Below, in pieces: positions 1 through 58,158 of a stretch of DNA of 58,158 nt. The notes beneath the pieces are model-generated. The model ran no database searches, was not told the origin of the DNA, and was given only the letters and a program-made list of their open reading frames with translations. Source of the DNA: a virus (Duplodnaviria > Caudoviricetes). Each line of letters opens with the position of its first letter. The first letter of the stretch is position 1. The DNA is taken from positions 1 through 58,158 of IMG/VR virus record IMGVR_UViG_3300011116_000399. One strand, given 5' to 3'. Position numbers and translations under genes: made by a program.

Positions 1-191
1 GGTTATGGAAGCACAGCGTCGTTTGGGTTTTGCAATTAACAAAGCCCTAAATGATTTACCTTTTAACAAAGCGGTTTCAGTTGGTGACATGGTTTCATGG
101 CAATCATCAGGTGGCAGAGCAGAAGGCAAAGTTTTAAGAATTGCTCGCTCAGGTCGCATCAATGTTCCTGATTCATCTTTTAACATCCAAG
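1..191. repeat. Terminal direct overlap with 57968..58158 (circular or circularly permuted genome, unit about 57,967 bp)
   Basis: 1..191 matches 57968..58158 except A123/C58090 and C168/A58135. An ORF reads across the junction. Confidence 0.97.
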
Positions 192-298
192 GAACTGAAG
201 AAGACCCTGCCGCTTTAATTGTTTTGTACCGTGATGGAAAACCAACTGACACTAAAGTTGGACATAAGGTTTCTACTCTAAAAAAAAGTAGAGATTGA
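5..298 (+). CDS. 3' part of a junction-spanning head-associated protein (true start ATG 57831, 144 aa) with a DUF2945/Hva1 Tudor-like domain
   Basis: In frame with ATG 57831 across the overlap. VGDMVSW-S-GG...G.EEDPAALI...VGHKVSTL pattern. Confidence 0.8.
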   Translation: MEAQRRLGFAINKALNDLPFNKAVSVGDMVSWQSSGGRAEGKVLRIARSGRINVPDSSFNIQGTEEDPAALIVLYRDGKPTDTKVGHKVSTLKKSRD

Positions 299-500
299 AA
301 AGCACGGCGACCATGACCAATCAAGTCATGGAGACCGATACAACGCAGACGATTCTGAAGGAGAAGATTCTTCAGAGGCAAAGAATCCAAAACCAAATTT
401 CACTCCATACAAGGATGATTCTGAAGGTGAGTTTGAAGATTTAGATTATGATGACCCAAAGTACATGGACACTATGGATTTGAAACCGAGGAGAAAATGA
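282..500 (+). CDS. Start-less +1-frame extension carrying the KHGDHDQSSHG tag and an acidic peptide, reached via the A8 run at 280-287
   Basis: Open from after TAA 279-281 to TGA 498-500. Encodes VEIEKHGDHDQSSHG... and its stop overlaps ATG 497 (ATGA). Confidence 0.65.
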   Translation, partial: KKVEIEKHGDHDQSSHGDRYNADDSEGEDSSEAKNPKPNFTPYKDDSEGEFEDLDYDDPKYMDTMDLKPRRK

Positions 501-769
501 TGAGTGCATCGATAATTGATGACACCATCCAAGTTTTGACCTCGATGAATTTAACCGTCACCAAGGTGACAACCCCGCCTGGGTATGCAGGGATACAGGT
601 TTATTTACCCAACGACACTCAAGCATTTTTTATATGGGCAAAAATCGACAAAGATGATTTCCACTTTAGAATGGCTAGATTTTGGCAAAGCGAGAACCCT
701 TTTTCTATGTGGATTGCCCCTAATTTGATTCAAGCATTGGCTAAAACGAGGGTTCTAACCAATCAGTAA
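497..769 (+). CDS. Hypothetical protein
   Basis: 90-aa ORF with GAGGAG SD. Confidence 0.75.
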   Translation: MMSASIIDDTIQVLTSMNLTVTKVTTPPGYAGIQVYLPNDTQAFFIWAKIDKDDFHFRMARFWQSENPFSMWIAPNLIQALAKTRVLTNQ

Positions 770-792
770 ATAGGCTCGAATTACACTTGTGT

Positions 793-874
793 TATTATTT
801 GTTGGTCAAGACCCGAGGTTAGTTTTATTAGCCCTATGCTAAAAGACTTTCCTCTAGTTTGTTAGGAGCATAAA
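793..874 (+). promoter_or_regulatory. Probable head-operon promoter (-10 TATTAT) and structured leader before the TTG start
   Basis: TATTAT at 793-798; hairpin at about 825-854 (GAGG/CCTC, AGTTTT/AAGACT, TTAGC/GCTAA); AGGAG SD. Confidence 0.45.
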
Positions 875-1681
875 TTGGCAAAACCCCGTACCCGCAAAAT
901 GGTGAATTTAGCCATTGAGGAAACGAGTGGCGTAGACCATCCAGCGCATCTACATGAGGGTTGGCTTGTAATGAAGTCAGCCTCCGAATCTGAAGTTCAG
1001 AGGGTTCTCGACAAATCGCTGACCGAGGAGGACTCCAATATGGAGGATATGAAAACTACCGAGGCAACTGAAGATAAGGTTGAAAAAACCGTTGAGGAAG
1101 AACTAGCGGCGGCGCAAGCCCGTATCGCAGAACTCGAAGCCAAACTCGCCGAAAAGGAAGAAAAACCTGAATTGGAAGTTGAAATGGCGATGGGTCAAGA
1201 CTCAAAGGAACCTAAAAAGGAAGAAGAGGACTATATGAAGTCCGCTCCTGCTCCAGTTGTTAAAATGATTGAAGACTTGAGAAAACAGGCAGAGGAGGCA
1301 ACCGCTGAATTACGCAAAGAGCGTGAAGCCCGTGCCGATGCTCAAGCCGTTGAAAAAGCAAAGGGTTGGGCTAACCTCAACTTCGATGCAGAGAAAGTTG
1401 GACCAGCGCTTCGTCGTTTGTCCGAAACTGATTCAGAGTTAGCAAAGAGCATTGAAGAAGTTCTTTCTTCAGTAAACGCTCAAGCAGAATCAGCATCTAT
1501 TTTTGCAGAAATCGGCAAATCTGCGGACTTCAAATCAGGCAATGCTTATGAGCGTATGACTACGCTTGCTAAGTCTGCCGTTGAAGAGGGTGTAGCAAAG
1601 TCATTCGCTCAGGCGATGGCTGATGTTGCGTCAAAAAACCCTGACCTTTACAGCCAATACCTATCCGAGAAAGGTGCCTAA
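875..1681 (+). CDS. Capsid scaffolding protein with an N-terminal protease-like IEETSGVDHPA segment
   Basis: E/K-rich coiled coil; lies between protease and capsid genes; AGGAG plus TTG start. Confidence 0.8.
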   Translation: MAKPRTRKMVNLAIEETSGVDHPAHLHEGWLVMKSASESEVQRVLDKSLTEEDSNMEDMKTTEATEDKVEKTVEEELAAAQARIAELEAKLAEKEEKPELEVEMAMGQDSKEPKKEEEDYMKSAPAPVVKMIEDLRKQAEEATAELRKEREARADAQAVEKAKGWANLNFDAEKVGPALRRLSETDSELAKSIEEVLSSVNAQAESASIFAEIGKSADFKSGNAYERMTTLAKSAVEEGVAKSFAQAMADVASKNPDLYSQYLSEKGA

Positions 1682-1684
1682 AAC

Positions 1685-2080
1685 ATGGCATACGAAATCT
1701 CTAACTACTCGGTAAAGGTCACCCTCGTTGCAGGTGCCGACCTTTCCAGTAAGCAATACACATTCGTCAAGTTGGATTCATCAGGACAAGCAGTTGCCGC
1801 ATCAGGCGCTACTGATATTCCAATCGGCGTACTACAAAATGCTCCAACTTCAGGACAGGAAGCAGAAGTGCTTGTTGTCGGTGGAACAAAGATTGTTGCG
1901 GGAGCGGCAATCGGCGAAGGCGCACTTGTTGGCACATCTGCAACAGGCAAGGCAGTAGCCTTGGTTGCTGGTACAGATACCACTAAGTATGTTGTTGGAA
2001 CTCTTCTGACCGAATCTGCGGCAGATGGAAACATCGTCACAGCCGTAATCAACTGCGCTAATCCAGGCAGAGCGGCATAA
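1685..2080 (+). CDS. Capsid cement/decoration protein (DUF2190-like)
   Basis: Small A/G/V-rich protein (IGVLQN.P..GQ.A.V...G.TK) immediately before the major capsid gene. Confidence 0.8.
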   Translation: MAYEISNYSVKVTLVAGADLSSKQYTFVKLDSSGQAVAASGATDIPIGVLQNAPTSGQEAEVLVVGGTKIVAGAAIGEGALVGTSATGKAVALVAGTDTTKYVVGTLLTESAADGNIVTAVINCANPGRAA

Positions 2081-2093
2081 GGGGGAAAAATAA

Positions 2094-3071
2094 ATGCCAC
2101 AGCCAAACATTAACTCCGTCCATGTGGACGCAATTCTTACAAATATCTCGGTTGCATATTTACAAAACCAAGATAACTTTATCGCTGACAAGGTATTCCC
2201 AGTAATCCCTGTCGATAAGAAGAGCGATAAATACTTTACTTACACCAAGAACGATTGGTTCCGTGACGAGGCTCAACGCCGTGCGCCTGGAACTGAATCC
2301 GCAGGTGGCGGTTACAACCTATCAACAGGAACATATTCAGCAGATGTATGGGCTTTCCATAAAGATGTTGATGACCAAACTGTTGCAAACGCAGACGCTC
2401 CTCTAAACCCTCTTCGTGAGGCAACAGAGTTCGTTACTCGTCGTTTGATGCTTCGTCGTGAACTACAATGGGTATCCGATTTCTTCGGAACTGGTGTATG
2501 GGCTGACGATGTAACAGGTGTTGCTGGCGCCCCATCTTCAGGTGAGACAAAGCAATGGTCTGATTACACTTCTTCTGACCCAATTTCAGATATTGAAAAT
2601 GGTAAGGCAGAAATCCTAGGAAACACAGGAATGGAAGCAAACACTTTGGTTCTTGGATACGATGTATTCAAGGCACTAAAGAACCACCCTGACCTAGTAG
2701 ACCGCATCAAGTACACATCTTCACAAACAATCACAACCGACATGTTAGCCGCAATGTTTGACATTCCTCGAGTTATGGTTGCTAAGGCAGTCAAGGCAAC
2801 AAACAACGAAGGTGCATCAGAGGCTTATGCCTTTGCACACGGCAAGAAGGCTCTTCTATGCCATGTTGCTCCACAGCCTGGACTACTAACCCCTTCCGCT
2901 GGATACACATTCGCATGGACTGGTGTATCAGGTGGATTAGGTGCAACAATCGGAACTTCACAGTTCCGTATGGAATCCATTAAGTCAGACCGAGTAGAAG
3001 CAGAAATCGCTTTCGATAACAAAGTTATTTCTTCTGACCTTGGCTACTTTTGGAATACCATCGTCGCTTAA
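2094..3071 (+). CDS. Major capsid protein
   Basis: VDAILTNISVAY...FIADKVFP.IPV N-terminus typical of gpE-like capsid proteins; 325 aa; followed by a terminator. Confidence 0.9.
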   Translation: MPQPNINSVHVDAILTNISVAYLQNQDNFIADKVFPVIPVDKKSDKYFTYTKNDWFRDEAQRRAPGTESAGGGYNLSTGTYSADVWAFHKDVDDQTVANADAPLNPLREATEFVTRRLMLRRELQWVSDFFGTGVWADDVTGVAGAPSSGETKQWSDYTSSDPISDIENGKAEILGNTGMEANTLVLGYDVFKALKNHPDLVDRIKYTSSQTITTDMLAAMFDIPRVMVAKAVKATNNEGASEAYAFAHGKKALLCHVAPQPGLLTPSAGYTFAWTGVSGGLGATIGTSQFRMESIKSDRVEAEIAFDNKVISSDLGYFWNTIVA

Positions 3072-3081
3072 TTAGTTAAAC

Positions 3082-3126
3082 GAAGGGGGTGGGACTTTTG
3101 AAGGTCTCACTCCCTTCCTTTATTTA
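3082..3126 (+). terminator. Intrinsic terminator/stem-loop after the capsid gene
   Basis: GAAGGGGGTGGGACTT / AGGTCTCACTCCCTTC hairpin with T-rich tail. Confidence 0.75.
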
Positions 3127-3135
3127 GGAGAAAAA

Positions 3136-3480
3136 ATGGCATTAGTAAACAGACTTTCCAAGGGTGAAGTAGCAGTAGGCGCATTACAAGTTGGCGATAA
3201 CGACACCGTTTACGGTATCGAATTTGGAACTGTATCAATCGACCCTGCTTCAATCAACGCAACAACCCGTGGTGGAACAACCTTTACTTTGACTGGTGCG
3301 GCTACAACCGACATCATTATTGTGAATCCACCATCAGACTTAAATGATGACTTGATTTATTGTGGCGCCGCAGTTACAGCCGCAGATACAGTCACCGTTT
3401 ATCTTTACAACCCAACCGCAGGTTCAATTAACCAAGCGGCGGCAACATTCTCATATTGCTGGATTGACACAACCGCATAA
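3136..3480 (+). CDS. Head decoration/fibre-like structural protein
   Basis: T/A/V-rich beta protein, AGGAG SD, follows the capsid gene. Confidence 0.7.
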   Translation: MALVNRLSKGEVAVGALQVGDNDTVYGIEFGTVSIDPASINATTRGGTTFTLTGAATTDIIIVNPPSDLNDDLIYCGAAVTAADTVTVYLYNPTAGSINQAAATFSYCWIDTTA

Positions 3481-3481
3481 T

Positions 3482-3688
3482 ATGAAAGCACAAATTCTTA
3501 AATCAATGATTGTTGAAGGTCGCAAACTTGTGGCTGGAGATATTGTAGAAGTCAAGGGTTGGCGTCATGCTAAGGCTTTGGCTAATAATCGCTACATCAA
3601 ATTGATTGAAGAAGATGTAGTTGAAGAAAAAGTAGCAGAGGCTCCAAAGCCAAAGGCTACAAAAAAATCAAAAGAAGTCGCTGAATAG
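3482..3688 (+). CDS. Small head-associated protein (true start ATG 3482)
   Basis: MKAQILKSMIV...GDIVEV with a K/E-rich tail; abuts the previous stop. Confidence 0.7.
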   Translation: MKAQILKSMIVEGRKLVAGDIVEVKGWRHAKALANNRYIKLIEEDVVEEKVAEAPKPKATKKSKEVAE

Positions 3689-3691
3689 TGC

Positions 3692-3731
3692 AAAGGGCGA
3701 TTCGGTAAAATGAGTCGCCCTTTCTTTTCTT
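3692..3731 (+). terminator. Intrinsic terminator
   Basis: AAAGGGCGATTC / GAGTCGCCCTTT followed by CTTTTCTT. Confidence 0.8.
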
Positions 3732-3741
3732 AGGAGTTTAT

Positions 3742-4014
3742 ATGGCAGTATCACACCAAAGAGTTTCAGTAGGAACCACCGCTACACAATTAACATCCGA
3801 TGCGGATGGAAGAGATGGACAGACAATTAGTATTCAGGTTCCCTCAGCGGGAGCAACTGTCTATTTAGGTGGTGCAGGAGTAACAACAACAAGTTATGGT
3901 TATGAGTTGCTTGGGGGAACAAGTTTTTCTGTGGAGTTACAACAAGGAGAAAAAGTTTTTGGTGTTGTAGCCTCTAGCACACAAACTGTAAATGTATTCA
4001 GACAAGGCGCTTAA
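3742..4014 (+). CDS. Structural protein (spike/decoration-like)
   Basis: Beta-rich 90 aa; AGGAG SD. Confidence 0.7.
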   Translation: MAVSHQRVSVGTTATQLTSDADGRDGQTISIQVPSAGATVYLGGAGVTTTSYGYELLGGTSFSVELQQGEKVFGVVASSTQTVNVFRQGA

Positions 4015-4017
4015 ATT

Positions 4018-4563
4018 ATGGCGTTACCAGCATCATTATCAACTTGCACCGTTGTGGGTACTTATGTTGATTTAGTTGGTAACCCTGTTCGTGGTTCTAT
4101 CAACTTCACACCTCAAACAATCCTCAAAGAAGTTACAGCCAATGTCATTTTAATCCCAGTTGTAATTCAAAAAACTTTTGATTCAAGTGGTTCTTTTAGT
4201 GTTGTTTTACCTGTAACAAGCGATACAGATGTAATACCCCAACCTTTTATTTACACTATTGAAGAAAACTTTACTGGTGGTAGAACTATTGAGATTGCCT
4301 TGCCTCTATCAGTCGCAGGAACCACCCAAAACCTTGCAGATTTACTCCCTGCGCTATCTTCAGCGGACGCCGCTAGTTATGTGTCAGTAGACGCTTATCA
4401 GGCTCTATTAGCCCGTTACAACGATGCTGAGAGCATCCGTGTGCTTGTGGTAGACGCCGATGAATATGTAGATGATGCCGAGGGATATGCCTCAGATGCC
4501 TCAACAGCGGCGGCTTCTCTAAGTAACTATAATTCAAATCAGTTTATGTTAATGGGAGTCTAA
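4018..4563 (+). CDS. Fibre-anchoring structural protein (paralog of 4763..5440)
   Basis: MALP.SL.T..V.G.YVD..GNP..G N-terminus shared with 4763; ends FMLMGV. Confidence 0.75.
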   Translation: MALPASLSTCTVVGTYVDLVGNPVRGSINFTPQTILKEVTANVILIPVVIQKTFDSSGSFSVVLPVTSDTDVIPQPFIYTIEENFTGGRTIEIALPLSVAGTTQNLADLLPALSSADAASYVSVDAYQALLARYNDAESIRVLVVDADEYVDDAEGYASDASTAAASLSNYNSNQFMLMGV

Positions 4564-4564
4564 A

Positions 4565-4762
4565 GTGGCAGAGCCGTATGTACCCATAGCCGATTACACG
4601 ACCTATAACAATTTATTGATTGAACTTGAGGTTACGACAGACAGCGCTGAAACCAATGCTGATGCCCTCGACCTTGCAGTTGATAATGCTTTAGTTCATA
4701 AGCAAACGGCAGAGAACGCAGTTGCTTCTAAGTTTGATTTGTTCTTTTTGGTAGGTGCATAA
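4565..4762 (+). CDS. Small structural protein
   Basis: GTG start with tight coupling; ends FFLVGA. Confidence 0.7.
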   Translation: MAEPYVPIADYTTYNNLLIELEVTTDSAETNADALDLAVDNALVHKQTAENAVASKFDLFFLVGA

Positions 4763-5440
4763 ATGGCGCTCGCACCGAGTTTAACCACGGTTCAAATTAC
4801 TGGTAATTATGTAGATTTTGAGGGTAATCCAATCCAAGGTCAGGTTAGATTTACTTTAGGAGATGTAATCCGTAATGGTACTGATGACCAAATGATTGCA
4901 CCATCAAGTGTAGTTGTTGGTTTAAGTAGCGGTGCTTTTACGGTAACCCTTCCTGCTACAAATGACCCTGACACAGTTCCAATCCCTTTTACCTATACAG
5001 TTGAAGAATCATTTCCTGGGGGTCGCTCTTACACAATTTCAGTTCCTTATGACACCGTAGGCTCTTTAGATTTAGCAGATTTAAGCCCAACTCCTACATT
5101 AAGTGAAACATTCACTCAGGCTATCGACCAAACATCTTGGAACGCACTAGAGGCAGATATTGATGCCCTCGATGTTGAAATCAATCAGACAACAGACAAA
5201 ATTCTTGCTACGGGCAAGTATTGGTATATCCCTAGTACATACGCTACTTATACAGCGCTAGATACTGCGTTTGCTACCTATACCGCCTTAACCGCTGGTA
5301 CTTACAGTTTAGATGGCGCTGATATTGCCACCTTTGTAACTACGGCTCAGGGCTATGAGTCAGCGGCTTCAGCAAGTGCAACAACAGCCACAAATACTGC
5401 GACTGGTACAATCAGTCCATTACTTCTAATCGGAGGATAA
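4763..5440 (+). CDS. Fibre-anchoring structural protein
   Basis: Paralog of 4018; TYATYTAL repeats; ends LLLIGG. Confidence 0.75.
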   Translation: MALAPSLTTVQITGNYVDFEGNPIQGQVRFTLGDVIRNGTDDQMIAPSSVVVGLSSGAFTVTLPATNDPDTVPIPFTYTVEESFPGGRSYTISVPYDTVGSLDLADLSPTPTLSETFTQAIDQTSWNALEADIDALDVEINQTTDKILATGKYWYIPSTYATYTALDTAFATYTALTAGTYSLDGADIATFVTTAQGYESAASASATTATNTATGTISPLLLIGG

Positions 5441-5444
5441 CCGC

Positions 5445-5774
5445 ATGGCAACTACCTACAAAGTCCTAGGACAATCAAACCCTAGTGCGACGACTGCCAC
5501 GACGCTGTATACCTGTCCCGCCGCAACACAAACGGTTATCTCGACCATAACAGTTACCAATCAAGCGGGTACTTCAGGCACATACAGAATCGCAGTTCGT
5601 CCAAACGGAGCAACTTTAGCAACAGAACATTATCTAGTTTATGACGCAACAATTCCAGCAAACTCAGTCACCGCCTACACTTTAGGTATCACTATTGATG
5701 CTTCGGATGTAGTGACTGTTTATGCGTCATCAGGAAATTTTTCATTCAATGCGTTCGGAAGCGAGATAGCATAA
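5445..5774 (+). CDS. Small beta-sandwich fibre adaptor
   Basis: MATTYKVLGQ...LYT.P...FG.EI pattern of small virion proteins. Confidence 0.7.
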   Translation: MATTYKVLGQSNPSATTATTLYTCPAATQTVISTITVTNQAGTSGTYRIAVRPNGATLATEHYLVYDATIPANSVTAYTLGITIDASDVVTVYASSGNFSFNAFGSEIA

Positions 5775-5775
5775 T

Positions 5776-6765
5776 ATGGCAATTACAACCAATGGCAAAG
5801 TATCAATTACAAACTTACAGGTTGGTAGTTCTGCCGACCTAGCAAGTATCATTTCTGATGAATCAGGAACAGGCGTTCTCGCTTTCACTAATAGTCCAAC
5901 CTTTACAACCCCCAATCTTGGTACACCATCTGCTGTAACTCTTACTAATGGAACTGGTTTACCAGTAAGCGGAATTAGTGCCTCTACATCTGCGGCAATC
6001 GGCGTAGGAACGATTGAACTTGGACACGCAACCGATACTACTATCGCACGAAGTTCTGCTGGTGTTGTAACCATCGAAGGTGTTGTTGTTGATACGATTT
6101 CTGCCGCAAACACTTTGACAAATAAGACAATTAGCGGTTCAAATAACACAATTACAAATGTTTCTTTGACAACTGGCGTCACAGGAACCTTACCCGTCGC
6201 TAACGGCGGAACAGGTATTACTTCCCTAGGAACAGGTGTAGCAACATTTTTAGGAACACCATCAAGTGCTAATTTAATCTCAGCAATTACTGACGAAACA
6301 GGCACAGGTTCTCTTGTTTTTGGCACAAGCCCAACAATCGCTACACCTGCTATTTCGGGCGGAACTCTAGTTGATTCTGTAATTAGAGGTCTTGAAGAAG
6401 ATGTAAATGTTGTTGCTTCTGCGGCAACTGGAACTATTAACTTTGATATAGCAACAGCATCCGTTTGGTATTACACATCAAACGCAACCGCTAATCATAC
6501 TTTGAATTTTAGATATAATTCAGGCACTACTTTGAATAGCGCTTTGGCTGTTGGCGACGCAATTACTGTTGTATGGCTCAACACGAATGGCGCAACTGCC
6601 TACTATCCAAATGTTATTCAAATTGATGGTAACGCAGTAACTCCTAAAGTTCCAGCGGCGATTTCTGCTGGAAATGCTTCGGCTATCGATGCGTATTCAT
6701 TCACGATTATCAAGACTGCCTCTGCTACATTTACCGTCCTAGAAACACAAACTAAGTTCGCTTAA
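5776..6765 (+). CDS. Fibre protein
   Basis: T/G/S-rich; repeated ISDE(S/T)GTG.L.F..SPT; TLTNKTI and GTLPVANGGTG fibre motifs. Confidence 0.8.
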   Translation: MAITTNGKVSITNLQVGSSADLASIISDESGTGVLAFTNSPTFTTPNLGTPSAVTLTNGTGLPVSGISASTSAAIGVGTIELGHATDTTIARSSAGVVTIEGVVVDTISAANTLTNKTISGSNNTITNVSLTTGVTGTLPVANGGTGITSLGTGVATFLGTPSSANLISAITDETGTGSLVFGTSPTIATPAISGGTLVDSVIRGLEEDVNVVASAATGTINFDIATASVWYYTSNATANHTLNFRYNSGTTLNSALAVGDAITVVWLNTNGATAYYPNVIQIDGNAVTPKVPAAISAGNASAIDAYSFTIIKTASATFTVLETQTKFA

Positions 6766-6774
6766 GGGGATTCC

Positions 6775-7380
6775 ATGTCACCGATTATCGGTTCACTAGC
6801 GGGAGCCTCTGCTCAAGGTTTCGGCGGATTTAGAGTTGTTAGTAGTAGTGGTGGTGGTGAGACATTTGAGTCAATTCAAACAGTAACCAGCAGTAGTGCT
6901 TTCTTCTCAGCACAATTTAATTCTATTCCACAAACTTACAAACATCTACAATTAAGAATTTTATACGGTGAAAGTAGAACTGTTAATGATGTGGATTATT
7001 TACGAATTAGAGTTAATGGCAGAAGCGCAAATTATTGGAGAGTTGCGTATGGTAATTTCAATCTTACTGCCGCATCAGGTAACGCTGTTGGTAATGATGC
7101 CTTTTATTCCTCATTATCTGCCATAAGCAATGGAAGCACTTACACAGGCTCTTTTGGCACGGCTGTTCTTTATTTCATGGATTATACGAATACAAATAAA
7201 AAACCTAATTTAATGGGTTGGACTGGTGCGGCAAATTCAGGTGGTTATGTAGCCTCTGCGGAAGCGGGTATGACTTCTAATACTGCAAATGAAGCAATAA
7301 CTTCAATGGAAGTTTATATTGAGCCTACTTTGAACTTCAAGGCTTATAGCCATGTAGCATTATATGGAATAAGAGGATAA
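6775..7380 (+). CDS. Receptor-binding/adhesin-like subunit 1
   Basis: F.SIP.TY..L...Y.N...AIT...LYGI family; AT-rich. Confidence 0.7.
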   Translation: MSPIIGSLAGASAQGFGGFRVVSSSGGGETFESIQTVTSSSAFFSAQFNSIPQTYKHLQLRILYGESRTVNDVDYLRIRVNGRSANYWRVAYGNFNLTAASGNAVGNDAFYSSLSAISNGSTYTGSFGTAVLYFMDYTNTNKKPNLMGWTGAANSGGYVASAEAGMTSNTANEAITSMEVYIEPTLNFKAYSHVALYGIRG

Positions 7381-7382
7381 AA

Positions 7383-7883
7383 ATGGCAACCGCAACTTAT
7401 GAAGCAATAAAAACTTATACTGCCGCAAGTAATATCAGCACTTTTTCTTGGAACAGTATTCCCAGCACCTACACCGACTTAGTAATAATTGCTTATCTAA
7501 AAAACACAACAGGCAATAATTATGAATGTTATGTAAGATTTAATAATAATGCTTCAGGTAATCTTTATACTTACACTTTTGTTCAAAACTATAATGGTAC
7601 TTTGCAAGTAGGGCGTAATGCAACAATTAACGAAATAAGACAATTTAAGACTTCTGCCGCTAGATTTAGTGCGCATGAAATGAACATAATGCAATATAAA
7701 AATACTAATGTCTATAAACATACTCAGGGTAGAAGCGGAGATGTTTCTATAAATAGCGTGGTTAATGGTTATGGTCAATGGAGAGATTTGAGTGCTATTA
7801 CAGATATTACTTTAGTAATGGAGGCTGGTGCTGATATAGCAACTGGTAGTAGATTTGACCTCTATGGAATAAAGGCGGAATAA
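7383..7883 (+). CDS. Receptor-binding/adhesin-like subunit 2
   Basis: Paralog of 6775 and 7885 (SIPSTYTDL...LYGI). Confidence 0.7.
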   Translation: MATATYEAIKTYTAASNISTFSWNSIPSTYTDLVIIAYLKNTTGNNYECYVRFNNNASGNLYTYTFVQNYNGTLQVGRNATINEIRQFKTSAARFSAHEMNIMQYKNTNVYKHTQGRSGDVSINSVVNGYGQWRDLSAITDITLVMEAGADIATGSRFDLYGIKAE

Positions 7884-7884
7884 A

Positions 7885-8409
7885 ATGCCATCATCAATGA
7901 CTTTAATTCAAACTATAAATGGTACTGGTTCAAGTGGGGTATTTGATTTTACTTCAATACCCAATACTTACAAGCATTTAATGTTTATGTGGAGTTGCAG
8001 AGATACTGATGCCGCCGCACAAGGTGGTGGATTTAGTATTACATTAAACGGTTCTGGTGCTGATATGTTAGAAGGTTATTATTTTAATAATAATAATAAT
8101 GGTGCTATGAACGCTGGTGGTGGACCTTTTGCTGATTTTGGAATAACAATAAACGGAAATGGCAATGCCGCAGGAACTTATGGTGTAGGTGTTTTGTGTA
8201 TTCCTAATTATGCCAATACAAGTTATCCAAAACCTTCTTGGCAAAGTAGTATGCAATCTGTTTATGCGTCAGGAACTAACACCGCTTACCATTTTGGTAA
8301 AGCAAATCATTGGAATCAAACTGCCGCAATCAACAGAGTAACATTTACTAGTGGTGTAAATATAGATGCACAATCAAGAATATCTTTATACGGCATTTCA
8401 GGACTATAA
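7885..8409 (+). CDS. Receptor-binding/adhesin-like subunit 3
   Basis: Paralog (SIPNTYKHL...W..TAAI...LYGI). Confidence 0.7.
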   Translation: MPSSMTLIQTINGTGSSGVFDFTSIPNTYKHLMFMWSCRDTDAAAQGGGFSITLNGSGADMLEGYYFNNNNNGAMNAGGGPFADFGITINGNGNAAGTYGVGVLCIPNYANTSYPKPSWQSSMQSVYASGTNTAYHFGKANHWNQTAAINRVTFTSGVNIDAQSRISLYGISGL

Positions 8410-8422
8410 CTAAGGAGAAAAA

Positions 8423-8650
8423 ATGAGCAATATCGTAATAGAAGCAAACTGCACCACAGGTGAAGTAATTGAACGAGAAATGACAGCAGAAGAAATTGAA
8501 AACAGAGAAATAACAGGTGCGGCAATTAAGGCTGAGCGTGCTAAGTTAGAAGCCGAAGCACAAGCCAAGGCTGAACTTAAAGCATCTGCTCTTGCCAAAC
8601 TTGCTGAACTTGGTTTAACAGAAGATGAAGCCAAAGCCATCGCTGGCTAA
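8423..8650 (+). CDS. Fibre assembly chaperone-like protein
   Basis: N..TGE..EREMT.EE...KL..LGLTEDE; AAGGAG SD. Confidence 0.65.
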   Translation: MSNIVIEANCTTGEVIEREMTAEEIENREITGAAIKAERAKLEAEAQAKAELKASALAKLAELGLTEDEAKAIAG

Positions 8651-8675
8651 AGCATTTTGTAAAGGAGTATAAGTC

Positions 8676-9221
8676 ATGGCAGGTACAACGAGCAAAGGTC
8701 TACGCTATCCAACAGCGGGAGATAACCCTGCCGTTCATACTGATATTCTTAATTTAGCGACAGATGTAGATAGCGAGTTAGATAACTACATCCTTGCCTC
8801 ATCTCCAGCATTTACTTCAACAGTAACTCTTGGCGCTGGCAGTAACATTATTTTTGAAGGTTCAACAGATGATGGTTTTGAGACAACTCTTACAGTTGCC
8901 GACCCAACAGCAGATAGAACCGTCACTCTTCCTAACGCAACCACAACCCTTGTTGGAACCGATACAACTCAGACGCTAACTAACAAGACTCTAACTTCAC
9001 CAACAATTAGTAATGCCACTTTTACTGGTCAGCAATCAGGGCTACAAATTGCTTTCAATGATGCAATCGTATTTGAAGGTACAACAGCCGATGCTTATGA
9101 ATTGACTCTATCTGCTGGAGAGCCAACTTCAGATGTAACAGTTACCCTTCCTAATGAGTCAGATACTCTTGCCAACCAAAACTTTGTTCGAACATCTGTT
9201 TTAATGCTAGGTGGCATGTAA
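8676..9221 (+). CDS. Fibre protein
   Basis: Two copies of I.FEG.T.D..E.TL....PT.D.TVTLPN; ends LMLGGM. Confidence 0.75.
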   Translation: MAGTTSKGLRYPTAGDNPAVHTDILNLATDVDSELDNYILASSPAFTSTVTLGAGSNIIFEGSTDDGFETTLTVADPTADRTVTLPNATTTLVGTDTTQTLTNKTLTSPTISNATFTGQQSGLQIAFNDAIVFEGTTADAYELTLSAGEPTSDVTVTLPNESDTLANQNFVRTSVLMLGGM

Positions 9222-9667
9222 TGACTTTTACTTATTCGGGTGACCCAAGTACCTCCACCCGTAACTATGTTCGTTTTCTTCTAAACGATACAGATTCCAC
9301 AGATGCTCTTTTCAGCGATGAAGAATTAAATTATGTAATTACTGAGTGGGGTGGCGACGCATATAACGCCGCTAGAGAGTGCGCTGAAATCCTTATTGCT
9401 CGCTTTAGTCGTTTAGCAGATAGTAGTTCCAAGAGCGTTGGCGATATATCTGTTTCTGAGTCTTATTCTTCAAAGGTAACTCACTATAAAGAATTGGCTG
9501 AGAGTTTGTTACGCCGTCAAATGCGTAAGTCTCCTCCTAGCCCATGGGCTAACTCTGAAAGCCTTAAGTCCACAGATGATAGAAGTATTGACGATTACAA
9601 TACCGATTTCTATGTTGGTATCACAGATAATCCAAATAGCAATTACGAACAACGAGTTCCTGAATAG
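9221..9667 (+). CDS. Head-tail adaptor
   Basis: VRFL..DTD....LFSDEE motif; position in the neck module. Confidence 0.8.
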   Translation: MTFTYSGDPSTSTRNYVRFLLNDTDSTDALFSDEELNYVITEWGGDAYNAARECAEILIARFSRLADSSSKSVGDISVSESYSSKVTHYKELAESLLRRQMRKSPPSPWANSESLKSTDDRSIDDYNTDFYVGITDNPNSNYEQRVPE

Positions 9668-9675
9668 GATTACTT

Positions 9676-10011
9676 ATGGATGCGATATATCCAAAGGTAG
9701 CCGAGTTCATGACCGACTCGGTAGTTTTTACACCCAAAGCGTCTGTTGATAAATACAACAAACCTACCTTTGGTGCTTCCAATACAAATGTGACTGTTAC
9801 AGGTCGCCTAATTTATGACACAGTTAAATCTAAAGATGTTCAAGGAGTTGAAGTTGTAGATATTGGACGATTCATCACCTATGGTCCCGCTACCTCAATA
9901 ACGGTAGGTCATAGAATGGTCGTCGGGGCGGACACCTTTACAATCAATGCAGTTGATAACATCGCAGACGAAAACGGAGCGCATCACACCGTAATCAGAT
10001 TTGGGCGGTAG
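9676..10011 (+). CDS. Head closure/stopper protein
   Basis: D.Y..P motif; synteny. Confidence 0.75.
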   Translation: MDAIYPKVAEFMTDSVVFTPKASVDKYNKPTFGASNTNVTVTGRLIYDTVKSKDVQGVEVVDIGRFITYGPATSITVGHRMVVGADTFTINAVDNIADENGAHHTVIRFGR

Positions 10012-10013
10012 TT

Positions 10014-10424
10014 ATGGCAAAGTCGTCTTTTCGACTGGACTTATTTGGCGACAAAGAGTTAGTCAATGCTTTAGAGGCTGGTAAGGAAAATACCCCTCAA
10101 GCAATAGCCCAAGCAATATGGGAAGAAGCCAATTTAATTTTTGCTAAATCACAGATTTTAGTCCCAGTTGATACTGGAGTTCTTCGTGGTTCAGGTGGGG
10201 TATCTGCCCCACAAATGGGAAGCCAAGGCTACTTTGTAGATATTTTCTATGGAGGTCCAGCCGCACCTTACGCCCTATATGTTCATGAGATTATTGGTAA
10301 CTATCACAACCCACCGACACAGGCTAAATACCTTGAGCAACCAGTCATGGAAGCGATGTCCACTATCCAAGAAAACATAAAGGGTAGAATTATCGACATC
10401 ATACAGAAAGGTCACAGGGGCTAA
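10014..10424 (+). CDS. HK97 gp10-like neck protein
   Basis: VPVDTG.LR.S, YA.YVHE, KYLE.P. Confidence 0.85.
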   Translation: MAKSSFRLDLFGDKELVNALEAGKENTPQAIAQAIWEEANLIFAKSQILVPVDTGVLRGSGGVSAPQMGSQGYFVDIFYGGPAAPYALYVHEIIGNYHNPPTQAKYLEQPVMEAMSTIQENIKGRIIDIIQKGHRG

Positions 10425-10849
10425 TGGCAACTATTCTTGAATCAGTAGGTGATTACTTACAAAACACTTCAAGCGCTTTTGGCGCCCATGCTTCTCAAGG
10501 CACCCTTGGAACAAATATATTTCTAGGCACCCTTCCTGAGACCCCCGATGCTTGCGTGGCTATTTATGAGAACGCTGGCAGTTCCCCAACATTTACTATG
10601 GGCAACGGCGGTATCCGAATTGATTATCCAATGCTTCAAATTATCGCTCGGGCGACTCGTGAAGATTACCCAACGGCTAGAGATAAAGCCGACACGATTC
10701 GCATTTTACTTGCGTCGGTGCTTGAACAAACTGTCTCAGGGGTGCATATTATGAGGATTGAACCGATGGGTTCAGTAAACTTGTTAGGAGTAGACCCGAA
10801 GTATCGTCCTCTAGTTTCGGTGAATTTCCGATGTCTAGTACGAATGTAA
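10424..10849 (+). CDS. Tail terminator protein
   Basis: IF.G..P..PD, P..QI..R, LG.D...R....NF. Confidence 0.8.
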   Translation: MATILESVGDYLQNTSSAFGAHASQGTLGTNIFLGTLPETPDACVAIYENAGSSPTFTMGNGGIRIDYPMLQIIARATREDYPTARDKADTIRILLASVLEQTVSGVHIMRIEPMGSVNLLGVDPKYRPLVSVNFRCLVRM

Positions 10850-11019
10850 ACGAGGAGCCACAGGCTCCGATAGAGAGAGTGGCAGACCCTTATGGCAGAA
10901 ACGCAACAACGGATGAGTTCCAGCGATGCTGGAAATGCGACAGGCTCCTCTTCGAAAGCGCAACCCGCCCGTGGAGTATCAGATGCCCCCGCTGTAAATC
11001 TAAAAATAAATCAGGTTGA
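10831..11019 (+). CDS. Mu Com-like zinc-ribbon protein (start may be GTG 10879)
   Basis: RCWKCDRLL...IRCPRCK.KN matches the Com-family pattern. Confidence 0.65.
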   Translation: MSSTNVNEEPQAPIERVADPYGRNATTDEFQRCWKCDRLLFESATRPWSIRCPRCKSKNKSG

Positions 11020-11296
11020 TTTATTTAAGGATTTAGATTCTTTAGTTGGTAGAGGACGACAGCAAGAAGGTTGTTCTATTGGCAAAATGGTTAAACAGTT
11101 AGATGAACCATTGCGTAATAAACTAAATGAAATTTTTTGTAACTCAACAGTTGATTCATCTCAACTGGCTCAAGTTATGATTGCTTACGGACTTGCAGTA
11201 TCATCCTCTGATGTACTTCGTAGACATCGACGCAGACTTATGGGTAAAGAGGGTTGTAAGTGTCCAATAGACAATTTGGTGGTTCCGCTTAAATGA
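10892..11296 (+). CDS. Hypothetical Cys-containing protein (true start probably near 11010)
   Basis: GCSIG...LRRHRR...CKC; ATGA-coupled to the phosphoesterase. Confidence 0.6.
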   Translation: MAETQQRMSSSDAGNATGSSSKAQPARGVSDAPAVNLKINQVDLFKDLDSLVGRGRQQEGCSIGKMVKQLDEPLRNKLNEIFCNSTVDSSQLAQVMIAYGLAVSSSDVLRRHRRRLMGKEGCKCPIDNLVVPLK

Positions 11297-12486
11297 ATTT
11301 AGATGATGCCTTAGATAATTTACTCAAGACATCCGAGATGAATTCAGTTCAAAAGACTGAACCTCGTCAAAGACAAGCGGAGTGGTTACCTGGGGTTACT
11401 TGGCAAGGTGAAGAAGGAACAGTTACAACTCAGCCAATGGAGGGCGATAATGCCCCTGATTGGTCGGGAGTTCTACGAATGTGGGGTCTTGACCCTGAAC
11501 ATTTCCAAGTAGTAGAACCAGTTCTTTTCAATGTGTGGGGCGATACTTTAGGAATTCTAAATCGCCAATGGAAAGGTAAAGTAGTTCGCAAAGGCAAACA
11601 AGAGTTTGCTGATATTGAAGCCCTTATCCAAGAGATTAAAAAACATAAACCCCGTGAGCGCAAGCCAATGGTCGGTGGTGCCTCTCTAGTAGTTTGTGCC
11701 TCGGACTGGCAGGTAGGTAAAAGAGATGGCGATGGTCTAAAAGGTTTAGTTGGTCGATGGCTTCAGGCTATTGATGATGTTGAGTTCAGAATCAAAGAAT
11801 TAAAGAAAATTGGTCGTCCGATAGATTCAATTACGGTTTTATGTCTTGGTGATTTAGTTGAAGGATGCGATGGTCATTATGACATTCAAACTTTTACAGT
11901 TGAAGTTGATAGAAGAGACCAAGTAAAAATTGCTCGTCGTCTTTTAAGAGATGCCCTTATTCGATGGTCAAAGGTTGTCCCTGATATTACAGTCGCCGCT
12001 ATTGGTGGAAACCATGGGGAGAACCGAAAAAACGGTAAAGCCTTTACTACACTAAATGATAATGATGATGTAGCCCTAGTTGAGTCAGTTGCAGAAATCT
12101 TCCAAGCCAACCCTGAAGCATACGGTCATATTCGTTTTGCAATCCCAACAGATGAGTTAAGTTTGACTATTGAAGTTCAAGGAAAAATTATTGGAATTAC
12201 CCACGGTCATCTAGCCCGAAGCGCAGGAAGCCCTGAAGCCAAGTTGCGTCGATGGATTGCTGACCAAACACTAGGTCGTCAAAAAATTGGCGACTGTGAC
12301 ATTTTGGTAACTGGGCATTATCATTCATTTCGTCTATCAGATTGGGGAGGAGTCAAATGGCTACAAGCACCAGCCCTCGACGGAGGAAGCGTGTGGTGGA
12401 GACAATCAACGGGGGAGATTGCGGATGTGGGAGTCCTGACCTTTGTTGTGAGCAGTCAGGGAGTGTCGGACATCCAACTATTATGA
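11293..12486 (+). CDS. Calcineurin-like metallophosphoesterase
   Basis: SDWQ, GDLVE, GNHG, THGH and GHYH motifs. Confidence 0.88.
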
Positions 12487-12767
12487 ACGACCCAAGAGAT
12501 ATAGCCGCATACGCCGCAGAATTGGTCTCAGGAGACCGACAGGACGCCTATGGGCATCCGCTTGATAACTTTACCCGTGCCTCAAAGATATGGTCTGTAA
12601 TCCTCGGCTGTGAGGTTTCTGCCGAGCAGGTTGCCCTTTGTATGGTCGGAATGAAGGTAGCCCGTGAGGTCAATCAATCTAAGCCCGACACGGTGGTAGA
12701 TGGGATTGGCTACTTCCTTACTCTAGGCATGATTCAGGAAGAGCGTCTAAGAAGGTTGAATTCCTAA
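12483..12767 (+). CDS. DUF6378-like protein (putative nucleotide pyrophosphatase-related)
   Basis: GDR...YG.P.DNF....IWS...QVALCM...K..R...D..VD..GY; ATG 12483. Confidence 0.75.
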
Positions 12768-12810
12768 CCCCAGTTTGATATACTTGTGGTGTCAGAAAGG
12801 TGATGCCATG
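12756..12810 (+). promoter_or_regulatory. Early promoter with operator in the spacer and an SD-loop hairpin
   Basis: TTGAAT-17 nt (containing AACCCCAGTT)-TATACT; GGTGTCA-GAAAGG-TGATGCC hairpin directly before ATG 12808. Confidence 0.75.
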
Positions 12811-13914
12811 AAAGAGTTCAGAATCTCAGAGATTGATGTAGCGAAGACTTTATCCAAGGCTCAAAAACTTGCATCCCGTGGCAAAAGCAAAGGTTTAAGT
12901 GGCGGGTTTGAGGTTCGTATTGAATCACGCTCAGAAATAGTAAATGGCGTTCAAGGCGAGTATTTAGTTTTAGTAATCGAAGGTGAGCCAGTCAAGTTCA
13001 ACGGCTGGCAGTTTGTCGGAGTTGCTGAGTTTATTGAGGGCAAGGCTTTAACAAAAAACATCGCAGGTGGAATCGAAATCAAGCCATCAGATGTAAAGGT
13101 TGGTTACTGCGAGCATTGCCAAAAGACTCGTTCTCGTTCCAAGGTTATTTTTATTCAAAACCAAGAAGGCAAAATAAGTCAGGTCGGTTCAAGTTGCGTC
13201 AAAGATTTTCTTGGTTGGGAGTTCAGCGCCTCAGCCTTGGTAACCGAAGAAGATTTCCAACAGGAGTTTGGTGGTTTTACTGGTGGCAGTTACAGCGGAT
13301 TCGATACTTTAGGAGTTTTAGGAACAGCGGTTTGTGCAGTTGAGAAGACTGGCTATGTTCCTTCAGGTAGCGGTCTTTCTACAAAAGAGGTTGTTTGGGA
13401 TAAATTAAACGGTGGCTTCCACGGGCTTTCCAAATGGAAAGAATTAGTAGGGCAAGAAGTCACAGATGCTCACCGTGCCAAGGCTCAGGAATTGCTTGAG
13501 TTTGGAAAGAACTTCGAAGGCGATTCAGGTTACGCACAGAATGTCAGGATTGTCAGCGGATTGGCTTTCCAAAAGTACAGTACAGCGGGAATCTTGATAA
13601 GTTTGCTCAAGGCTTACCAGCGTCAAACTGAAGAGAAGATTGAGAAGAAAGTTTACAAGTCCGAGATTTTGGCTCCAGTTGGAGAAAAAATTGAGGTAGA
13701 GGTAACCGTTCTTGGCGAGAATACCTTCGAGTCTCAGTTTGGATTGACTACTTTGTACACCTTTGAAAGTGGGGAGTATCAGTTAAAGTGGTTCTCCAGC
13801 CGTGGCTTGAATGTGGAAATTGGCTCCAAGTTAAAATTAAAAGGAACCGTTAAAGGTATCGATGAATACAAGGGAACCTTCTCAACAGTTCTTACTCGAT
13901 GCAAAGCCGTCTAA
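12808..13914 (+). CDS. Hypothetical protein with a CxxC...C zinc site and a C-terminal OB-fold-like domain
   Basis: CEHC...VGSSC; C-terminal G.K.....ESQFG...KWF....KGTVK; has its own promoter. Confidence 0.75.
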   Translation: MKEFRISEIDVAKTLSKAQKLASRGKSKGLSGGFEVRIESRSEIVNGVQGEYLVLVIEGEPVKFNGWQFVGVAEFIEGKALTKNIAGGIEIKPSDVKVGYCEHCQKTRSRSKVIFIQNQEGKISQVGSSCVKDFLGWEFSASALVTEEDFQQEFGGFTGGSYSGFDTLGVLGTAVCAVEKTGYVPSGSGLSTKEVVWDKLNGGFHGLSKWKELVGQEVTDAHRAKAQELLEFGKNFEGDSGYAQNVRIVSGLAFQKYSTAGILISLLKAYQRQTEEKIEKKVYKSEILAPVGEKIEVEVTVLGENTFESQFGLTTLYTFESGEYQLKWFSSRGLNVEIGSKLKLKGTVKGIDEYKGTFSTVLTRCKAV

Positions 13915-13926
13915 AAATCCATACGC

Positions 13927-14038
13927 TATACTGAACCCAATGTGCGCTTAGTCGCCCGAGTTTTTCGTCTCTTCCGTGTCCGAGTGACCTGACGGTCACT
14001 TGGGCTATCTATGTGCCGTCACGGAGGAGGTACAGATG
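13927..14038 (+). promoter_or_regulatory. Tail-operon promoter and structured 5' leader that sequesters the SD
   Basis: TATACT 13927-13932; 12-bp hairpin 13978-14005; CTCTTCCGTG (13969-78) pairs with CACGGAGGAG (14020-29). Confidence 0.6.
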
Positions 14039-14347
14039 GCTCGTTATCGAGTCTTACAAGGTATTGATTACCCACCTAATAAAAGAGCCGAGGCTGGAAA
14101 AGTCGTAGATGACTTACCTGCAACCTCGGTTAAATGGCTTTTGGAATCAGGAATTATTGAAGATGCTGACAAGCCAAGTAAGAAATCAGAAGAGCCAGTT
14201 GTAGAAGAACCAAAAGTCGAACCAGTAGCCGAAAAGGTTGAAGAACCAATCGCCGAAGATGGTTTCGACCCTAACGCTGAAGATATTGATGGCGATGGTT
14301 TCCTTCAAGATGGCACACCACATCAACGCCCAGTTGAGGAGAAATAA
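14036..14347 (+). CDS. Small acidic protein before the tail tube genes
   Basis: GGAGGAGG SD, ATG 14036; C-terminal DIDGDGFLQDGTPHQRP. Confidence 0.8.
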   Translation: MARYRVLQGIDYPPNKRAEAGKVVDDLPATSVKWLLESGIIEDADKPSKKSEEPVVEEPKVEPVAEKVEEPIAEDGFDPNAEDIDGDGFLQDGTPHQRPVEEK

Positions 14348-15078
14348 TGCCTACTTTTCGCCACGGTAAAAATGTCAATATCTTTATTGATGAGTTTGAT
14401 TTTTCTACCTACTTTAATGATGTCAGCGCATCTACCTCAGTAGATACTGCTGAGACAAGCGCTTTTGGAACAAGTGCAAAAACTTATGTAGTCGGTCATC
14501 GAGATGGAACAGTCTCTTTATCAGGTATGTTTGAATCAACAACATCAGTTGGTACTGACCAATTCTTTGCAAACGCTCTTGGTTCAGCCACAAAAATTAA
14601 ACTAATTGTTGCTCCTGAAGGTCATTCAAATGGTGCAGGTGCAATTATGTTGCAAGCGGACGATACATCTTACGAAATCTCAAGTGCCATCGCAGATATT
14701 GTCCAAGCAAGCGCAGAATTCCAATCAACAGATGCAGTAGAACACGGAAAGATTCTTTCTTCAGGTTCGACTGTGACTGCAACTGGAAATGGAACAAGCG
14801 TAGACAATGGAGCCTCAACCGCTAATGGCGGAGCAGGATTCTTGTCAGTTCCAGTAAATACACGCAATGGAAATATCACAGTAAAAATTCAACATTCAGC
14901 AGATAACTCAACCTTTGCTGACTTGATTACTTTTACCGTGGTTTCAAGCACAAGCAAAACTTCACAAAGAGTTGAGGTTGCTAGTGGTACAACAATAAAC
15001 AGATACCTACGAGTGAATTACACAGTCGCAGGTTCAACAGGCTCGGCTACCCCTGTGGTGGCTTTTACTAGGAGGTAA
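14347..15078 (+). CDS. Tail tube protein paralog with an extra C-terminal beta domain
   Basis: MPTFRHGK...SVDTAETSAFG..AK.YVVG shared with 15086. Confidence 0.85.
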   Translation: MPTFRHGKNVNIFIDEFDFSTYFNDVSASTSVDTAETSAFGTSAKTYVVGHRDGTVSLSGMFESTTSVGTDQFFANALGSATKIKLIVAPEGHSNGAGAIMLQADDTSYEISSAIADIVQASAEFQSTDAVEHGKILSSGSTVTATGNGTSVDNGASTANGGAGFLSVPVNTRNGNITVKIQHSADNSTFADLITFTVVSSTSKTSQRVEVASGTTINRYLRVNYTVAGSTGSATPVVAFTRR

Positions 15079-15085
15079 AAAAACA

Positions 15086-15502
15086 ATGCCTACATTTCGT
15101 CATGGTAAATCCACCGTATTCAAAGTAGATAATTCAGGTGGCACACTTACCGATATTAGCAACACCCTTACCGATGTCTCATTCCCACAATCAGTAGACA
15201 CCGCCGAAACTTCCGCTTTTGGAAGTTCTGCAAAGTCTTATGTAGTTGGTTTGTCTGACTCAACTATTTCTATCTCAGGAAATTTTGATGCAACAGTTGA
15301 TGCTCACTTGGCTGGAATTCTTGGTCAAGCGGCTTCAGTTTCATTCGAGTATGGTCCTGAAGGTTCAACAAGCACTTATGTTAAGTACACAGGAGAGGCA
15401 TACCTTACTTCTTACGAGAAGAGTGGTGCTATCGGAGATGTAGTGACATACTCTGCTGAGTTCCAAGTGACAGGTGCCGTAACCCGTGGTACCTACGCAT
15501 AG
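15086..15502 (+). CDS. Major tail tube protein
   Basis: TTP-like fold motifs; GGAGG SD; precedes the tail chaperone. Confidence 0.85.
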   Translation: MPTFRHGKSTVFKVDNSGGTLTDISNTLTDVSFPQSVDTAETSAFGSSAKSYVVGLSDSTISISGNFDATVDAHLAGILGQAASVSFEYGPEGSTSTYVKYTGEAYLTSYEKSGAIGDVVTYSAEFQVTGAVTRGTYA

Positions 15503-15570
15503 TAGGAATTGATTCAAAAAAACTTAATAAATATCGTGACCAATCAATCTAGTGTCCAAGGAGAAAAGAA

Positions 15571-15933
15571 ATGACAGATTTACGCAAAAGCATATTTGAC
15601 GCCGATGATATTACGAAAGAGTTAGTGGAAGTCCCTGAATGGGGAGTGACAGTAGAAATTCGTTCTATGACGGCTGGACAAAGAGCAACACTTACTGAGG
15701 GTGTTACATCCACAGATAAAGTTGATGTTTCTAATATGTACGCAAAAACTGTAATTGCAACCGTGTTCGACCCTGCGACTGGCTTGCCAGTTTTCACAGA
15801 CCAAGACCGAGAAGCCATCCTTTCAAAGAATGGTGCAGTCATTGAGCGTTTGGCAACAAAGGCTCTTGGCAGTTCAGGTCTTAGTGAAAAGGCGGTAGAC
15901 CAAGCACAGGCTCGATTTCCTCAAGAATCCTGA
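15571..15933 (+). CDS. Tail assembly chaperone (gpG-like)
   Basis: EVPEWG..V.IRSM; sits between tube and tape measure genes. Confidence 0.85.
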   Translation: MTDLRKSIFDADDITKELVEVPEWGVTVEIRSMTAGQRATLTEGVTSTDKVDVSNMYAKTVIATVFDPATGLPVFTDQDREAILSKNGAVIERLATKALGSSGLSEKAVDQAQARFPQES

Positions 15934-16111
15934 GAGACGGTTTCTTTTCGAGATAGCAGAAAAGTTAGGTAGGACGGTGGGTGAACTTCTTTACGGAAGT
16001 CCCGCCCACCGACCTCTTAGCAGTATGGAATTGACAGAGTGGAACGCCTTTTATCTTGTCAAAGAAAAAGAGCGTGAGAAAGCGGAGAGAAAAGCGAAGG
16101 CTAGGAGATAA
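15899..16111 (+). CDS. Tail assembly chaperone extension (gpT-like), +1 frame
   Basis: FLFEIAEKLGRTVGELL...SSMELTEW; stop abuts the tape measure ATG. Confidence 0.75.
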   Translation, partial: TKHRLDFLKNPERRFLFEIAEKLGRTVGELLYGSPAHRPLSSMELTEWNAFYLVKEKEREKAERKAKARR

Positions 16112-19100
16112 ATGGCTGAATCACCAACCATGGAAGTCCGTGCCCGATTAACGGCTGACTCCGCACAATTTACAAAAGGTCTTAGCGAAGCAACAAAAAG
16201 CGCTGAAACTTTTCAAACCGCCGCTTCAAACTTAAATAAAGTTCTAGTTGCATCAGGAGCGGTTGCTGGTGGTTTTGCAATCGCCATGCTTGCTTTTGGA
16301 ACTAAGTCTTTCAAAGCGGCGGCTGAAGTTCAACAGTTAGATGTTGCTTTACAGGCTCTCGGTAAATCAACTCGCTATGGTTATACCGCATTAGCCGAAG
16401 CAGTTACACAAATTGAACAAGTTGGTATTCGCTCAACAGCGGCGCAACGAGCAGTAATCAAACTTGCTCAGTCAAATGTTGATTTATCTGAGGCTCAACA
16501 ATTAGCCACTATCGCTCAGAACTTATCTGTAACAGCAAGCGTTAATTCAGCAGATGCTTTGAATTCTTTGGTTTTTGCTATTACAACAGGTCAAACAAGA
16601 ATGTTGCGTCAGATTGGTATTACGGCTGGAGCAACCGAAGCCTTTGCTATTTATGGACGGACAATAGGCAAGAGCGCTAGTGACTTGACTATGGCTGAAA
16701 GACGCCAAGCAGTTCTTAATTTAGTATTAAAAGAAGGCGCCAAGGTTAGCGGTGCTTATGCGTTAGCCATGCAGAGTCCATCAAAGGCTCTTCAAGAGAT
16801 GGCTGACTCAACTAGAAAATTGCAAGAGGCAGTAGGTAAAAGATTGCTTGCGGCTTTTACAAAAATTATTTTAGCCACATTTACTATGTACGACAGATTC
16901 CAAAAAGCGGCTAATGGAACTGGGGCTTTGTCTAAATATCTTGATGCTATGGAAATGGTCTTAACTAAATTGGCAGACCCTTTTGCAAAAATCGCAGAAA
17001 ATGTTGGAAATTTTATTGAGAAAATAGATAAAAGCGAAGTGAGTATCAAATCAATAGCCTCTTCTATGGAAAAACTTTTACCTATTGCTGTTGGTTTTAC
17101 AACATTTTTTGGTATTAAAGCAGGTAAATCTTTAGCGCAAGCGGCGCCATTCTTTCAAGGTTTCTTTGGAGCATTATCACGATATGCAGGACTATTTACG
17201 GCTTTCACCGTAGTATTGACATCTCCTCAAATACGAAATGCAGTTGGACAAATAATCTCTGCTTTCAAACCATTGCTTCCAGTATTACAACAAGTTGGAG
17301 GAGTGCTATCTATTTTATCAGGAATCATAACGGGTGTAATTGCTAAAGCGCTTACTGGTTTAGCAAACCTCGTTAGAACAATTACAGGTTTCTTTTCAAA
17401 CAATGCAAGAGCCACACAAATCCTTGTCATAGCGTTTACGGGAATAGCAACTGCTATTGGTTTAGCAACAGTAGCCTTCTATGCTCATGCGGCGGCTATT
17501 AAAGTGGTTACTTTTACTCAGGCTTTATTGCAAGTCGCAACTGTTTTATTGACTGGTGGGCAACTTGCAAGCATCGCTTCAACAAATGGACTTGCGGCGT
17601 CAATGCTTAGACTCAATGCAGTTCTAGCGGCTAACCCAATTATGCGTATTGTTTTGATAATTGGCGCTTTGGTCACAGCCCTTGTAGTTGCTTACAAGAC
17701 TTCTGAGTCTTTCCGCAAGGTTGTAGGCATGGTCTTTAACTTTGTAGCAAAAGTAGTTATTACTGTGCTTGGTTACATCATTCAGTATTTTGGTCATGTT
17801 CTAAAAGCCTTGGCTTCAGCAATGAGAACCTTTGGATTCTTTGGCGAAGTTATAGCAAAAGTATTTGAGTTTGTTATAGATGTATTTTTGACCTTTGTTA
17901 AATTTGCATTAACCTCAATTAAAAATGTTATTGATGGTTTTGTTACTCTGATGGAAACAAACGACACTCTTCGTAAAATTGTAATTGCAGTATTCAACAC
18001 AATTATTAGAGTAATTGCTTTGGCGGTTACTACTATTGTTACAACTTTTGCTAATATCTTAAAGGCTATTGCAACCGCTATTTATTTCTTTGAAAGATTA
18101 TTAGATGTAGGTAAGACTATTGCAAAGGGAGTTATCTTAGCGTTCTTGGCTCTAGGTAAGGGTGTCGTAGGAGTATTTGGCAAAGTTGCAAGTGGCTTAG
18201 GTAATTTCCTTGATAACGCATTAACAACAGTAATAGACTGGGTTAAAAAAGTTACTGCTCCTTTGATGAAAATTCCTATTGTTTCTAATGCTGTAAGTGC
18301 GGCGCTTGGAGCATTAAATGGTATAGCGGCTTTTGCTAGTTCAAAACTTGAAGGTGTAGCAAAATCTATAACAGGTTTATTTAGTGCATCTGATGATGCT
18401 GGTGCTAAATCAGTTGATGCAATTACGGGTGTATCTAAAACTCTTATTAAGGCTTCACAAAGTTGGGGTAATTATTCCGAGGGTGCGGCTGGTGCTATTT
18501 CTAATGTTGCAAACAAAATGCTTGACTTCAATATAAAGGTTGTTGATTTAGCCGCACAAGATAATGGCACAAAGATTGTTGAAGGTTTAATTGCAGGTGC
18601 TAAAAAAGCATCCCCACTTCTTGAAAAAATGATTGCTGGTCTTGGTACTGCAATTAAGTTTGATTTTGCTGGAACCGTAGGAAAATTTATTGAGGAAGTC
18701 GCTAATAAGGCTGATGAAGCAGGAGATAAGTTAATTGAATTTGGTAAGAAAATGGTTGTCTTTGCTAAAGAGACGGACTTTGCCGAAGGCTTAAAAGATT
18801 TTATTGGAAATATCAAAGATAGTCTTGAGGAAGGTCTTGGCTTTGGTGACATTCTTGCTAAAGAAAAAGCAAAGGCTGAAGAAATTAAAGGTGGCGGAAT
18901 TGATGAAGGCGCTCTTGAAGATATACAGGGTTCAGCCGATTTGATGAAAAAAATCCGTGAGGCAATGAAGGCTGGTATCGAGTCTATGAGCGATGTTCTC
19001 AAAGACTTGCAACAAGCGGCTAAAGATTTTGCTGACTCACTCAAAGACACAATTTTAGGTTTTGCTGGACTCAAGGGAGTAGAACTGCCTGACGGATTTA

Positions 19101-19591
19101 TTCCAAAGGCTAAATCTCTCATTGAGAATATGCAAACAAGATTAAACAAGAGTAATCAGTTTGCTCAACAAATTACACAACTGCAAGCACTTGGACTTGA
19201 TGCAAAAGCCCTTCAAGACATTATCGAGTCAGGACCAATCAAAGGCGCTCAACTAGCGGCGTCAATTCTCGGTGGCGGAGCAGAGGCTATTGCTCAAATA
19301 AATGAAATTCAAAGAGCCATAAATATCACGGGTGCGGCAATAGGTAAGTTTGGTTCCGAAGCGGCTTTTGGTGAAAAGATTGCTAACGCTCAAATGAAAC
19401 TGGCTCAAGTTACAGATGCAGAAGCAAGAATCTCAGGAGTGAGCGGAAACAACATTGTTATTGAACAAGGTGCTTTTGTTGTAAATGTTGATACTACTGG
19501 AGCAACCAGTATAGATGAGAAGGCTGACATAATTACTCAAAGAATTCAAGAAACTTTTGCAATCTTGGCGAAGGAGTTGGCTAACAAATAA
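16112..19591 (+). CDS. Tape measure protein
   Basis: 1159 aa, A/G/I-rich helical with hydrophobic stretches; synteny. Confidence 0.93.
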   Translation: MAESPTMEVRARLTADSAQFTKGLSEATKSAETFQTAASNLNKVLVASGAVAGGFAIAMLAFGTKSFKAAAEVQQLDVALQALGKSTRYGYTALAEAVTQIEQVGIRSTAAQRAVIKLAQSNVDLSEAQQLATIAQNLSVTASVNSADALNSLVFAITTGQTRMLRQIGITAGATEAFAIYGRTIGKSASDLTMAERRQAVLNLVLKEGAKVSGAYALAMQSPSKALQEMADSTRKLQEAVGKRLLAAFTKIILATFTMYDRFQKAANGTGALSKYLDAMEMVLTKLADPFAKIAENVGNFIEKIDKSEVSIKSIASSMEKLLPIAVGFTTFFGIKAGKSLAQAAPFFQGFFGALSRYAGLFTAFTVVLTSPQIRNAVGQIISAFKPLLPVLQQVGGVLSILSGIITGVIAKALTGLANLVRTITGFFSNNARATQILVIAFTGIATAIGLATVAFYAHAAAIKVVTFTQALLQVATVLLTGGQLASIASTNGLAASMLRLNAVLAANPIMRIVLIIGALVTALVVAYKTSESFRKVVGMVFNFVAKVVITVLGYIIQYFGHVLKALASAMRTFGFFGEVIAKVFEFVIDVFLTFVKFALTSIKNVIDGFVTLMETNDTLRKIVIAVFNTIIRVIALAVTTIVTTFANILKAIATAIYFFERLLDVGKTIAKGVILAFLALGKGVVGVFGKVASGLGNFLDNALTTVIDWVKKVTAPLMKIPIVSNAVSAALGALNGIAAFASSKLEGVAKSITGLFSASDDAGAKSVDAITGVSKTLIKASQSWGNYSEGAAGAISNVANKMLDFNIKVVDLAAQDNGTKIVEGLIAGAKKASPLLEKMIAGLGTAIKFDFAGTVGKFIEEVANKADEAGDKLIEFGKKMVVFAKETDFAEGLKDFIGNIKDSLEEGLGFGDILAKEKAKAEEIKGGGIDEGALEDIQGSADLMKKIREAMKAGIESMSDVLKDLQQAAKDFADSLKDTILGFAGLKGVELPDGFIPKAKSLIENMQTRLNKSNQFAQQITQLQALGLDAKALQDIIESGPIKGAQLAASILGGGAEAIAQINEIQRAINITGAAIGKFGSEAAFGEKIANAQMKLAQVTDAEARISGVSGNNIVIEQGAFVVNVDTTGATSIDEKADIITQRIQETFAILAKELANK

Positions 19592-21162
19592 TGGCTACCT
19601 ACATCCTTAGACCTAACGCAAACTGGAACAATGCCTCTGCCTTTACTATCTCAGGAGGTTCAGGTTCAGTTCATGCGGCGCTCGCTGACAGTAGCGATTC
19701 AACTTACATAACTCGAACAAGTACAACAGTTCCAGCATCTTACGAAGCCGAGTTTGGTACAACCACCTTAGCGGCTACTGAGAAAGTTGAATATGTAAAT
19801 CTTCGTGCCCGAGCAACTATTGGAACTACTGGCAGTATCCAATTAAGCCTTGGTGTTATTACTGACCGTAATGGTCGAACAGTTAGTTATTCAGTTCCTT
19901 ATTCCAAAGCAAACACTCTTTCTTTAACCACCGTTGATACTGCCCTCAAACTTACAACTGCCCCAAGTGGTGAGGCTTGGTCACAAACTTTAATTGATAA
20001 TTTAGTTGTTAAGTTTACGGATAATGCAACAACAAGCGGTGACCGTGCTGGACTCTATGAATTGTTTGTTGATGTTGTAACTACTACTCAACCAACAGTT
20101 ACAGTTACCGCTCCAAGCGGAACCATCACGGATACAACTTTCCCGTCAGTCACTTGGACTTATGCAGATACAGATGGTGACCCACAAAGCGCTTACGAAA
20201 TTAAAGTATTTGACTCAACAACTTATGGCGCTGGAACCTTTAGCCCTGATACTTCTACGGCAACAGTCGAGACTGGCATTGTCGCCTCTACAAATGATGG
20301 TCAAACACTTGAGGCAGACTTAGCGGATGGTACAACTTATAGAGCCTATGTCAGAGTTGCTCAATTACTAAATGGTTCAAATTATTTTAGCAACTGGGCA
20401 TATAGCCAATTTACTATTGATGTTGATGCTCCAGCCACACCATTGATTACCGCTTTTTATGATGAGAACAATGGAGCAGTTGTTATTACGGTATTCGGTA
20501 GAACTAATGTTTTGAGTGCAAACCAAGCATCTTTAGAAACAAATACAACTGGTTGGACTGCTGTAACTAACTGCGCCATTGCTCGCTCAACGGCTCAGGC
20601 TTCAGTTGGAAGCGCCTCTTTAGAAATGACAGCAAGTGCCTCGGGTGACATAGTTGCCTCAACAACCACAGCAACAAAATTTACGGTTACAGCAAACCAA
20701 GAGTTCTCCGCTACGGCAGATTTCCGTGCTGGTACAACATCTCGTACCGCTCAGGTTGGCATCAGATATTTAACAAGCGCTGGTACAACAATCTCTACTA
20801 CTTATGGAACTGGAGTGACTGCAACAAGTTCAGCGTGGACAAATGCAACAGCAACAGTTCTTGCTCCACCAACAGCCACACACGCTCAAGTCTTTGTCAA
20901 AGTAACAAGCGCTGGCTCAAGTGAAATTCATTATGTAGACAAGATTGCTTTTCACGCTGGAGATACGCCTGTATTTACCCGTGGTGGTTTCAGCAATTTT
21001 GTTTTTGATGTTGAGCGTTCAGTTGATGGTGGAACAACTTATAGTGCAGTTCGAAACTCTCCAGTCACAGCAACCAGTTCACAAATTGCAGAGATAGATG
21101 ACTTTGAGGCACCTTTTGATTCAACAATTCGTTATAGAGCAAAAGCAAGGGCAGACATCTAA
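19591..21162 (+). CDS. Minor tail protein with FN3-like and carbohydrate-binding-like modules
   Basis: W.Y.D.DGDPQ.AYEI, N.L..N..S.E....GW; follows tape measure. Confidence 0.8.
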   Translation: MATYILRPNANWNNASAFTISGGSGSVHAALADSSDSTYITRTSTTVPASYEAEFGTTTLAATEKVEYVNLRARATIGTTGSIQLSLGVITDRNGRTVSYSVPYSKANTLSLTTVDTALKLTTAPSGEAWSQTLIDNLVVKFTDNATTSGDRAGLYELFVDVVTTTQPTVTVTAPSGTITDTTFPSVTWTYADTDGDPQSAYEIKVFDSTTYGAGTFSPDTSTATVETGIVASTNDGQTLEADLADGTTYRAYVRVAQLLNGSNYFSNWAYSQFTIDVDAPATPLITAFYDENNGAVVITVFGRTNVLSANQASLETNTTGWTAVTNCAIARSTAQASVGSASLEMTASASGDIVASTTTATKFTVTANQEFSATADFRAGTTSRTAQVGIRYLTSAGTTISTTYGTGVTATSSAWTNATATVLAPPTATHAQVFVKVTSAGSSEIHYVDKIAFHAGDTPVFTRGGFSNFVFDVERSVDGGTTYSAVRNSPVTATSSQIAEIDDFEAPFDSTIRYRAKARADI

Positions 21163-21587
21163 TGGCAACTATTTCTTCAGCATATACAACTTCAGAACCA
21201 ATCTTAATTGATAATCCTGCATATTGGTCTTTTACTGCCCCTGAAAGTCCAACTATCAAAGTAAATAATATAATTGTTGAACAGCCATTGAATCAAAACA
21301 TTGTTGAGTCTTATGGTGTATTCAAACCACTTGGCGCTTCAAAGTCAGTTGTTATTTCTCAATCTATTTACGGCGTAGATGGTACTTATCAAATAACAGT
21401 TCAGGGCGAAACCGCTTGGGATGCACTTTATCCAGTATTAACTTATCAAGGAACTCTGCATGTGCATGACCCTTTAGGTCGTCAGAAATATGTGCGTTTT
21501 GTTGATAGGTCATGGACTGAATCAGGAAACATTAACAACTTAATTAGAGTTGTTAAAGTCACCTATTACGAAGTTGATGCACCGTAA
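21162..21587 (+). CDS. Distal tail (Dit-like) protein
   Basis: Size, synteny and C-terminal Y.EVD.P. Confidence 0.65.
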   Translation: MATISSAYTTSEPILIDNPAYWSFTAPESPTIKVNNIIVEQPLNQNIVESYGVFKPLGASKSVVISQSIYGVDGTYQITVQGETAWDALYPVLTYQGTLHVHDPLGRQKYVRFVDRSWTESGNINNLIRVVKVTYYEVDAP

Positions 21588-22705
21588 TGTATCCAGTTTC
21601 CTCGGACTTCAAGGAGACCATTCGGAAATCCCATGTCACAAAAACTAAGGTTGAAATTTATGACATGGCGAATGGAACAATCTTAAGCACAGCCCAACCA
21701 ATATCGGGTGAGGTTAGTATTGATAATCGTCGTTCTATTCGGCGTGAATGTACTCTTGAGTTTATTGATAAAGATGGGACTTTAGTTCCTCAGAACAATA
21801 TCTCCTCAGTCCTTCTCCCGTATAACCGTGAAGTAAAGATTTACAGGGGCATTGTTTTTGCAGATGGAACCGAGGAGTTAGTTCCCCTTGGAGTTTTTGT
21901 AATTACCAGCGTCGATGTAGTTGATACCGCTCAAGGTATAAAGATTCAAATAAAAGGTTCTGATAGAAGTTTGATTCTTGCTAGAGCAAAATTTACTAAT
22001 CATGAATTTTATATTGAGGCAGGAACAGCAAAAGAAACTGCTATTGAACAGATTCTTAAATACCGCTATCCAAAAGTAAAAACTATTTTTCCAGCGACTA
22101 ATCAAGTAACCACTTTGCTTTATCCAACTCTTGACCAATCTAGTGACCCTTGGCGTGAGGCTTTGAAAATTGCAGAGTCAGCGGCTATGGATTTATATTT
22201 TGATGAAAACGGAACTGCTCGTATGAGACCTATTCCAAACCCTGACTTGGGTACTGCCGTCGCTGAATACACAGATGGTTCAGATTCAGTCCTTATTCAA
22301 ATCAATCGCTCTTTGAGTACAGATGATTCATATAACGGAGTTATTTTTACAGGCGAAGGAACTAATCTAAGTATTGGTGTTATTGGTGAGGCTTGGGATG
22401 ATAACCCTGCTTCCCCTACCTATCGCAAAACTTACGGTGAAGTTCCTAAGTTCATGAGTAGCCCTACCGTGCTTACAGTTGCAGAGGCTCAAGAAGCGGC
22501 GTCCGCTGAGTTGAAAAAAGTTATTGGCGCTACTGAAAAAATTACATGGGACCAAATAGTAAATCCAGCCCATGATGTTTACGACTTAGTTAAAGTAACC
22601 CGTTCACCTATTGGAGTTGATAAAATCTTAAGTCTTGACTCAATTACCATACCCCTAGGGGCAAACGGTACTATGAACGCTATTGGTAGAAGTAGGAGAT
22701 TCTAA
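21587..22705 (+). CDS. Baseplate hub/Tal-like protein (DUF5047-like)
   Basis: G.V..D....IRR.C, E.VPLGVF, Y..YG.VP. Confidence 0.8.
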   Translation: MYPVSSDFKETIRKSHVTKTKVEIYDMANGTILSTAQPISGEVSIDNRRSIRRECTLEFIDKDGTLVPQNNISSVLLPYNREVKIYRGIVFADGTEELVPLGVFVITSVDVVDTAQGIKIQIKGSDRSLILARAKFTNHEFYIEAGTAKETAIEQILKYRYPKVKTIFPATNQVTTLLYPTLDQSSDPWREALKIAESAAMDLYFDENGTARMRPIPNPDLGTAVAEYTDGSDSVLIQINRSLSTDDSYNGVIFTGEGTNLSIGVIGEAWDDNPASPTYRKTYGEVPKFMSSPTVLTVAEAQEAASAELKKVIGATEKITWDQIVNPAHDVYDLVKVTRSPIGVDKILSLDSITIPLGANGTMNAIGRSRRF

Positions 22706-22950
22706 TGGACTTAAATTATCTTGTTGGTCAAATTAAGGGCACGGACAATTTCCCTAGTTTAAGGCTTCGTCAGGCTTATGTTGTTGCCACCAACAACAGT
22801 CCCAAAACTATCGATATTCAAATAGCGGGGGATACAAATACTTTGCCCTCCGTAAAATACATACATAGTTATGCTCCACAGGTGGGAGACACAGTTTTTG
22901 TATTTACCAATGGGGCTGATATTTTATGTATTGGAGATATAGCAACCTAG
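22705..22950 (+). CDS. Small tail-tip (OB-fold spike-like) protein
   Basis: Y.PQVGD.V.V...G...IG. Confidence 0.65.
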   Translation: MDLNYLVGQIKGTDNFPSLRLRQAYVVATNNSPKTIDIQIAGDTNTLPSVKYIHSYAPQVGDTVFVFTNGADILCIGDIAT

Positions 22951-22998
22951 GTTCAGAAACCATAGGTTATTATTAACCACCTACAATTAGGAGATACA

Positions 22999-23268
22999 AT
23001 GGACAGTAAGACAAAAGCAATGCTCGCTTCATACGGACGGTCATTTTTAGCGGCAGTTACAACAGCCTTCATGATTACAGGCGGAAACATCCTTGCACTT
23101 GACGGTGATTCAGTTAAAGCAATTTTAGCGGCTGGAGTTTCAGCCGTCCTCCCAGTCGCCATCAGAGCGGCAAACCCTAAAGACCCTGCGTTTGGCAAGA
23201 TTGCAGACGGAGTTACCGAGGCAGTTGTTAAGAAAATGACAGCCAAGAAGTCGGCAAAGAAAAAATAA
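22999..23268 (+). CDS. Holin
   Basis: Two hydrophobic segments, SY.RSF and NP.D..FG, basic C-terminus; next to endolysin. Confidence 0.75.
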   Translation: MDSKTKAMLASYGRSFLAAVTTAFMITGGNILALDGDSVKAILAAGVSAVLPVAIRAANPKDPAFGKIADGVTEAVVKKMTAKKSAKKK

Positions 23269-23747
23269 TGTCTTTAGAAAAAGTCCTTGCATCTGCAAAA
23301 GCCGAGGTAGATGCCAACTATCGTGAGGGTACAAATAACGATACTAAATTCGGCAAGTGGTTTGGATTAAACAACCAACCTTGGTGTGCCATGTATGTTT
23401 CATGGTGTTTTAAGGAGGCAGGTCTTTCCCACTTAGTTGCGGCTCAATCTAAAAAAGGTTTTGCTTCATGCGACTTGGGACTTAAATGGTTTGCTAAAAA
23501 AGGACAAATAGTTCCAGTTGGTCAAGCACAGGCTGGAGATATTGCGTTTTTCCAATTTGATGATGATGCTCAAGCCGACCATGTTGGAATAGTTCAAAAA
23601 AATGATGGTAAAGGAACTCTTTGGGTCTACGAAGGAAATACAAGTGGAGATACCAAAGGAAGTCAATCAAATGGTGATGGCGCTTTCTTAAAGAAAAGAC
23701 CTTACAAACTAATCATGGGCGTGGCTCGTCCAGCCTACGAAGGTTAG
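23268..23747 (+). CDS. Endolysin, CHAP domain
   Basis: PWCAMYVSW, DHVGIV, EGNT. Confidence 0.92.
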   Translation: MSLEKVLASAKAEVDANYREGTNNDTKFGKWFGLNNQPWCAMYVSWCFKEAGLSHLVAAQSKKGFASCDLGLKWFAKKGQIVPVGQAQAGDIAFFQFDDDAQADHVGIVQKNDGKGTLWVYEGNTSGDTKGSQSNGDGAFLKKRPYKLIMGVARPAYEG

Positions 23748-23757
23748 AAGATAAAGA

Positions 23758-24039
23758 ATGAGCGAAGAAGTGAAACCCAGTTTAGGAGAAATAATGCGTA
23801 GGCTTGATGACCTGACCATGGAAGTCAAGCAGATGAATCTAAATGTGAGTCAAACTTATCTTCGCAAAGATGTTTACGAATCCGATTCAGAGCGATTCTC
23901 TCAAGCCATGGTTCATATAACTGACCGACTTGAAAAAATGGAGTCTCGCTCTGAATGGGTTGTGCGTACAGTCGGCGGTCTCATGATTGCCACGATTGTC
24001 GGTGCCTCCGTGTATGTTGGACAAATAATCGGGTTCTGA
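23758..24039 (+). CDS. Lysis-associated membrane protein
   Basis: Coiled coil plus C-terminal TM segment. Confidence 0.65.
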   Translation: MSEEVKPSLGEIMRRLDDLTMEVKQMNLNVSQTYLRKDVYESDSERFSQAMVHITDRLEKMESRSEWVVRTVGGLMIATIVGASVYVGQIIGF

Positions 24040-24044
24040 GGTAC

Positions 24045-24074
24045 TTGACAGACTAAACTAGGGTTTAGTATCCT
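24045..24074 (+). promoter_or_regulatory. Replication-operon promoter with operator in the spacer
   Basis: TTGACA...TATCCT; CTAAAC-TAGG-GTTTAG palindrome. Confidence 0.75.
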
Positions 24075-24097
24075 CTCCCCAAACGAGAGGAGTCCAC

Positions 24098-24640
24098 ATG
24101 GACAACGCATTAGAAGTTACACCAATCGATGATTTTGAAATCATCGAAGAGCCAGCCCGTGAACCATTCAAAGTTGATGATGATTCCAAGGCAGATTGGG
24201 CAATGCGAAAACTTGCCTCAATTCGACGCAAACAAGCAGAGAACAAAGACATCTTTGACCGAGAAGTTAAAAGGGTCATGGAATGGCTTGAGAAGGTCAA
24301 TACAGCCCTTGAGAGAGACGCTGAGTGGTTTGAGTCCAACCTCCGCCCATACGCCCTTCAGGAGCGCTCTAAAGACCGTAAAAGCATAGTTCTGCCCCAT
24401 GGCACAATCAAAACTGTCGCAGGTCGGGTCAAGTTCGATATTGAGGATGAATCTAAGTTAATCGAGTGGGCTGAGAAGAACGCCCCTGAATTAGTCCGAG
24501 TTAAAAAAGAAGTTGATAAAAAAGCCCTAGGTGCTTTGAATCAATCTGAAGATAAGGTAATATCAACCCAAGGTGAAATTATTCCAGCAGTAAAAGTTAT
24601 ACCTGCTGAGACTTCAGTTTCATTCGTAATAGCAGAGTAG
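24098..24640 (+). CDS. gam: Mu Gam-like host-nuclease inhibitor
   Basis: F.VDDD..ADWA.RK, KSI.LPHG, E.DK.AL. Confidence 0.8.
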   Translation: MDNALEVTPIDDFEIIEEPAREPFKVDDDSKADWAMRKLASIRRKQAENKDIFDREVKRVMEWLEKVNTALERDAEWFESNLRPYALQERSKDRKSIVLPHGTIKTVAGRVKFDIEDESKLIEWAEKNAPELVRVKKEVDKKALGALNQSEDKVISTQGEIIPAVKVIPAETSVSFVIAE

Positions 24641-24651
24641 AGAGAGGCAAC

Positions 24652-25320
24652 ATGGAAAACAAATTACCAATCGCTCAAGCATTGAGCGAAGTAATGAAGG
24701 CAGTTGGCGGTATCGCTAAGAAGGATAAAAACACATCTCAAGGATTTAATTTCCGTGGGATTGATTCAGTAGTTAATGCAGTCTCACCAGCCTTGCAAAA
24801 ATTTGGTGTGGTTGTAGTTCCATCAGTTGAGGAGTACGAATATCACACAGTTGAGATAGGACGGAATCGCACGGCTATGGGACATGTCAAAGTCAAAGTT
24901 AGTTATACATTCATCGGTGCAAACGGTGATGCAATCAAAGCAACAGTTGTTGGAGAAGCGATGGATTCAGGCGATAAGGCAACAGCCAAAGCCATGTCAG
25001 TTGCTTTCCGTACAGCCCTACTTCAATCATTGGCACTACCAACCGATGAAGTAGACCCTGATGCTCAGTCCTATGAACGCTCTTCCTCTGATGATGTTAT
25101 GGCGCCTTCAGCGGTGCTAACAAAAATTCATCAAGCGACTGACTTGGAATCCTTGGCATCAGTTGGTCAGTACATAACAGCCAACAAAGAAAAATACAAC
25201 GCCGAACTTTTAGAGCAGTTCCGTCTTAAGTTCCGTGAGCAACAGATAAAAATTAACCCACCAAAATTGGAAGAGGAATCCGATGAAGTCAAAGTCGAAG
25301 GAGTTACTGTTTCATCCTGA
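24652..25320 (+). CDS. erf: ERF-family ssDNA annealing protein
   Basis: K...N..Q.F.FRGID, GEAMD.GDKA..KA.S.A. Confidence 0.9.
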   Translation: MENKLPIAQALSEVMKAVGGIAKKDKNTSQGFNFRGIDSVVNAVSPALQKFGVVVVPSVEEYEYHTVEIGRNRTAMGHVKVKVSYTFIGANGDAIKATVVGEAMDSGDKATAKAMSVAFRTALLQSLALPTDEVDPDAQSYERSSSDDVMAPSAVLTKIHQATDLESLASVGQYITANKEKYNAELLEQFRLKFREQQIKINPPKLEEESDEVKVEGVTVSS

Positions 25321-25672
25321 ACTTCCATACGCAGGGACTTCGGGACATAGCGGAACAGATACATCTAGGGAGCGAGCGCTAAGTGCAGACAGGTCAGGTA
25401 AGACTGCTCTGCGTCAAGCACAAGCCTTAAACCTTTTATCTCAAAGAGAATTGGTTGGGCTTACTTGGAAAGAGTTATCTGAGATAACTGGACTTCACCA
25501 CGGAACCGCTTCGGGTGTATTGTCCGTCCTCCATAAATCAGGACGCATTGCCCGTCTCAAAGAGACTCGTAATGGTTGCAAGGTTTATGTAGATGTTTCT
25601 TGTATCGAAGGTCGATTAGTCGAAAGACAAGGGCGAAAGAAAAATTGCCCTCATTGTGGAGGAGATTTGTGA
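25283..25672 (+). CDS. Winged-HTH DNA-binding protein with C-terminal CxxC
   Basis: GLTWKEL....HHGTASG.LS.LH. Confidence 0.75.
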   Translation: MKSKSKELLFHPELPYAGTSGHSGTDTSRERALSADRSGKTALRQAQALNLLSQRELVGLTWKELSEITGLHHGTASGVLSVLHKSGRIARLKETRNGCKVYVDVSCIEGRLVERQGRKKNCPHCGGDL

Positions 25673-26385
25673 GCATTAGGTGGATTACAAAAGTTTGGGC
25701 AGATTCGCCTTATGACGGAACCAAACTTTTAATTCATCTTGCGCTCGCAGATATTTCTCACGATGACGGAAGATTCTTTGCCTCTCAGTCAAACCTTGCT
25801 TCCAAGGGTAGATGCTCGGTTGAGTATGTCCGAAAGGTCATCAACGAGATGATTGCCGACGGTCACCTAAAAATTATTACCAAGGGTAACTCCCGAGGTA
25901 ACGCAACTGTCTACCAGTTGTTATGGAAGAAACTCCCCAACTCAGTAGGGGACGAACAAAGTTTAGGAGGGGTAGAACTCCCCAACTCAGATACCCTCAA
26001 CTCCCCAACTTTGGAGGTTCAACTCCCCAACTCCACTCCGTACCATCCGTCCTATACATCCGTCCTATCTACAACGAAGAGTGACGAAACTGCTATCGCA
26101 GTTGTCGCACTCTCTGAAGCAGTAGCAAGAAAATGGTGGGAGAAGCAAAGAGTTAAACCATTGGGTAAAAGTGCTTGGCACTCTTTACTAGCAATCTGCC
26201 AAGCGGCAGAGAAGCGAGGCTACACAGCCGAACAAATTGAACAGGCGTTAGATTACATAGGCACAGTTCCATCTATGAGACAGATGGACTTAGTTCTAAG
26301 GGGAGTAGGTGTTAAAACAAAACATGAGCAATCAGCAATTAGAGCCATCGAATTATCAGAAAAACTCCGCAATGAGTCTCTCTGA
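25669..26385 (+). CDS. Replication initiator (N-terminal HTH, lambda O-like organisation)
   Basis: GTG 25669 with GGAGGAG SD; KL...LALAD....G.F.S...LA; internal iterons. Confidence 0.8.
   Translation: MSIRWITKVWADSPYDGTKLLIHLALADISHDDGRFFASQSNLASKGRCSVEYVRKVINEMIADGHLKIITKGNSRGNATVYQLLWKKLPNSVGDEQSLGGVELPNSDTLNSPTLEVQLPNSTPYHPSYTSVLSTTKSDETAIAVVALSEAVARKWWEKQRVKPLGKSAWHSLLAICQAAEKRGYTAEQIEQALDYIGTVPSMRQMDLVLRGVGVKTKHEQSAIRAIELSEKLRNESL
25931..26070 (+). repeat. Iterons / replication origin
   Basis: AACTCCCCAACT at 25931, 25976, 25999 and 26021, then CATCCGTCCTAT twice (26044, 26057). Confidence 0.85.
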
Positions 26386-26770
26386 CATAGCAGTCCTTGT
26401 GGGCTTCATCGGGATTTACGATTTACGAATTCAGGTAGATGAGTTAAAGGTTCGTGCATGGGCAGAATCTTTTGATTCAGATTTACCATTACAGGAAGCG
26501 AAGCGAATTGTTTCTTGGCATTATGCAAACTTTGACACGGCTATCCAACCATCACACATAAACAAAGAGTGGCGTCGTAGGATGTCTGATGAAAGAGAAA
26601 GAGAAAAAAGCCGTCTACTAAGTTTAGAGTTTGAGGAACGAGAAAAACAAAAAGCATCTCCTGAAGTTATTGCTAAATGGAAAAAAGAGTTTCGGGAGTA
26701 CATGGAAAGAAACAGGGTGACAGATGCTCCGTTGGAAACAGATAGCGGGACGATGGCACCTGACGCATGA
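26372..26770 (+). CDS. Putative helicase loader/replication accessory protein
   Basis: D.R......AW...PSHI pattern directly after the initiator. Confidence 0.65.
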   Translation: MSLSDIAVLVGFIGIYDLRIQVDELKVRAWAESFDSDLPLQEAKRIVSWHYANFDTAIQPSHINKEWRRRMSDEREREKSRLLSLEFEEREKQKASPEVIAKWKKEFREYMERNRVTDAPLETDSGTMAPDA

Positions 26771-26915
26771 AGATGTTTCGATTTGTCGATTGGTATTACA
26801 GATGGAGATTCAAACGACGGCAAAGGTATGCCCTGCTTGCTTGGACGCCCTCGCAGACGAGAGACTCCAATGGCAAACCCTAAACTTAAAGTTGATGATA
26901 AGACTCGATTCCTAG
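26724..26915 (+). CDS. Small Cys/His zinc-binding protein
   Basis: WH..H...C...CPAC; overlaps both neighbours. Confidence 0.5.
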   Translation: MLRWKQIAGRWHLTHEDVSICRLVLQMEIQTTAKVCPACLDALADERLQWQTLNLKLMIRLDS

Positions 26916-27238
26916 TTCTCGCTAGAGCCTTTTACAAATGTGAAAGATGTGGCAGAGATTTTTTAGGTTATCCAGTCTCAGTTCATCATCGGCGCCCAAG
27001 AATGATGGGCGGAAGTAAAAACCAAGAACTTCATAAATCAGCGAATCTTATTGTTTTATGCGGTACTGGAACTTCAGGTTGTCACGGTTGGGTTGAGTCT
27101 AATCGTGATAAGGCTAGGGAGTTAGGTTACCTAATTCAAAAGGTTGAGTCGGCTGAAGAGATACCTTTTCAGGATAACAACGGACTTTGGTGGTACTTGG
27201 ATAACTACGGCAGAAAGAGACAACTTGACATTGCTTAA
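26870..27238 (+). CDS. HNH endonuclease
   Basis: CERC, HHR.PR.MGG, NL..LC....GCH. Confidence 0.88.
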   Translation: MANPKLKVDDKTRFLVLARAFYKCERCGRDFLGYPVSVHHRRPRMMGGSKNQELHKSANLIVLCGTGTSGCHGWVESNRDKARELGYLIQKVESAEEIPFQDNNGLWWYLDNYGRKRQLDIA

Positions 27239-27259
27239 CCTGTACCTCACCTTTAAGTC

Positions 27260-27667
27260 ATGGATTGCTTATGTTATGCGGACGACGCTGAACAACTCAT
27301 CTATCGACTTGAGTTGGCTCAACGCCCATGGACGACAAACGCAGAGCGCTCAGGCAATCGATGGGAAAGAGCAAAACTTACAAAAGAGTGGCGCTCGGCT
27401 TTTCAACTACTGGCTAAATATGAGAAGATACCCCCTATGGCGTGGATTAGCGTCACCGTTGAACCTCACCAAAAAGGCGGGAGGCTTCAAGATGTAGGTG
27501 CATGTAATCCAGCAGTCAAAGCGGCTATCGACGGAATTGTTGATGCAGGAGTTCTTCCTGATGACTCTTCAAAATTTCTTCGTTCGTTAATTTTTCTGCC
27601 ACCACAGAACGACAGAAATTCTTTAGTGCTTTACATTCGAGGAGCGAGGAAAGAGAGGAAAGTATGA
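27260..27667 (+). CDS. rusA: RusA-like Holliday junction resolvase
   Basis: D....P..KA.IDG.VDAG..PDD; TTGACA promoter upstream. Confidence 0.8.
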   Translation: MDCLCYADDAEQLIYRLELAQRPWTTNAERSGNRWERAKLTKEWRSAFQLLAKYEKIPPMAWISVTVEPHQKGGRLQDVGACNPAVKAAIDGIVDAGVLPDDSSKFLRSLIFLPPQNDRNSLVLYIRGARKERKV

Positions 27668-27870
27668 ACTGGAGTTTAATATGGACAGTAGTTGGTTTAG
27701 CCATTGCCAGTTTTTTTATTTTGCCGATTTACATTGGTTACATAATTGCTTACAAAAAAGCAATGCTAAAAATTGAATTGGAGTTCGTTGCAACAGCGAA
27801 TCACATTCACAAAAAAGTAAAGTTTGATGATGCAGTCGAACGCCTGTTCGAAGAAGGAGAAGCGATATGA
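27664..27870 (+). CDS. Membrane protein
   Basis: N-terminal TM helix. Confidence 0.7.
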   Translation: MNWSLIWTVVGLAIASFFILPIYIGYIIAYKKAMLKIELEFVATANHIHKKVKFDDAVERLFEEGEAI

Positions 27871-28166
27871 GTACAGTAATGGAAGCAACAGAGTTAGACG
27901 GTAAAGGACTAGGTGAGGTCAAACTTCTAACAGATGCGATTCGTACCCACCAGTCGCAGATTCAAGACTTAGGTAAAAGACGCAAGCAGTTGATTCTTAG
28001 ATTACGAAAACAAAGAATCACTTACCGAGAGATTGCTGAAGCCATGGGTGTATCAGAGCAGTTAATTTACAAAATTATCCGCAACGATATTGAAAGAGTT
28101 CCTGAGTACGACAACGAAGGAAACCTAATTCGTAGACGAGGACGACCAGCGAAACAATTAGCCTAA
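27867..28166 (+). CDS. HTH transcription regulator with C-terminal AT-hook
   Basis: TYREIAEAMGVSEQ.IYKI; RRRGRP. Confidence 0.8.
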   Translation: MSTVMEATELDGKGLGEVKLLTDAIRTHQSQIQDLGKRRKQLILRLRKQRITYREIAEAMGVSEQLIYKIIRNDIERVPEYDNEGNLIRRRGRPAKQLA

Positions 28167-29137
28167 TGAAGTTCATAGAACTTTTTGCAGGTATTGGAGC
28201 CTTTCGACTTGGACTTGAAAGAACGGGTCATGAGTGCGTTTGGGCTAACGAATGGTTAGAGAGACCTAGGAGTATTTATGCAAGAAACTTCGGACACCAA
28301 CCTGACGGACGAGATATTAGAAATGTTTCCGCTGGAGACATTCCTGATGCCGACCTCCTCGTTGGCGGATTCCCTTGTGCGACTTTTTCAGTTGCAGGAA
28401 AGCGAACTGGATTCTCCTTGGATGACACCCGAGGGACACTCGCTTTTGAAATGTTTAGACTCGCTCACGAAAAATCAATACCGTATATCCTCTTTGAGAA
28501 TGTCAAAGGACTCCTCAATCACGACGGAGGAAGAACATTCGAAATCATCCTCGAAGTCTTGGATGGCTTGGGGTATGACTGTCAATGGGAATTGCTTAAC
28601 AGCGAAAATTTTGGAGTCCCACAACACAGAGAACGGGTATTCCTTATCGGACATCTTAGAGGAAACCCCCGACCAAAAGTATTTCCTATCGGACGAGCAA
28701 GTAACAGAAATCTTGAGACGGACAAAACAAAACAAAATGGAAGGTCGGGGTTTTTCTCCAACATTTCTCCAACACTAGATGCTCATTATTACAAAGGTGG
28801 GAACTCACGACCTTATGTATCAGTACAGGCAGTTGTGAATCCATCAATAAAAGTAAAGAATCAAAACGGGAGGTTAATAAAAAATCATAACGAATCAAGT
28901 TTCACTTTGACTGCAACCGACATACATGGAGTTGCGTTAGATGATGGAACAAAAATAAAATTAAGAAAATTAACCCCTTTGGAGTGCGAGCGCCTTCAAG
29001 GATTACCCGATGGATGGACGGAGTTCTACGAAGATGGAAGAAGAGTTTCAGATTCCGAAAGATACGAACGATGCGGACGGACAATCACTATCCCAGTCGT
29101 GGAAGCGATTGGTAGAAAACTTCATGACTTCTACTGA
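28166..29137 (+). CDS. C5 cytosine DNA methyltransferase homolog, predicted carboxymethyltransferase
   Basis: FAGIG, GFPC, ENV, Q.RER and LTP.ECERLQG motifs; motif X reads YERCGRT rather than the usual GN. Confidence 0.92.
   Translation: MKFIELFAGIGAFRLGLERTGHECVWANEWLERPRSIYARNFGHQPDGRDIRNVSAGDIPDADLLVGGFPCATFSVAGKRTGFSLDDTRGTLAFEMFRLAHEKSIPYILFENVKGLLNHDGGRTFEIILEVLDGLGYDCQWELLNSENFGVPQHRERVFLIGHLRGNPRPKVFPIGRASNRNLETDKTKQNGRSGFFSNISPTLDAHYYKGGNSRPYVSVQAVVNPSIKVKNQNGRLIKNHNESSFTLTATDIHGVALDDGTKIKLRKLTPLECERLQGLPDGWTEFYEDGRRVSDSERYERCGRTITIPVVEAIGRKLHDFY
28278..28778 (+). CDS. Nested alternate-frame MTase beta polypeptide (M.EcoHK31I-beta-like)
   Basis: Own AGGAG SD (28268-72) and ATG; SLSDILE...KYFLS....ILRR motif. 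Confidence 0.6.
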   Translation: MQETSDTNLTDEILEMFPLETFLMPTSSLADSLVRLFQLQESELDSPWMTPEGHSLLKCLDSLTKNQYRISSLRMSKDSSITTEEEHSKSSSKSWMAWGMTVNGNCLTAKILESHNTENGYSLSDILEETPDQKYFLSDEQVTEILRRTKQNKMEGRGFSPTFLQH

Positions 29138-29771
29138 GCCATTTTCGTTTGACACGATAAAAAACTTTGATGAGCATATCGCTCAATCAATCCCCAACTA
29201 TCAAACGCTGACTGAAGCAATCTGTGACCTGAGTACATACTTCATGACTGAAGATACCCAAGTGATTGACCTTGGTTGCTCAACTGGAAAACTTTTAGAA
29301 AGACTTCCTCACCGTGGTAGAAAAGTTGGCATCGATATAGCCGATAACCTTTTGCCTGAGTCCCATGATGAGACTTTATACATCCGCCGAGACTTAAGAG
29401 CCATAGAGAATTTTGGTAAGTCCAGTTTGATTCTTTCAATCTTCACCCTGCAATTCATTCCATACGAAGACCGACCAAACATCCTGAGTAACATCTATGA
29501 ATCTCTAGTTGAGGGTGGGGCTTTTATATGGGCTGAGAAAGTCCGAGAGGAAGACGGGGAACTAGAGCAAGCCATCAATGGCGCCTTTTTTGACTTCAAG
29601 CGTAAGGCTTTTACGCCCGAGCAGATATTAAACAAAGAGCGAGACTTGAGACCAATCATGAAAGTCAATTCATCTGTTAGGAATCAGATATTGGCTGAGA
29701 ACGCTGGCTTCACAGTTGGCACAATGTTTTGGAAGTTCTACAATTTCGAAGCGTGGATTTACATTAAATGA
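29124..29771 (+). CDS. cmoA: CmoA-like carboxy-SAM synthase / class I SAM-binding protein
   Basis: F.F....FD.HI..SIP.Y, DLGCSTG, FTLQF, GG....EK, DFKR, F.NF; overlaps the MTase stop. Confidence 0.8.
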   Translation: MTSTEPFSFDTIKNFDEHIAQSIPNYQTLTEAICDLSTYFMTEDTQVIDLGCSTGKLLERLPHRGRKVGIDIADNLLPESHDETLYIRRDLRAIENFGKSSLILSIFTLQFIPYEDRPNILSNIYESLVEGGAFIWAEKVREEDGELEQAINGAFFDFKRKAFTPEQILNKERDLRPIMKVNSSVRNQILAENAGFTVGTMFWKFYNFEAWIYIK

Positions 29772-30955
29772 AAGCGAAGATAAAAGTTGGTCAAGTTGCT
29801 TCAGTTGCTATCTCATCCCTTGAGGCGTACCCGACAAATCCTCGTCGTGGCGATATTGAAGCGATTGCTCAGTCACTCAAAGCCCATGGGCAGTACAGAC
29901 CGATTGTTGTTCAGATTGGTTCGAATTTTATCTTGGCAGGGAATCACACCTACAAAGCGGCAAAGAAACTTGGCTGGAAGAAAATCAAAATAACCTATGT
30001 CGATGTAGATGAAGAGAGCGCTCGCAAGATTGTCTTGGCTGATAATCGCATGACCGACCTTGCGACCTATAACGAACCTCTATTGAAATCTTTACTCTCA
30101 GCCCTACCTGAGTTAGAAGGAACAGGGTTCACTAAAGCCGAGGTTGAGATTTTAGATAGGTTAAGTAAGGGCGATGACAAAACTAGCGTTGGAGATTCTA
30201 AGTCTTTACCTAGCGACCCTGAAGTAAAGATTAGCGCTTGGAAGTTTACAGTTGAGATGGATGCCTATAAAGCGTGGAAAGAACAACTCTACATAGATGC
30301 ACCGACAAAACAGAAAGCCATCCGAGCCATCAAAGACAGATTAGGACTACCTGAACCCAAGCCAGTTAAACCTGAACCTGAGGGTGAGCGTTCTGAGATT
30401 GAGGTAAGCGATGTTGAGACAGTTGGCATCAACGAGATTAAAGTCCATCCGCTAAATCCTAGAGAGGGCGATATAGGCTCAATCATTCAGTCCCTTGAGG
30501 TAATGGGTCAGTATCGACCTATCGTGGTCAATAAAACTACTAAACACATCCTTTCAGGAAATCACACATATCAAGCGGCGGTTCAGTTAGGATGGGAAAA
30601 GATTGCAGTTCATTGGGTCGATGTCGATGATGTTGAGGAGATAAAAATTCTTATTGTCGATAACCGAACCTCTGACCTAGCAACTTATGACCCACAGGAA
30701 CTAAATAAACTTCTGACGACAACTGGCTTGCGGGGAACAGGCTTTAGTCCCGAAGAGGTTGCCGAAATCTTGGGTGGGGGAAAATCCAAGCCTGGGCATA
30801 TTCCTGTGGGTCGTACAACAATTCGGGTTGGCGAACACACTATGAGAGTTCATACCGAAGACCTAAATGAATGGGCTAACACCATAAATGGCTGGAAAGA
30901 TATTGCCGAGTTATTATTTATTCCTATTGAGGCATGTACAACCGAGGTAGAATAA
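29768..30955 (+). CDS. Tandem ParB/Srx-domain protein
   Basis: Two copies of P.NPR.GD...GQYRPIVV...IL.GNHTY.AA...DNR..DLATY. Confidence 0.85.
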   Translation: MKAKIKVGQVASVAISSLEAYPTNPRRGDIEAIAQSLKAHGQYRPIVVQIGSNFILAGNHTYKAAKKLGWKKIKITYVDVDEESARKIVLADNRMTDLATYNEPLLKSLLSALPELEGTGFTKAEVEILDRLSKGDDKTSVGDSKSLPSDPEVKISAWKFTVEMDAYKAWKEQLYIDAPTKQKAIRAIKDRLGLPEPKPVKPEPEGERSEIEVSDVETVGINEIKVHPLNPREGDIGSIIQSLEVMGQYRPIVVNKTTKHILSGNHTYQAAVQLGWEKIAVHWVDVDDVEEIKILIVDNRTSDLATYDPQELNKLLTTTGLRGTGFSPEEVAEILGGGKSKPGHIPVGRTTIRVGEHTMRVHTEDLNEWANTINGWKDIAELLFIPIEACTTEVE

Positions 30956-30959
30956 ACCC

Positions 30960-31091
30960 ATGAAGATTACCGTAAAGATTGAACGAGAGAAGAAAGAGTT
31001 CATAGATACCTCCTGCTTCCATTGCGGTAAGTCCTTGAAGATTCATGAGCGAAACATCCGAGCAGTTAATTTCTGCGATGGTTGTAAATGA
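30960..31091 (+). CDS. Small zinc-finger protein (43 aa, leaderless)
   Basis: TAGAAT-6 nt-ATG; CFHC...CDGC. Confidence 0.65.
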   Translation: MKITVKIEREKKEFIDTSCFHCGKSLKIHERNIRAVNFCDGCK

Positions 31092-31099
31092 GGAGACAC

Positions 31100-31228
31100 A
31101 TGGAAAAGAAAATAGGACGATACTGGTTCGCTTGGGGACGCACTAGCGGATTCGCTTTAGGGTTCTGCATTGATAAATACCATTGGACTATTGACTTGGG
31201 ATTTTGGTACATAGGGCAGGAGTTCTAG
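31100..31228 (+). CDS. Small aromatic-rich protein (42 aa)
   Basis: GAGGAG SD; stop overlaps the TerS GTG. Confidence 0.6.
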   Translation: MEKKIGRYWFAWGRTSGFALGFCIDKYHWTIDLGFWYIGQEF

Positions 31229-31746
31229 TGGCAACGGCAGTAGTGAAAAAGCAACCCGCTAAACCAAAGGGGCGACCTCAAGGGACGACGGTTCTTCTTG
31301 ATGATACAAAGCGAGAAGAGTTAATCAATTTGATTGTGCTTGGTCTGCCTGTAAACAAAGCGGTAGCCATGGTGAACATTGCTGAGTCCACTTTCTATAA
31401 CTGGATGAGCCGTGGAATGGTCGAGCGGGATAGGCTGGCAACGATTCCTGATGCTAAACCTAAACCCGAGGAGAAAATATATTTGGATTTTTTGGAGTCA
31501 CTCACACGGGCGAGAGCGGAGGCAATCGCTAAAAAAGTTGCAGTCGTATCAAGTGCGGCAAGCCAAGGAGACTGGAAAGCCTCGGCTTGGTGGCTTGAGC
31601 GTCAAGTACCTGAAGACTTTGGCAAGGTAGATAAACAGGAAGTGATGTCTCATTCTGTGTCAGAGGTCAAAGTTACAATCACCATGGGAGAACTCCAAGA
31701 GAAAATAGCCAAGGTTTTAGAATCCCGTAAAACGAAAAGCGCATGA
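31228..31746 (+). CDS. terS: Terminase small subunit
   Basis: GRP, HTH (AESTFYNW), WKA.AW.LER..P..FG. Confidence 0.8.
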   Translation: MATAVVKKQPAKPKGRPQGTTVLLDDTKREELINLIVLGLPVNKAVAMVNIAESTFYNWMSRGMVERDRLATIPDAKPKPEEKIYLDFLESLTRARAEAIAKKVAVVSSAASQGDWKASAWWLERQVPEDFGKVDKQEVMSHSVSEVKVTITMGELQEKIAKVLESRKTKSA

Positions 31747-31749
31747 GAA

Positions 31750-31914
31750 ATGACCCCATGCCGTCATGTTTATGAATATGTCAATGCTTCGATATGTCCC
31801 GATTGCGGAAAAGATACTCATGAGCCAAACTGGGAGCAGATAAACAAAGCCAATAAAAAATGGCGCAAGGATAATCCTGATGCGTGGCGACAAGTTGGAT
31901 GGTGGAGTATCTAG
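31750..31914 (+). CDS. Small zinc-binding protein between terS and terL (54 aa)
   Basis: C.H...CPDC; stop overlaps the TerL GTG. Confidence 0.6.
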   Translation: MTPCRHVYEYVNASICPDCGKDTHEPNWEQINKANKKWRKDNPDAWRQVGWWSI

Positions 31915-33518
31915 TGACCGAAAGACTTCTTGATAAATTCCTTGAAAGCGATTCAGTTAAACAAGCCGAGTTACTGGCGATGCTTACCCCTGAAGAGCGC
32001 CATGCTCTTATGGTCATTCTTGATGCTGAGTTAGATAACCCTTGGGCTAGATGGCAAAACGACCCTGTTGGATTTGTTGAACAAGGGTTAGGGGAAACTC
32101 TTTGGAGTAAACAAAAAGAGATTTTGAATTCTTTAATGGTTAATAAAAGAACGGTAGTACCTGCTTGCCATGCGCCTGGGAAATCTCACTTAGCGGCTAG
32201 AGCAGTTGCTTGGTGGTTATCTTGTCATCCAGCAGGAACAGCGGTTGCAATTACAACAGCGACTACACACCGACAGGTTCGAAACATTATGTGGCCGCAT
32301 ATTCGTAGAGTTCATGCAAAGAATAATCTGCCTGGGGAAGCCGACACGGTTCAATGGAAAATAAATGGCACCGTGGTTGGATACGGATTTAGCCCAAGCG
32401 CTCATGATGAAACAGCGGTTCAGGGTATTCACGCACCTAACTTGCTCGTAGTAGTTGATGAGGCTGGAGGTTTATCAGACACAATCGGTGGCGCCCTTGA
32501 GTCTTTGATGACAGGTGGCAACACAAAACTATTAGTTCTAGGTAACCCGCCAACAGATGCCGAGCAAACTTGGTTTGAAAGAATCTGCTCAAGTCCGCTT
32601 TACAACATAATTCCAATCAGCGCTTATGACACTCCAAACTTTACGGGTGAGGCTACGGGCAGATGTCGCTCATGCCCTGACTACATAGAAGCCCACGAAG
32701 TTAAAACCCACCTTGTAGACCAAACTTGGGTTAATGATGTTATCTCTGAATTCGGAGAAGATTCTCCATTCGTTGAAGCCCGTGTTATGGCGCAGTTTCC
32801 TAAATCAAGTACAGGCAAAGTTATCCCGTTTGCTTGGGCTGAGTTAGCCACAGAGAATGAAACACCGCTTGAATCTAAGGTAGTAAAACTGGGAGTCGAT
32901 ATTGCATCCGACGGCGGAGATGAATTTGTTATTGCAAGGCTAGACGGTTACGCAGTCAGCATCGTCCATCGCTCTTCAGGTAAACAAAATGCTAACGCAG
33001 TTGATGTGGCTGGAGTTGTCATGCGAGAGATTGAAGCCTGTATCAAGATTCATCAAGAAAGAGAAATACGAGACCGAGTTAGAGTCAAGGTAGATACCAT
33101 CGGATTAGGTTGGGGAGTTGTATCCATGTTGGATAGATGGGTAAAGGAAAGACAATTACCCGCTGACATCATCGGAGTCAATGTTGCCGAGAAGCCTAAA
33201 GACCAAGCCAAGTTTAAGAATCAAAGGGCTGAGATGTGGTGGAACGCTAGACAGATGATGCAACCTAAAGAGGGTAAACAAGATGTCAGATTAAATGTAG
33301 ATAGATTCGTTCTCTCGCAGTTGGCAGGACCAACCTATACATCAGACGCATCAGGTCGAATTGTTATTGAATCAAAAGTTGATATGAAGAAACGGGGTGT
33401 CGCTTCCCCTGACCGTGCTGAAGCAATACTCTTAGCGCTCTATGAAAACAAATCAGTTCTGCCTACCTTTGCACCTATCTCGATTGGACAATCAAACCCA
33501 TGGAATATGAATCTGTAA
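31914..33518 (+). CDS. terL: Terminase large subunit
   Basis: Walker A-like ACHAPGKS, Walker B VVVDEA, GNP, GVDIA, SPD.AEA. Confidence 0.93.
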   Translation: MTERLLDKFLESDSVKQAELLAMLTPEERHALMVILDAELDNPWARWQNDPVGFVEQGLGETLWSKQKEILNSLMVNKRTVVPACHAPGKSHLAARAVAWWLSCHPAGTAVAITTATTHRQVRNIMWPHIRRVHAKNNLPGEADTVQWKINGTVVGYGFSPSAHDETAVQGIHAPNLLVVVDEAGGLSDTIGGALESLMTGGNTKLLVLGNPPTDAEQTWFERICSSPLYNIIPISAYDTPNFTGEATGRCRSCPDYIEAHEVKTHLVDQTWVNDVISEFGEDSPFVEARVMAQFPKSSTGKVIPFAWAELATENETPLESKVVKLGVDIASDGGDEFVIARLDGYAVSIVHRSSGKQNANAVDVAGVVMREIEACIKIHQEREIRDRVRVKVDTIGLGWGVVSMLDRWVKERQLPADIIGVNVAEKPKDQAKFKNQRAEMWWNARQMMQPKEGKQDVRLNVDRFVLSQLAGPTYTSDASGRIVIESKVDMKKRGVASPDRAEAILLALYENKSVLPTFAPISIGQSNPWNMNL

Positions 33519-33922
33519 AACGCTCTGACTGGGATTTAGATTTAAGGTTCGGGCAAGAGGGAGAAGTTCTAGTTAATAATCTTTTGACTGCACCCATTGA
33601 AACAGTTGAGGTCAAACGAGATAGACGCTGGAAAGACACGGGGAATCTTTATATTGAAACCGAGTGTTGGTCAGATGTTCTTGGATGCTGGTACGCATCA
33701 GGGATTTCAGTTAGCAAGGCAAGCCATTGGTCATTCATTCTTGAGGATTCAGTAGTGACAGTTCCTACCGAGAGAGTTCGCTTGGCTATTGCTCAACACG
33801 GATTAAAGCGAGAGATGAATCGCCCTGAGTATTCAACCAAGGGCTACACAATTACAGTTGCCGAGTTACTTAAGGTTTCTCTTCGTCATCATCAAAGTTC
33901 CAGTCAATCTCAACCCACCTAG
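33500..33922 (+). CDS. PD-(D/E)xK-like nuclease
   Basis: D.DL..G..GE, VEVK.D, TGN.YIE. Confidence 0.65.
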   Translation: MEYESVKRSDWDLDLRFGQEGEVLVNNLLTAPIETVEVKRDRRWKDTGNLYIETECWSDVLGCWYASGISVSKASHWSFILEDSVVTVPTERVRLAIAQHGLKREMNRPEYSTKGYTITVAELLKVSLRHHQSSSQSQPT

Positions 33923-33992
33923 AATCTAGGTAAGCCTTAATAGAAAAACCTAGGGCAATTAAACTGATAGCGATTGCTAACCAATCAAGCAT
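33870..33992 (-). CDS. Small membrane protein (40 aa)
   Basis: MLDWLAIAISLIALGF TM segment with acidic tail. Confidence 0.5.
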   Translation of the reverse strand: MLDWLAIAISLIALGFSIKAYLDSRWVEIDWNFDDDEEKP

Positions 33993-34048
33993 GAGAAGTC
34001 CTAACTCTTGAGAGTCGAATCTTCCCACGCTTGCGGTAAATAAACCAG

Positions 34049-34495
34049 TTACGCATCAACCGTTTCTTTCTTGAACCTGACATCAATCTCATCGATGATG
34101 CCCTTTGGTGATATTGCGTACTCGCCATCCTTTTCCCATTCGCCTGTTTCAGTTTGGCGATATGGTGGATTGATAGTTTCATAAACATGCCATTCGCCAT
34201 CCTTGAACAAGTAGACAAATTCCGCACCAGCCTTGTCTGACTTGGCATATTCATAGATTGAAGCGTTTTTGCGAGATGGACAAACTTCTCCACGCTCGCC
34301 ATAACTATCTTTGATAGTTGGTTCAGGATGCAATGAAGAACGGTCACCAAGTTCTAGCAAGGTTCTAACTTGCTCTTCTCGGTACCACTTTGCAAGCACT
34401 ACACCAACATGCTCAGGATAACCGTCCCAATGGCAGTAGATAGTTTCTACTGAGCCATCCTGATTTACTATTCCTATATTTGACCTTGTACCCAT
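34049..34495 (-). CDS. Conserved phage protein (YCHWDGYP family)
   Basis: MGTRS.I...YCHWDGYP...G; GAGAGGA SD. Confidence 0.8.
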   Translation of the reverse strand: MGTRSNIGIVNQDGSVETIYCHWDGYPEHVGVVLAKWYREEQVRTLLELGDRSSLHPEPTIKDSYGERGEVCPSRKNASIYEYAKSDKAGAEFVYLFKDGEWHVYETINPPYRQTETGEWEKDGEYAISPKGIIDEIDVRFKKETVDA

Positions 34496-34507
34496 TTTTT
34501 TCCTCTC

Positions 34508-34915
34508 TTATAGCCTAGTTAATTTCTCGGCAAGTTCAGGACGCCGAGTGTTTTGGATTTCAAAACATCTATTTCTCCACCAAGCACTTTCCAAAGTCTT
34601 TGGCTTGCTTAGTAAATTTATGAAGGCGACTGAAGCCTCGTAGTAAACAGGTCCCTCAGTTTCTTCCATCTTCTTGATTAAGACTTGACCGTTCTTGCGC
34701 TTGACTAAATAAACGCAAGCATAAGTTTCGCCAGTCACGATACTTTTAACCGCAATATAAAACGCAGTTTTGAATTGACCTCTGCCAATTTTTTCTGCCA
34801 TGCCTTGCTCGATTTTTACAATCTCGTAAGACTCACCGTAGGAACGACCTACTTCATATTTAACAAACTTCTTTGTAGAGATATTGCTACCGACTTGGTA
34901 TTCGCTCCAACCCAT
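34508..34915 (-). CDS. Hypothetical protein (DUF6927-like)
   Basis: MGW...K.M.E..GP.YY...A..WR..C. Confidence 0.7.
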   Translation of the reverse strand: MGWSEYQVGSNISTKKFVKYEVGRSYGESYEIVKIEQGMAEKIGRGQFKTAFYIAVKSIVTGETYACVYLVKRKNGQVLIKKMEETEGPVYYEASVAFINLLSKPKTLESAWWRNRCFEIQNTRRPELAEKLTRL

Positions 34916-35127
34916 TAGTTGCTCACCCCGATTCCAAATTCTTCTTTCATAGCCTGTTGAAAACTTCTATTGATTTCTGCAACAGCCCACTCAAAGTTTT
35001 CTTTCTCAGAAATGTTTTCTACATGAACACCAGTTTCTTTAGTGCCGTAGTAGATTTCGTAGTAGCCGTAGCCTTCTACTTTGTAAAGCCTGTACTGACC
35101 TTTTTTCTTGACCGCTCTTTGACCCAC
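34915..35127 (-). CDS. Hypothetical early protein
   Basis: GTG start after the promoter-hairpin cassette. Confidence 0.7.
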   Translation of the reverse strand: MGQRAVKKKGQYRLYKVEGYGYYEIYYGTKETGVHVENISEKENFEWAVAEINRSFQQAMKEEFGIGVSN

Positions 35128-35174
35128 TTTGTTCTCCTCTCTAAGAACAAGTCCAGTATATCATAACTGGGGTT
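35125..35174 (-). promoter_or_regulatory. Early promoter/operator/SD-hairpin cassette
   Basis: AACCCCAGTT-ATGA-TATACT...TTGTTCT-TAGAGAGG-AGAACAA-AGTG. Confidence 0.75.
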
Positions 35175-35274
35175 GGTTATTCACCTTTTCAACAATGATT
35201 TCCTTGATTTTGTCCAAGTCTTCCTTGGATACCTCAACGCCTAAAACCGCGACTTTATCGAGCCAGTTACTCAT
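35161..35274 (-). CDS. Hypothetical protein (37 aa)
   Basis: ATGA-coupled; MSNWLDKVAVLG... Confidence 0.5.
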   Translation of the reverse strand: MSNWLDKVAVLGVEVSKEDLDKIKEIIVEKVNNQPQL

Positions 35275-35426
35275 TCCCCTGCCTCCTTTTTCAAATCTTG
35301 GGCTATGTTCCAAGCCTGACGCTTGTAGGATGGAAGTGTGCCTTCACCCTCTGAGTTGGCATATTCCTCAAGTAGTCGGGCGATGGTATGAGCCTTCACC
35401 CCTGCGATGGTAATTTCGTCTTTCAT
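35271..35426 (-). CDS. Hypothetical protein (51 aa)
   Basis: TAATG coupling, GAGGA SD. Confidence 0.6.
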   Translation of the reverse strand: MKDEITIAGVKAHTIARLLEEYANSEGEGTLPSYKRQAWNIAQDLKKEAGE

Positions 35427-35611
35427 TAGTCCTCATCCTTCTCTTCGATTTTGCCCTTGAACTGGATGCCTCTGATGTAAGCCCTGTTGTAAGCCAAGTA
35501 ATGCTCAATCTCGTCGATAGTCTCGAACTCGACCTCTCGCACCTCGATTACACCGTATGGGTCGCTGGCACTTCTACGCTCAATTTCTTTTTTAACGATT
35601 GCTGTTATCAC
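35426..35611 (-). CDS. Hypothetical protein
   Basis: GAGGAGG SD, GTGA coupling. Confidence 0.7.
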   Translation of the reverse strand: MITAIVKKEIERRSASDPYGVIEVREVEFETIDEIEHYLAYNRAYIRGIQFKGKIEEKDED

Positions 35612-35766
35612 TTTGCTACCTCCTCGTTGATGAAGATTGCTTGGATTCTGTATTGCTTGCCACCGAAGACCGCTTGAATAGTTGCGAAATCCTCAGCCTG
35701 TTGTTTAGTATCAAAAGTGTACTTTTGCTTTTGACCTCTGAACTCGACTTCGTAGACTTTCTTCAT
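35608..35766 (-). CDS. Hypothetical protein (52 aa)
   Basis: First gene after the promoter cassette; MKKVYEVEF... Confidence 0.7.
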   Translation of the reverse strand: MKKVYEVEFRGQKQKYTFDTKQQAEDFATIQAVFGGKQYRIQAIFINEEVAK

Positions 35767-35811
35767 TCTGTCCTCCTCTCAGGACAACACTAGTATAACA
35801 CAACGGGGGTT
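35764..35811 (-). promoter_or_regulatory. Early promoter/operator/SD-hairpin cassette
   Basis: AACCCCCGTT-GTGT-TATACT...TGTCCT-GAGAGG-AGGACA-GAATG. Confidence 0.75.
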
Positions 35812-35878
35812 AAAAATCATCCCCAAATAGGGCTAAATTTGTACTAAATTTTGTACGCACAATGTACGCACAAATTCT

Positions 35879-35901
35879 TCGAACAAGCGTTCGGGTACAC
35901 T
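35879..35901 (+). promoter_or_regulatory. LexA (SOS) box next to the -10 of a leaderless gene
   Basis: TCGAAC-AAGC-GTTCGG, then TACACT, with ATG 6 nt later. Confidence 0.7.
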
Positions 35902-35907
35902 TCCTCT

Positions 35908-36336
35908 ATGTCTCTTACACCAGCAGTATCCGCTCTATTGAAGGCTTCGTGCCCAACCGCAACTCAGGATGTAAGAGCCAACCTTGAGAACCGTGCAAAA
36001 GCCATAGAAACGGCTTCCTACGGTCCTTTGAACCCATCCCTGCCTAATGATGACTACTGGGAGAAGATGGGGGCTGAATGGGGCGTTAGCGCCGAAGAAG
36101 CCAAGAAACAGCGATGCGGGAACTGCGCCGCTTTTATTCAAACCAGCGAGATGCTCCAATGTATCGAGGGCGGATTAGCCCGAGGAGATAACCGCCAAAC
36201 CGCTTGGGATGTTACCGAGGCAGGGGAGTTGGGATATTGCGAGGCTTTTGATTTCAAGTGTGCGAGCGCTCGAACCTGCCGTGCTTGGATTGTGGGAGGT
36301 CCAGTTACAGATTCAAACGCAGGACGACTAAAGTAA
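35908..36336 (+). CDS. Cys-rich (HiPIP-like pattern) phage protein
   Basis: CP.ATQD...YGP.NP, CGNCAAF, GYC, C...RTC..W; leaderless ATG 35908. Confidence 0.75.
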   Translation: MSLTPAVSALLKASCPTATQDVRANLENRAKAIETASYGPLNPSLPNDDYWEKMGAEWGVSAEEAKKQRCGNCAAFIQTSEMLQCIEGGLARGDNRQTAWDVTEAGELGYCEAFDFKCASARTCRAWIVGGPVTDSNAGRLK

Positions 36337-36461
36337 TGCCAAAGAGAAAACCAACAGCATTTAATCCAATTCAAATTAAAGATGGGTGGATTGTGAGACT
36401 TCGTAAGGACGGAAGAATTGCAGAGCGGATTGAAAAATATCCACCTGAGAAGAAAAAATGA
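36336..36461 (+). CDS. Small basic protein (41 aa)
   Basis: TAATG/ATGA coupling on both sides. Confidence 0.6.
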   Translation: MPKRKPTAFNPIQIKDGWIVRLRKDGRIAERIEKYPPEKKK

Positions 36462-36664
36462 ACGGTTCAGTCTTAGCACCCATGGAGGTGTTTGAAGTCT
36501 GTGACCGATGTGGAGCCAAGGCTAAAGTTGGAGCAACTTTTTTAAGTGGTGAGTTATATTTTTGTGGACATCACGCCAAACTTCTACAACCGCATCTAAT
36601 TGCAAAGGCGATAACTATTTATGACCCCGAACGATATATGGAAAAACGAGAACCACTCGGCTGA
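36458..36664 (+). CDS. Small actinobacterial-type zinc-binding protein
   Basis: CDRCGA.A...GEL.FCGHH. Confidence 0.75.
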   Translation: MNGSVLAPMEVFEVCDRCGAKAKVGATFLSGELYFCGHHAKLLQPHLIAKAITIYDPERYMEKREPLG

Positions 36665-36713
36665 TTGTTACCGAGTAATTCCCGTTCCTAATCCAACTTA
36701 CTTTGAGTCTCGA

Positions 36714-36735
36714 GTAATCTGCGTTTGCGGATTAC
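36714..36735. terminator. Hairpin at a convergent junction
   Basis: GTAATCTGC-GTTT-GCGGATTAC. Confidence 0.4.
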
Positions 36736-36923
36736 AGCGCTTCGAGAACCGTAGTGACAACAGCGCTAATAACAATCAAGACAAAACTTCCAAGTAAAGC
36801 AATACCCCACAGGTATCGCAATTCAGGAAACTTTGCTGGCTCCCTTTTTTGTTTAATGACTTGTTGAATAATCTTTGGTTGTACTAAGTCATCAAACTTC
36901 TTATTAACCTCTTGTTCGTTCAT
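36732..36923 (-). CDS. Membrane protein
   Basis: C-terminal TM segment; GAGAGGA SD. Confidence 0.7.
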   Translation of the reverse strand: MNEQEVNKKFDDLVQPKIIQQVIKQKREPAKFPELRYLWGIALLGSFVLIVISAVVTTVLEAL

Positions 36924-36939
36924 GTAGTTCCTCTCCCGA

Positions 36940-37176
36940 TTACTTATTTAACTTTGGATAATAACCACTACGAATATCGTTTTGAATATGTTCAACTGCC
37001 ATGCTTCGACCATCGCCATCAGGGTTGTACCAATGGTTTAAGTCGGTTACACCGCAATTTCTACCGTCCTCAATGATTTCGTAAGTGTTGTCTGCAAAGG
37101 CTCTTATTTTGTAAGAACCATCTGAGTTTGACCACTCTTTGAGTAGTTCATGCTCGACATCAATTAACTTAGCCAT
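36940..37176 (-). CDS. Hypothetical early protein
   Basis: GAGAGGA SD; operator AACTAGGGTT at 37206-15. Confidence 0.7.
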   Translation of the reverse strand: MAKLIDVEHELLKEWSNSDGSYKIRAFADNTYEIIEDGRNCGVTDLNHWYNPDGDGRSMAVEHIQNDIRSGYYPKLNK

Positions 37177-37221
37177 CCTGTTCCTCTCCAGTTGTTAGGT
37201 TATACAACTAGGGTTAGGATA

Positions 37222-37785
37222 CTACTTTTTAGTTTTAGTTGCAACCTTCTGTCGTTTTTGTTGAGTATGAAAAATAAAAGGTGGAGATGTGTAGGCATCA
37301 TTCTCTGATGCAATCTTCAACGCTTCTCGCATAGTTGCGCCAGCGCTGAGTGCGCCGATTGCTATATCAGAACCCGAACCTACTCCGTAGTAACCTTTGC
37401 CATCCATTGACACGGAGAAGTCATCTGCAATTTCAAATATCTCTCCACCAATTAGAATCAGAAAACCAAAGCGACTCTCATCATCATCATAATCCCATTT
37501 ATATTCGTTTTCTTTGAAACAAACCTTGAGAGATGGAACTACTTTAGAAATCATGAAGTGATAAAGATTGTTCCAGTCCTTGCCAGTTGGCATCGGCGGA
37601 TTCCAAATATGTTGGGCAATATCGCAAGGCGCACATTCACCAGCGCCAGCAATAATAAAATCGCCACGCTGATTTATTTTTACCATCTGAGAGTGAATTG
37701 CTTTACGACCCGTGCTTCCAGTTGTTTGTGAGTCCGCACCAATTACTGCCTTGTCATCGTATTGAACAGCAATAATTGTTGTCAT
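37222..37785 (-). CDS. HslV/proteasome-beta-like Ntn hydrolase
   Basis: N-terminal MTTI, ADSQ.T, K, GSGS..A.GAL, D.YT. Confidence 0.85.
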   Translation of the reverse strand: MTTIIAVQYDDKAVIGADSQTTGSTGRKAIHSQMVKINQRGDFIIAGAGECAPCDIAQHIWNPPMPTGKDWNNLYHFMISKVVPSLKVCFKENEYKWDYDDDESRFGFLILIGGEIFEIADDFSVSMDGKGYYGVGSGSDIAIGALSAGATMREALKIASENDAYTSPPFIFHTQQKRQKVATKTKK

Positions 37786-37829
37786 TAGGCTTTGCCAGTT
37801 TCTCTCGATTTACCGCCTAATCTTAGCGT

Positions 37830-38753
37830 CTAGGGTTTTACAACCTCGGTAGGCACAGCCATGAGTCCGAGCGCAACCGTCGCCCATAGGTCAGGGGTTT
37901 CCGTATCGGGCTGGTATCCACCCGCTCCACCTAGAAGGATTGGATGCTCGGGGAACTGCTCTCTAATCAGGCGCATAGCCTTGAAATAGCCATCCTTGGT
38001 GTATTGCAAGGATGAGAGTGGGTCATTGGCTAGACCATCGGCTCCACACGCTACGAAAATCATCGTAGGCTGGAACTCGTTGCAAGCCTCGAGGAATCCC
38101 TCAGTAGCAGATAACAATTCTGCATCGCCTGACTTTGATGCAAGCGGGAAGTTATAGGCAAGATGTTTCCAATCGCTAATCAATCCCGTGCCTGGAAAAA
38201 TCCCATACTCATGAACTGAGTAAGTTAGAACATTTTTGTTCTTCTTTAACAGCATTTCAGTACCGTCACCATGGTGAGCATCGCAATCAAAGATAGCGAC
38301 CCTATGGTCATAATCTTGAGTTGCTCTAGTTGCGGCAATAGCAAAATCATTGAACACACAAAAACCGCTTGAGTAGTCACGCATTGCGTGATGCTTTGCA
38401 CCAGCAAAGTGAACAGCCAATTTAGTTTTGTAATCAATCAAAGCATCGAGAGCAGTCAAAGTACCGCCAGCAAACAACTTGGCTAAATCACCTAGGTCGT
38501 GGCGTTGTCCCATCCATTCACTTGATTCACCTCGGACAGTTACATCGAAAACATACTCCATGTCATGAACTAGATGCAGGTCATCAGTAGATGGCATCTC
38601 AGGTTCAATCTCCCAAACATTTAATCTACGGTCTTGCGCTCGCAACATAAGTTGATTACGAGCATGGAGAAACCTCCGCCCCTGAGTTGGGTGCGTCTTG
38701 TCAAAAACCCAATTCGCATACTCAGGCGAATGAACTAATACTGCATGTTCCAT
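37830..38753 (-). CDS. Zn-dependent deacetylase of the histone deacetylase/AcuC family
   Basis: HP....R, GAKHHA, SGFC.FND, D.DAHHGDG, GADG...DPL, GGY. Confidence 0.92.
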   Translation of the reverse strand: MEHAVLVHSPEYANWVFDKTHPTQGRRFLHARNQLMLRAQDRRLNVWEIEPEMPSTDDLHLVHDMEYVFDVTVRGESSEWMGQRHDLGDLAKLFAGGTLTALDALIDYKTKLAVHFAGAKHHAMRDYSSGFCVFNDFAIAATRATQDYDHRVAIFDCDAHHGDGTEMLLKKNKNVLTYSVHEYGIFPGTGLISDWKHLAYNFPLASKSGDAELLSATEGFLEACNEFQPTMIFVACGADGLANDPLSSLQYTKDGYFKAMRLIREQFPEHPILLGGAGGYQPDTETPDLWATVALGLMAVPTEVVKP

Positions 38754-38854
38754 AGTTTCTCCTCTCATAATATAAACCCCAGTTTACCTTATTTATTGAT
38801 TATTGACAAAACTTAATAAACCCATAAAATTCGTTTTGAGGTTAATCCCCTCGA

Positions 38855-38890
38855 AGCCCCTAGTTTTACCGCTAGGGGTTTCCCTTTTTT
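38855..38890. terminator. Stem-loop terminator
   Basis: AGCCCCTAG-N8-CTAGGGGTT with flanking T-run. Confidence 0.5.
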
Positions 38891-39059
38891 ACAAAGGAGC
38901 GTAACCTTTTAATTCTAATCTTTTGAATAATAACCATCCAGCGCCAGCAGGATTATCTACCTCCAAGCGCCGATGGATTATTGAAAATTGTTCATCAGTT
39001 GCGTTTATTAAAAAATCATCAACATCTTTGAACTTTCTTTTTTTCTTCTTACTTGTCAA
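38889..39059 (-). CDS. Hypothetical protein (56 aa)
   Basis: TTG start overlapping the upstream TGA, with AGGAG SD. Confidence 0.5.
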   Translation of the reverse strand: MTSKKKKRKFKDVDDFLINATDEQFSIIHRRLEVDNPAGAGWLLFKRLELKGYAPL

Positions 39060-39634
39060 GATAGTTGCTCCTGTAATACTGATTGCGGAGTTCCAATCTC
39101 ATCAAGCCAACTAATCACATTGTCATAATCTTTTTCTTTACAGAAAATATCCATGCCCATACTAAAGACATTTGATGTTGGTTCCGCCAAGAAGTAGATT
39201 GGATAAGGAGTTGGGATTGCACCCTCGGCTAAATCTTCTGCCCATCCATTGAAGACAGCCTTGCGCCTAGTTGTCTCATCCGCCCAACCAGTTGTCCAGC
39301 CACTAGCAATCTTCTTGATATTTTTGAATTTATCAAGAGTCTCATAGTGTCCACGCCAACCATCGGTCTTCTTGTAGTTGCGACCTTCCCATTTGTCAAA
39401 GAGTTCTTTGAACCAATCGGGCACCTCGCAGTTGTCATCCATTGCAAAGTAATCGCCAAACTTAACTTTGTTGTTGTCGCCATGAATTAGAATCAGTTGA
39501 GACGCATGTTCTAAATCTGATTCGTAGCACCCATAGCAATAGGTCTCATTGGTCAGTTCTGAGTAGAAAGAATCGACATCATCTTGGTCGAATAATTCCT
39601 CACAGCCAATACATTTGAATTTATTATCTGACAT
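39056..39634 (-). CDS. Hypothetical zinc-binding protein
   Basis: CIGC...CYGC; TDGWRG. Confidence 0.75.
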   Translation of the reverse strand: MSDNKFKCIGCEELFDQDDVDSFYSELTNETYCYGCYESDLEHASQLILIHGDNNKVKFGDYFAMDDNCEVPDWFKELFDKWEGRNYKKTDGWRGHYETLDKFKNIKKIASGWTTGWADETTRRKAVFNGWAEDLAEGAIPTPYPIYFLAEPTSNVFSMGMDIFCKEKDYDNVISWLDEIGTPQSVLQEQLS

Positions 39635-39900
39635 TATCCCTCCCAATAAGTTACGAATGAATGTAAGTGCAATCCCTCTACGATTCCACTCACGGTTTTT
39701 ACAACACCATTGGGTAATGTAATTTCAGTTTTCCAGTCACCCTCATTGGCAAGTTCAATCGCCTTCTTTGCTGGTGCTAGAAAATCAAGATGGATTGGCG
39801 GGTAATGATTACCTCGCAGATGCCATGTTAGCGCTTGGTCGAGTTGTATTGCACCCTCTTCGACTAAGTTAGAAAACTCTGATGCTTGAATTGACCCCAT
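39634..39900 (-). CDS. Hypothetical protein
   Basis: TAATG coupling; HL..NHYPP motif. Confidence 0.75.
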   Translation of the reverse strand: MGSIQASEFSNLVEEGAIQLDQALTWHLRGNHYPPIHLDFLAPAKKAIELANEGDWKTEITLPNGVVKTVSGIVEGLHLHSFVTYWEG

Positions 39901-40238
39901 TACGCAACCGCCTTTCCGAAGTCGGGATTTGAACGGAAGCAAGATGCTTGATAAGCAACCTCGCCTATGTTTTCGCAATAGACACCTTCTACGGTGCCTT
40001 TGTTGATGTATTGACCTTTACGCTTGAATTGACGAGTTACTGTATAAGTATCGTCCCAAGCAAGATAAATCTCAACGCTGTATCCATTGGATACTGGAAG
40101 AGTTATTGAACGGCAAGCCTGACCATCATTGGTGCGCCATACCTCAACACGACCACCTGAAATGGCAAAGACATTTTGTATGCCAATTTGTTTTAACAAT
40201 TCATCCTCATTAAAAGGACGATATTTTTCTTCTGTCAT
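39900..40238 (-). CDS. Hypothetical early protein
   Basis: QIG..N..AISGG, DDTY.V; first gene after the cassette. Confidence 0.75.
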   Translation of the reverse strand: MTEEKYRPFNEDELLKQIGIQNVFAISGGRVEVWRTNDGQACRSITLPVSNGYSVEIYLAWDDTYTVTRQFKRKGQYINKGTVEGVYCENIGEVAYQASCFRSNPDFGKAVA

Positions 40239-40283
40239 TTTGTCTCCTCTCTAAGACAATCTGAGTATATCATAACTAGGGTT
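40236..40283 (-). promoter_or_regulatory. Early promoter/operator/SD-hairpin cassette
   Basis: AACCCTAGTT-ATGA-TATACT...TTGTCT-TAGAGAGG-AGACAA-AATG. Confidence 0.75.
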
Positions 40284-40285
40284 AG

Positions 40286-40447
40286 TTATTCTTCACTATG
40301 GAGTGAAAGTGCGGTGGCGCCAAGTTGGTTTGCATATATGTCAATCCACTCTTGGTCGCCGTCTTTAATGGCTTGTTCAATCCAAACCACTTGGCGTCTA
40401 ATATCTTTGAGGATTGCTCTCTGAGCCTTCTTGGTTACTTTAGCCAT
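40286..40447 (-). CDS. Hypothetical protein
   Basis: GGAGG SD before ATG 40447. Confidence 0.65.
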   Translation of the reverse strand: MAKVTKKAQRAILKDIRRQVVWIEQAIKDGDQEWIDIYANQLGATALSLHSEE

Positions 40448-40772
40448 TGACAATTTCCTCCGCTTTCTTGAACTTAACTTGGGAAACTTTGACACCGTTT
40501 GCCTTGGCATAATCTTTCTTGAATTTCTTCAGGGCTTCTCCAGCCAAGAACTCAGCGGCGTTTATGTACGATTGACCTGTTTCTAAATCATCGCCCCACT
40601 CATAACTTAATAACCAGTCAATCGCCTGACATAAATCGCTTAAGTCGGCTTTCTGTGGCTTTGCCCAAGCGTTGTCACCAGCGGCGCCAAAGGCACCTCT
40701 TTCACCGCTCATCGCAGTTGTGATGATTTCTAACTGTTTTAAGTTCTTACCCTTGAATTGGTTCTTAGACAT
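40440..40772 (-). CDS. Hypothetical protein
   Basis: TAATG coupling. Confidence 0.7.
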   Translation of the reverse strand: MSKNQFKGKNLKQLEIITTAMSGERGAFGAAGDNAWAKPQKADLSDLCQAIDWLLSYEWGDDLETGQSYINAAEFLAGEALKKFKKDYAKANGVKVSQVKFKKAEEIVNG

Positions 40773-40993
40773 TACCTAACCACCTCTCTATCGCAGTTTG
40801 TAAATTCACAAGCACTCTCAGCGTTGCCTTTTACAATATCCTCTAACACCTCGGCAACTATTTCTTCAATTTCTTTTTTAGAACGAGCAACCCCGTCAAA
40901 ACTTTCTCTTTCTTTAGCCCAACTTTTGATATTGGCTCGTAAAGTTGATTCAGCGTGTTGAGGCTTGCAGATTCCATATCTTTTATTTTTCAT
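40772..40993 (-). CDS. Hypothetical protein
   Basis: ATG 40993 coupled to the upstream TAA. Confidence 0.65.
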   Translation of the reverse strand: MKNKRYGICKPQHAESTLRANIKSWAKERESFDGVARSKKEIEEIVAEVLEDIVKGNAESACEFTNCDREVVR

Positions 40994-41127
40994 TACTTCA
41001 ACCTCGCAACCTTCAAGGCGCTCTGAAATTCCTTTTCGAATTCCTCGGCATAACATTTAACGCAGATGCCTTTTTCAAAGACTTCGAACTCTTGCATGAA
41101 GGCACCGCAAGCAACGCACTTCTTCAT
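40993..41127 (-). CDS. Small zinc-finger protein (44 aa)
   Basis: CVAC...CVKC; first gene after the cassette. Confidence 0.65.
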   Translation of the reverse strand: MKKCVACGAFMQEFEVFEKGICVKCYAEEFEKEFQSALKVARLK

Positions 41128-41180
41128 ACCGTCCTCCTCTCGGACAGTCCCAGTATACCAAACTGGGGTTAGTAATGCAA
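41125..41180 (-). promoter_or_regulatory. Early promoter/operator/SD-hairpin cassette
   Basis: TTGCAT-17 nt (AACCCCAGTT)-TATACT...ACTGTCC-GAGAGGA-GGACGGT-ATG. Confidence 0.8.
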
Positions 41181-41266
41181 AGCGTGATTATGCCTAAACC
41201 CGTGTCAAATCGTGGCGTGTCGGGTCGGACTTGAGCGGGGCTGGCTCAACTTTAGGGATATTTCAT

Positions 41267-41314
41267 AACCCCCGTTTGATATAATGGGTCTTAACTACGA
41301 GAGGAGTAGGTATG
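41267..41314 (+). promoter_or_regulatory. Divergent early promoter/operator cassette
   Basis: AACCCCCGTT-TGA-TATAAT...CTAC-GAGAGGA-GTAG-GTATG. Confidence 0.75.
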
Positions 41315-41884
41315 AGAAAGAGAGACCAAGCAGGAAAGGTCTATAAGGCTGAGGGTCTTGCTATGAGTGTCTATGCAGGTGGAAACCGCAAAGAAGAGAT
41401 GACTCTGCAACAAGCCCAAAAGTTTGTAGATGCTGTACTGAAGAGAAGTTTCGTCCAACGAAATTATCCCTTCAAGTTTCCAATCAAAGTTTTAGATGGC
41501 AGGGGTCGTCGTTCGGCTTGTGCCACTTTCCGACATGGAGAGTTTGCAATCTGTCTACCAAAACACATGAGAAATAAATATGTGATTCTGCATGAGATTG
41601 CCCACCACATAAACAGAGGTCATGGACACCATGCCTATTTCACCACATGCCTTCTTGATTTAGTCAGGAATGTTTTAGGTAAGGAACAAGCCGATGCCCT
41701 TCAAGGTGCCTTTCACTTTACTGGAGTTAAGGTTAGAGGTAAGAACGGCGAGGTCAAAGCCCGACTACCAAAGTCTCGAGTCCAATGGTTGCAAGAAACT
41801 AAAGAACGATTCAAGAAAATTGAGACGGGTGAAATAAAGGTCTACACAGGTCTTGATGAATTAGTTGGGCGGAAAACCGCTTAG
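41312..41884 (+). CDS. Zincin (SprT-like) metallopeptidase
   Basis: ILHEIAH...H...F. Confidence 0.75.
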   Translation: MRKRDQAGKVYKAEGLAMSVYAGGNRKEEMTLQQAQKFVDAVLKRSFVQRNYPFKFPIKVLDGRGRRSACATFRHGEFAICLPKHMRNKYVILHEIAHHINRGHGHHAYFTTCLLDLVRNVLGKEQADALQGAFHFTGVKVRGKNGEVKARLPKSRVQWLQETKERFKKIETGEIKVYTGLDELVGRKTA

Positions 41885-41898
41885 GCTAGAATTGAGGC

Positions 41899-42195
41899 AT
41901 GAAAAAAGTTCAAGACATCCTTAGTCGAATGGTGGCTGTCTTTACCGTGGGCGCTCTTGGAACTCTTGGTGCTGGTGCTGTCATGGGAGTTGATACTTGG
42001 ATTGCTCTTTCAATGGCGGGACTACTTGCAGTTGCTTCAGTTGCAGAGAGACTAGCCCGTGAATATCTTGATGATGGAAAATTAACAATCGAAGAAATCA
42101 ATGATGCTTTTAATCCACTAAGCAAAAATACGGATGGACTTCCTACTCTTTCTCCCGACGAAGAGGGTAAGTCAAAATCCAAACGCCAAGGCTAA
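41899..42195 (+). CDS. Two-TM membrane protein with DDGKL motif (leaderless)
   Basis: TAGAAT-6 nt-ATG; hydrophobic hairpin. Confidence 0.75.
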   Translation: MKKVQDILSRMVAVFTVGALGTLGAGAVMGVDTWIALSMAGLLAVASVAERLAREYLDDGKLTIEEINDAFNPLSKNTDGLPTLSPDEEGKSKSKRQG

Positions 42196-42310
42196 TCAAA
42201 ATAGCGTAGCCAACAATTCCTTTTGCAACACCATCAAGAACAATCCAAGCAACAAACATTCCTAAGAGTGTCCAAAGTTGTCCTATGATGTCATTAAAAA
42301 ATGCTTTCAA
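42143..42310 (-). CDS. Small two-TM membrane protein (55 aa)
   Basis: TTG overlapping the upstream TGA; [17 protein letters not shown]. Confidence 0.7.
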
Positions 42311-44508
42311 GGTTTTCTCCTATATCCGACGCTTCCAATGGAAGCAGTCACTATTGCGTTGCTGGCGATATTGCCAACAATCGTTGCGGCAACAATCGTC
42401 TTAGTTGCCTCATCTCTTTCTTCTTCTGACATATCTGCTCCGAGATTTCCAAGAGCAAAAATAAGTTGAGCAGGACTCTCAAATATCGCTTGCAGAATTT
42501 CTGCTGGAGATTCAAGAAGTTGAAGAGCATCAGCAACAACGGCAGTAATTATGACAGCATTGCCATTTTCATCTTCTCTGACCTCAACAGGTGTAGCAGG
42601 TGGAAGGTCGGCTAAAGTAATTCCTGCTTCAGCAATAGCCTCAACAGTTACCGCTTCTCCTGCAAAAGATTCAATCAAAGCCTCGGCTACAAGTTCTTTT
42701 TCTGATTCTGTAAAGGTTCCATCCTCACTTAATTGTTCGGAAAGATTATTGACTTCATCTTGAGTAATTTCTCCATCCGCCGATAGTGCGTCGATTATCT
42801 CTTCGGCATCAGCGGGTGTAATATCGCCACCATCTAAAATGTCGGAGAGTATTTCTTCAACAATCTCGGAGGTGTCTAATGATTCAGAAGGTTGTTCTGT
42901 CGGCTCTAATTCTTCTTGGGGCGTGGCTTCTTCTTCATTTGATTCAGAAGTAGGTTCATCTAATGGTGGTTGTTCAGGTGTTTGATTTGTCGGGTCAGAT
43001 TCCTCTTGGTTTTCGGAAGGTTCATCCTGAGGTTCTTCGGAAGGCTGAGGAGTTGGCTCAGGCTCGGGGGTCGGTTGAGGTTCAGGGGTCGGTTCGGGTG
43101 TCACTTCAGGACTTGGACTTGGCTGAGGTTCAGGGGACGGAGTGGGAGTGGGTTGAGGCTGTGGGTCGGGAGTCGGCGTTACCGAAGGGGTATCGATTGG
43201 ACTCGGAGCAGGGCTTGGTACAGGATTTGGTTCAGGTGACTGAGATGGAATTGGGGTAGGCGATGGCGAAGGTGTGGGTTCAGTTGTGGACGGCGAAGGT
43301 TGCGGGGTCGGTTCAGGTTGAGGAGTCGGAGTTACGACAGGTTCAGGGCTTGGAGTCGGCGAAGGCGTTGGTTCCGATGTTGGTTGAGATTCGGGAGAAG
43401 GAGTGGGAGATGTTGCCGACGGTGTTGGTGAAGGAGTCACCGTTGGTTCAGGTGTCGGACTTGGAGAAGGCTGAGGAGTTGCTTGAGGTGTTGGAGCCGT
43501 GGCGGGATTAGCGTCGCCATATTCAAGAATTACTTCTAAGCGTTTAACAATTCCACCACAAGGGTCACCAAAGATTTGATTGATTGCTTGAATGACAGCA
43601 TTGTTTTTTCCAAGAAAAATTTCGGAAACTTTTGCTACTGAGTTAGCCGCATGGCATTGAGCATTGATTACATAATTTTCAGGAAGTCCATAACTAGCAA
43701 AAATTACATTTGTAAAAATCTTTCCGATTGGTGCAATTAAATTTAAGGAGCCACCTTCACCTACCGTACCATTTACCTGATTAGAAGGAGTAGTCGATGG
43801 AGTGGTTGTTGCTGTTGGGCTTTCTGATGGGATGGGTTGTGGGCTTGATTCAGGGGTCGGCTCAGGAGAAGAGGTTGGCTCAGGAGTTAAAGTGGGCGAA
43901 GGCGAAGGCTCGGGTGTTGGAGTTGGACTTGGCTCGCTGGTCGGAGAAGAACTCGAAGTGGGCGAAGGAGATGGTTGAACAGTTGAAGTCTCGGACGGAG
44001 ATGGAGAAGTCGTTGCAGTCGGAGTATCAGATGTCGGAGTCGGCGAAGGCTCAGGCGTTATCGAAGGGGTGGGCGTGGGTGTTGGGGCAGGAGAACTCAC
44101 CGAGACAGTAAAGATTGGTCCGTACCATCCAGCCCAAAATCCATTATCGATACCCGAAACATTGATAACAGTTTGACCCGAGGAAACAACACTTACAGAA
44201 GTTGCTTCGATTGAATTACCGCTAAAACTTTGACCGTTGATTGAAACGCTCCAACTATCAGCAATAGGAGTACAACTACCAATACAGTTGGCGATGGTGT
44301 TATTGATTGAGACGGTGACAGTTGAACCGTCGGCGACATTGATTCGATTATTAGCGCTACCGCCTCGATAGTCGAATTGGATTGAGTCGCCCGAGATATT
44401 GCCATTTACCACCTGTTGCCAAGTACCGTCGGCGCTTGCCGAGTCGGTAGGCAAAATCGTCCACCAAAAGGCGAGGCTACAAATTAGGAAAATACGCCAA
44501 ATACGCAG
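42307..44508 (-). CDS. Secreted/membrane-anchored Pro-Thr-rich protein with a SUEL-type lectin domain (probable CTG start)
   Basis: AGGAG-7 nt-CTG gives signal peptide [26 protein letters not shown]; FASYG.P...CHA.NS...FGDPC....K.L.V; C-terminal hydrophobic segment plus RRK. Confidence 0.85.
42960..44100 (-). repeat. Low-complexity (PT/PS/PE)n coding repeats flanking the lectin domain
   Basis: Degenerate PTPSPEP repeats; locally GC-rich. Confidence 0.85.
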
Positions 44509-44610
44509 GGCAAGACTCCTAGAACGGGGTCATCTAGGACACGATTGAGCCTATTGTACCAACCGTCAAATTCATGCTAAACTGGGGTTGTAAATACGAG
44601 AGGAGTTCCA

Positions 44611-45411
44611 ATGAGCGTGACCAAGGAGTTTGCGGTCAAGATTGATACCGAGTTGTCATCTTGCTATGACAAGCGCTGGAATTTAGTCAGCCAATTAGAA
44701 AGCGCTGAAGACACAAAGAAATTTTACGAGAAGAACTATCCAAACAGAGTTGAAGAAATCGAAAAAGCAACAGAGAAGATTACTGGTATCAAGGTAGAAA
44801 TCGCCAAGATAAATGTTCAGATTTCTTCGTTAAATAAGATTTACGACCAAGACCCTTGGACAAGAGCGTTCTTGGTAATCAACAGCAACGGGCATGTTCA
44901 CAGTTCAATGGATTGCAATACATGTTTCCCAACTACAAGATACCAATGGTTAATCCAGTACAGCAATGACGATGAGAAAACTATTGTGGAGGATGCTGGT
45001 CAAGATGCTTGCACAATTTGTTACCCAAGCGCTCCAGCCGAGGTCTTAAATCGTCCATCAAGAATTGTTACAGCGGACAAATTAGCCAAGGCAAAAGCCA
45101 AGGCTGAGAGAGATGCAAAGCGTGAGGCGAAGATTGCTAAAGAAAAAGCCAACGCTCCTACAAAAAGCGGTGAGTTCTTGTACTTCCAAGACGGAAGATA
45201 TACGCATGTGATTAAGACTGAGAGAACAGCAGTCTCAGAATGGTTAAACAACCAATACTGGATTTTGAATTCCAGTAACCCTGAATCTCAAGAATCCAAG
45301 AAGCGCATCAATGAAATTATATGCCAAAACCTTGCAGAGAAGAACGGCGTGTCATTTGACCAGCAGTTGAAAATCTTGGAAAATAAGTACAAGAAGAGAG
45401 GAGACCGATGA
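44611..45411 (+). CDS. Hypothetical protein with H..C..C...C..C zinc site
   Basis: W.RAF....GHVH....C.TC, ACTICYP.AP; operator at 44580-89. Confidence 0.8.
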   Translation: MSVTKEFAVKIDTELSSCYDKRWNLVSQLESAEDTKKFYEKNYPNRVEEIEKATEKITGIKVEIAKINVQISSLNKIYDQDPWTRAFLVINSNGHVHSSMDCNTCFPTTRYQWLIQYSNDDEKTIVEDAGQDACTICYPSAPAEVLNRPSRIVTADKLAKAKAKAERDAKREAKIAKEKANAPTKSGEFLYFQDGRYTHVIKTERTAVSEWLNNQYWILNSSNPESQESKKRINEIICQNLAEKNGVSFDQQLKILENKYKKRGDR

Positions 45412-45875
45412 CCAAGACACCAAGATTGATGTCCCGTGGTATAGCCGACCCGAGCAAAGCATTTGGTCAATGTTTGTGGCAAGCGAGTTTGTATGCCAAA
45501 AAATATAATCAAGGTTTAATCAGGGTTACTGGTGCAGAGTATTACAAAAGAGAGCATTGGGCTATTTATACCGATATAGGTCAAGATGGCAATGAAAGAT
45601 TTTTATACAGTCAAGGATTAAGCGGAACGATAATCGACTTGACCGCTCGACAATTTGATAAAACTCTTCCAGCAAGATACGAAGATGAAGCCTCCGAATG
45701 GATGGATAAGGCTTGCTTATGGTTAGGCGACAACTTAAATTACGAAGTATTTTTAACATCCAATTTCCAAGAAGAATCGGTCAGTTGGGGTTATTGGGAA
45801 TCAGATAATGAGGGAATTGAATTACCTAGAAAAATGATGGGTGAATGGAATTTATCGGAGAGGAAAAGCGCATGA
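45408..45875 (+). CDS. Hypothetical protein, possible papain/transglutaminase-like Cys-His-Asp triad
   Basis: GQC..AS, EHW, IIDLTARQF. Confidence 0.65.
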   Translation: MTKTPRLMSRGIADPSKAFGQCLWQASLYAKKYNQGLIRVTGAEYYKREHWAIYTDIGQDGNERFLYSQGLSGTIIDLTARQFDKTLPARYEDEASEWMDKACLWLGDNLNYEVFLTSNFQEESVSWGYWESDNEGIELPRKMMGEWNLSERKSA

Positions 45876-46006
45876 AGTGTTATACCTGTGGTAGCGAGTT
45901 CAGAATTACCTTCGTCAAAGGTAAACCTTATTGCTTTATCTGTGAGGCTGATGCTTCAATGGAGCAATACGGAATAGTTCGACAAATCAAAGAGAGGACA
46001 GCATGA
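45872..46006 (+). CDS. Small zinc-finger protein (44 aa)
   Basis: CYTC...CFIC; ATGA coupling. Confidence 0.65.
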   Translation: MKCYTCGSEFRITFVKGKPYCFICEADASMEQYGIVRQIKERTA

Positions 46007-46170
46007 ACGAGACCAGTTATATCGAACGAGTATGTCTGAGAAAAGGAATCCGATTAAGCACCAAGGGCAAGCGATGGGCTGAAAATGCTGAGGGCATAGC
46101 CTTCGTTTTGTTTATCTTGTTTGCTTTTGCAGTTGTAGGGTCAATAGAGAGTGGGAAGTGGTTCGGATGA
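46003..46170 (+). CDS. Small membrane protein (55 aa)
   Basis: TM segment; ATGA coupling. Confidence 0.6.
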   Translation: MNETSYIERVCLRKGIRLSTKGKRWAENAEGIAFVLFILFAFAVVGSIESGKWFG

Positions 46171-46334
46171 GGTTACTATCACGACTAACCCTAAAACAGC
46201 CTCTACGGGTCTCTGAAGGCTCATTAAGGGCTATCCGTAGGGCGCAACTAGAAAAGGCGCTCGCTGAGGAAGCCGATAAGCGTCGTGCGAGAAAAAAGGC
46301 TCGCATGTTCAGTTTGATTTCCAAACCCCAGTAG
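46167..46334 (+). CDS. Small basic protein (55 aa)
   Basis: ATGA coupling. Confidence 0.55.
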   Translation: MRLLSRLTLKQPLRVSEGSLRAIRRAQLEKALAEEADKRRARKKARMFSLISKPQ

Positions 46335-46369
46335 GATATACTTGGAATTGTCCGAGAGGAGGACACATG
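46314..46369 (+). promoter_or_regulatory. Early promoter/operator/SD-hairpin cassette
   Basis: TTGATT-17 nt (AACCCCAGTA)-TATACT...TGTCC-GAGAGGA-GGACA-CATG. Confidence 0.8.
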
Positions 46370-46780
46370 ACTCAAGTAGTTGAAGCCCCAGTTAAAAAAT
46401 TGGGCAAGCGTGAGTGCGCTCGAATTTACAAAGAGGCTTATGCCGCTGGCTTACAGGCTGGCAAAGAAGTCGGCGTTCCAAAGTTTGTAGTTGGTTCCCC
46501 AACTACTCCACTTGGTAACGATATTGACTTCAATAAAAAAACTTACATCCTTGAGGGTCTTTGCGGATTCGCATGGATAAACATTTCTCCAGCGAGAGGT
46601 GCCTTCGTTAATTATTTGAAGAGCATTGACGCTGGACACAAGGGCTATTACGGTGGCTACGAAATTTGGGTTCGAGAATTCGGACAAAGCGTAGACCGTA
46701 AGAGTGCTTTTGCTGGTGCCTTCGCCAAGGTTCTAAATAGTTACGGAATCAATGCGAGCGCTGGTAGCAGACTTGACTAA
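46367..46780 (+). CDS. Conserved phage protein (CGFAW...RLD family)
   Basis: G.CGFAW, QS..RK..A.AFA.VL...GI....SRLD. Confidence 0.8.
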   Translation: MTQVVEAPVKKLGKRECARIYKEAYAAGLQAGKEVGVPKFVVGSPTTPLGNDIDFNKKTYILEGLCGFAWINISPARGAFVNYLKSIDAGHKGYYGGYEIWVREFGQSVDRKSAFAGAFAKVLNSYGINASAGSRLD

Positions 46781-46796
46781 GTAACAAAACTGAATT

Positions 46797-46967
46797 CATC
46801 CCGTCAGTCGCTTCTTAGATTGGCGGGATGATTCTTATATCGTAAATCCTTTCTGCGATATAGGTTAGGTAGGGTATTCTTTACACGGGTACCCAAGTTC
46901 GGTGGGGTTGATGCCAGTCGTGCGTCCGTCCTCTCTCAAGCACGATGTAAGTGCGCCCCCACCGAGC
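46797..46967 (+). ncRNA. Candidate structured ncRNA with an anti-SD loop
   Basis: Successive hairpins whose G-U pairs work only on the + strand; apical loop contains UCCUCUC. Confidence 0.5.
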
Positions 46968-46979
46968 GCCCTAATATCC

Positions 46980-47122
46980 TTGACAGTCATTCATCTTGAT
47001 GATGTACCCTAATTGCAGGTCGCAAAACACCTACTTCTAAAAGTGAGGTCAGTCCGATACTGGCAACATAGAAGCGTTACAACCAGTAACGAATAAATGT
47101 TCACTCCTAACAATGGAGGAAT
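46980..47122 (+). promoter_or_regulatory. Promoter and structured leader of the transglycosylase gene
   Basis: TTGACA 46980; TACCCT about 47005; several short helices; CTCC/GGAG pairing over the SD. Confidence 0.45.
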
Positions 47123-47578
47123 ATGCGATTTTATGAAAACATTTTCAAACCTATTCCAAGTTTTATCTTCGTTCTTGGAATTATCATTATCAATCCGTTT
47201 CACATCCCGCCCGACCCAGTAGCCAAGGCTAATGATGTTCCAGTTATCAAAGCGATAACTATTGAACGAACCCCTGAAGCGGCTAAAGAGTTCGCTCAGA
47301 AACGCCTTGCTGATTACGGCTGGAAAAATCCTGTTGAGTGGGAGTGCCTCCTATCTCTTTGGACTAAAGAGTCAAATTGGCGTCCCGATGCCTACAATAA
47401 AAAAGCCGTGTATCAGGATGGCGAAAAACTTCACGCTGGCGGTATCCCACAGATACTCGGGCTTGACCCTGACTTAACAGTCGAGGAGCAAGTAACCCGT
47501 GGGCTTGTTTATATCGAACATCGCTATTCCAATCCCTGCTCGGCGTGGCGCTTTTGGGAAAAAAATTATTGGTACTAA
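47123..47578 (+). CDS. Lytic transglycosylase (SLT/lysozyme-like), membrane-anchored
   Basis: W.CL..LW.KES.W...A.N, A.GIPQ, Q...GL.YI..RY..PC.AW. Confidence 0.88.
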   Translation: MRFYENIFKPIPSFIFVLGIIIINPFHIPPDPVAKANDVPVIKAITIERTPEAAKEFAQKRLADYGWKNPVEWECLLSLWTKESNWRPDAYNKKAVYQDGEKLHAGGIPQILGLDPDLTVEEQVTRGLVYIEHRYSNPCSAWRFWEKNYWY

Positions 47579-47587
47579 CCTTCCTGA

Positions 47588-47848
47588 ATGGAAGAAGAGA
47601 AAAAGCCTTCACTAATTGACGATGCGCTCGCTCAAATCGGGCGCATCGCTTTTATTGAACCCGCTATCTGCACAGGATGGGTTTTAGTTTCTGAGTGGAT
47701 GGGCGAGGGCGAAAAAGATTATTGGACGCTAACACTTGCCGATGACCAAAATCCTGATTGGCGACACTTGGGATTAGTTCATCATGGACTGAAAAATTGG
47801 GAGGGGAATGATGATGTCGGACTCAGAGACAAACCCAGTAATGACTGA
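47588..47848 (+). CDS. Hypothetical protein (leaderless)
   Basis: TAACCT close upstream of ATG; TGWVLV.EW...P.W...G. Confidence 0.75.
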   Translation: MEEEKKPSLIDDALAQIGRIAFIEPAICTGWVLVSEWMGEGEKDYWTLTLADDQNPDWRHLGLVHHGLKNWEGNDDVGLRDKPSND

Positions 47849-47954
47849 AAAAGAGAGACAAGATTTATTAAACGATTTAATCAAGGAGCGATTTGGGGAG
47901 TGGGCAACACGCAAGGAACCCGAAATCAAGAATAATCAAGAAACATCAAGATAA
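47808..47954 (+). CDS. Hypothetical protein (up to 48 aa)
   Basis: GGAGG SD; fills the gap. Confidence 0.5.
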   Translation: MMMSDSETNPVMTEKERQDLLNDLIKERFGEWATRKEPEIKNNQETSR

Positions 47955-47963
47955 AATTTCAAC

Positions 47964-48305
47964 ATGGGTTTACCTGAATTTGTTAATGATGCTCCATGTC
48001 GCTCTGCCGACCCATGGCTCTTTGACCAACATCAAATTGATTTAGCGCAACCCGCTCTTTCTTATTGTTCAAGATGTAAATTTTGGAAAGAGTGTGACTC
48101 TCTAGTTCAGCCTCAGACTAATCACTATGACGGAATTGTTGCTGGAAAAGTGTGGCGCAACGGAAGAATTTTGGCTAAGTTAGACGCCTATTCCCCGAAT
48201 CGTTTAGTAGTTGGAGAGGAATCTATTGAAGAAAATAATTATGCCGTGGAAATTCGAGGGAGCGAGTTGTTGGGGAATCGAGACGAATTACTTCTTCCCG
48301 AATGA
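47964..48305 (+). CDS. whiB: WhiB-family regulator (divergent)
   Basis: C...DP.LF...C..C.....C...GIVAG. Confidence 0.75.
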   Translation: MGLPEFVNDAPCRSADPWLFDQHQIDLAQPALSYCSRCKFWKECDSLVQPQTNHYDGIVAGKVWRNGRILAKLDAYSPNRLVVGEESIEENNYAVEIRGSELLGNRDELLLPE

Positions 48306-48507
48306 TGAAGGAGGAACAAGCACAGAGTATGGAATAGCAAAGAGAATTTGTAAGGGATGCTATTGGCAAGAGGAATGTCTTACCTATGCGTTACATTACA
48401 AAGTGTTAGGGATTTGGGGTGGAACAACACTAAATCAGCGAGACATAATGAGAAAAAAACTAAACATAATCGCCAAACCAATAACCAATGAAAGGCACAC
48501 AGCATGA
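48241..48507 (+). CDS. whiB: WhiB-family regulator
   Basis: C......FFP...AK.IC..C.....CL.YAL.....GIWGG. Confidence 0.92.
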   Translation: MPWKFEGASCWGIETNYFFPNDEGGTSTEYGIAKRICKGCYWQEECLTYALHYKVLGIWGGTTLNQRDIMRKKLNIIAKPITNERHTA

Positions 48508-48947
48508 CAGCAATAGCAATAGCAGGAAACTTAGCGGGTGACCCTGAGTTGCGCTTTACTCCAAACGGTAAAGCAATGGCAACCTTCACAATCATTTCTT
48601 CTAAGTCACAGAAAAAACCCGATGGCACTTGGGAAAATACCGATGTAACTCCATGGTCAATTAAGTGCTGGAACAAACTTGCAGAGAATGTAGCCGATTC
48701 CTTGAAAAAGGGAATGGGTGTAATTATCCAAGGAACCGCAGTTTGGGAATCTTGGGATGATAAAAAAACTGGTGAGAAAAAAGGACGGATGACGGTCACC
48801 GCTTTTAATGTTGGAGTGGACTTAAAGCGCCACATAGTTCAAGTAATCGATGTTCGCCGTAATGCTGAGGGCGATTCCGAGATTGACCCTTGGACTGCCC
48901 CTACTTGGAAGACTGAAGCCACGGTACCCGAATCGTTCCCTTTCTAA
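48504..48947 (+). CDS. ssb: Single-stranded DNA-binding protein
   Basis: GNL..DPELRFTP.G, W..LAENV..SL.KG, DPW...PF tail (actinobacterial type). Confidence 0.93.
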   Translation: MTAIAIAGNLAGDPELRFTPNGKAMATFTIISSKSQKKPDGTWENTDVTPWSIKCWNKLAENVADSLKKGMGVIIQGTAVWESWDDKKTGEKKGRMTVTAFNVGVDLKRHIVQVIDVRRNAEGDSEIDPWTAPTWKTEATVPESFPF

Positions 48948-48995
48948 CCCTGATGTAGTATTATTGGGGTTGAAAAACTCTCGAAGGGGGTTGAA

Positions 48996-49298
48996 ATGGC
49001 AATATGGGTTGATTTCTTTACAGAGAAATTACAAGGCTCAAAAGTTGTTGTTGATTCAAACGGTAAGCCATATATCTCAAAGGAGATTGCTCCAAAAGAA
49101 TATGTGGAGATTGAATTGAACATCTCACAACAGTTCTTGCCTTATCACATCTATTTCCGCCGTTACGATGCCAATGGCAATGAGTTAGAGAATCGTCTCT
49201 TCGCTCAAGTTGGTGATAGGGATTTGGCTCTTAAATCTTTCAATGACTTAACTTCCAAAAGAATTAACTCTTTTGAGTTGGTCTTGGACGGAGAATAA
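48996..49298 (+). CDS. Hypothetical protein
   Basis: 100-aa ORF with own promoter-like region. Confidence 0.7.
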   Translation: MAIWVDFFTEKLQGSKVVVDSNGKPYISKEIAPKEYVEIELNISQQFLPYHIYFRRYDANGNELENRLFAQVGDRDLALKSFNDLTSKRINSFELVLDGE

Positions 49299-49332
49299 AA
49301 GAGCAAAATTCGCTTAACGGTATAATCGACGG

Positions 49333-49491
49333 GTGTACGATAACCTTTCGCCGAACCGTGATGGTGTCGTCTCTATGCTCGGGGCTTTTGCTATACAGTC
49401 TCACGAATTATATTCGGAGTTGGTGAACGCAGGGTTCAACGAGCAACAGGCAATTTCTATCGTTGTTGGATTAGCCAATAAAGATAAATAG
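49333..49491 (+). CDS. Small helical protein (52 aa, leaderless)
   Basis: TATAAT-6 nt-GTG; HELY..LV.AGF.E.QA. Confidence 0.65.
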   Translation: MYDNLSPNRDGVVSMLGAFAIQSHELYSELVNAGFNEQQAISIVVGLANKDK

Positions 49492-49507
49492 TAGTCGAGA
49501 GGTATAG

Positions 49508-50947
49508 ATGGCAGACAAACCAACCCCCGATTTAACTGAACTCGGAGCCACGGGTTTACGCCGTTCAGGTGGAACGGTCTATGAAGAATTCTTAGTAAAT
49601 CTACGAGGTATTCGTGGCGCAAAAGTTTATCGAGAGATGGCGGACAATGACCCAACCATCGGCTCAATGTTATTCGCAATCGAGAAAGTTATTACCCGTC
49701 TTGAATGGCGTGTAGACCCATACTCAGATAATTCTGAAGATGGAGAGATTACTAAAGAGGATAAAGAAGTAGCGGCGTTCGTAGAATCTTGCTTAAACGA
49801 TATGTCAGATTCTTGGGATTCAACACTATCCCAAATGTTGTCGATGTTAATTTTTGGTTATTCATATCATGAGATTGTTTACAAAGTTCGAGGCGGAGAT
49901 GTAAACGACCCACAGAAAAATTCTAAGTTTAATGATGGTCGTATTGGCTGGCGCAAAATGCCAATCCGTGCCCAAGAAACTTTATTTAGATGGATGATGG
50001 ATGAAGATGGTGGCATCCAAGGAATGATTCAAGTAGACCCATCAACGGGTGGAACTCACGCTATCCCGATTGAGAAATCTTTGTTATTCCGTACATCTTC
50101 ACAAAAGAATAACCCTGAAGGTCGTTCTATTCTTCGTAATGCTTACCGCCCTTGGTATTTCAAGCGCCGTATTGAAGAGATTGAAGCAATCGGTATTGAG
50201 CGTGACTTAGCAGGTTTGCCAGTTGCTTATGTACCACCTGAGTTCTTATCTTCAACAGCAACCGCAGAGCAAGCGGCAGTTCTAGCATCAATCCAAAATA
50301 TCGTTACCTCTATCAAGCGTAATGAGCAAGAAGGAATTGTTATGCCTTCTATGTACGATGATGCTGGACATAAAGTATTTGATTTAGTTTTATTATCATC
50401 AGGCGGAAGCCGTCAGTTCGACACAGACAAGATTATTCAAAGATATGACCAAAGAATTTCTATGTCTATCCTTTCAGACTTTATTCTTCTTGGCTCTGAC
50501 CGAGTTGGCTCATACGCTCTTGGAACCTCCAAGATGGATTTGTGGTCAATGGCAGTTGATTCAATCGCTAAAAATATCGCTGAGGTAATGAACCAATATG
50601 CGATTCCAAGATTACTAAAACTTAACGGAATGAATCCATCCCGTGCCCCTTATCTAACTTATGGTGAAGTAAGCCATGTTGATTTGAACGAAATCTCAGC
50701 CTTTGTTTCTAACTTGGCTCAGGTTGGCGTACTTGTTCCTGACCCTAAGTTGGAAGAGTATCTACGAGACTTGGCTGGATTACCACCTGCTGAACACGAT
50801 GGACAAAATTTTGGTATGCCTCCAATGCCTGAAGGTATGGGAATTCCTCCTGCACCTGAAGAAGCCGATGGCGCTGGTGAAGAAGAATTACCTCCACCTC
50901 CACCAACACCTGAAGGATTGAATCCACCCGCACCTGAAGTTGGTTAA
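49508..50947 (+). CDS. Portal protein (DUF935-like)
   Basis: Y.EM...D..I, NPEG.S.LR.AY.PW.FK, GSYALG; precedes MuF. Confidence 0.88.
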   Translation: MADKPTPDLTELGATGLRRSGGTVYEEFLVNLRGIRGAKVYREMADNDPTIGSMLFAIEKVITRLEWRVDPYSDNSEDGEITKEDKEVAAFVESCLNDMSDSWDSTLSQMLSMLIFGYSYHEIVYKVRGGDVNDPQKNSKFNDGRIGWRKMPIRAQETLFRWMMDEDGGIQGMIQVDPSTGGTHAIPIEKSLLFRTSSQKNNPEGRSILRNAYRPWYFKRRIEEIEAIGIERDLAGLPVAYVPPEFLSSTATAEQAAVLASIQNIVTSIKRNEQEGIVMPSMYDDAGHKVFDLVLLSSGGSRQFDTDKIIQRYDQRISMSILSDFILLGSDRVGSYALGTSKMDLWSMAVDSIAKNIAEVMNQYAIPRLLKLNGMNPSRAPYLTYGEVSHVDLNEISAFVSNLAQVGVLVPDPKLEEYLRDLAGLPPAEHDGQNFGMPPMPEGMGIPPAPEEADGAGEEELPPPPPTPEGLNPPAPEVG

Positions 50948-50949
50948 AG

Positions 50950-51957
50950 ATGCCGTTTCGTTTTGCGAAAGCCGAAAGACCTAGGCGCATACCTTTAACA
51001 CCTCAAGAGCAAGCCTTGGCTCGCACACTTTTTGAATCTATTCAGCGAGCCACAGATAGCATCTCTCTTCGACAGTTAGAGAGTTTGCTTCGTAATCTTG
51101 ACCCACAAACTTTAGAAAGATTGTTGAATTCAATAACAATCGCTAATCAAAAAAAGATTCAAGATTCTTTATTATCCTCGATTGATATTGGTGGTAATGA
51201 AGCAATCAAACAGATTAGAGAGATTGCACCTAAGTTAGCCCTACCTGCATTTATACCAACCAAGGTAAAGATAGAAAACCGTCCAGCAATGGCTAACATG
51301 GAGTTCACAAAACTTCCTGCGTGGGCACAATCTAAACAACCTAAAGTTGAATTCAAAATGTCATTCAATAAAACAAACCCAAACTCTTTAGCCTTTGCTC
51401 AACGCCGTGCTGGTGAACTTATTACATCTATTGACACATTAACCCGTGAATCAATTCGTCGAACAATTATTGACGCTTTTAATGAGCAGATAGATTACCG
51501 AGCCGCCGCTAGAAGAATTAAAAATGTTGTTGGGTTGCATCCACGATGGGCTGATGCAGTTACTAAATTTGAAAAAGATGAGTTTGCTAGATTACTTAAA
51601 CGAGGATTAAAAGAAGAAGTTGCTCGGGCTAAGGCTATGGATAGAGCCACTAGATATTCAGATTCTCTAAAGAGTAAAAGAGCAACGATGATTGCTAGAA
51701 CCGAAATTCAGATTGCTCAAAACGAGGGACGCTACGAAGGATGGAAGCAAGCGGCTGAAGAAGGTTATGTTGATGTTGAGTCACAGAAAATGTGGATTAT
51801 TGCTCAAGATGAACGCACCTGTGAAATTTGTACAGAATTAGATGGAGAAGTTGTTGGTTGGAATGAACCATTTTCTAGCGGTGATGAAACTCCAGGCAGG
51901 GTGCATCCTAATTGTCGTTGCACCATGGTAATCATTCCACCTGAGAGACGCTCATGA
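50950..51957 (+). CDS. MuF-like minor head protein
   Basis: RA.MIARTE, K.W....DERTC..C..LDG, HPNCRC. Confidence 0.92.
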   Translation: MPFRFAKAERPRRIPLTPQEQALARTLFESIQRATDSISLRQLESLLRNLDPQTLERLLNSITIANQKKIQDSLLSSIDIGGNEAIKQIREIAPKLALPAFIPTKVKIENRPAMANMEFTKLPAWAQSKQPKVEFKMSFNKTNPNSLAFAQRRAGELITSIDTLTRESIRRTIIDAFNEQIDYRAAARRIKNVVGLHPRWADAVTKFEKDEFARLLKRGLKEEVARAKAMDRATRYSDSLKSKRATMIARTEIQIAQNEGRYEGWKQAAEEGYVDVESQKMWIIAQDERTCEICTELDGEVVGWNEPFSSGDETPGRVHPNCRCTMVIIPPERRS

Positions 51958-53258
51958 GTATTACTCTCACATTCCCTGCTGGCTATAAGCCAGTTCTTAA
52001 GCACGGTGAACACGACCAAAGTTCTCATGGTAGTTGGGCGCACGGAAATTCTTCATTGCAAAAAGAGTATGCGGGATTGAGGGAAAGCGGAATTATAGAA
52101 AATGGAAAATACTACCCTGAGTACGATTCCGTAGCGACATCAGGCTTTGACCCCTCTAAATACTCAAGACCTTATGACCCAAGGGCGCTGACTAATGACG
52201 CCAAGGTTCATTCAGGTCCTCAGTTACGAGAAATAATTCAACAACTTATGGATAGGGAAGAATATACCCCTGAAATACAAAAAAAAGTTGAGGAAATTTC
52301 TAAAAGTTTTTTAACAGCCAATTTAGAAAATGTACAAACTTATTTTGAACAAGAAGCGGCAAAACAGAATTTAGGCGCAACAAATTCTAAGATTTATGTA
52401 GCGGGTCAGACTCAAAGATTATCTAACTACCTTGATGCTAATAATGCAGAAGTTAGATATGAAATTGCAAAAGCCATCTATCCCCTCCTTGGCGAATTAC
52501 GAGGTATGCAATTAGGTAATTATTTACAAAATCACGAAAGAGTAACAAAGGAAATTCAAGAGAATGTTTCCAAGGGATTTCCCGTCATAGCCGTTGATTC
52601 AAGAGATTTTGAAAAAGTTTTAACAGATGGTAGATTTAAGTCACAATTTGAGTCAAATAAAAGTGGGGGAATGTACGATTTAGGCAGGAGAAAAATCGAA
52701 GAAGTAGAGCAAGGAATTCCAGTAAACAGTAAATTGAAGGATAGACCAATTTACGGATACCTTGCAAGCCAACTATCTGTTGATGAAAATTCTGCAAGAG
52801 ATGTAAATAACGAAAAACCTACCAATACATTTACCGTGAACACAAGCCGAGTAGAACAATATGGCGACTTAAGGGTATTATTAAATGATGATGTAAAAGA
52901 AAGAACCACTTATACTTTAAGAGATTCTTTACAACAAGGCTCACTTCCACAACCCTTGTCCGAGAAAGTGACTAGAGATAATCTTGTAACTGCGGGTTTA
53001 CATGCGAGAAGTTCCTATGGAAGCGGCGGTAAACATACAAGCGAGTATGTTGAAGTACAAATCAAAAATGGTGTAAAAGTTACAGATATTAAACAAATTT
53101 ATATTGTTAGTCGAAGTAGTGATTCACAAGACAGGGAGCGTCGAGTTAATGAGGTTAAAAGCATGTTGAGTGCTTCAGGTAATACAAATTTAATTGATAA
53201 AGTTAAATTTTTACCCGCAGAAAAAGATGGTTTGTCAGATTATGGGTGGTCAGATTAA
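51954..53258 (+). CDS. Head-cargo effector 1: His tag plus DUF3626-like domain (possible ADP-ribosyltransferase fold)
   Basis: KHGEHDQSSHGSW; GRFKSQFE...SGG, RP.YGYL, QYG, RTT.T..DSL, YVEVQI. Confidence 0.75.
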   Translation: MSITLTFPAGYKPVLKHGEHDQSSHGSWAHGNSSLQKEYAGLRESGIIENGKYYPEYDSVATSGFDPSKYSRPYDPRALTNDAKVHSGPQLREIIQQLMDREEYTPEIQKKVEEISKSFLTANLENVQTYFEQEAAKQNLGATNSKIYVAGQTQRLSNYLDANNAEVRYEIAKAIYPLLGELRGMQLGNYLQNHERVTKEIQENVSKGFPVIAVDSRDFEKVLTDGRFKSQFESNKSGGMYDLGRRKIEEVEQGIPVNSKLKDRPIYGYLASQLSVDENSARDVNNEKPTNTFTVNTSRVEQYGDLRVLLNDDVKERTTYTLRDSLQQGSLPQPLSEKVTRDNLVTAGLHARSSYGSGGKHTSEYVEVQIKNGVKVTDIKQIYIVSRSSDSQDRERRVNEVKSMLSASGNTNLIDKVKFLPAEKDGLSDYGWSD

Positions 53259-55280
53259 ATGGACAATACGCTCAATATAGAAAAAGGCACCGTTTTATAC
53301 AAACGCTCAGATGGTAGTGAGATTGTATTTACAAAAATGGATGATGAAGATTTCTACGGTTTTGTTCGTAATCCCAAAGGTAAAGTTTTTGAAGAACAAT
53401 TATTAGGGTCGATACTTCGTCGAGGTGATTGGGAAGCCACCTATGAACCTGTGAAAAAGCACGGTGACCACGACCAATCAACCCATGGTGCTTGGGCGCA
53501 TGGCGTTCAAGTAGCCCCTGAAAAGATTCGAGAGGCTATCCAGCAAGTCAAGGACAATGAAGGTCTGACCATCGATATGAAAGATGGGGATATGCCCAAA
53601 ACGGGCTTTACCGTGGCTAAGGGTAAGAAATTCGCCGAAATCGTCAAGGCTGAGGATTTCTATGGGGAAAAAGGCGAGGAGATTCTGACTTCCTACCTAA
53701 AACAATACAGGTCAGAACTTAATAAAGAGAATAACTACCTCGGTTTATGGCATAATAAGAAAGATGGACAGGTTTATCTTGATGTTTCTGAAAACATCCA
53801 AGATGAAACGGAGGCTATAAACCGTGGTCGTGACAGAGACCAAATCTCAATATGGGATGTAGTAAATCTAAAAGAAATACCAACAGGAGGTACAGGTGCC
53901 ACAAAAACTAGAAGTAGTCAAACTTCCCGATTTGTCAAAGATGACAGACGAGCAGATAGAAGCATACGCCAAGGAGATTTGGGCGAAGTTAGCAAAAGGC
54001 AAGAACGAGTCAAAGTAATTTATTTTGATTACGGATTAAAACCCGTATTCAAACATGAAGGTCACGAAGACCAGTCAAGCCACGGTAACTGGGCTAGAGG
54101 ATTTACTGAGCAAGAACAATCTCGTATTGAGTCTATGGACAAAGTTGGTCCATCAAAAGATGATTTAAGTAGATTACTAAAAGGCAAAAAAGAATATACC
54201 GACGAAGATAAAACTCTTGTCGTAGAAAATGATTCTGATTTATATGCCGATGCAACTCAAGATATTGATTCTAGGGTTGAGGAAAGACTTGCTCGACTTC
54301 AAGCAGAGTTTCCAAATCATGTTTATACAGAACAAGAAAAAGCAACTATCTATGAGGACACACAAAGAGACATGGTTGCTGAATATGTAGATTCCAATAG
54401 TGAGACATTAGACGAATATCTCCAAGCAAGCGAGGGAGATTCTTTTGACCCTCAAGAATCAATCGATTCATTCCAAGATGTTTACGGTGTAAGCCATACT
54501 GGAACAACTAGAGATGGAAGAGAAGTAACCCTAAGTGCGAATGTTGGCGATGTTAGCGCCGACGGTTACAACATTTATATTCGTGGAGATGTTATTAGTG
54601 ACGATGGAAATTTGGCTGGAGAGTTTGAGCGACGCATTTTTCAAAAAGACGGAGTTTGGAATGTTGAACACGCAGTCTTGAGGTTAGATGATGAATACCA
54701 AGGTACGGGTTTTGGTAAAGAGTTTATTGAGCAATCAGAGGCTTGGTATACCGCTAAAGGTTTTGGTTTCATCGAAGTTGGAACAGCATGGGACGGCGCT
54801 CGCCATTGGGCTAGAGCGGGGTATGACTGGAAGCCTGACAGAGTTTCAGAAAACTTAGATAACATTTCTCAAAGAGTTGCTTCTATGGTCGATGAGGATA
54901 GTGGCTGGTTCAAAGAGGGTTCTCCCGAAAGAATTGAGTTTGATAATTTAATGTCAAGAGCAACAAACGAATACAGCCCTTATTTTGAAGATGAAAGCGG
55001 ATATAAGTATCCCGCTTTTAGTTCAGTCAAAGATTTGAAAGCAGATGACTTCCCACTACCTGCTCATTTTGCAAACATTGGATATTCAAAAGAAAAAGCA
55101 GAAGAAGTTGGTACTTGGGCTGGTAAAGAATTGATGTATGACTTGAGAATGAAATACACGAAGTCATTAACCGCTGAGGGACAAAAACTCTTACAAGGTC
55201 CTATTGACCTTGACGGGGATGGATTGGTTTATGATGGAACAGCCCGTGAAAAGCCAGCACCAAGTAGCGCAAAGAACTAA
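53259..55280 (+). CDS. Head-cargo polyprotein 2: small N-domain, tag plus unknown domain, tag plus GNAT acetyltransferase, DGDG tail
   Basis: Tags at 53457 and 54051; GNAT motif A YQGTGFG and G..HWARAGY. Confidence 0.8.
   Translation: MDNTLNIEKGTVLYKRSDGSEIVFTKMDDEDFYGFVRNPKGKVFEEQLLGSILRRGDWEATYEPVKKHGDHDQSTHGAWAHGVQVAPEKIREAIQQVKDNEGLTIDMKDGDMPKTGFTVAKGKKFAEIVKAEDFYGEKGEEILTSYLKQYRSELNKENNYLGLWHNKKDGQVYLDVSENIQDETEAINRGRDRDQISIWDVVNLKEIPTGGTGATKTRSSQTSRFVKDDRRADRSIRQGDLGEVSKRQERVKVIYFDYGLKPVFKHEGHEDQSSHGNWARGFTEQEQSRIESMDKVGPSKDDLSRLLKGKKEYTDEDKTLVVENDSDLYADATQDIDSRVEERLARLQAEFPNHVYTEQEKATIYEDTQRDMVAEYVDSNSETLDEYLQASEGDSFDPQESIDSFQDVYGVSHTGTTRDGREVTLSANVGDVSADGYNIYIRGDVISDDGNLAGEFERRIFQKDGVWNVEHAVLRLDDEYQGTGFGKEFIEQSEAWYTAKGFGFIEVGTAWDGARHWARAGYDWKPDRVSENLDNISQRVASMVDEDSGWFKEGSPERIEFDNLMSRATNEYSPYFEDESGYKYPAFSSVKDLKADDFPLPAHFANIGYSKEKAEEVGTWAGKELMYDLRMKYTKSLTAEGQKLLQGPIDLDGDGLVYDGTAREKPAPSSAKN
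53896..54018 (+). CDS. Nested overprinted 40-aa gene (candidate partner/immunity protein)
   Basis: AGGAGG-5 nt-GTG; MPQKLEVVKLPDLSKMTDEQIEAYAKEIWAKLAKGKNESK. Confidence 0.65.
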   Translation: MPQKLEVVKLPDLSKMTDEQIEAYAKEIWAKLAKGKNESK

Positions 55281-55299
55281 ACTGGGGTATAATTAGATT

Positions 55300-55461
55300 A
55301 TGAATAGACGAGAGACACAAAAGGCTATCCAAGAGGCTTATGCAAAATGGTCTGAGAAGGTGGAATTTACCTCTGAGACTGGAGCATCCGATAAAGACGA
55401 GTCTGAGATTATGGCTCAGATTTCAACCATACTTCAAGGAAATAAACCGCAGTCAGAATAG
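55300..55461 (+). CDS. Leaderless 53-aa protein (candidate GNAT partner)
   Basis: AACTGGGG-TATAAT-6 nt-ATG right after the GNAT gene. Confidence 0.7.
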   Translation: MNRRETQKAIQEAYAKWSEKVEFTSETGASDKDESEIMAQISTILQGNKPQSE

Positions 55462-55480
55462 TGTGCGCTATTCTTAGAAC

Positions 55481-57124
55481 ATGGCGGATATAGCACCGAA
55501 ACTTATTCATCTAAGCGCTGAGAAACTCAATGCGCTACATGAGCGTGTCCATAAGTCTGAGGCTACCCCTGCAACTATCGAGGTTCACCACACCATCCTC
55601 AATGAGATGGCTAGGCGCAAGATGGAACGCCCCCAAGATGATTGGGATAAGTACGAGATTTTAATTGATTCAATCGATAATGTAGACCTGACAAGTATTG
55701 GTGGATTATCAGCCGATACAGTTCTTGATGTTATTAAATCCACGGGCGACATCGTTGGAAATATAAAAACCTTTTTGACTATCCATGGCTATCAAATGCG
55801 TATTGAGCCAGTTGAAAAACGGATTCAACAAGAGGGTAGTAAATGGGTTGTTTACAACGAAGAGGGAACTCAGAAATTTGGAAGTTATGAAACAAAAGAA
55901 GAGGCTGAAGACCGTTTGCGCCAAATGCACATGTTCAAAGCCGATGATACTTACACGCCACCAAAGTCTGTAAGACAAGCGGCTCAAAGAGCAATCGAGT
56001 GGATTGGTGAAGGTTTTGCAGGTCAAGGATTTACTTCAACTGGTCGAGTTCGAGCAGGTCAATTAGCCCGAGGCGAAGCAGTATCTATTCAAACTCTAAA
56101 GCGTATGAAGTCTTTCTTCTCACGCCATGAAGTTGATAAAAAAGCAAAAGGTTTTAATCGTGGCGAAGAAGGTTTTCCTAGTGGTGGTCGAGTTGCATGG
56201 GACGCTTGGGGTGGCGATGCAGGATTCGCTTGGGCTGAAGCAATGGTTTCAAGATACGAAAATCAACAAGGGGTAAAAAAACATGAAGGACACGAAGACC
56301 AATCCGTCCACGGAAGTTGGGCTACTGGAGTTGGTAGTGGAAAAGATGAGAGTTCAAATGGTCGTCCCGCTTTATCACCTGACAAAAAGCCAAGTGCAGA
56401 ACGAAGCCCTGACGCAGTTAAGCAAGCCGAGAGATTACGAAGAGATGCTGAGGCAGTTGAGCCAGTAATTACAGGCTTGATGGAAGGTATTGCTAAAAAT
56501 ATCAATGCGGATTTCGCTGAGGTAGATGGCAAAAGTTCTTTAACGGAAAGACTTAAATCTACTGATTCTCTTGCTCGCAAGATTGATGCAGATGCAGAAA
56601 AAGACCATGGTGGCGATAGGGAGAAAGCGGCTAACGCAATTTCTGATGCAGTTCGCTATACATTAAATGTTGATGAATCTGATTACACAGACGGTGTAGA
56701 AAAAACTCTTGACACATTAAAAGAAACTGGTTGGAAAGTTGAATCAGTTAAAAACTTTTGGCAAGCAGGTGACCCTTATGATGGCACCAACATTAAGTTA
56801 AGCAAAGAAGGCGTCAAAGTAGAACTTCAATTACATACTCCAACATCTCATAAAATTAAAGAAGTTGGATTACATGATGATTACGAAAAATATCGTGTAT
56901 CAAAAGATGACAATGAACGCAGAAATCTTTGGGACAAAATGACCGAAACTGCTAAATCCATTCCACGCCCTGCCAATATGGGCAAACTTTTAAGTATTGG
57001 CACTCTAGTTGTGCAAACTTTTGAGACTGCTCAACAGGCTGGCTTGGTAAAATCAACTGGGGTTGATATAATATGGAGAATAACGAGAGAGGGTGTAGCC
57101 GTATGCGGTATTTTGCAAAACTAG
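55481..57124 (+). CDS. Head-cargo polyprotein 3 with C-terminal RelA/SpoT-like nucleotidyltransferase
   Basis: RLKS..SL.RK, I.D.VRY, Y.G.N, ELQ.HT, H..YE..R; tag at 56279; RA.QLA...AW..WGG domain. Confidence 0.85.
   Translation: MADIAPKLIHLSAEKLNALHERVHKSEATPATIEVHHTILNEMARRKMERPQDDWDKYEILIDSIDNVDLTSIGGLSADTVLDVIKSTGDIVGNIKTFLTIHGYQMRIEPVEKRIQQEGSKWVVYNEEGTQKFGSYETKEEAEDRLRQMHMFKADDTYTPPKSVRQAAQRAIEWIGEGFAGQGFTSTGRVRAGQLARGEAVSIQTLKRMKSFFSRHEVDKKAKGFNRGEEGFPSGGRVAWDAWGGDAGFAWAEAMVSRYENQQGVKKHEGHEDQSVHGSWATGVGSGKDESSNGRPALSPDKKPSAERSPDAVKQAERLRRDAEAVEPVITGLMEGIAKNINADFAEVDGKSSLTERLKSTDSLARKIDADAEKDHGGDREKAANAISDAVRYTLNVDESDYTDGVEKTLDTLKETGWKVESVKNFWQAGDPYDGTNIKLSKEGVKVELQLHTPTSHKIKEVGLHDDYEKYRVSKDDNERRNLWDKMTETAKSIPRPANMGKLLSIGTLVVQTFETAQQAGLVKSTGVDIIWRITREGVAVCGILQN
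57055..57105 (+). promoter_or_regulatory. Internal promoter/operator driving the protease gene
   Basis: AACTGGGGTT-GA-TATAAT inside the 3' end of the RelA-like gene; GAGAGG SD; ATG 57103. Confidence 0.7.
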
Positions 57125-57834
57125 GCGCAAACAACGAAGCGGTAAACATCTATCGTTTCGAAGTAGGCAATACCACTATTACCGAAGACAGATGGGATTC
57201 AAGAAAAAATTCTTGGGTAAATAATCCTGATGCAGATGTTGTTGGATATTTAACTCAAGGCGAAGGCGATTTTCAGGAACTTAGTGAAGATGTAGCCCGT
57301 CAAATTTTTCCTCAAGCATTTACCGAAGAGGCTACAAAGGCTTTAGGTAAATTTGATTTACAAAAAGCCGAGGGCGAAAAGCGTTACACACTTGGCGCTA
57401 TGTATATCCCTGATATGGAAGATGCTCATGGAGAATGGACAGATTCAGATGAATTACAAAGAGCAGTTTGGGATTATGTAAGAAGCAATGACCGCCGTAT
57501 TCGTTTACAACATAATAAAGATGTTGTTGCTGGTGAATGGGTAGAAGTCATGGCTTTTCCATATTCACTAACAGTTCCAATCAAAACTCCTGAGGGTCAA
57601 GAGATGCAACATACCTATCCGCCTAACACAGTTTTCCTAGGAGTTATTTGGGAGCCTTGGGCTTGGGAAATGGTAAGCGAAGGAAAGATTCGTGGATACT
57701 CTATTGGCGGAAAAGCCGAGAGATTATTTGTCGATATTGATGTTGAAAAAGGCGACCCAACAGTCTCCGATGTACATGTTGATACAATAATGTCTCCCTC
57801 AAAGAAAAAGCCAAAGAAGGAAGAAAATAAATGA
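57103..57834 (+). CDS. XkdF-like prohead serine protease with an extra N-terminal ~75-aa domain
   Basis: D.HGE...EL..A, QH....AG..VE, WE.V..G...GYSIGG. Confidence 0.85.
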   Translation: MRYFAKLGANNEAVNIYRFEVGNTTITEDRWDSRKNSWVNNPDADVVGYLTQGEGDFQELSEDVARQIFPQAFTEEATKALGKFDLQKAEGEKRYTLGAMYIPDMEDAHGEWTDSDELQRAVWDYVRSNDRRIRLQHNKDVVAGEWVEVMAFPYSLTVPIKTPEGQEMQHTYPPNTVFLGVIWEPWAWEMVSEGKIRGYSIGGKAERLFVDIDVEKGDPTVSDVHVDTIMSPSKKKPKKEENK

Positions 57835-58158
57835 AAAAAGACCTCAAAATTTTAGGCGAACTCCGCAAAGGACCTTTGGCTGGTATGGACGAGGACGAGT
57901 TCAAAATGATTGAGGCAGATGTAAAAAAGTTTGGTTTTAAGGGTTTGAGCGGTTATGCAAAGTCAATGGTTATGGAAGCACAGCGTCGTTTGGGTTTTGC
58001 AATTAACAAAGCCCTAAATGATTTACCTTTTAACAAAGCGGTTTCAGTTGGTGACATGGTTTCATGGCAATCATCAGGTGGCAGAGCAGCAGGCAAAGTT
58101 TTAAGAATTGCTCGCTCAGGTCGCATCAATGTTCATGATTCATCTTTTAACATCCAAG
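57831..58158 (+). CDS. 5' part of the junction-spanning DUF2945-like head protein (continues to 298)
   Basis: ATGA-coupled to the protease; in frame with 5..298. Confidence 0.8.
   Translation, partial: MKKDLKILGELRKGPLAGMDEDEFKMIEADVKKFGFKGLSGYAKSMVMEAQRRLGFAINKALNDLPFNKAVSVGDMVSWQSSGGRAAGKVLRIARSGRINVHDSSFNIQ
57968..58158. repeat. Second copy of the terminal overlap
   Basis: Matches 1..191 with 2 mismatches. Confidence 0.97.

Follow-up and report, generated by a model that had tools for sequence, protein, structure and literature searches.

A prohead protease N-domain as candidate immunity partner of an alarmone synthetase-like toxin domain in a phage head module

The toxin gene, the protease gene and the site between them

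The window, that is the whole stretch of 58158 nucleotides of phage DNA that was analysed, carries a head module in the order portal, MuF, three large proteins and protease, followed past the record wrap by scaffold and major capsid. The gene that precedes the protease gene and overlaps it by 22 nt (55481..57124, plus strand) encodes a 547-residue head-module protein with a carrier part (residues 1–285, phrog_2859), a junction motif KKHEGHEDQSVHGSWA and a C-terminal toxin domain of the small alarmone synthetase (SAS) type, which was taken as residues 331–547 (56471..57121, plus strand) for alignment and co-folding. Pfam detected no MuF domain in this protein; Phage_Mu_F is a separate protein encoded at 50950–51957. 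Residues 353–502 matched residues 50–201 of the solved alarmone synthetase 8vx3_A (SaSAS/SaEAS) with an E-value of 2.6e-15, and residues 311–503 matched phrog_7625, a family of MuF+SAS fusions, with an E-value of 4.1e-25. The segments RLKSTDSLARK, SDAVRYT (DAVR), GDPYDG (PYDG) and VELQLHT (ELQLHT) aligned with their 8vx3 counterparts; we take them to represent the synthetase motifs named RxKxxxSxxxK, DxxR, Y-x-G and ExQxHT, and the motif residues were invariant in 14 relatives. The score with Pfam RelA_SpoT (PF04607, residues 357–467) was 14.2 bits vs a gathering score of 27, with an E-value of 0.056. The RelA-like identity given to this gene in the initial annotation is upheld by its homology to a solved alarmone synthetase and by its synthetase motifs, but not by the Pfam cut-off. 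The 8vx3 enzyme, the SaEAS alarmone synthetase, is described as toxic in the cytoplasm in the available part of PMC12691689. PADLOC gave no match for either the toxin or the protease.

The protease ORF spans 57073–57834. Relatives do not share its in-frame ATG at 57073; the conserved start is the ATG at 57103 (MRYFAK...), giving a gene at 57103–57834 on the plus strand with a ribosome-binding site, GAGAGAGGG, at 57085..57093, 9 nt 5' of this ATG; relatives have GAGAGGAGG at the same spot. An XkdF-type prohead protease domain (Pfam Peptidase_S78_2/XkdF, PF14550; 44.2 bits vs a cut-off of 24, E-value 2.3e-11) occupies residues 86–207 (57358..57723) and is 74–100% identical across relatives. As had been noticed initially, the protease carries an extra N-domain with the residues then quoted. 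This domain (residues 1–73, 57103..57321), hereafter named MRYF and a candidate SAS-binding immunity domain, lies outside the Pfam domain, matched no Pfam family itself and was modelled by AF2 with a pLDDT of 93.1. The sequences TKA and LQKA, said to separate it from the catalytic domain, were found at residues 77–79 and 86–89. All N-domain variants among the relatives, and also the N-domain-less fusion L120, meet the shared protease sequence at the linker of residues 74–90 (TEEATKALGKFDLQKAE, 57322..57372), which marks the cassette boundary; the conserved protease part starts with K.LG.[FY]..KAE.

The initial annotation had further placed a TATAAT promoter with an 'early operator' in the last codons of the RelA-like gene, and a promoter-like site was indeed found there (57044..57072, plus strand). 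It has the form TTGGTA-17-TGaTATAAT, with AACTGGGGTT between the -35-like TTGGTA and the extended -10 sequence TGaTATAAT, and was the only site in 49000–58158 scoring 10 of 12 that also had the TG; as a class, promoter-like sites were not enriched in this region (15 observed vs 19.8 expected). The 10-mer AACTGGGGTT (57055–57064) is present in the phage in six exact copies, and in 22 copies at one mismatch or fewer vs 3.9 expected, a number reached in 0 of 100 shuffles. About a dozen copies adjoin a -10-like hexamer, a ribosome site of the GAGAGGAGG type and a start codon. One copy with a single mismatch, AACTGGGGTA, followed by TAATTAGAT and an ATG, lies at 55280..55289 (plus strand), upstream of a 53-residue ORF and of the toxin gene itself. 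Neither a 20-mer from the promoter-like site nor the pattern TG-TATAAT-GGAG recurred elsewhere, the shared element being the 10-mer just upstream. This 10-mer was retained upstream of the protease in 39 of 39 distinct sequences of relatives, in flipped form (AACCCCAGTT) in seven; the promoter-like site was missing at all six loci with a Zeta-type toxin. Since copies also occur at structural-region genes (12766 and 24056), the label 'early' is unfounded, and what stands of the proposed operator is a 10-mer recurring beyond chance. In the metatranscriptome X17, relatives 90–99% alike covered 29 of 30 bins, with a single contig of 256 nt spanning 57034–57289; these are assembled contigs, which are blind to strand and start and may include DNA carry-over.

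Co-variation of the toxin domain and the protease N-domain

Relatives' loci were searched with single proteins and a closer alignment, the broad N-domain alignment being nowhere sufficiently conserved, and the count was restricted to the 115 loci in which 900 nt or more precede the protease domain; these represent 69 distinct sequences. SAS was combined with MRYF in 62 of the 69 and Zeta_toxin with a different N-domain of ~85 residues in six; one had neither, and none was discordant. Only the L120 protease has no toxin partner, and it also lacks any N-domain. The Zeta_toxin domain of the six related loci was recognized by Pfam with an E-value of 1.2e-23 (84 bits vs a cut-off of 22.3). Among the relatives, the same carrier (51–94% identical) joins SAS, Zeta_toxin or no toxin, and short and long carrier architectures were each seen with both toxin types. 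In a tree built from 56 distinct protease domains, the five Zeta rows require four changes, and well-supported branches force at least three independent swaps of toxin and N-domain; L082 (Zeta) and L064 (SAS) are sisters with a support of 100/99. Across 51 non-identical loci, the identity of the N-domain followed that of SAS (Spearman 0.87) rather than that of the protease domain to which it is fused (0.53). By these comparisons, toxin domain and N-domain are shown to be inherited and exchanged as one cassette. As the two are physically contiguous, one block replacement carries both, and the lack of discordant recombinants over events numbering at least three is suggestive more than decisive.

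The occurrence of the N-domain on proteases regardless of RelA had been named beforehand as evidence that would speak against an antidote role. We found it absent from the protease matches in 44 of 44 phage-collection records, and swapped out wherever SAS was swapped out, at the Zeta loci, which goes against such an indifference. A megablast search of the phage collection matched nothing. The N-domain of the Zeta type was predicted to be helical, at low confidence (model pLDDT 62), and matched no solved antitoxin in sequence or fold; Foldseek against the PDB returned nothing for it, nor anything for MRYF at an E-value of 0.001 or below. Because the Zeta-type domain is poorly modelled and unmatched, it is genomic context by itself that argues for a generalization beyond SAS.

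MRYF is also found elsewhere. A phmmer search with the N-domain against 1.84 billion representatives gave 26 matches at E≤1e-3, among them 12 stand-alone proteins of 68–82 residues, together with fusions to other domains; judged from these matches, the domain is a real, separately occurring module. Its homologues in metagenome loci lay in phage replication-type regions, fused to or adjoining a Cys-rich domain, and tblastn with three SAS domains detected no SAS in 25 such loci. One homologue was found in a Candidatus Planktophila MAG, whose genome had no SAS match; its gene there lies beside those of a PLD-like nuclease and a kinase-helicase. The small proteins downstream of actinobacterial RelA/SpoT toxins that the initial annotation had invoked were not found, these 25 loci and the one Planktophila locus being without detectable SAS. 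Around the MRYF–Cys-rich gene in L175, no neighbour had a Pfam or PDB match pointing to a toxin. No relatives came up when viral contigs were scanned with the stand-alone homologues P0006, P0014 and P0013; scans with P0019 and P0022 found solely fused forms adjoining SAS, and genome contigs yielded no match to the SAS alignment. The contigs on which stand-alone homologues sit are 10–20 kb long for the P0022 cluster, 57 kb for P0014 and 42 kb for P0013. Within the phage, neither an HD_4 alarmone hydrolase nor a second MRYF copy was found as an alternative antidote.

The DNA of the relatives came from lake, river and freshwater metagenomes. These sources and the homologue in the Planktophila MAG make acI Actinobacteria the likely hosts of these abundant, uncultured freshwater phages. 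No integrase or resolvase was found in the record, estimated to be 96% complete, so that the phage may not be temperate.

The predicted complex and its interpretation

Co-folding of MRYF with the synthetase domain, put forward in the initial annotation as a check, passed its controls, with a median ipSAE of 0.75 (runs 0.72–0.84) compared with 0.00 for the best of three controls. The pLDDT of the partner was at least 85, and at least 73% of the contacts were common to the runs; the SAS chain reached a pLDDT of only 67–70. The calibration mark, which 58 of 80 solved complexes and two of 110 mismatched pairs attained, holds only roughly here because our own alignments were used. Memorization by the structure predictor is an unlikely source of the result, since no sequence relative of the N-domain was found in the PDB (best E-value 0.73). 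In the model, the N-domain is predicted to lie over the catalytic cleft of SAS: the predicted interface includes D59, D101–Y103, G105, K109 and Q120 on the SAS side, which are the catalytic motifs, and includes the conserved YL..GEGD segment on the N-domain side. Taken together, the comparison of loci and the predicted complex support the view that MRYF and the SAS toxin domain act as cognate partners.

We propose that the 547-residue protein is probably a virion-borne polymorphic toxin and the protease N-domain its cognate immunity, which would bind over the SAS cleft and keep the enzyme off. Co-variation, co-swapping, divergence and the co-fold thus speak for the antidote fused to the protease that had been suggested at the outset, but the small-protein homologues beside RelA/SpoT toxins were not found in the loci covered. 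The conserved N-terminal part would hold the toxin protein in the head module, leaving the C-terminal toxin domain, here a small alarmone synthetase, swappable. By covering the catalytic cleft in the manner modelled, the N-domain would silence the synthetase in the phage-producing cell; its fusion to the protease would bring about co-expression and co-packaging of the immunity domain, and the phage promoter motif of the cassette, 5' of the immunity–protease gene, may render transcription of the antidote independent of the toxin gene. Once in the procapsid, the protease might then remove its immunity domain, leaving the toxin armed only in the sealed head. We offer only tentatively the further idea that the immunity domain is a self-removing safety catch, which would silence the toxin in the producer, enter the procapsid with the protease and be destroyed there, the armed toxin being injected into the next host. 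If so, an incoming phage could use the cassette promoter to make the antidote anew and so bring a brief toxic pulse to an end, and hosts or rival phages would have captured MRYF genes against the injected toxin, the copy in the Planktophila MAG being an example.

The co-variation of the cassette and the co-fold would also fit a cargo-loading adaptor or chaperone that brings the toxin to the procapsid, or holds it there, via the protease, with inhibition not as its main role. In Arthrobacter, Lactococcus and Rhizobium phages, the protease N-terminus bears other domains, with RNA ligase or methyltransferase annotations, and the position therefore tolerates added modules. We nevertheless regard an adaptor as unlikely: the toxin protein already has an N-terminal part that is constant whatever the toxin, as expected of the trafficking determinant in polymorphic toxins, and the predicted interface on catalytic residues is inhibitor-like, which an adaptor has no need for.

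Use of MRYF by phages as a general SAS inhibitor against host toxSAS defence, with its siting beside the phage's own SAS being secondary, seems quite improbable, given that within the clade the domain occurs only where this SAS is present and is exchanged together with it. Such a use would agree with the stand-alone or otherwise fused homologues that other phages carry in regions of the replication/recombination type without a nearby SAS, and the SAS side of the predicted interface consists of family-invariant residues, so that a broad target range is conceivable; it is moreover compatible with cognate immunity rather than exclusive of it. Least probable of all, the N-domain would be a variable propeptide without a functional link, its toxin association a matter of recombinational hitch-hiking between contiguous parts, with the homologous flanks needed for exchange existing only at the junction motif and the protease linker, and the co-fold a false positive of the kind that brought two of 110 mismatched pairs to the mark, but this is countered by 0 discordant among 69 sequences over at least three events, by the L120 protease, which with no toxin partner has no N-domain at all, by the co-fold margin of +0.75 over controls with contacts at the active site, and by an N-domain that is folded (pLDDT 93) and also exists as a stand-alone protein, atypical for a propeptide.

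Comparison with known toxin–immunity systems

Like Zeta–epsilon/PezAT pairs, the six related loci combine a Zeta_toxin with a partner, here an N-domain of ~85 residues predicted to be helical, and we take the epsilon antitoxin to be a small helical protein. The Zeta-type N-domain differs in having no match to solved antitoxins, at low model confidence. On the evidence of these loci, Zeta toxins appear as phage head payloads; searches of openly accessible main texts turned up no description of Zeta toxins in virions, and none of a prohead or maturation protease fused to an immunity or antitoxin domain. A type II toxSAS toxin–antitoxin module is a stand-alone pair of genes for addiction or defence whose antitoxin is labile and autoregulating; the present genes belong to a virion module and not to a toxin–antitoxin operon.

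In the Tas1–Tis1 system (a T6SS (p)ppApp synthetase with its immunity protein, PDB 6ox6), Tis1 is a binder of ~75 residues that neutralizes a toxic alarmone synthetase, and the N-domain here has 73. The Pfam model Tis1_ImmP (PF24154) has 74 positions, a length equal to that of the MRYF profile, and 11% of the members of one language-model neighbour cluster carry Tis1_ImmP (score 0.85). VIA-align placed Tis1 (6ox6_B) at rank 10 against MRYF (Z 3.3, rmsd 3.6, 61 of 76 residues), a full-length but weak similarity tied with unrelated proteins. The Tis1_ImmP HMM matched nothing in the window at E≤10, nor any of the 24 members of set A4. With neither an HMM nor a PDB sequence match, and with unrelated proteins scoring equally well in structure, homology to Tis1 is not established. 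MRYF is a new small protein family, which may inhibit alarmone synthetases.

The available part of Iyer et al. 2017 (PMC5512222) describes phage polyvalent proteins as virion-packaged, multidomain late-gene products with RelA/SpoT and ParB-like domains, thought to be co-delivered with DNA and processed by peptidases; no immunity partners are described in that part. The present locus is similar, but its domains are spread over several smaller proteins, and the candidate cognate inhibitor domain is on the prohead protease.

There is also a likeness to the MuF toxins (Apk2 with IapK/Aph1, Bxa with Bsi/BAH), which in the parts available of PMC5576092, PMC12226406 and PMC11699363 share a toxin in the head-morphogenesis module, a conserved N-terminus with a swappable C-terminal toxin, alarmone synthetase among the known toxins, and a cognate binder encoded directly downstream and predicted to block the active site. 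Thus Apk2 MuF toxins are followed by the binder immunity IapK, which occludes the acceptor site (PMC12226406, in part), and small immunity ORFs after MuF toxins are predicted active-site binders (PMC11699363, in part); the SAS domain here is itself matched by the MuF+SAS family phrog_7625. Unlike in MuF toxins, the carrier here is not MuF, which is encoded by its own gene, and the immunity is encoded as a domain within the following gene rather than as a free ORF; unlike in the MuF toxins of temperate phages, no alarmone hydrolase partner and no integrase or resolvase were found, and Zeta toxin is an alternative payload. The biological role of MuF toxins is called unknown in the available part of PMC11699363. 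The issue that our reading addresses is how a phage keeps a polymorphic toxin harmless during particle building and then arms it, and an antidote placed in the maturation protease would, if true, make neutralization, packaging and arming all depend on a single, well-understood step in the assembly of the head. We class the system as a variant of the phage virion polymorphic toxin–immunity systems.

Head module, toxin protein and protease N-domain

The window is an entire virus record in IMG/VR (58,158 bases; completeness estimate 96%) whose first 191 bases are repeated as its last 191, and neither an integrase nor a resolvase was found when looked for in it. The metagenomes containing the stretch are for the most part from lake, river and freshwater. 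The head module comprises a portal (49508-50947), a MuF protein (50950-51957), three large proteins of 434, 673 and 547 residues between MuF and the protease, the protease at its end (57103-57834) and, past the wrap of the record, a scaffold-like protein followed by the major capsid protein. The 434-, 673- and 547-residue proteins share a motif, KH(G/E)xH(D/E)Q(S/K)xHGxWA, that appears again past the wrap (window 52011, 53469, 54051-54104, 56279-56332 and 312), as well as in L082, a related locus, and in other loci. In relatives it lies exactly at the junctions between carrier (the conserved N-terminal part of the 547-residue protein), ParB-like and toxin domains, and it may serve in the processing or targeting of head-module proteins. 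We also noted that the gene after the protease (57831-58158, continuing at 192-298) has an Hva1_TUDOR-like domain, with E 3.1e-7 in L082 (4541-4951) and below the cut-off in the incomplete window copy; a second paralogue, which is longer and contains DUF5824, is present in some relatives. Elsewhere, the minus strand encodes a 714-residue protein (42307-44454) whose match to SUEL-lectin is weak (E 8.9e-7) and falls below the cut-off.

The gene of the 547-residue protein overlaps that of the protease by 22 nt. The initial annotation had called this upstream gene RelA-like, and this was borne out by a match of residues 353-502 to the solved alarmone synthetase 8vx3 (E 2.6e-15), with aligned synthetase motifs that are invariant across 14 relatives; Pfam RelA_SpoT was under its cut-off. 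The enzyme in 8vx3 (SaEAS) is described as a rapid synthetase of (p)ppGpp/(p)ppApp and as being toxic if retained in the cytoplasm (PMC12691689). We refer to this C-terminal domain as SAS (small alarmone synthetase). The C-terminal part of the phrog_7625 profile matches SAS and its N-terminal part matches the separate MuF protein of the window, so this is a MuF+SAS fusion family of the Apk2 kind; in such fusions both halves are in one protein, whereas in the present phage they are on separate genes.

The protease starts at a conserved ATG (57103) preceded at 9 nt by GAGAGAGGG, and an in-frame ATG upstream at 57073 is not conserved among relatives. Peptidase_S78_2 (XkdF) covers residues 86-207 (Pfam, 44.2 bits against a cut-off of 24), and no Pfam family matched residues 1-73. 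The extra N-domain described earlier, with its listed residues and with TKA and LQKA in the linker, is present. Matches in 44 phage-collection records were confined to the protease part (earliest from residue 47), and several of these homologues bear N-terminal parts of other kinds, for which the annotation is RNA ligase or methyltransferase. Thus the N-domain is not general to XkdF proteases, and these records do not show it on proteases irrespective of RelA.

A phmmer search with residues 1-80 (1.84 billion representatives; E<=1e-3) matched 26 proteins: 12 stand-alone (68-82 residues), six with the domain ahead of a Cys-rich domain and one in the reversed order, one glycerate-kinase fusion, fragments, and one probably spurious 771-residue repeat protein. 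Judged by these arrangements, the N-domain is a module in its own right. Its AlphaFold model (24 sequences; pLDDT 93.1, pTM 0.80) has a small sheet against helices; the fold search gave no clear match, and no sequence relative was found in the PDB (best E 0.73).

Exchange of toxin and N-domain as one cassette

To compare toxin and N-domain among relatives, viral contigs were scanned with the protease (156 related stretches) and with the carrier (167), and 80 loci of each were kept, many being one contig retrieved twice. In 115 loci the protease domain was preceded by at least 900 nt, and these loci comprised 69 distinct sequences. Among the latter, SAS occurred with the MRYF N-domain of the window's type in 62, Zeta_toxin with a different N-domain of ~85 residues, predicted to be helical, in six (Pfam E 1.2e-23 in L082), and neither toxin nor N-domain in one, L120; discordant combinations numbered 0 of 69. 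In L120 (3998-5962), carrier plus ParB-like domain continues in frame into the XkdF protease; this is either a fusion of carrier and protease that occurs in nature or an artefact of assembly. The carrier exists in a short form and in a long form with an added ParB-like middle domain, each seen with both SAS and Zeta_toxin.

In a tree of 56 distinct protease domains (identical proteins collapsed; three of 70 rows, with <140 residues of the domain, omitted), the five Zeta rows needed four changes, at least three of them forced by well-supported branches, and L064 (SAS) and L082 (Zeta) were sisters (support 100/99). Over 51 non-identical loci, N-domain identity was correlated more closely with that of SAS (Spearman 0.87) than with that of the protease domain of the same polypeptide (0.53), and mean identity to the window was 92% for the protease domain and 74% for the N-domain. 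Co-variation, swaps and divergence together indicate that the exchange unit extends from the junction motif before the toxin domain to the linker after the N-domain, rather than spanning genes from start to end.

Predicted complex and evidence on the proposed antitoxin role

SAS (residues 331-547; 14-row alignment) was co-folded with the N-domain (24-row alignment), giving an ipSAE of 0.75 (0.72-0.84 over three runs) compared with 0.00 for the best of three controls. Partner pLDDT was 85 or higher, and the runs had 73% or more of their contacts in common. When the tool was calibrated, 58 of 80 solved complexes attained its pass mark, as did 2 of 110 mismatched pairs, rates that are only approximate here because our own alignments were used. 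The predicted interface includes, on the SAS side, the catalytic motifs (D59, D101-P102-Y103, G105, K109 and Q120) and an adjacent helix of invariant residues and, on the N-domain side, YL..GEGD, its most conserved segment. The model thus supports binding of the N-domain to SAS. The predicted mode is the same as in IapK and Tis1, both of which are described as blocking the acceptor site (PMC12226406).

Three leads point weakly in one direction, towards kinship with Tis1: a full-length but low-scoring structural match of 6ox6_B (Tis1) to the N-domain model (Z 3.3, rmsd 3.6, 61 aligned), tied with unrelated rows; a language-model neighbour cluster (score 0.85) with Pfam Tis1_ImmP in 11% of members; and the equal length of the Tis1_ImmP and MRYF models (74 positions). 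Membership of Tis1_ImmP was not adopted, as its HMM matched nothing in the window at E<=10 and no MRYF family member.

The proposal that the N-domain is an antitoxin is favoured by the co-variation and the predicted contact; against it stand homologues elsewhere with no detectable SAS. The neighbourhood search went against this reading, since tblastn with three SAS domains found none in 25 metagenome loci, nor did the genome of a Candidatus Planktophila MAG, which holds one homologue, give a match. In the 25 loci the MRYF domain is adjacent or fused to a Cys-rich domain. This domain (~150 residues; KCFKWWCEECK...HVIKISFPNV...SRPNW; P0002, P0003, P0009-P0012, P0017; L168-L191) is the commonest fusion partner beyond the phage clade and has no Pfam family. 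One large annotated locus, L175, has T5orf172, SNase, HNH and YqaJ domains and a helicase, and looks like a phage replication/recombination region. L190 (1-2564) has, in order, an integrase fragment, an MRYF-like gene, an HNH gene, a Cys-rich protein whose terminal stretch resembles the Zeta-type N-domain (31% over 32 residues) and a second MRYF gene. In the MAG (L194, 901-7544), an MRYF-Cys-rich gene follows a kinase-helicase and a PLD-like HxK-motif protein, both called by eye from sequence. The settings of L190 and L194 are reminiscent of orphan immunity gene islands. Copies away from SAS may be immunity genes that were orphaned or captured; alternatively, the domain's role may be broader.

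Probable cassette promoter, proposed mechanism and known systems

The promoter-like site noticed earlier in the last codons of the RelA-like gene is indeed present (TTGGTA-17-TGaTATAAT, 57044-57072, with the 10-mer AACTGGGGTT between the hexamers), and the element is retained, within the final codons of the SAS gene, in 39 of 39 distinct upstream sequences of relatives. In the window, AACTGGGGTT has six exact copies, and 22 with at most one mismatch compared with 3.9 expected (0 of 100 shuffles reached 22). At about a dozen sites a -10-like hexamer directly abuts the 10-mer, which is found in both orientations, as AACCCCAGTT-TGATATACT or AACTGGGGTT-TATAAT-like; next come a GAGAGGAGG-type ribosome site and a start codon. 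These sites are densest at 35-47 kb, with examples at 35165(+), 35802(+), 37206(+), 38775(-), 40274(+), 41161(+), 41267(-), 44580(+) and 46324(-), and occur also at 12766(-), at 24056(+) and, ahead of the toxin gene, at 55280(+). One gene behind such a promoter (37830-38753, minus strand) encodes a histone-deacetylase-family protein (Pfam E 1e-57). With its palindromic arms (AAC...GTT in AACTGGGGTT / AACCCCAGTT), the 10-mer resembles a signature that the phage uses for promoters or operators of its own.

The relatives have AACNGGGGTT in 32 of the 39 sequences. The remaining seven come from the most distant loci and carry the 10-mer flipped to AACCCCAGTT, with GATATACT after it in three of them; the encoded residue changes from Gly to Pro. 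Coding constraint alone is hard to invoke for an element retained though flipped. None of six Zeta-type loci has it, so it belongs to the SAS cassette and is not required by the protease. It is probable that a promoter of this class, the phage's own, is active at 57044-57072.

From the cassette structure and the predicted contact we propose a mechanism whose packaging, silencing and removal steps draw on what is established for polymorphic toxins and for prohead proteases. Packaging of the toxin protein would depend on its conserved N-terminal part, with the synthetase held off by the N-domain in late infection, when ATP loss would halt packaging. Because it is part of the protease, the N-domain would be made with the head proteins, enter the procapsid and be removable there by proteolysis. 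More speculatively, the antidote might be remade from the cassette promoter after injection.

Phages are known to encode polymorphic toxins in their head modules, with small immunity genes downstream (PMC5576092, PMC12226406, PMC11699363), and virion-borne multidomain proteins carrying RelA/SpoT domains are known as well (PMC5512222). In searches of the main text of open-access articles, no account was found of a prohead protease that bears an immunity domain, nor of Zeta toxins carried as payloads of the head.
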